Of a stretch of DNA of 20,000 nt, positions 1 to 20,000 are shown one piece after another (position 1 is the stretch's first letter; each line of letters begins with the position of its first letter). The stretch is from an uncultured virus (IMG/VR IMGVR_UViG_3300033074_002116) (Duplodnaviria; Heunggongvirae; Uroviricota; Caudoviricetes). The position numbers were made by a program, and so were the translations under genes. Under the pieces are notes generated by a model. The model ran no database searches. It was given only the letters and a program-made list of their open reading frames with translations, and was not told the DNA's origin. The DNA is taken from the IMG/VR virus record IMGVR_UViG_3300033074_002116, one strand, 5' to 3'.

Positions 1-2
1 AA

Positions 3-713
3 CGTAATTTAAAATTATTTGAAGGAGAGAACCGGTTAATTAAGTTCACCACTCCCGGTGGGGCACAAGATTTGATGTGTGTCACTGAAAAAGGTGCCAT
101 AGGGCTCCTTTATAAAGTTGATGCTGCCAGATCCAAAGTTCCCGAAATTGAAAAAAGAATTATTGATTTCCAAAAATGGGCAACCGAAACTATACAGAAA
201 GAAATGCAGATCCAATCAAAGCCCCCGGTTCAGGAAACGGTTCGTCCGGCTAGTGGAACTGTGAGCGAAGTTATGGGCCGGTATATGGAGGGGGCCCGGG
301 CAGCTTCCCGCGAGATGGGCGTTCCCCTGGATCTTGCCATGGCTAAGGCTTTGTTTCTTGCCGGCCGCGATCTGCATATGGACCTTACCGGATTTGCCCG
401 GCTCCTGCCCGCTTCACCGACCGGTAATGATCGGCTTGCAATTGCCCCTCCTATCAGTACCTTCCGGCACGATGGATACCTGAGTGCTGAGGAGATCGCA
501 ATGCGGCTTGGCGGTGAGCTCCGCGGGAAGAATGTAAACAAGTACCTGAAGAACCATGGCTTCGTCTATAAGAACGAAGAGAAGCGATGGTGCATGACGG
601 ATCTTGGGGCACAGTATGGGCGGGTGTTCCCTTATGCTGCCGGGTCCGGCCATGTGGGTTATTATATTTGCTGGAGGCCGGAAGTTATGAGGGCAAGCGG
701 GATGTTAAGGTAA
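3..713 (+). CDS. Antirepressor-like protein, BRO-N domain plus C-terminal KilAC-like domain (5'-truncated by window)
   Basis: Frame is open from position 3 (RNLKLFEG...TPGGAQDLMCVTEKGAIGLLY...DFQKW, a BRO-N pattern). The C-terminus YLSAEEIAMRLG...NVNKYLKNHGFVYK...WCMTDLGAQYG matches the phage antirepressor KilAC pattern. Confidence 0.8.
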   Translation, partial: RNLKLFEGENRLIKFTTPGGAQDLMCVTEKGAIGLLYKVDAARSKVPEIEKRIIDFQKWATETIQKEMQIQSKPPVQETVRPASGTVSEVMGRYMEGARAASREMGVPLDLAMAKALFLAGRDLHMDLTGFARLLPASPTGNDRLAIAPPISTFRHDGYLSAEEIAMRLGGELRGKNVNKYLKNHGFVYKNEEKRWCMTDLGAQYGRVFPYAAGSGHVGYYICWRPEVMRASGMLR

Positions 714-724
714 TTTCTCTTTTT
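714..724 (+). terminator. Archaeal-type oligo-T terminator candidate
   Basis: TTTCTCTTTTT immediately after the TAA of the antirepressor gene, facing the converging operon. Confidence 0.4.
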
Positions 725-825
725 GTCAACGCCGGTGTTTGATGTAACATCAAGAATGTTTTGAAGCGGCTTGGACAAAAAGTCCCCAGACTGGGACATA
801 CTTCAAGGCAGCCGGGGACAAATAA

Positions 826-1053
826 TCATTCTCTCGCCCCCTTCCACTTCCTCCACAACCTCTTCTCAAATGGCTCGCACTTCATCTGCATGACTGCGCA
901 CCCGTACAGATCCGCGCAATCCCGGCACCGCGGGTTCTCCTGCAAGAACTTCGTATAGCTGGCGTTGGCTTGCAACTCCGGCCATATGGGCCAGTCCTGG
1001 CTTTCGCGTTCCAGAACAATGCGTTTCTTGTAGAGCGGGAGATTCTTTTTCAT
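826..1053 (-). CDS. Small Cys-containing hypothetical protein
   Basis: 75 aa, ATGA-coupled to the upstream gene, CRDC..C..C motif. Confidence 0.6.
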   Translation of the reverse strand: MKKNLPLYKKRIVLERESQDWPIWPELQANASYTKFLQENPRCRDCADLYGCAVMQMKCEPFEKRLWRKWKGARE

Positions 1054-2078
1054 CGACTATTTTCCCGTCTTTCAAGTGCCTCAATCTTTGCCATGAGATT
1101 ATTCTGTGTTTCAAGCATCTGCCCAATCAGCCCCATCAGCTTAACAACAGTCTGCTGCGCAGTGGTCCCGCCATTTACCATAGCTTCGACTTTCTGGATG
1201 TTTGCCTGAAGAGGATCTAGGGCTTCGCGGATAATCGCAGGCATCCGGTCGGCAATCCCTACAAAAGAATCCAGCGGCCGGATGCTTTCAATACTGTTTA
1301 TGGCTCCGCGGGTGTTTTCCACCTCTGCAAGATCGGGCCGCACTTTCTCCCCGGACTTATCAATAGACCATCCTTCCGCAGTAACCCCTTTCTTTGCAGC
1401 TTCCCCTTCTGCCTGCACAAAGAAACTGATATGTTCCTTATAGATCGGCCTGCCCGTTGACTCCAGCCGGATCCTGCACCCGAACCTTCCCTGCACTTCT
1501 ACGAACTGGTCCTTTACCGCGATGCAATACTGGTATGCCCGGAAGATAGCGTCATCGACTGTGAATCCCCCGACCCTCTGGATCTTGTTGAGCTTGTCCA
1601 TCTGGATCATGAGGGTCTTTCCCCAGACCGTAACAGTGAAATCGGGATCACCATTTTTGCCGAAGAAGGTATAAGTGAGCCGTAAACCCCCTCGCGGTTT
1701 ATACGATCCCTGGAGCGATGAGATCCGCGGGTCGTGGGAGTACTCGCCTGACCGCTGGAGGATCTTAAAGACCATGCCGATCCGGTGGACGCGGAAGGGA
1801 GAGAGCTTCGGGGCGTTTTCTTCGGAGAGTTGCTTTTCAGCTTCTTCGCTGAGATCATAGAGGATGTTGTATTTCAGTCCCTTCTTTTTGCTGATCAGTC
1901 CTTTCTCTTCGAGCCTTGTGATTATGGCAGCAACCGATGACCGCGGGAACCCGGTGGCGTGGGTAATGCGGGATGCTGGCAGGGAATCGCGGATGAGGAG
2001 AAGGATCCGGCGCTCGCGCTCGGTAAGATCGCGGGCAGCCTGCCGTTGCCAGTATTCCTGAAGGTTGTGCTGCGGCAT
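1050..2078 (-). CDS. Winged helix-turn-helix (MarR-like N-terminus) protein with C-terminal coiled coil; possible replication or regulatory protein
   Basis: 342 aa. LTERERRILLLIRD...ASRITHATGFPRSSVAAIITRLEEKGLISKKK...YDLSEEA is a typical wHTH; the C-terminus is heptad-rich. Confidence 0.75.
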   Translation of the reverse strand: MPQHNLQEYWQRQAARDLTERERRILLLIRDSLPASRITHATGFPRSSVAAIITRLEEKGLISKKKGLKYNILYDLSEEAEKQLSEENAPKLSPFRVHRIGMVFKILQRSGEYSHDPRISSLQGSYKPRGGLRLTYTFFGKNGDPDFTVTVWGKTLMIQMDKLNKIQRVGGFTVDDAIFRAYQYCIAVKDQFVEVQGRFGCRIRLESTGRPIYKEHISFFVQAEGEAAKKGVTAEGWSIDKSGEKVRPDLAEVENTRGAINSIESIRPLDSFVGIADRMPAIIREALDPLQANIQKVEAMVNGGTTAQQTVVKLMGLIGQMLETQNNLMAKIEALERRENSR

Positions 2079-2118
2079 GGTTGAGGGAGCGGGAAGAGAG
2101 GGGTTTAGGGAAACGAGG

Positions 2119-2133
2119 AATTAAAAGTTGTGA
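2119..2133 (-). promoter_or_regulatory. Possible BRE/TATA promoter for the wHTH gene
   Basis: Minus strand CACAACTTTTAATT about 45 nt upstream of ATG 2078, in one of the few intergenic gaps. Confidence 0.3.
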
Positions 2134-2147
2134 TTTGATTTTTGAGG

Positions 2148-2411
2148 TTATGTATCAGTTTTGTCTTTCTTCTCTTCCGGAAACAACCGCCTCAATACAT
2201 GCACATAGCACAATGGCGGAATGTCTTTCACTATCCTTTCCTTTGCCCGGAACGCACACTCCTTTTCTTCCCGGCAGCAGAATTGTGAATGGTGCGTTTC
2301 CCCACAGGCAATCTCCGCGGCAAAGAGGGCGGATTCCATCTGGGCGTGATAGCGTTCCATGCGTTTGCTGAAGGGCATGAGGTGGCGGGCGGATTGGGAT
2401 TTGTCGGTCAT
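2148..2411 (-). CDS. Hypothetical Cys/His-rich protein
   Basis: 87 aa from ATG 2411, ATGA overlap with the stop at 2408-2410. Confidence 0.6.
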   Translation of the reverse strand: MTDKSQSARHLMPFSKRMERYHAQMESALFAAEIACGETHHSQFCCREEKECAFRAKERIVKDIPPLCYVHVLRRLFPEEKKDKTDT

Positions 2412-2860
2412 GGATCCCACCGTAAAATCTGCGCAGGCGCGCCTTCTGCCGGGATCTTCCCATTCTTCCCGATCAGCACATTACGTAAGGCTTCTCCGGT
2501 TGGAGGATTGATGCAATCCAGTTCTGCAAGCCAATTTAGACTTTCCCATGGTGACGAACAAGGATTTTGGAAAACTCCCGGTTGCCACTCGTCATAAAAC
2601 GTGATCCCGTATACCCTAATGATGCAATAGATTGCAGTCGCAATCTCCATATACCCAGTAATATATTCCGGATGTGACCAATATGGCCGACCGGTCCAGC
2701 GGTAAAACCGGACCCGGTCGCCTACCTGTTTACGGATGATCTCACCGGGGTGCTTCTTGGACTTTGAGATCGTGCAGAATCTGATCGTCTGGGTACATTC
2801 TCCCTTTCGGACCGGCTCAATCTTCGGCGGATATGTGAGTGGCAAATTCCAAGATCTCAT
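2408..2860 (-). CDS. ASCH/PUA-like domain protein
   Basis: 150 aa. LPLTYPPKIEPVRKGECTQTIR...VGDRVRFYRWTGRPY resembles the ASCH GxKxxTxR...GD motif. Confidence 0.65.
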   Translation of the reverse strand: MRSWNLPLTYPPKIEPVRKGECTQTIRFCTISKSKKHPGEIIRKQVGDRVRFYRWTGRPYWSHPEYITGYMEIATAIYCIIRVYGITFYDEWQPGVFQNPCSSPWESLNWLAELDCINPPTGEALRNVLIGKNGKIPAEGAPAQILRWDP

Positions 2861-3099
2861 GCTTTCTTCCCCTTGCCCCAGGTTATTTTTGATTGTTTCA
2901 AAACATACCTGTTCATCTGAGCGAAGGTCACAAGACCTTTACCCTTGCAGGTAGGGCAATCGAGGATGTATTTGCAAGGGCGGTCGCAACAGTCTTTCCC
3001 TTCCATACAATGATCTCCATCATATTCCGGATGAGAGCAAAGCGTTTCAAGGCCGCCGCATTGGGGGCAGATCTCGTCTTTCGGAACTGGGTTAGTCAT
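2857..3099 (-). CDS. Zinc-finger protein with DnaJ-type CxxCxGxG motifs
   Basis: CPQCGG...CPTCKGKG, 80 aa, ATGA-coupled. Confidence 0.65.
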   Translation of the reverse strand: MTNPVPKDEICPQCGGLETLCSHPEYDGDHCMEGKDCCDRPCKYILDCPTCKGKGLVTFAQMNRYVLKQSKITWGKGKKA

Positions 3100-3350
3100 C
3101 CGTGATACCCCACAATAAGAACATCTCCCTCTTTGTTAAGCTGATACTCTTCAACGTTGCAACATCCGAAGTATGGCATCATCAGCCAGAGAATGTAATC
3201 GTTTTTATAGACCGCGGGCCTTATGGCAAACCAATCCACATCATCTGTGGTGATCTGTTCTTTTTCCAGGAAGTCTTTGATCCATTGCGGTAAGTGCCGG
3301 TAGTCCCAGACGCAGATTGTTGATTTTGGATCGATGATTGTTTTGGTCAT
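3096..3350 (-). CDS. Hypothetical protein
   Basis: 84 aa, ATGA-coupled at both ends, GAGGTG upstream. Confidence 0.7.
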   Translation of the reverse strand: MTKTIIDPKSTICVWDYRHLPQWIKDFLEKEQITTDDVDWFAIRPAVYKNDYILWLMMPYFGCCNVEEYQLNKEGDVLIVGYHG

Positions 3351-3685
3351 AAGACTTGCACCTCAATCTCTTTCCCGTCTTTGAACATCTTCTTCGCTCT
3401 CAGGATTTTGAATACTCTTTTGGCTACTTCTTCTGCGGTTTGGTCCTGATTGCATGGCGTTGCGTTGTAAGCGTATTTTCCGGATGCGCCCGATCCAAGA
3501 TCTATTTTTGTCCAGATATAGTCCGGCAGAAGAACACCGCTAAGGCGCTTGAAGTCTGGTTCATTTTCCAAGCATACTGCCCAATAGCCGGTCTTTTCTC
3601 CGGATTTACATTGCTCGACAAACTCTTCGATATCAAAGGATTCCGGGAGTTCGAATTCGTAGGCACTGAGATCGTCACCCATCAT
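3347..3685 (-). CDS. Hypothetical acidic protein
   Basis: 112 aa, ATGA-coupled at both ends. Confidence 0.7.
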   Translation of the reverse strand: MMGDDLSAYEFELPESFDIEEFVEQCKSGEKTGYWAVCLENEPDFKRLSGVLLPDYIWTKIDLGSGASGKYAYNATPCNQDQTAEEVAKRVFKILRAKKMFKDGKEIEVQVL

Positions 3686-3900
3686 TTCGTTTTCCTTCTT
3701 GGCAGATCCGTCTTTTTCAATTCCTCAGTACAATACTTAATGATCTCGTCGCAGAGCCAGCCGGTATCGTCTATTCTCAATTGCGCCTGATCGAACTTGT
3801 CCGCAGCATTCCAGGATTCGAGCCCGCCCCACAATGCAGAAAGGTGTTCCTTTGCATCACGGGCAAGGATCTTTAGTTCGACAAGTTCCGATGCCCGCAA
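3682..3900 (-). CDS. Hypothetical helical protein (frame open to ACG at 3969)
   Basis: 72 aa from TTG. The reading frame extends to an ACG at 3969-3967 (see findings). Confidence 0.55.
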   Translation of the reverse strand: MRASELVELKILARDAKEHLSALWGGLESWNAADKFDQAQLRIDDTGWLCDEIIKYCTEELKKTDLPRRKTK

Positions 3901-4523
3901 TGAGCGGTTCGGAATTGCTGCCGGGTTTTCCGCGTTCTCGGTGAGGTCTTGTTGGGTTTCGGGAATCGTACCTCATTCCCCCATGCAGACCAACCCTCGT
4001 GGGGATTCCGGGCAAAGAATTCGACACGCTTATTGAGATTATTACGGGCAAGTACCGGTTCTATTTTCTCCCAGTACTCTTTGGGCTTTTCGGAATGTAT
4101 CCCGGGCTTAGCAATAATAAGGTTGTCTGCGCTTTCCCGGAATGCCGGGACTTTCCCGCGGGTGCAGAAAAGGCATTCTTCCACAGAGCCGCGCCACCAG
4201 TTGCCAAGGCCGGGTTTACCTCCCTTATCTTTGATCCAGTAGAGGGAAGTTTTATATTTAAATCCCCATTTTTCGATCAGGTGGCTTTCAATGATATCTG
4301 TTTTTAGCGGGGTTGTGATCCAAAGGAAAAGAACGGCGTTCTTTGCCGCGATGTCTTTGACCGGGAGAGCGCTTAGTTCGTCCAGCGACATTGTAGGATA
4401 TTTTTGGCAGGCACCGGATTTCATTGAGCCGCCGGTGCGTTTGCTGCGATATTCCCAAGGGGGATCTACTGAGAGGGCTTGATAGTTTCCATGCAGGAGA
4501 TCGGTGAAGGAGCGAGTGATCAT
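3873..4523 (-). CDS. MT-A70 family adenine-N6 methyltransferase
   Basis: DPPW catalytic motif, YPTMSLDELSALPV, LFLWIT, WGFKYKT..WIK, HSEKP, EFFAR...GWSAWGNE. Start placed at ATG 4523 (ATGA overlap). Confidence 0.9.
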   Translation of the reverse strand: MITRSFTDLLHGNYQALSVDPPWEYRSKRTGGSMKSGACQKYPTMSLDELSALPVKDIAAKNAVLFLWITTPLKTDIIESHLIEKWGFKYKTSLYWIKDKGGKPGLGNWWRGSVEECLFCTRGKVPAFRESADNLIIAKPGIHSEKPKEYWEKIEPVLARNNLNKRVEFFARNPHEGWSAWGNEVRFPKPNKTSPRTRKTRQQFRTAHCGHRNLSN

Positions 4524-5224
4524 ATTACAATATCCACCTTCCACACTCTTTTCGGTTTCAAAGCTTTCTTTACGGTGTTGCATTCTTTCCGTTCACGGTG
4601 ATCCTTTTTACAAGTGCGGCTGAATGTGCAAGTCTTTTCGCAGACAAAGATTTCTATTGCGATCTCCTGGTATCTGCGCCAAAGGGTGTCCCTTTTTATT
4701 TTTGAGAGTTTAATTAAAGACCCATCCAAATCATATTTTATGGCGGCTTCGAATTTGGAACGCCTTAAATTAAATCCTACCGTTTCAATGAGATGATGAT
4801 ATATTGGAATGTTGTTGTAGATCTCTATCTTGGTCGCAGTTCCGGATATGGCCCGCTTCCCAAGAGGAGAGGTGCAGTATTTGTCCTCCCCAATCTTCGT
4901 TATTAATCCAGATTCCAATGTATCTTCAAAGATGCGGTTCCCTTTTAACTCATCGAGATTTAGGATCCTTGCTGCCCGATTTTGGGTAATGGGTTCGTGG
5001 ATGTCTTGAATGGTAAACATATATCCGCAATCGCGGCAAACCCTCCTAGGTCTTTTAATTCCCTTGTATTCCCAATACCCTTTCTTCCAGAGATCGGCGC
5101 TCCCGCATCTTGGGCAGTTCGTGCCGGTGACACCAGAACAAAGAACTTCAATATCGTGAACGCATTCTTTAAGCGGGGTCGCCGGAATTCCGTATTTGGT
5201 TAGTTCGCTCCTAGCCTCTGACAT
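4520..5224 (-). CDS. Protein with InsA/IS1-like zinc ribbon and extra C-terminal Cys cluster
   Basis: CPRCGSADLWKKG...RRVCRDCGYMF. No DDE or other transposase catalytic domain recognised. Confidence 0.65.
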   Translation of the reverse strand: MSEARSELTKYGIPATPLKECVHDIEVLCSGVTGTNCPRCGSADLWKKGYWEYKGIKRPRRVCRDCGYMFTIQDIHEPITQNRAARILNLDELKGNRIFEDTLESGLITKIGEDKYCTSPLGKRAISGTATKIEIYNNIPIYHHLIETVGFNLRRSKFEAAIKYDLDGSLIKLSKIKRDTLWRRYQEIAIEIFVCEKTCTFSRTCKKDHRERKECNTVKKALKPKRVWKVDIVI

Positions 5225-5491
5225 TCAAACCTCCGAATAAATATTATCGAACAGGAACGATGACTGGGAATTACGGGAATGGACTGGTATTAATCTTCCC
5301 AACGAATGCCCGAGTATTGAGGCTTTCCCTTTGCGGCCCTTTACTTCTCGCAGGTATTCCGGATATCTCTGGTCAAATTCGTCCAGTATATCCGATGTCC
5401 GGATATATCTTCGCTGCGTTTTGAGAAAGGTGATCAGATCGGATCTCATGGTAGCGGCCAGTATTGAGAATGGGGGTTTTTGGTTGGTCAT
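5225..5491 (-). CDS. Small basic protein, possibly wHTH-like
   Basis: 88 aa from ATG 5491, ATGA overlap with the PCNA stop. Confidence 0.6.
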   Translation of the reverse strand: MTNQKPPFSILAATMRSDLITFLKTQRRYIRTSDILDEFDQRYPEYLREVKGRKGKASILGHSLGRLIPVHSRNSQSSFLFDNIYSEV

Positions 5492-6285
5492 TCCAACCAT
5501 CCGGTTATTGGGTTACTATCATCTTCAATTCGCGGCGCCAACAGGAATTTTACGGAAAGCTCCGGTAAGGGTTTGCCAGAGATGGATGCTGGATGATCGT
5601 CCCGCAATTCAACCAATACCTCACCTGTGCCTTCCCAGAATTTTGCTATATCCCTTAAATAATCCAGACTATAATTTGCCTGAGCCGGTTCTGTCGCACT
5701 ATACGCTACCTGCGCCCTTACCTGATCTGGTGCAAGATCTTTTGCAGCAATATAACAGGCCCCGTCTTTTTCAATATCGATCCAACAACTATCGCTGAAA
5801 AGTCCTGCTGTTTGTATTGCCCATGTAAAGAGGGGGCCGCTGCAAACAAACTTTGAAGGCAAAGTAATGGTTGGCCGGTTTGGATCTTTTCGGACTTCGT
5901 TATCCGGGACTGTGCCGAGACGGAAATGAATATCGCCGTTTTCAGTTTCAATATCTAAGAGCGGGGCTTTCTCTCCTTGGAGCCAGGATATGAATAGGCA
6001 GGGATTGTCTTCCAGATATCTTTTTTCAATTGCTTCCAGACAGGATTTGATTATGCCCGGAGCAATACCGAGAATTGTCCTATTGCCGTTTGGAAGTTTT
6101 GATTCGATGATTCTTAATTCGGCATCCACCATTGCAATATTTGCGGCATCAACTACCAATACTGAGAGAGTCTCTGCATTAATATGAAGACGGGCTTCTG
6201 ACGAGATTGTGCTAATCGCCGATATGAACTTCTTAAATGGTTTAAGTTCGGAGGTGAAACTTCCCATTGCTTTTGGTTGGGTCAT
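5488..6285 (-). CDS. pcn: DNA polymerase sliding clamp (PCNA homolog)
   Basis: FKKFISAISTISSEARLHINAETLSVLVVDAANIAMVDAEL N-terminus, YSLDYLRDI, and C-terminal FLLAPRIE are archaeal PCNA signatures; 265 aa. Confidence 0.92.
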   Translation of the reverse strand: MTQPKAMGSFTSELKPFKKFISAISTISSEARLHINAETLSVLVVDAANIAMVDAELRIIESKLPNGNRTILGIAPGIIKSCLEAIEKRYLEDNPCLFISWLQGEKAPLLDIETENGDIHFRLGTVPDNEVRKDPNRPTITLPSKFVCSGPLFTWAIQTAGLFSDSCWIDIEKDGACYIAAKDLAPDQVRAQVAYSATEPAQANYSLDYLRDIAKFWEGTGEVLVELRDDHPASISGKPLPELSVKFLLAPRIEDDSNPITGWLE

Positions 6286-6485
6286 TCAATATCACCTATT
6301 TGAGTTATGTCATCGTGGTGGTATCCGTGAACGATAACGCCGTCGGGAAATTCTACATTTACAGATTTCTGATTAATCTTTAGAACTTTTACTCTGACGA
6401 ATTTGTTTTCTTTTAATTGGCGGATAATTACAAACGCCAAAACCGGAAGCGGCAATTTCTTTTCTTTATATTCCAATGGAGTCAT
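6282..6485 (-). CDS. Hypothetical small beta-rich protein
   Basis: 67 aa, GGAGG RBS, ATGA overlap with the PCNA start. Confidence 0.6.
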   Translation of the reverse strand: MTPLEYKEKKLPLPVLAFVIIRQLKENKFVRVKVLKINQKSVNVEFPDGVIVHGYHHDDITQIGDIE

Positions 6486-6488
6486 TGC

Positions 6489-6734
6489 TTAATTCCTCCC
6501 TTCAATCAATCTGCAATACGCCGCTTCGCATTCTGCACAAGAGGCTGTGCCCCTCTTGCAGGACTTCCGTGCAATGGGGATCGGTGCTTTGAGCTGGCGG
6601 CAATACCGGGCTGCACAATCATCCAGCAGGCAGGAGACTTCGGCAAATTCCGTTCCGGGTCCGCAGGGAAAGTTATCTTCATCGGTATGTTGCTGAAAGA
6701 CAACCGACCGGCTCATAATCGGGCAGACTGGCAT
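6489..6734 (-). CDS. Cys-rich hypothetical protein
   Basis: 81 aa with about 9 Cys, tight packing. Confidence 0.6.
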   Translation of the reverse strand: MPVCPIMSRSVVFQQHTDEDNFPCGPGTEFAEVSCLLDDCAARYCRQLKAPIPIARKSCKRGTASCAECEAAYCRLIEGRN

Positions 6735-6736
6735 TA

Positions 6737-7282
6737 TTAACCAACTCCTTTGAAATTATTCAACTCATGAAGACGAGCGTAGAGTTTGGGTGCTTTGCGA
6801 TCTTCCCTTAATGACTCCTCTTCAAAGAGGTGTTCGAGTTCGTCCCAATTATCTGTAATAGGTTTCCAATCAGGGAATACCTCGCCGACTTCTTTTATCC
6901 GTCCACGGAATTCCGGAACTGTAAGAAGGAGCATATAGCACCGGTTAAAATCCGATGGGTCTTGGGGAGCGTAGTGTCTCTGTCTCAGGGGGATTCCGGT
7001 CATAACCTCAAAGATTGCCTCTGAAGAAATACCGCGTTCCCCGTTGCGTAACCATTCCTTCATGGATTCTGTCAGGGTGATTGTTGTTGTCCCTTCAATA
7101 GAGTTACTTGCAAATTCCTTTTCAATAGAGAGAAACGCGGCCCATGCGTACTTCCGCCCGTGCCGATCTGTGCCTTGAATCAAAAAGTTATCTTCCCCTG
7201 CAAGTGAGAGGTAGCCTTTCATTTCGCGGTACCAGCGGGAACGATCTGCCGGCTTGCTCATATCGTACGGTTGGGGTTCCAT
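6737..7282 (-). CDS. Conserved phage hypothetical protein
   Basis: 181 aa. WLRNGERGISSEAIF...PQDPSDFNRCYMLLLTVPE is a motif pattern recalled from phage proteins of unknown function. Confidence 0.7.
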   Translation of the reverse strand: MEPQPYDMSKPADRSRWYREMKGYLSLAGEDNFLIQGTDRHGRKYAWAAFLSIEKEFASNSIEGTTTITLTESMKEWLRNGERGISSEAIFEVMTGIPLRQRHYAPQDPSDFNRCYMLLLTVPEFRGRIKEVGEVFPDWKPITDNWDELEHLFEEESLREDRKAPKLYARLHELNNFKGVG

Positions 7283-8340
7283 TATGCACCTTCGTCTTTC
7301 TTTTGTTCTCTTCGCTCCAGGAACGATGCCGCAAGATCTGCCATATGAAACAGCGGGATGATCCTGTACTTTTCGGATGCGTTGGTTATCGCAAGGTTTC
7401 CGGCATACGATCCTCTTACGTCATCGTAAGCCATCATATGCCAGCGGATCGCCATGATCTCTTCATCGGTCAGCTTAATGAACCGCTGGACGATGATCAC
7501 GGACTTCTCGCCATGGCCAAGCGGGAACTGATCGTTAATGGTCCACACATAGGTGTCGTCCCAGATCTTCCGGTTGAATTCATCATAAGCAATATCGCCA
7601 TTCTCTTTCTTGCGCGGCAACTGTTTCTTTTCAAGGCGGTAGAAGTTTGCCTTGCAAACATCGTGCAGGAGTGCAATGAGGATAAGCGACTCCTGCGGGA
7701 GATCGGTTTTAAAGATCTTTATGAGTTCGATAAGGTTGTGATAGACTTCAAGCGAATGGTGCAATAAGCCTCCTTCAACCGCGTCGTGATATTTCGTTGA
7801 TGATGGCGCGATAAAGAAATCTGTTTTGTCAGTGAGGTATGCAACGAGATCGGGAATCCCGTCCCGCTTGACTGATGAAAGCAGCGCCTTGAACTGGTCG
7901 AATTCCATTCCCCAGTCATCGGACTTTTCCGCTTTGAGTTCTTTCGCGGTTATCTCCTTGATGTAATCCTGATGCTCTTTCTGGTGCTGATCGGCTTCGG
8001 CTTTAGCGGCAGCCAGATTCTTTTCCGCTTCTTCTTTTGCCGGCGGTTTGAATCCTGCTTTTACCAGCTTCTCTTCCAGGCGGGTTGGCGGCGGGGATCC
8101 CGATTTTGCGTTGCGCTTCGTTTCCTCTTCTTTGAGGAACTTGTCGCGGGCCTCCCCTTTGGCGGCATCAATGGTTTTGACCGATCCCTTTTCTATGGTT
8201 GCGGTTACGATGGTACTGACCGGGTATTTGTCTTGGGCGCTTTGTCGGATCTCTTGCGGAAGGAAATACAGGACTTCGCTGATGAAGATGTTTGATATGT
8301 CATATGCGGTGACGCGGCCGGTGAGGGGTTTGGAGGTCAT
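7282..8340 (-). CDS. HD-domain hydrolase (YhaM/Cbf1-like) with charged N-terminal extension
   Basis: APSSTKYH...GGLLHHSLEV, LLHDVCK, GHGEKSV, AIRWHM, FHMAD motifs. Confidence 0.88.
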   Translation of the reverse strand: MTSKPLTGRVTAYDISNIFISEVLYFLPQEIRQSAQDKYPVSTIVTATIEKGSVKTIDAAKGEARDKFLKEEETKRNAKSGSPPPTRLEEKLVKAGFKPPAKEEAEKNLAAAKAEADQHQKEHQDYIKEITAKELKAEKSDDWGMEFDQFKALLSSVKRDGIPDLVAYLTDKTDFFIAPSSTKYHDAVEGGLLHHSLEVYHNLIELIKIFKTDLPQESLILIALLHDVCKANFYRLEKKQLPRKKENGDIAYDEFNRKIWDDTYVWTINDQFPLGHGEKSVIIVQRFIKLTDEEIMAIRWHMMAYDDVRGSYAGNLAITNASEKYRIIPLFHMADLAASFLERREQKKDEGA

Positions 8341-8648
8341 GATCTAATCGCACTCCTTGCGTGCTCTTCTGCAAGACATTTCGGACGGTCTAGGACGAGA
8401 TCAAAGATCTTGTTCTCTGATTTCTTATGGGTGCAATCTCCGGGGAAATCGCAATCATATCCGTTGGAGAATTTGCAATATTTGCGTCTTCGACCGTAAA
8501 ACACATCGCTCTTTTCTAGTGATGCGATCTCTTCTTTGAGTTCGAAAACTCTCTTCCGGATATCACCGGCCTCTTTATTAATTGCGTCTTCTTCGTCGAT
8601 AACTTCTTGGAAAAATTTGTTTCCCGACAGATTTTGATGTTCTGACAT
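8337..8648 (-). CDS. Coiled-coil plus Cys-cluster hypothetical protein
   Basis: Start at ATG 8648 just after the upstream stop; about 103 aa. Confidence 0.6.
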   Translation of the reverse strand: MSEHQNLSGNKFFQEVIDEEDAINKEAGDIRKRVFELKEEIASLEKSDVFYGRRRKYCKFSNGYDCDFPGDCTHKKSENKIFDLVLDRPKCLAEEHARSAIRS

Positions 8649-8649
8649 T

Positions 8650-9579
8650 TCACATCCCCTTCGCCCTCTCTTCAGCCTGCTTCCGGCATTCGGCAATATA
8701 GGCATTGATTGCATCTATGGATCCGGTGCTCGCTATATGCTCCAAAGCTTCGATCATCCTGAGCTCGCTCCATGGGACATACTGAGGTAACTGGTGAAGA
8801 TGATAGCAGCCGGAACAGAACGGGCCGGTACCAGATGTGCATTTCTCGCAGATTGGGGATGTTCCGGATGGTCGGGGATGGATTGATGATCGAATCTCCA
8901 TTGCCAGCTCCGATGTCGTGGGAATGCGGAGAGATTCAATCATATTATATAATTTTTCTTTGTTTTCCGGAGAGATTTCAAATGAAAACTCTGGTGATTT
9001 TCGAATAATTCCCCCGAGATATGAATGGATCCGCGCTCCACCATTTATCATCGTGGATATACGGTAATTGCATGAATCCGCGAGATCCTGTATTACCTCT
9101 TCACGGGTTGCATGCCGGAGAGATTTAATAATATCGGAGATTTCGGCGGCATCAAGTTCTGGTATATCACATTTTTCCGGATCGCAATTCTTTGGGGTGA
9201 GCACGTGCATAAATGCCTGCGCAACCTCATCCATCACCTTATTCCGCTCATCTTCTCGGGCTGTCTGCTCTATTACCCGATCGTGCGCTTCAGCAACGGG
9301 GGATGGGTGCGGTAATCCGCAGACCTGATGATCATAATACCAGCAACCTATAACCGGCTGTTTTATTTCCCGCCTCTCGGTTACGCAGGGAGATCCGCTG
9401 CTGCTATGTTGGGGCGTCCTAGATAGAATTGATTGATATGCATTTTCTGCGTCTTTCCATCCCGGCAGATCTATCACTTGGTGCGAGTATAGGAAATTTT
9501 GAAGTAGGAGCGCCTCTTTTTTGGACATGCGATAATACGATTCTTCGCACTGTTTCGGGTGCTTGTCGCATTTATTCAT
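8650..9579 (-). CDS. Mosaic hypothetical protein with several Cys motifs
   Basis: About 309 aa from ATG 9579; CEKC..CSGC near the C-terminus. Confidence 0.7.
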   Translation of the reverse strand: MNKCDKHPKQCEESYYRMSKKEALLLQNFLYSHQVIDLPGWKDAENAYQSILSRTPQHSSSGSPCVTERREIKQPVIGCWYYDHQVCGLPHPSPVAEAHDRVIEQTAREDERNKVMDEVAQAFMHVLTPKNCDPEKCDIPELDAAEISDIIKSLRHATREEVIQDLADSCNYRISTMINGGARIHSYLGGIIRKSPEFSFEISPENKEKLYNMIESLRIPTTSELAMEIRSSIHPRPSGTSPICEKCTSGTGPFCSGCYHLHQLPQYVPWSELRMIEALEHIASTGSIDAINAYIAECRKQAEERAKGM

Positions 9580-9718
9580 CCACTTCACACTCCTGATAAT
9601 CTGGGCATTCATCGCAATTTATCCCGGTGATTGGAGTTCCTTTCTTTGCAGAATCTCCAATCGGGCATCTGCGATTGTTGCGTTTTATTGGAGGCTTATC
9701 CTGTGGAGGCGAAGTCAT
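9572..9718 (-). CDS. Cys-rich microprotein (48 aa)
   Basis: ATGA overlap at 9715-9718; C..CDEC..C. Confidence 0.5.
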   Translation of the reverse strand: MTSPPQDKPPIKRNNRRCPIGDSAKKGTPITGINCDECPDYQECEVDE

Positions 9719-10383
9719 CGCTGGAACCCCCGTGGACAGATATCCCTTCCGCGGATCTCCCCGCAGACTTCCGATCCTTCGGGTCTTTTCACGTTCCTGC
9801 ACAACATTGTTGCCGGGTCCATTGTTGCCGGGTCCATTGTTGCCGGGTCCATTGTTGCCGGGTCCATTGTTGCCGGGTCCATTGTTGCCGGGTCCATTGT
9901 TGCTCCTTCCGGGCGGGACGCATCCAGACAATCTTCGGGTTTAAGGATCGGCGTCATCGGGTCAACAAGCCACGCATGACGTTCTCCCGCGGCTTTGCGG
10001 AACGCTGCGAGGCGGTTATGCAGTTCGCACCATTCCACCGATCTGAAATGGAGATTGTCCATTGTGTGGTGATCGAATCCCACAGGACGCGGATCATGGT
10101 TGTCGCAGCAGGGAGAACCCGCGGGAAATGTTTTGTTCTCGCTGCCCTTTGCGGCGAAGTGCATTACGGTATAGTCTTCCTGTGGGTGAAGGAAGAGGTA
10201 CTTTCTCCTGCCGCATACTGCACAGGTTTCCATTCTCCTGCCGAGATTGGATCCAGTCTTTCCGAAGTTTTCTGCATGACACGTACCGCCGCATTCGGGG
10301 CAGCGGATGTCTTCGAGTTTGCAGCCGCGGTGCGCTCCCCAATGGACGTTCTTGCCGCAGTTGTTGCAGATTGCGTTAGCCAT
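9715..10383 (-). CDS. Multi zinc-ribbon protein containing (ATMDP)6 repeat
   Basis: CNNCG, CPECGG, CAVCG motifs; 222 aa. Confidence 0.7.
   Translation of the reverse strand: MANAICNNCGKNVHWGAHRGCKLEDIRCPECGGTCHAENFGKTGSNLGRRMETCAVCGRRKYLFLHPQEDYTVMHFAAKGSENKTFPAGSPCCDNHDPRPVGFDHHTMDNLHFRSVEWCELHNRLAAFRKAAGERHAWLVDPMTPILKPEDCLDASRPEGATMDPATMDPATMDPATMDPATMDPATMDPATMLCRNVKRPEGSEVCGEIRGRDICPRGFQR
9805..9903. repeat. Perfect 15-bp tandem repeat CATTGTTGCCGGGTC, 6.6 copies
   Basis: Read directly: six identical units plus 9 nt. Confidence 0.98.
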
Positions 10384-10531
10384 TTTTGGGATGCTCCTTT
10401 TCGTATTCTTCGATCTTCTTTTTGAATGCTTCCTGGATGGTCCCGCTGATCGGGATTTTGTATTTTATGATCTTGGCTTTCATGGCACTGCCAATGTTGG
10501 CGCTTACCATGTCCTCGGCCTTGCTTGACAT
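10376..10531 (-). CDS. Ribbon-helix-helix / antitoxin-like DNA-binding protein (51 aa)
   Basis: MVSANIGSAMKAKIIKYKIPISGTIQEAFKKKIEE fits a strand-helix-helix pattern; probably leaderless from ATG 10531. Confidence 0.6.
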   Translation of the reverse strand: MSSKAEDMVSANIGSAMKAKIIKYKIPISGTIQEAFKKKIEEYEKEHPKNG

Positions 10532-10568
10532 ATTACCTAGTATTACCTCATGGGTAATATAGGTTTCG
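10531..10568 (-). promoter_or_regulatory. BRE/TATA promoter with TATTACC operator repeats
   Basis: Minus strand CGAAACCTATATTA about 28 nt upstream of the ATG. TATTACC at 10531 and 10541, inverted GGTAATA at 10553. Confidence 0.6.
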
Positions 10569-10586
10569 ATTTGTGTTTTTGCTGAC

Positions 10587-10600
10587 GGAAAAAAGGAGGG
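10587..10600 (-). terminator. Oligo-T terminator candidate
   Basis: Minus strand CCCTCCTTTTTTCC just after the stop at 10606 and before the internal promoter. Confidence 0.45.
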
Positions 10601-10605
10601 CGTTT

Positions 10606-10755
10606 TCAGTTGGGCCACGCGTATTCCGCTACGCGGGAAATCTGGTAATTGTGGGGATCGGGTGGCTTTCTCCGGAACCTTATCGGCTCATCAATACCCA
10701 ACGCTGCTACCCGGCGGATCCGCTTGCGGGATTCTTTCAAGGAGTCGGGGATCAT
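10606..10755 (-). CDS. Basic microprotein (49 aa)
   Basis: ATGA overlap at 10752-10755. Confidence 0.5.
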   Translation of the reverse strand: MIPDSLKESRKRIRRVAALGIDEPIRFRRKPPDPHNYQISRVAEYAWPN

Positions 10756-10949
10756 AGTACCACGAACTCTCCATTCGGCCACATAATGTTTCGTGGCATT
10801 GGAATCCATCCCTCGTTCAAAGCGATCCTTATCACGCCGGCATCAGCCTTTCCCCCTCCAACCCTCTCAAGGTGCTCACAAATTTCCCGAGCAGTTTTGT
10901 ATTCGGATAAATCTTGGGGTTCATACGGATCGTTTATGATTGGCTTCAT
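10752..10949 (-). CDS. Hypothetical protein
   Basis: 65 aa, ATGA-coupled. Confidence 0.6.
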   Translation of the reverse strand: MKPIINDPYEPQDLSEYKTAREICEHLERVGGGKADAGVIRIALNEGWIPMPRNIMWPNGEFVVL

Positions 10950-11164
10950 GGTTGCAACTCCGGTTTTGAAAGGATTTCATGCAAGGGACATTTTTTAGCG
11001 TGCCCATGCTTCTTGGAATTGCCGCAAAACGGGCAGGTATTGTAAATAATAATCGGATGTAAACTTCCCTGTTCACTTTGTACCCGAGCAAATTTCCATT
11101 CAATCTTTTTTAAAAGGGTTATTGCCCGTTTAAGTAACATATCATCATCCGTCATTTCAATCAA
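10946..11164 (-). CDS. Zinc-binding microprotein (CPFC..H..C)
   Basis: TCPFCGNSKKHGHAKKCPL; GGAGG RBS. Confidence 0.65.
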   Translation of the reverse strand: MIEMTDDDMLLKRAITLLKKIEWKFARVQSEQGSLHPIIIYNTCPFCGNSKKHGHAKKCPLHEILSKPELQP

Positions 11165-11360
11165 CCTCCTTTCTCCCGGGCTTTACCAACCCGGCGTTCT
11201 GCACAATCCCATACTTCTCTTCATCCTCGGCGATCTTGGCCCCCAGCCATTCCAGCATGGTTTTATATCCACCCATAGCAGCTACAACCTTCATTCTGGA
11301 TCGCGATGCTTTGGGGAGCCGGAACATAGTTTCGCCGCGGGCACCATATTTGGCGGTCAT
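11157..11360 (-). CDS. Ribbon-helix-helix-like protein
   Basis: TMFRLPKASRSRMKVVAAMGGYKTMLEWLGAKI fits the RHH pattern. Confidence 0.6.
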   Translation of the reverse strand: MTAKYGARGETMFRLPKASRSRMKVVAAMGGYKTMLEWLGAKIAEDEEKYGIVQNAGLVKPGRKEVD

Positions 11361-11363
11361 CCC

Positions 11364-11522
11364 TTAGTCCTCCGATCTATGAACCTGCCAGCTTCCAAAG
11401 CTGAAAGATCCCTTTGCCAGTTCAATAAGGTCGGCATCGCTTAGATCCCGGAATCGTTTGCCGGTCTGCTTGATCACTTCATCTTCGGGTAAGATTTTGT
11501 AGATGAGAATGTGTTTTTGCAT
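11364..11522 (-). CDS. Microprotein (52 aa), not in ORF track
   Basis: MQKHILIYKILPEDEVIKQTGKRFRDLSDADLIELAKGSFSFGSWQVHRSED; fills the gap almost exactly. Confidence 0.6.
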   Translation of the reverse strand: MQKHILIYKILPEDEVIKQTGKRFRDLSDADLIELAKGSFSFGSWQVHRSED

Positions 11523-11527
11523 AATTT

Positions 11528-11740
11528 TCAGCTCCCGTTATTGTCCACGAGAATTACCCCGGGATCTCCATTTTGAGTTAACCGCTCACATGAGGCATAA
11601 TCCATTGTAAGCCATCGATCATTACTCTCATCAGATGCAGCAATCTCTCTCGCATCTGCTTCGCATTCCGCTCTGATTATAATATTTTGATTATGGATGT
11701 AGCCGGTACATTTACGGGCTTTTAATATCCAAAGTTTCAT
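11528..11740 (-). CDS. Hypothetical phage protein (70 aa)
   Basis: MKLWILK...IIIRAECEADAREIA; start moved to ATG 11740. Confidence 0.6.
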   Translation of the reverse strand: MKLWILKARKCTGYIHNQNIIIRAECEADAREIAASDESNDRWLTMDYASCERLTQNGDPGVILVDNNGS

Positions 11741-12197
11741 TGAGATCATCTCCCTCTTTTTTCTGCACATTTTCCGCGGGTCGTTCTTTCTCGAACTGTG
11801 AGAGGATTGCATAATACTCATCCAGCACCGCATCAGAAAGTTCGTGGAGTTTCTGCCCTTCAAGGAATTTTATAATCCTGGCACATTTCATTTCTTTCTT
11901 CTGGCGGGCATACTGGCTGATGTACGGCTCTTTGTATTCTACGATTTCCTCGTGAGAATCCCCAAAATACCTACGCCCATATTTTCTTCCCGCTTCTTCG
12001 AGTTCGTCTTTCCGGAATCTTACTTCATTGCCCCGAATTTCGACAGCCACATACTTCCCGGTAATGCGTTTGACCTCTTTTAACGAGAACCTTTCTCGGA
12101 CAAATCCGGATCCGCCGCAAGTATGAACAAAAATCTTATCGCCGGGTTTTAACGCATCGACAAACACCCGATCTTCTGGTTTAGTCCACATTGACAT
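11712..12197 (-). CDS. Hypothetical protein with SH3/KOW-like beta N-terminus
   Basis: LKPGDKIFV...EVKRITGKYVAVE; GGAGG RBS. Confidence 0.7.
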   Translation of the reverse strand: MSMWTKPEDRVFVDALKPGDKIFVHTCGGSGFVRERFSLKEVKRITGKYVAVEIRGNEVRFRKDELEEAGRKYGRRYFGDSHEEIVEYKEPYISQYARQKKEMKCARIIKFLEGQKLHELSDAVLDEYYAILSQFEKERPAENVQKKEGDDLNETLDIKSP

Positions 12198-12369
12198 TTT
12201 CGACCTCCTTCTGAAACGTTAACCGCGCTGCGGGATTCGCATAGCCGGCATCGCCCAGGGGTCGGAAGACAAGGATTCCGCACCGTGGGCACTGTGCATC
12301 AATGTGATGCTCGGGAACCTTTGTTACGGTCCCGCAATCTGGGCATAGGTATTTTCGTTCGGGTAACAT
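12181..12369 (-). CDS. Zinc-ribbon microprotein
   Basis: YLCPDCG...CPRCG; GGAGG upstream of ATG 12369. Confidence 0.65.
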   Translation of the reverse strand: MLPERKYLCPDCGTVTKVPEHHIDAQCPRCGILVFRPLGDAGYANPAARLTFQKEVENVNVD

Positions 12370-12370
12370 T

Positions 12371-12721
12371 TTACGCCTCCCCAATTAGATATGTCCATTC
12401 AAGGTACCAAGGTAAGATGGCAGGATTGTACTCCCTTCCATCAACCCCGTACTTTTTGCACAATTCCTGAAACCCTGGACCGTGGCCGTGCTTCTTGTTT
12501 TTCAGGTGCATGAGCTCATGCTGGACAGTGGCGATTAATTCAGAGTCGGCCATACGATCTGCCATAAACAGGGATATGCGGATCACGCGATGGTACGAGA
12601 ACGAGTACCCACAAAAATCGCTTCTCCGGCAATAGTTAATTTTCGGCTTTCGGATCCCGATCTCCTTTGCGAACATCTCCGCGGCTTTCTCGCAGAGATC
12701 GCGTTCACGTTGCATGTACAT
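12371..12721 (-). CDS. SprT-like zinc metallopeptidase domain protein
   Basis: TVQHELMH...HGHGPGFQELC (HExxH plus HGxxF). Confidence 0.8.
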   Translation of the reverse strand: MYMQRERDLCEKAAEMFAKEIGIRKPKINYCRRSDFCGYSFSYHRVIRISLFMADRMADSELIATVQHELMHLKNKKHGHGPGFQELCKKYGVDGREYNPAILPWYLEWTYLIGEA

Positions 12722-12748
12722 TTTTCACTCACTCCGTTTTCCCTTTTC

Positions 12749-12838
12749 CGGTCTGGCGGAAGGGGCTCCGCCCCTACGCACGACCCCGGCGGGGGCTACG
12801 GGGGCGCTTTGCGCCGCCCCCCCTGTCTTCCGTGACCG
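12749..12838. other. GC-rich multi-hairpin element
   Basis: Terminal CGGTC/GACCG and GCGGA/TCCGT stems enclose AGGGGC-TCC-GCCCCT and GGCGC-TTT-GCGCC hairpins. Confidence 0.6.
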
Positions 12839-13064
12839 TATCGTTCGTTTCCGCGTTTTTGCAGAAACCCCGGGGGCATAACCCTTTTTGAATTGCATCT
12901 TCACACGACATCGGATCTCTAACTAAGCAAGGCCTGCGGCGAACTTTGGCGCGGGGTGCTTTTTTATTTCCACAAATGTTCGGGTAAGGACTTAACACAG
13001 TCCAGCCGGGGGACCAGTGGGCGAGTCGGGATCTGTCGGGGCACACTTCTGGTATTTCCGCCAT
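12774..13064 (-). CDS. Cys-rich hypothetical protein
   Basis: 96 aa from ATG 13064 overlapping the upstream stop; the tail runs into the hairpin element. Confidence 0.55.
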   Translation of the reverse strand: MAEIPEVCPDRSRLAHWSPGWTVLSPYPNICGNKKAPRAKVRRRPCLVRDPMSCEDAIQKGLCPRGFCKNAETNDTVTEDRGGGAKRPRSPRRGRA

Positions 13065-13369
13065 CAAATATCGCCCCTTACATGTGCCGCGAGGCTTCGG
13101 CTTTCTTCGCGTTTTTCGTTGCAGCAATAACAAAGAGGGAATAGGCCCCGCTTTAAATCCCCCATTGTATTCTCAACCTCAACACCACAATCCGGACATT
13201 TGGTGACAATCAGCTTAATGGACTCCAGGTATCTGGGCATATGCATCGGGATGCATTCTGATGCAAAATCATAACCGGTCGTTTTTGCACAATCCCCGAT
13301 GCCGTTTTTAAAAGCACGGGGGTGCGGGCCGTCTTCCTTGGTCCAGTAGATCGGGCATTTTCTTACCAT
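13064..13369 (-). CDS. Zinc-ribbon protein
   Basis: KCPDCG...LCYCC; AGGT RBS. Confidence 0.65.
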   Translation of the reverse strand: MVRKCPIYWTKEDGPHPRAFKNGIGDCAKTTGYDFASECIPMHMPRYLESIKLIVTKCPDCGVEVENTMGDLKRGLFPLCYCCNEKREESRSLAAHVRGDI

Positions 13370-13372
13370 GGT

Positions 13373-13603
13373 TCAAACCTTCTTTGGCATATCTTCTTCA
13401 ACAACTGGGATATAGTCCAATTTTAAATTAGAATACACGGCCCGTTTTCCTGAAAGCCGGTTCAGCTCAGAAACCGAGCTTAAGATTTTTGTAAGTTCCG
13501 GTAAAACCTCATGAGCATATACCGGGGGCACCTCAATATTTACCGATAGATCGAAAGAGATCTTCACCTTGTTAAAACCCACAGATGACCCGCCGATGCT
13601 CAT
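13373..13603 (-). CDS. Hypothetical protein
   Basis: 76 aa, GGTGA RBS, ATGA overlap. Confidence 0.6.
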   Translation of the reverse strand: MSIGGSSVGFNKVKISFDLSVNIEVPPVYAHEVLPELTKILSSVSELNRLSGKRAVYSNLKLDYIPVVEEDMPKKV

Positions 13604-13887
13604 AATTCACCCCTTCGGGCCATTCTCAATAGTTCGTTTCTTACAGTAATCTGGCAGGAATACCAAAAGGTTCTGAAAATAAGCAGTCCTTTGGGATTTG
13701 CTTTTTTCAATGCCTCTTTGTAGTAGTCCCAGCGGATCTTAAAGTCGGGATAATGTCCGGCAAGATTCCGTATGATCTCGTTGCGCTCCCTTATCGAATT
13801 TGCAGAATCCATTACAAGCTTGGTCTGCGATTCGTAAATTATGAATCGTGGGTAATTGACGTGGGTTAAATATTCTTCAACGTCCAT
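13600..13887 (-). CDS. Hypothetical protein
   Basis: 95 aa, GGAGG RBS. Confidence 0.65.
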   Translation of the reverse strand: MDVEEYLTHVNYPRFIIYESQTKLVMDSANSIRERNEIIRNLAGHYPDFKIRWDYYKEALKKANPKGLLIFRTFWYSCQITVRNELLRMARRGEL

Positions 13888-14043
13888 TTAAACCCCCTCC
13901 GGTACATCCCGGCACGTACAGTACTGCAAATTCGGGCAGCACGTAAAGATCTTATCGCGGTACCCCCGGCACCAGAGCGATACCGGGCCCCGTGACGGCA
14001 CACCGGCATCGTCTTCTCGCAGGATGTAATATTGGCAAGTCAT
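13888..14043 (-). CDS. Cys-rich microprotein (51 aa), not in ORF track
   Basis: MTCQYYILREDDAGVPSRGPGIALWCRGYRDKIFTCCPNLQYCTCRDVPEGV; GAGGTG RBS. Confidence 0.6.
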   Translation of the reverse strand: MTCQYYILREDDAGVPSRGPVSLWCRGYRDKIFTCCPNLQYCTCRDVPEGV

Positions 14044-14046
14044 ACC

Positions 14047-14760
14047 TCACACCTCTAATTTTTCGCACGTTTCAAGATGATTAATGATCCACCGATCAAT
14101 TTTTATTTTAAGTTTTTCACGTTCATCGGCGGCATAGGCGGCGGCATAGGCGGCACGGGCGGCGGCATAGGCGGCACGGGCGGCGGCATAGGCGGCACGG
14201 GCGGCGGCATAGGCGGCATCGGTGGCGGCATAGGCGGCATCGGCGGCGGCATAGGCGGCATCGGTGGCGGCATAGGCGGCACGGGCGGCGGCATAGGCGG
14301 CACGGGCGGCGGCATAGGCGGCATCGGTGGCGGCATAGGCGGCATCGGTACCTATCGCGGCCACGCATTCCTTCGCCTTTGTAATTGCCTCGCGGACCCT
14401 GGGATCGGAGGGGTACTTTTTCTCGTACACATCCAAGACAAGTTCCGCAGCATAGATCGCAAGTTCAGCAGAATCTTTTGGCATCCATTTCCAAGCAGAC
14501 AAGATCCTCATTTCCTGTACTGTGATCTTGTCGCCTTCTTCGATCTGCTTCCCACGGATCTCCACTTGCGCCAGAACCTCGCAGTTCACGTAGCCCATCG
14601 CGTCCGCTGCGTGCCGGCAACAGTTAAGCCCTTCACAGGCTACTTTCACCGGGTACGGATTATTGCGCCATTCTCCGACGGTCCACGAGCTGTGATCGTG
14701 ATCCGATACAATCGTTCCCTCTTTCAGTTTTAGGGATTTCCAAAGCGTTTGTTTTGTCAT
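14047..14760 (-). CDS. Phage protein with Imm5-like helical domain and Ala-rich heptad repeats
   Basis: CEGLNCCRHAADA N-domain, LAIYAAELVLDVYEKKYPSDPRVREAI, then (xxAAYAA)10. Confidence 0.75.
   Translation of the reverse strand: MTKQTLWKSLKLKEGTIVSDHDHSSWTVGEWRNNPYPVKVACEGLNCCRHAADAMGYVNCEVLAQVEIRGKQIEEGDKITVQEMRILSAWKWMPKDSAELAIYAAELVLDVYEKKYPSDPRVREAITKAKECVAAIGTDAAYAATDAAYAAARAAYAAARAAYAATDAAYAAADAAYAATDAAYAAARAAYAAARAAYAAARAAYAAAYAADEREKLKIKIDRWIINHLETCEKLEV
14124..14349. repeat. 21-bp in-frame tandem repeat, about 10 units in three variants
   Basis: Units encode TDAAYAA, ARAAYAA or ADAAYAA. Confidence 0.95.
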
Positions 14761-14766
14761 GTTCTC

Positions 14767-15069
14767 TCACTCCGGTTTTTGCACAACCTCTTTAACAGTA
14801 ATTTCCGCAGTAATAGCCTTGTTCGGCAATTCCCAGATCTTAATCTCAAACTCTTTGCCTTTCCCGCAGAAGAGATTGCCGGTAACGTCAAAGATCGTCA
14901 TACTCTCGTTTTGGAGTTTTACCGAACCGACTTTTAGCGCCATATCGTTTACGTTGCCGGTGGGGAAGATCTCGAAATACGGAAAACGGGTTTCTTTGTC
15001 CGTTTCCCCTATGATTAAGGTATTTGTCGATCTCCATGTGCCGCGTTCTGTCCAGGTCTTGCCGGGCAT
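14767..15069 (-). CDS. Hypothetical beta-rich protein (100 aa)
   Basis: GGTGA RBS before ATG 15069. Confidence 0.65.
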   Translation of the reverse strand: MPGKTWTERGTWRSTNTLIIGETDKETRFPYFEIFPTGNVNDMALKVGSVKLQNESMTIFDVTGNLFCGKGKEFEIKIWELPNKAITAEITVKEVVQKPE

Positions 15070-15071
15070 GA

Positions 15072-15161
15072 TCAGATCACCACCATCAGCACGGCACCCC
15101 CTAAGAAGAGTGCCGCAAGCCACAATACCGCGATTATGGCAGTAATTTCGAAAGTGTGCAT
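15072..15161 (-). CDS. Single-transmembrane micropeptide (29 aa), not in ORF track
   Basis: MHTFEITAIIAVLWLAALFLGGAVLMVVI; GAGG upstream; fills the intergenic gap. Confidence 0.55.
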   Translation of the reverse strand: MHTFEITAIIAVLWLAALFLGGAVLMVVI

Positions 15162-15170
15162 AATTCTGCC

Positions 15171-15437
15171 TCACACCTTATACCGGTATGCTGTCGATCC
15201 CGTCAGATAGGTGCGATGCCCCCATAACGTAATGTATGCTGCAGCGCCACCCGGGGCCATTTGATCGTAGGTTTTGCCGTAGTGGACCCGGTATAGTTTG
15301 ACCTCTCCCCGGAATCCTGCATTGTCATGGAGACACCCCACGATATGATCCCTATTGCCATCGATCTCCTGTGATACCCATTCATAAGTCAGGATAGTGC
15401 CCCGACCGTGATCCGATATTTTGACTTGTTGTGCCAT
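15171..15437 (-). CDS. Hypothetical protein
   Basis: 88 aa, GGAGG RBS. Confidence 0.7.
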   Translation of the reverse strand: MAQQVKISDHGRGTILTYEWVSQEIDGNRDHIVGCLHDNAGFRGEVKLYRVHYGKTYDQMAPGGAAAYITLWGHRTYLTGSTAYRYKV

Positions 15438-15457
15438 GATCTCTTAACCCTCCATAA

Positions 15458-15631
15458 TCACTGCCGATATCCTCTCCAGCAGGTACCACCAGCTAACGCT
15501 TTTGAGCATCGGCCCACGTTAAACCCCAGCTGATTGTGGCAGCTGCCCTGATCCATTCCGCACCCGCGGAATGAGCAATCCTCAGAAGTCAGGGGGATTT
15601 CCCTTAATTCCGGCCTGTATTTTTTCTGCAT
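15458..15631 (-). CDS. Cys-rich microprotein (57 aa), not in ORF track
   Basis: MQKKYRPELREIPLTSEDCSFRGCGMDQGSCHNQLGFNVGRCSKALAGGTCWRGYRQ; GGAG RBS. Confidence 0.55.
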   Translation of the reverse strand: MQKKYRPELREIPLTSEDCSFRGCGMDQGSCHNQLGFNVGRCSKALAGGTCWRGYRQ

Positions 15632-15634
15632 AAT

Positions 15635-15844
15635 TCACGCTCCTTTTGTTTCTGTGATCGCTCTCGTCGCCTCCGGAATCCGGATCAAACACTGCCCGGC
15701 CCTCCAGGCACCGGTACAAGCATACCGGCACCATTTCGGGCAATAGGGATCGGCAGGATCCCGGCGCTCGTTTGGGGCGAGCTCTGCCGGTTTCCCGCGC
15801 CCGGCCCACGTATGGCCATACCGGGAAAGTTCTTCCGCGGTCAT
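15635..15844 (-). CDS. Cys-containing microprotein
   Basis: MTAEEL start, ATGA overlap; CPKWCRYAC..C. Confidence 0.55.
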   Translation of the reverse strand: MTAEELSRYGHTWAGRGKPAELAPNERRDPADPYCPKWCRYACTGAWRAGQCLIRIPEATRAITETKGA

Positions 15845-16122
15845 AAAATTACCCCGCCGAGAAGAAAACGGTTTAACGTAATACATGGTGTAATAGTCTC
15901 ACAAAATGCGTGTTCCCCCCATTTTATTCTGGCCGGTTGTATCATCCTTTGGAGAGTGTCGAACCCTTCATCCGATAAGCTATTTAATCCAAGATTAACC
16001 GAATCTTTAAAAATTTCGATTCGACAGGTGGGCCAAATGCAATCTTCACAGCAAGGGTACTGGGGTTTATATCTTCCCCCTCCGAGAAGCATTTCGATTT
16101 CTGCAAAATTTTCATCGCTCAT
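15841..16122 (-). CDS. Cys-containing hypothetical protein
   Basis: 93 aa, GGTGA RBS, CCEDC..C. Confidence 0.65.
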   Translation of the reverse strand: MSDENFAEIEMLLGGGRYKPQYPCCEDCIWPTCRIEIFKDSVNLGLNSLSDEGFDTLQRMIQPARIKWGEHAFCETITPCITLNRFLLGGVIL

Positions 16123-16460
16123 AAGTCACCACTCACCGGAGGGATCGGCCTCAGGAAAACACGCCGATTACCGGTGCGCTGGTATTCCTGCCCCACTTTG
16201 CGGGCATGGTCCATAATTACCCAATCCCGGTTCGTGTCTCGGTCTTCGCATTCGGTGCCGGCCTTTACTGTATGGCCATAACCAATATGGCACTTTTTCA
16301 CCGGGCAGTACAGCTCTTTTGCAGAATCTACCGCTATGCCGTTTTCGGTATGTCTTTGAGCTTTGCGGCAGAAGCAACAGTTTTTATCTGGATCCGGTAC
16401 CGGATCAAGAATCTGGACGCCCTGCGCTTTGAGATATGCGGGGCTAAAAGGATTTGCCAT
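16119..16460 (-). CDS. Cys-rich hypothetical protein
   Basis: 113 aa, GGAGGTGA RBS, CCFC..C..C..C. Confidence 0.7.
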   Translation of the reverse strand: MANPFSPAYLKAQGVQILDPVPDPDKNCCFCRKAQRHTENGIAVDSAKELYCPVKKCHIGYGHTVKAGTECEDRDTNRDWVIMDHARKVGQEYQRTGNRRVFLRPIPPVSGDL

Positions 16461-16461
16461 T

Positions 16462-16818
16462 TTAGTTCACCTCCATAAAATAATTGAAATAGTCAACATA
16501 CGACCGGTTATAAAACCGGCTTTTTAATACCATATTAATTAGCTTTTCTATGGGGAAATTCTGCATAATTTCAAGCACATGCTGAATTGCCTTATCCCCC
16601 TCATAATCATATACGTGCAAATGGAACCGGGATCCCGGGGCATCGTTCCCGCCATAAACAAACGAGACGTACACGGCAAAGGCGTATTTGTTCCCGGGGA
16701 AATGCTCGACCTGGAAATAGCCCGGAAAGTCCGGCACGTGCCGGACCATAGTATCATTGTTATCGCTCCATCCCGGGTACTGATTGATATATCTGGTATA
16801 GTGGCCGGTCGTGCTCAT
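16462..16818 (-). CDS. Aromatic-rich hypothetical protein
   Basis: 118 aa from ATG 16818, ATGA overlap. Confidence 0.7.
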   Translation of the reverse strand: MSTTGHYTRYINQYPGWSDNNDTMVRHVPDFPGYFQVEHFPGNKYAFAVYVSFVYGGNDAPGSRFHLHVYDYEGDKAIQHVLEIMQNFPIEKLINMVLKSRFYNRSYVDYFNYFMEVN

Positions 16819-17087
16819 GCCAGTACACCATTCCACTTTTCCGGGTTTGCCTTATTCAGTACGGAAATTGCATGGTAGTTAAACGGGCACATTTCAACTA
16901 ATGGCACACGGAACATCCCGTACTCATAAAAATGGGCCTTCCGGTCAATCTCGCAGCACGCATTAACTACTTCTGTGCGATTCTCACCATATGCGTATTT
17001 TTTGCATAAGTCCTCAGATGTAAACGGACCGAGCACCGGAATGGTTCTTCCGGCGTCCCGAACCGATACGTAATAGTGATCGGTCAT
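16815..17087 (-). CDS. Hypothetical phage protein
   Basis: YYVSVRDAGRT..LGPF motif; GAGGTGA RBS. Confidence 0.7.
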   Translation of the reverse strand: MTDHYYVSVRDAGRTIPVLGPFTSEDLCKKYAYGENRTEVVNACCEIDRKAHFYEYGMFRVPLVEMCPFNYHAISVLNKANPEKWNGVLA

Positions 17088-17278
17088 TCTGTCACCTCAC
17101 TTATCCTTTTTCCTTTGACTTCGACCACTCGGGATCCCGGGTATTTTTCTGCTGTATATCGTGCACTCTGTACCGTTTGATATTCGTTGGCCATTCCGAG
17201 CGGCCCCCACGATACAAAGCATCCGGGCAAATGCCGGTAAAATACTCCGGCGGCATTGATGACGTAAAATTGGCTCAT
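17084..17278 (-). CDS. Hypothetical microprotein
   Basis: 64 aa, GAGGTGA RBS, ends EVTE. Confidence 0.7.
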   Translation of the reverse strand: MSQFYVINAAGVFYRHLPGCFVSWGPLGMANEYQTVQSARYTAEKYPGSRVVEVKGKRISEVTE

Positions 17279-17418
17279 TCTGTCACCTCGTAATCTTCAT
17301 GGCATAACGGGCAGTGCCGGTACTCGATTTTTCGGTTTTCTGCTGGTGGGAATGAACCCATATAACAACCGCATGCCGGGCAGTTGTGCTCTAAGGGCGA
17401 AACGTATTTTACGGTCAT
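17275..17418 (-). CDS. Zinc-ribbon microprotein (47 aa), not in ORF track
   Basis: MTVKYVSPLEHNCPACGCYMGSFPPAENRKIEYRHCPLCHEDYEVTE. Confidence 0.7.
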   Translation of the reverse strand: MTVKYVSPLEHNCPACGCYMGSFPPAENRKIEYRHCPLCHEDYEVTE

Positions 17419-17627
17419 TCTGTCACCTCATACTTACCAACCTTAACCCGTGCATTTACAACCGGAAACGATGAAGTTTTTTCCATTTGTGCAAATTCTC
17501 TCCGTGTATTCTCAATATTCTTTTGAAGTGTCAATTTTTCATGCGTGATATATATTGGGCAGTTTTGATCGAAACCGTGCCCATTATTACAACCATCAAT
17601 TGTACATGATCCACACGGGTGATCCAT
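17415..17627 (-). CDS. Cys-containing microprotein
   Basis: 70 aa, CGSC..C..C, GAGGTGA RBS, ends VGKYEVTE. Confidence 0.65.
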   Translation of the reverse strand: MDHPCGSCTIDGCNNGHGFDQNCPIYITHEKLTLQKNIENTRREFAQMEKTSSFPVVNARVKVGKYEVTE

Positions 17628-17629
17628 AT

Positions 17630-17809
17630 TTAGATCACCTCATACTTACCAACAACATTACCGTTGGTGTCCCGGATCTGTTTTGCCGGCTTGTAGTGTA
17701 TGCCATCATAATGAATTAGATCGGCAATCTCGTGCAATGTGCGTGCTATATCATCATCGCTTCGCATTGCCTCATTCCCGAGATCAATTTCAAGGATAAA
17801 TTTTGGCAT
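17630..17809 (-). CDS. Small phage protein (59 aa), not in ORF track
   Basis: MPKFILEIDLGNEAM...IARTLHEIADLI...IRDTNGNVVGKYEVI; the IRDxNGNxVG motif is recalled from phage early proteins. Confidence 0.75.
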   Translation of the reverse strand: MPKFILEIDLGNEAMRSDDDIARTLHEIADLIHYDGIHYKPAKQIRDTNGNVVGKYEVI

Positions 17810-17811
17810 GG

Positions 17812-18111
17812 TTACTCATCGTCCTCTTCTTGAGCCTCTTTCGCGTACATCTCAGCAAGCTCGTACCAATCTACCTCTGACAGTGCCGCATTGATCAGAT
17901 CGGCAACAATAGAGGCAGCATCGCAGGCCGTGTATACTTCATCCCATGACTCTACCCACTCTTTCAGAGCATCGGACAGGTGCGCTAATGACGGCTCCCT
18001 ACGAGCAATCCGGCGCGCTTCGCATTGTCTGTATTCATCGTTGTCGATCCAAAGCGCCACAAGCCACGTCTCGTAGTTGTTGTAGCCGTTGTATTTCTCG
18101 TTGTTTGCCAT
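17812..18111 (-). CDS. Conserved acidic phage early protein
   Basis: YNGYNNYETWLVALWIDNDE...VDWYELA, a motif recalled from widespread phage hypothetical proteins. Confidence 0.8.
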   Translation of the reverse strand: MANNEKYNGYNNYETWLVALWIDNDEYRQCEARRIARREPSLAHLSDALKEWVESWDEVYTACDAASIVADLINAALSEVDWYELAEMYAKEAQEEDDE

Positions 18112-18127
18112 AATCTCTCATCTCTCT

Positions 18128-18194
18128 TTACCGGCACTTCCGGCCGGCAATCCCCGCCCGGGAACTGGACCCGGCGAATCGACAAAAACGGGGA
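18128..18194 (-). ncRNA. Intergenic structured RNA element, copy 2 (tRNA top-half-like plus hairpin)
   Basis: TCCCCGT/GCGGGGA stem, CCGGG-TCCAGTT-CCCGG arm, TTGCCGGC-CGGAAGT-GCCGGTAA hairpin. Confidence 0.55.
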
Positions 18195-18196
18195 GA

Positions 18197-18418
18197 TTAC
18201 CGAACTTGTTTGCCGTTGTCCCGTCCGTCCGCATCCTCAAAAAGTCCTCTTGCAATCTCACGCAGGTGTTTTTTGTCCCACGCAATAAAGATCCGGCTCC
18301 TATCATGCGCCGTGTTGCGTGACCGGGCCGTGTACATCGTACCGCTTGCGCCATCGGTGATCTTGAGGTCATCCACTCCTAGGTAATCTGCAATCTGTTT
18401 CAGGGTGATTTTTTCCAT
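18197..18418 (-). CDS. Hypothetical protein (73 aa)
   Basis: MEKITLKQIADYLGVDDL...; start at ATG 18418. Confidence 0.65.
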   Translation of the reverse strand: MEKITLKQIADYLGVDDLKITDGASGTMYTARSRNTAHDRSRIFIAWDKKHLREIARGLFEDADGRDNGKQVR

Positions 18419-18434
18419 CTCTCTTACACTCCTA

Positions 18435-18488
18435 GCCCATTCCGGGCAATCCCCTATCCCGGTACTGAGCCGGGGAGGCACATAGGGG
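18435..18488 (-). ncRNA. Intergenic structured RNA element, copy 1
   Basis: CCCCTAT/ATAGGGG stem, CCCGG-CTCAGTA-CCGGG arm, GCCC-GGAAT-GGGC hairpin. Confidence 0.55.
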
Positions 18489-18489
18489 G

Positions 18490-18708
18490 TTAACGGAGTA
18501 TGTCCCCGTTACCGTCAATCATATGCAGGAGTAACCCGTCTTTTACCCGATATTCCCACATATTATAATTCTCTTCATCTACTGGCCGGATGGTTATCAT
18601 TTTGTCCCCGTTGTCCATCGTCCAATTACCATCCTGTTTTACAGGGATACCGTTTATTGTGGTTGGCGGTTTTACCATTTGTCTCATCTCTTTTTGTGTC
18701 TCTTGCAC
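18490..18708 (-). CDS. First gene of the leftward operon, hypothetical (start may be ATG 18687 or 18678)
   Basis: Open frame directly downstream of the TATA box. Confidence 0.6.
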   Translation of the reverse strand: MQETQKEMRQMVKPPTTINGIPVKQDGNWTMDNGDKMITIRPVDEENYNMWEYRVKDGLLLHMIDGNGDILR

Positions 18709-18745
18709 ATACTAGTATATGCAAGGCTGTTATATATACATTGCG
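18702..18745 (-). promoter_or_regulatory. Leftward BRE/TATA promoter with 24-bp palindromic operator
   Basis: Minus strand CGCAATGTATATATAA (TATA at 18730-18738), followed by the palindrome CTTGCACATACTAGTATATGCAAG (18702-18725). Confidence 0.7.
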
Positions 18746-19360
18746 TTTTGTTCCGCGTGGGAAAGAAAATGAGGAAGAATACAATAAGAAAGTACCAAGC
18801 AGATTCCTGAAATGCCCTGTTTTTGCACGTATGAGTGTAACAAAAAATTGTGTGTGAGATAGTTTTATTTACTGATATATTACTATAAGGGGCTGGCCCG
18901 ATTTTTCGCAAGATTGATTGATGGGATTTTTAAAAACGCGACTGAAAAAATTCCATAAAACATTTCCGGGAATTTTTCGCGCTTTTCAAATTTTTCTCTC
19001 GTGCGTGGATGTACGTGTTTTTTCCGGTTGCTTACCGGTATGTATTATATTACTGTATGACTTGCCGGGCGGTTTTTGGGTTTTTGCTAAGTCCGGCCCA
19101 CCAGACCCGACACAGTACATTGATGCGCCGAAATGCGCACATTGTGTACATACTGTATGCCAAGATCGCAGTACATGTACACGCTGCGTACACCCCCACC
19201 CGCATGCGGGTCGGGTGCGCAGATGTGCCGGATTTGTGTTTTCCGGTTTTTGAAAAATTTTGAAATTTTGAAAAACCGGAAAATTTCCAAAAATCTGCAA
19301 ATTTTCAAAAATTGCAAAAATGGGAAAATTTGGCTTTTTCTGCGAAAACTGAAGATCTGC
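18746..19360. other. Non-coding divergent region with palindromes and periodic A/T tracts
   Basis: No credible ORF. 13-bp inverted repeat 19239-19251/19271-19283, 14-bp palindrome 19198-19211, A-tracts about every 9 bp from 19253 to 19328. Confidence 0.7.
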
Positions 19361-19373
19361 AAAAAATATATAT
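19358..19373 (+). promoter_or_regulatory. Rightward BRE/TATA promoter
   Basis: GCAAAAAATATATAT about 25 nt upstream of ATG 19397 (leaderless spacing). Confidence 0.6.
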
Positions 19374-19396
19374 GGTTCTCCTCCGATATTCTGGTT

Positions 19397-19537
19397 ATGG
19401 CACGGTCAGCAACTCCGACAAAGGTCAGCCCGTATAAGCGGGACGTTCCGAAGCGCTATGAAGATCACCATGGCATGGTCCGCGGCTGGGTCCGCCAGGG
19501 ATCCCCAAACGCAGAACGGCCAGCGCGGAAACGGTGA
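19397..19537 (+). CDS. Small basic protein (46 aa)
   Basis: MARSATPTKVSPYKRDVPKRYEDHHGMVRGWVRQGSPNAERPARKR, immediately after the TATA box. Confidence 0.55.
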   Translation: MARSATPTKVSPYKRDVPKRYEDHHGMVRGWVRQGSPNAERPARKR

Positions 19538-19836
19538 TCGAAGAAAACCAAAACCTCTATCTTTATCTGTTTTTGCAGATTACATTTCGGGGCATGACGA
19601 AACAGATACTTTACCGGGACAATCGGGGCCGGTTTATTTCTCCGAAGACTCTTTGTTCCCGGGATTGCTCGATCTTCTATACCTGTAAACAGAACAAGCT
19701 CGCAAAGCTGGGTAAAGTATGCACATCGCGGGCGCGGCTGCCCAAGATCTGCAAAAAAGAAGACCCCGTTTCTTTTAAACGCTACGATCTGCAAGAACGA
19801 GAGTTGAGGCGATGCGCCTGCGAAGGTGGGGGTTGA
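19534..19836 (+). CDS. Basic Cys-rich hypothetical protein
   Basis: GTGA overlap with the upstream stop; RDNRGRF motif and several Cys. Confidence 0.4.
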   Translation: MIEENQNLYLYLFLQITFRGMTKQILYRDNRGRFISPKTLCSRDCSIFYTCKQNKLAKLGKVCTSRARLPKICKKEDPVSFKRYDLQERELRRCACEGGG

Positions 19837-20000
19837 GGGTTTGCAGAAACGATATCGGCGCCGCTCTTGGTATTGCAGGGAGCGTTGTCGCATTAATCGG
19901 CTCGCTCGCGGTGAACCTGCTGCACGATCAGCTTTTGGCGCGGGAGATCTGGCTGTTGTCGAATCCCCTGTTGCGGGTTTGGGCGATTGGTGCGCAGGAA

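Follow-up and report, generated by a model that had tools for sequence, protein, structure and literature searches.

Conserved, structured spacers appear to act as modular junctions where early genes vary in a probable archaeal tailed virus

RNase III sites lie between the early cistrons of phage T7, and after the cut the upstream message ends in a 3' hairpin that makes it more stable. In integrons, the attC element is folded right after the cassette ORF, is conserved more in structure than in sequence, has a short invariant core at the crossover and measures at least 57 nt. A third kind of element, the t-element, is carried by plant mitochondrial mRNA ends as well as in archaea. It is a cutting signal in RNA other than tRNA that works beside unrelated sequence, as described for the element upstream of the Haloferax volcanii 5S rRNA; in Haloferax, both RNase P and tRNase Z cut such elements (PMC4326828), and this background to the original prediction for the locus discussed here stands. 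Two sets of repeats between viral genes are also described. In T4-like phages, PeSLs are short conserved intergenic stem-loop motifs that lie on either side of small, variable early genes and bring about indels and replacements between related genomes (PMC4122927). The class I and II intergenic repeats of halovirus HF2 measure 29-58 bp; they are AT-rich and serve as BRE/TATA promoters, with start sites that have been mapped (PMC8707807). Our literature search found no structured intercistronic RNA element described for archaeal viruses, whose early-operon expression and turnover are little known.

The locus lies in a stretch of 20,000 nucleotides (the window) from an uncultured virus, IMG/VR record IMGVR_UViG_3300033074_002116. 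The PCNA of this virus matches archaeal tailed viruses only (13/13 INPHARED records), which supports as probable the archaeal setting that had been assumed, i.e. an archaeal tailed virus with an archaeal host. The first operon, on the minus strand like all its parts given below, opens with a promoter and leader (18679..18741) comprising TATATATA (18738-18731), a palindrome (18702-18725), a one-mismatch copy of the AAGAGAGATG motif (18685-18694) and AAAAGAGATGAGACAA before the ATG of ORF A. ORF A (18490..18678, 62 aa) matched no family; ORF B (18197..18418, 73 aa) had no family above threshold and a weak HTH_38 match (E 0.017); ORF C (17812..18111, 99 aa) carries DUF7249 (PF23907, E 2.5e-9), the match beginning at residue 3 when the ORF is read from 18111. 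The noncoding gaps between these ORFs, 71 nt at spacer S1 and 85 nt at spacer S2, are exceptional because all other gene junctions in the operon are tight or overlapping. S1 and S2 are also the only long non-coding gaps found in the minus-strand array, the other gaps inspected reading as coding.

S1 (18416..18492) runs exactly from the TAA of ORF A (18492-18490) to the ATG of ORF B (18418-18416). One nucleotide after the stop begins a 7-bp stem (5' strand CCCCTAT, 18488-18482; 3' strand ATAGGGG, 18457-18451), which encloses the 7-nt linker GTGCCTC (18481-18475) and a 5-bp/7-nt hairpin, CCCGG/CTCAGTA/CCGGG (18474-18458), that abuts the 3' strand. This 5' module (18451..18488) is joined at the 10-mer GGGGATTGCC (18445..18454) to a second half-module made of hairpin 2 (GCCC/GGAAT/GGGC, 18435..18447, from sequence and a constrained fold) and a translation start region (18416..18433) with AGGAGTG at 18433-18427 and AAGAGAGATG at 18425-18416. 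S2 (18119..18199) extends from the TAA of ORF B (18199-18197) to AAGAGAGATG, the start of ORF C following at 18111. Its stem begins 2 nt after the stop (5' strand TCCCCGT, 18194-18188; 3' strand GCGGGGA, 18157-18151; one T-G pair) and encloses a 13-nt linker (18187-18175), with a TTTTT that sits 9 nt past the stop codon and is matched by no T run in S1, and a 5-bp/7-nt hairpin, CCGGG/TCCAGTT/CCCGG (18174-18158). As in S1, the S2 5' module (18151..18194) is backed by ViennaRNA, a structural descriptor, pairing tests and RNAalifold. It is followed by the shared 10-mer (18146..18155), hairpin 2 (CCGGC/CGGAAGT/GCCGG, 18131..18147, within the minimum free energy fold of full S2, -33.0 kcal/mol) and a translation start region (18109..18128) in which AAGAGAGATGAGAGATT precedes the ORF C ATG (18111-18109). 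In the window, exact GGGGATTGCC occurs at 18445-18454 and 18146-18155 only, and exact AAGAGAGATG at 18416-18425 and 18119-18128 only. The original prediction had described two spacers with the same fold and different sequences, with stems starting within 2 nt of the stop codons and followed by a conserved motif, a GGAA-loop hairpin and a second conserved motif, and this description is accurate throughout. To judge from its letters, the conserved 3' part is a ribosome-binding and start region of Shine-Dalgarno-like type: AGGAGTG is the ribosome-binding-like site of S1, AGAGATGA lies 5-6 nt before the ATG in S2, in the leader and in a variant from another metagenome (X3, below), and other genes of the window have GGAGGTGA or GGAGTGA 4-7 nt before their ATG.

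S1 and S2 differ by 37% in sequence, but the differences respect the fold. Of 24 stem positions nine differ, and pairing is kept in 9/9: four pairs are changed on both sides and one goes from U-A to U-G, all 12 inner-helix pairs being formed in both copies. On short pieces of either spacer ViennaRNA returns exactly this fold, RNAalifold on the two together predicts the same 12 pairs, and the 7-bp stem is not extendable at either end in either copy. When the partner strands are slid by 1-3 columns, pairing falls to 31-58%. The T-G pair of S2 is possible on the minus (mRNA-sense) strand only, and the part that varies in length is the unpaired linker (7 nt in S1, 13 nt in S2 and 11 nt in the variant from run X4). 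The observed pairing values are attained by 13 of 500 shuffles, using an alignment (A6) that had been fitted to the structure. The elements had been called covarying, which holds in that compensatory changes keep the helices in both copies, and is a statement about two sequences (n=2).

This homologous pair of copies with compensatory changes is the signal, not folding energy, which is ordinary against shuffles (z -0.06 and -1.64 for the two cores). The constrained S1 fold including hairpin 2 totals -25.2 kcal/mol; for full-length S1 an alternative fold is 0.7 kcal/mol more favourable and the module has a pair probability of 0.07 in isolation, while with 50-nt flanks that of the S2 module goes down to 0.01-0.19. 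The alternative S1 minimum pairs the linker with the spacer's own AGGAGUG, an anti-Shine-Dalgarno arrangement that was rejected because it is not kept in S2. The descriptor (7 bp with at most one G-U, a linker of 3-20, five Watson-Crick pairs, a 7-nt loop, abutting) has three matches in the window; 200 dinucleotide shuffles give 0.185 +/- 0.41, and two are reached by 1% of them. The third match (15751-15789, plus strand) is inside coding sequence and was taken as chance. By itself this shape is not rare, because 24 matches were found in 557,744 bases of unrelated natural loci (~0.86 per 20 kb). A model built from S2 alone recovers S1 (24.5 bits, E 6e-6), and the same search of the window gives no third copy, the next match (12.6 bits, 2156-2221) having been rejected since the sequence there reads as coding.

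Relatives were sought widely. Rfam 15 has no family for 16000-20000 or for 18100-18500, where the best scores, 12.8 and 12.7 bits (E 6.7), belong to unrelated families, and the RNA is in this sense undescribed, as had been supposed. Blastn of INPHARED with 16000-20000 gave no match; IMG/VR returned none for the ORF B protein, the two-motif pattern, a degenerate arm plus 10-mer pattern, the PCNA or a 27-nt promoter stretch. The homologous spacers anticipated in archaeal virus genomes were thus found by sequence or pattern search in neither IMG/VR nor INPHARED. A looser arm pattern picked out 13 IMG/VR loci that read as chance or coding, except for one real tRNA. DUF7249 led to 208 loci, mostly bacterial where named, with identities of 26-58% for full-length matches and higher values confined to short partial ones; a model search of 200 of these (all but L201-L208) gave one weak match (L028, E 0.11), and a descriptor and motif scan of the neighbourhoods nothing homologous. 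BLAST of 18100-18800 against 401 genomes of one phylum produced 11 short matches (E 0.001-0.009), about what chance would give, and the two inspected were G+C-rich, coding-looking sequence. Among known elements, a K-turn/L7Ae site (no tandem G-A on reading), a BHB splice motif (no 3-nt bulges), an attP copy of a host tRNA 3' half (non-canonical T-loop), and box C/D RNAs, known ribozymes and MITEs (none fitting on reading, with size among the grounds for MITEs) were all set aside, Rfam being silent on each. As a separate observation, the 37% difference between the spacers argues against a sequence mimic of a CRISPR repeat (an RNA anti-CRISPR).

More was learned from assembled contigs of four other public metagenome runs, listed under four studies, which cover parts of the stretch (uncovered parts being uninformative either way); among all runs listed as containing the stretch, none is recorded as RNA. 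In these contigs the spacers and the leader of the operon are 95-100% identical to those of the window, while the ORFs alongside do not align; such flanks are called unlike at <80% identity, which leaves fast-diverged homologous ORFs possible instead of replacements. X4 record 6 (370 nt) consists of S1, with 0 differences over the block 18416-18492, then 183 other letters in place of the 236 that separate S1 from S2 in the window, then S2 with five differences and two gaps. X3 record 4 (219 nt) is a hybrid in which the halves have reassorted: the 5' half of S1 (18445-18492, 0 differences) is followed by the 3' half of S2, and neither flank aligns to the window. Its joint, 18145/18445, lies in the shared 10-mer, whose 10 letters fit either side, and its shorter side has 29 letters, where fewer than 30 is the tool's warning level for joints from other organisms or repeats. 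In X4 record 7 the 5' half of S2 leads, past the 10-mer, into letters unlike the window, so that parts of S2 are present in X4 records 6 and 7 and in X3 record 4. A contig of X7 joins 18490 to 18676, ORF A being skipped or replaced, and the X4 variant of ORF A has the first ~11 nt after the ATG in common with the window. Within S2, X4 has a linker 2 nt shorter (a loose end behind 18179) and a hairpin 2 whose stem is retained while its GGAA loop is not (a loose end before 18143). The leader region 18668-18798 is conserved in X2, X4 and X7, the depth of X4 and X7 concentrates on 18096-18206, 18392-18502 and 18651-18798, and the spacers are the best-conserved parts across the runs. Conserved pieces end at 18492 and 18416, in other words at the TAA and ATG that bound the S1 block. 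A coding reading of S1, whose frame is open from GTG 18481 into ORF B, was rejected on the grounds that S1 is identical in X4 though the letters after the ATG differ, and that the stems covary. Constant spacers beside non-aligning ORFs, together with the X3 hybrid, therefore mark S1 and S2, as far as sequence comparison can, as modular junctions: they separate early genes that vary, in a virus that is probably archaeal and tailed. Neither this pattern nor the nature of the 3' part as a ribosome-binding and start region had been seen in the original prediction.

What such junctions might do is best approached from their two halves. We tentatively favour, as a prospect somewhat short of even, the view that S1 and S2, in the first operon of what is probably an archaeal tailed virus, belong to a family of portable intercistronic RNA modules, each made of two parts. 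In the 5' half, 12 bp (the 7-bp stem and the 5-bp/7-nt hairpin) form a helix interrupted by a variable-length bulge on the 5' side only; this half, which begins 1-2 nt past the stop codon of the upstream cistron, would act as a 3' structure for that cistron. The 3' half, made of a short hairpin and the ribosome-binding/start region, would serve the downstream cistron, the invariant GGGGAUUGCC linking the two. We infer that the genes are transcribed into one RNA and that this polycistronic RNA is cut at or near the shared 10-mer by a nuclease, after which the upstream message would end in a stable, stabilising helix and the downstream one would open with a hairpin and a ribosome site. Neighbouring small genes would therefore be expressed and decay independently. 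Because the same modules lie between different ORFs, they could also offer homology for swaps and deletions of early genes. On this view the spacers probably mark a processing site and double as a recombination joint.

The second of these roles might be the main one, the repeats being sites of early-gene cassette exchange or deletion at the DNA level and the RNA fold a by-product. Exchange could proceed by homologous recombination, for which the PeSL cassettes provide a precedent (PMC4122927, PMC2839356), or be carried out on single-stranded DNA by a recombinase that recognises hairpins. The near-identity of spacers beside non-aligning ORFs, the hybrid joined within the shared 10-mer and the alternative 183-letter insert between S1 and S2 all speak for this account. 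However, the compensatory changes and the strand-specific T-G pair favour selection on a folded single strand rather than on homology alone, no integrase, transposase or recombinase family was found among the 48 distinct ORFs scanned (20 of 78.5 kb covered), and no integron-type core sites lie beside the stems. We regard recombination as the primary function as unlikely, and prefer the two-part RNA module.

A specific proposal for the nuclease, at the heart of the original prediction, is that the 7-bp plus 5-bp/7-nt stack is taken by host RNase P and/or tRNase Z for the acceptor/T-arm minihelix of a tRNA. RNase P would then cut 5' of the stem, just past the stop, and tRNase Z one base after the 3' strand, inside GGGGA/UUGCC, so that the operon RNA would be punctuated in the way the tRNA-punctuation model holds for mitochondria. 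The likeness to a tRNA top half is sound in helix geometry: both copies have the 7-bp acceptor-type stem and a 5-bp T-type stem with 7-nt loop contiguous with the 3' strand, no base intervening and all length variation falling on the 5' side, and each arm ends in a G-C pair, like G53-C61 of a tRNA. tRNase Z is predicted to cut within the invariant 10-mer, which is also where the half-modules join, and archaeal t-elements are processed by both enzymes and are functional when transplanted (PMC4326828). The likeness fails in the T-loop, as had been foreseen from the deviation from TTCRANY: CTCAGTA and TCCAGTT fit at C56-A57 only, the consensus T54-Psi55-C56-R57-A58 being broken by G at 58 in both loops and neither having both T54 and T55. 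A T arm is compatible with a CAGT loop, because the T-loop of one ARAGORN-predicted phage tRNA-Thr (L221) reads GTCAGTT. Against mimicry also stand the missing D arm, anticodon arm and elbow, a C-rich 5' strand with C or U at +1, a shape that recurs ~0.86 times per 20 kb in unrelated DNA, and blank results from ARAGORN (0 tRNAs in the window) and from the tRNA-type Rfam models (nothing even at E up to 10, in the 401 bases of 18100-18500 or in 16000-20000). On these structural predictions S1 and S2 may mimic tRNA, but we consider this improbable as the explanation of the spacers. Decidedly unlikely is the fullest version of the idea, a viral archaeal 'tRNA punctuation' in which interchangeable minihelix modules after each early ORF would be cut by host RNase P/tRNase Z at GGGGA/UUGCC, freeing each small, probably anti-host gene as a stabilised message, and the same modules would be the cassette-shuffling joints between related viruses. 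If true, one element would have both an RNA-processing and a genome-plasticity role.

Alternatively, S1 and S2 might bind a protein or the polymerase as a control element, whether a nut/put-like antitermination site, a translational operator or a partial terminator, with the small GGAA hairpin or the TTTTT of the S2 linker as the active part. The loop of hairpin 2 is a GGAA of GNRA type with a closing C-G pair in S2 and a pentaloop, GGAAU, in S1, and the hairpin presumably resembles lambda boxB; T5, 9 nt past the S2 stop, is a possible archaeal termination signal; and both copies lie early in one operon. Yet the X4 variant keeps the hairpin-2 stem and loses the GGAA loop, S1 lacks a T run, a scan with bacterial-type consensus sequences (the host being probably archaeal) scored neither a promoter-like nor a terminator-like site at S1 or S2, and the families found include no candidate binding protein, making a control element very unlikely. 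That the spacers have no function of their own, being a duplicated spacer with fortuitous G+C-rich hairpins kept by very recent common descent and mosaic recombination, would suit the ordinary folding energies, the common descriptor shape and the presence of only two copies in 20 kb, but it is hard to square with pairing kept in 9/9 stem differences, gaps of exceptional length among tight or overlapping junctions, and spacers better conserved than anything else in runs of four studies, and we find it highly improbable.

How, then, do the two-part modules compare with the systems described at the outset? S1 and S2 resemble the T7 RNase III sites in being structured and in lying between the cistrons of a presumed viral early polycistronic RNA. 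They differ in their short helices (7+5 bp), whose interruption is confined to one side, and to our knowledge archaea lack a classical RNase III pathway for such processing. With attC they share a fold directly after the ORF, a structure better conserved than the sequence and a short invariant core at the crossover point. Unlike attC, they measure 38-44 nt rather than 57 or more, show on reading no RYYYAAC/GTTRRRY core sites, have no integrase in the 48 ORFs (20 of 78.5 kb), and the unit exchanged in X4 looks like the ORF alone. With t-elements they have in common a predicted acceptor/T-arm-like helix set next to another RNA, and the difference is that S1 and S2 offer a 12-bp stack only, without a canonical T-loop or other arms. 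Should they prove to be processing/expression modules, they would be a compact portable part for methanogen or haloarchaeal genetics, as t-elements already are, and a handle on the fast-changing, possibly anti-defence early genes of uncultured archaeal viruses, which could be found by looking between the modules. The HF2 repeats resemble them as conserved repeats between the early/middle genes of an archaeal tailed virus that are kept in related viruses (PMC8707807); there BRE/TATA lies ~26 nt before a start site within the repeat, whereas S1 and S2, at 0.60-0.63 G+C, show no TATA-like motif by sequence and their signal is base pairing. PeSLs, which belong to bacterial phages, combine an early promoter with a terminator-like stem-loop, and the bacterial-type scan found neither site in S1 or S2, nor do they have an AT-rich TATA-like run; unlike PeSLs they have a two-helix structure with covariation, include the ribosome-binding site and come from a virus whose host is probably archaeal. 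What the two do share is a conserved repeat flanking variable small ORFs, with repeat-bounded indels or replacements (X4 record 6, X3 record 4 and the X7 joint, all on short contigs, one with a 29-letter side), and the pattern of constant spacers and changing ORFs would give the PeSL model, in which genes are shuffled as modules, a counterpart in archaea.

The minus strand carries almost every gene of the window. Packed tightly, with stops and starts that overlap or abut, these genes form an array that begins at 18678, downstream of a ~900-bp regulatory region. Between a TATATATA box in this region (18738-18731) and the first ORF lies a 24-bp near-perfect palindrome, CTTGCA(C/T)ATACTAGTAT(A/G)TGCAAG (18702-18725), which resembles an operator. 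The array opens with ORF A (18490-18678, minus strand, 62 aa), ORF B (18197-18418, minus strand, 73 aa) and ORF C (17812-18111, minus strand, 99 aa, DUF7249), whose place in the operon suggests early expression. These are separated by spacers S1 (18416-18492, minus strand, TAA through ATG) and S2 (18119-18199, minus strand, from TAA), the only long non-coding gaps found in the array; four further apparent gaps look coding on reading. Both spacers have the same order of elements. The TAA and a further 1-2 nt are followed by the 5' strand of a 7-bp helix and by a linker, which is 7 nt long in S1 and 13 nt in S2. Then comes a 5-bp hairpin with a loop of 7 nt, directly adjoined by the 7-nt 3' strand of the first helix, which GGGGATTGCC overlaps; a small hairpin whose loop contains GGAA and finally AAGAGAGATG complete the spacer. 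The original prediction of two spacers with one fold and different sequences, followed by common motifs and a GGAA-loop hairpin, is borne out by reading both copies, and ViennaRNA gives the described fold on core pieces. Searching with a covariance model built from S2 alone brings up S1 at 24.5 bits (E 6e-6) but no other credible match, and exact GGGGATTGCC and exact AAGAGAGATG each occur in the 20-kb window only in S1 and S2. The feature is real, and its predicted structure probably so.

The shape alone is unremarkable. A strict descriptor has three matches in the window versus 0.185 expected from 200 dinucleotide shuffles, but unrelated natural DNA also yields 24 matches in 558 kb, i.e. ~0.86 per 20 kb. 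Folding energies are ordinary (z -0.06 to -1.64) and predicted fold occupancy depends on context, rising in S1 from 0.07 alone to 0.47 with 50-nt flanks and falling in S2 from 0.71-0.99 alone to 0.01-0.19 with flanks. More telling is how the two copies compare. They are 63% identical (43/68 aligned positions), and despite differences at nine of the 24 stem positions, both form all 12 pairs, which RNAalifold also predicts on the structural alignment; four pairs have changed on both sides and one from U-A to U-G (the T-G pair exists on the mRNA-sense strand only). When the 3' partners are slid by 1-3 columns, 31-58% of cells pair. Of the covariation originally proposed, the retention of pairs through changes on both sides thus stands, but with two sequences, an alignment fitted to the model and 13 of 500 shuffles doing as well, these compensatory changes are suggestive of conserved pairing rather than proof of it. 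No related spacer sequence came to light in IMG/VR, INPHARED or 401 genomes, so that the covariation rests on two copies and one linker-length variant.

A more solid and more interesting result than any likeness to tRNA is the modular conservation of the spacers across metagenomes. In a public run index, one run, probably the source, contains the full stretch and 13 more contain small shares (wastewater, freshwater, estuary, landfill, groundwater and sludge metagenomes). When contigs from four public runs (X2, X3, X4 and X7) were aligned to 17800-18900 at ≥80% likeness, cover in X4 and X7 was centred on the spacers and the leader/promoter (18096-18206, 18392-18502 and 18651-18798); ORF C was covered in X7 at its conserved 5' end. 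The promoter/leader stretch with the palindrome is kept in X2, X4 and X7, with a common G>A at 18750. The conserved block spans exactly stop codon to start codon. One 370-nt X4 contig (record 6) contains a complete S1 with no differences, followed by 183 letters (236 in the window) aligning on neither side and then by S2 with five differences and a 2-letter insertion; beyond the TAA its sequence is unlike ORF A, although in the X4 variant of ORF A the first ~11 nt after ATG are common with the window. In a 219-nt X3 contig (record 4), the 5' half of S1 (18445-18492, no differences) is joined to the 3' half of S2 (18117-18145) through the shared 10-mer, whose ten letters fit both sides, and both flanks are unlike the window; the shorter side of this joint, 29 letters, is just under the tool's warning value. 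Another X4 contig (record 7) has the 5' half of S2 and the shared 10-mer before diverging, and its loose end behind 18179 indicates an S2 linker 2 nt shorter. Finally, in an X7 contig that skips or replaces ORF A, 18490 adjoins 18676. At least four combinations of half-modules are thus seen. All these metagenome contigs are short, and with 'unlike' set at <80% identity, diverged homologues may be among the flanking ORFs. Constraint alone hardly explains complete identity over 77 nt, unpaired linker and loops included, next to ORFs that do not align; the pattern suggests recombination at the spacers or their transfer.

The 3' half is a translation start region. Window genes have GGAGGTGA- or GGAGTGA-type motifs 4-7 nt upstream of ATG; S1 has AGGAGTG at 18433-18427, with the ORF B ATG inside AAGAGAGATG, and in S2, the operon leader and the X3 variant spacer, the ATG is preceded, at a distance of 5-6 nt, by a related motif, AGAGATGA. 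AAGAGAGATG was thus rejected as a separate motif, since it forms part of the ribosome site and start; copies with one mismatch occur in the ORF A leader (18685-18694) and at 8504-8513. In X4, the (GA)n run in AAGAGAGATG is one GA unit longer (TC inserted behind 18120, plus strand), and the length of the purine run before ATG therefore varies among relatives.

On the most likely reading, each spacer is a two-part intercistronic RNA module within a putatively co-transcribed message. The 5' half, a 12-bp interrupted helix right after the stop, would end and protect the upstream message, while the 3' half, with its hairpin and ribosome-binding site, would head the downstream one. The invariant GGGGAUUGCC between the halves is a likely cut site and, as the X3 contig demonstrates, a joint of half-module reassortment. 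The recurrence of these modules between different ORFs also supplies homology for the swap or deletion of early genes.

Among candidate nucleases for such a cut are tRNA-processing enzymes, although it is unlikely that the spacers mimic a tRNA acceptor/T-arm. In both copies, the 7-bp and 5-bp stems and 7-nt loop match the lengths of that stack, the arm directly adjoins the 3' strand, a G-C pair closes the loop and length variation is confined to the 5' side. However, the loops (CTCAGTA and TCCAGTT) deviate from canonical TTCRANY, as originally noted, with a G at position 58 in both, and the elbow partner is absent. ARAGORN found no tRNA in the window, and no tRNA-type Rfam model scores on a 401-base stretch even at E up to 10. 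The loop argument is softened a little by a tRNA-Thr(UGU) that ARAGORN predicts in the IMG/VR phage contig L221 (1454-1528, plus strand), with a non-canonical GTCAGTT T-loop in a CCCGG/CCGGG arm; L221 has a cluster of four predicted tRNAs. The support for mimicry is geometric, and this function is unproven.

The host is probably archaeal. The window encodes a PCNA-type sliding clamp (5488-6285, minus strand) with no Pfam or PHROG match by sequence, whose Atlas model most resembles archaeal PCNAs (TM 0.81-0.84) and whose tblastn matches in INPHARED are all archaeal tailed viruses (13/13 records, 23-26% identity; 12 haloarchaeal viruses and one Methanomicrobiales-assigned record). The call goes no further because an HD-domain protein has its matches in bacterial phages (39 records), among which DUF7249 is widespread; the closest DUF7249 homologues (61-67% identity) come from ENA or Logan contigs 512-976 bp long. 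Elsewhere in the window, an AT-rich block in the divergent intergenic zone (19239-19365) has a 9-bp periodic repeat of TTTTGAAAA-like units, seven copies in register, and doubles as a long, imperfect palindrome with 36-nt arms of 72% complementarity, whose hairpin accounts for weak miRNA-like Rfam matches; it may be a replication origin or bent regulatory region. Around this region, a ATCTGCAAAAA / TTTTTGCAGAT motif recurs about five times in both orientations (19294-19302, 19355-19365, 19570-19580, 19747-19757 and 19787-19798), an arrangement resembling regulator binding sites. In-frame tandem repeats are found at 9805-9903 (15-nt unit x6.6, PATMD repeats, ORF 9715-10383) and 14124-14345 (21-nt unit x10.6, alanine/tyrosine-rich heptads of a DUF7666 protein, ORF 14047-14760). 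Three consecutive small ORFs (17084-17809, minus strand) have near-identical upstream junctions (…GAGGTGACAGA ATGA…), and two share the terminal peptide KYEV(T/I)E, which suggests serial duplication of small genes or their junctions.

The element appears undescribed, as had been proposed: S1 and S2 match no Rfam family, and a search of open-access full text for tRNA-like or intergenic-repeat elements of archaeal or methanogen viruses brought up nothing equivalent. The nearest described thing in an archaeal tailed virus, the HF2 intergenic repeats, are AT-rich promoters and as such unlike S1 and S2 (excerpts of PMC8707807). Archaeal t-elements, correctly invoked at the outset as processing signals, are in Haloferax substrates of RNase P and tRNase Z, active beside foreign RNA (excerpts of PMC4326828); the proposed logic is common to both, whereas T-loop and model-level similarity is not. 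Integron attC sites follow the same logic, with a folded element behind each cassette ORF, but S1 and S2 lack the attC core sites, and no integrase was found in 48 distinct ORFs scanned (the window being 20 of the contig's 78.5 kb). PeSLs, the mobile regulatory cassettes that mediate swap and deletion of early genes in T4-like phages (excerpts of PMC4122927), are promoter/terminator composites, whereas S1 and S2 have no such site scored with a bacterial-type consensus; in their population pattern, PeSLs are like S1 and S2.
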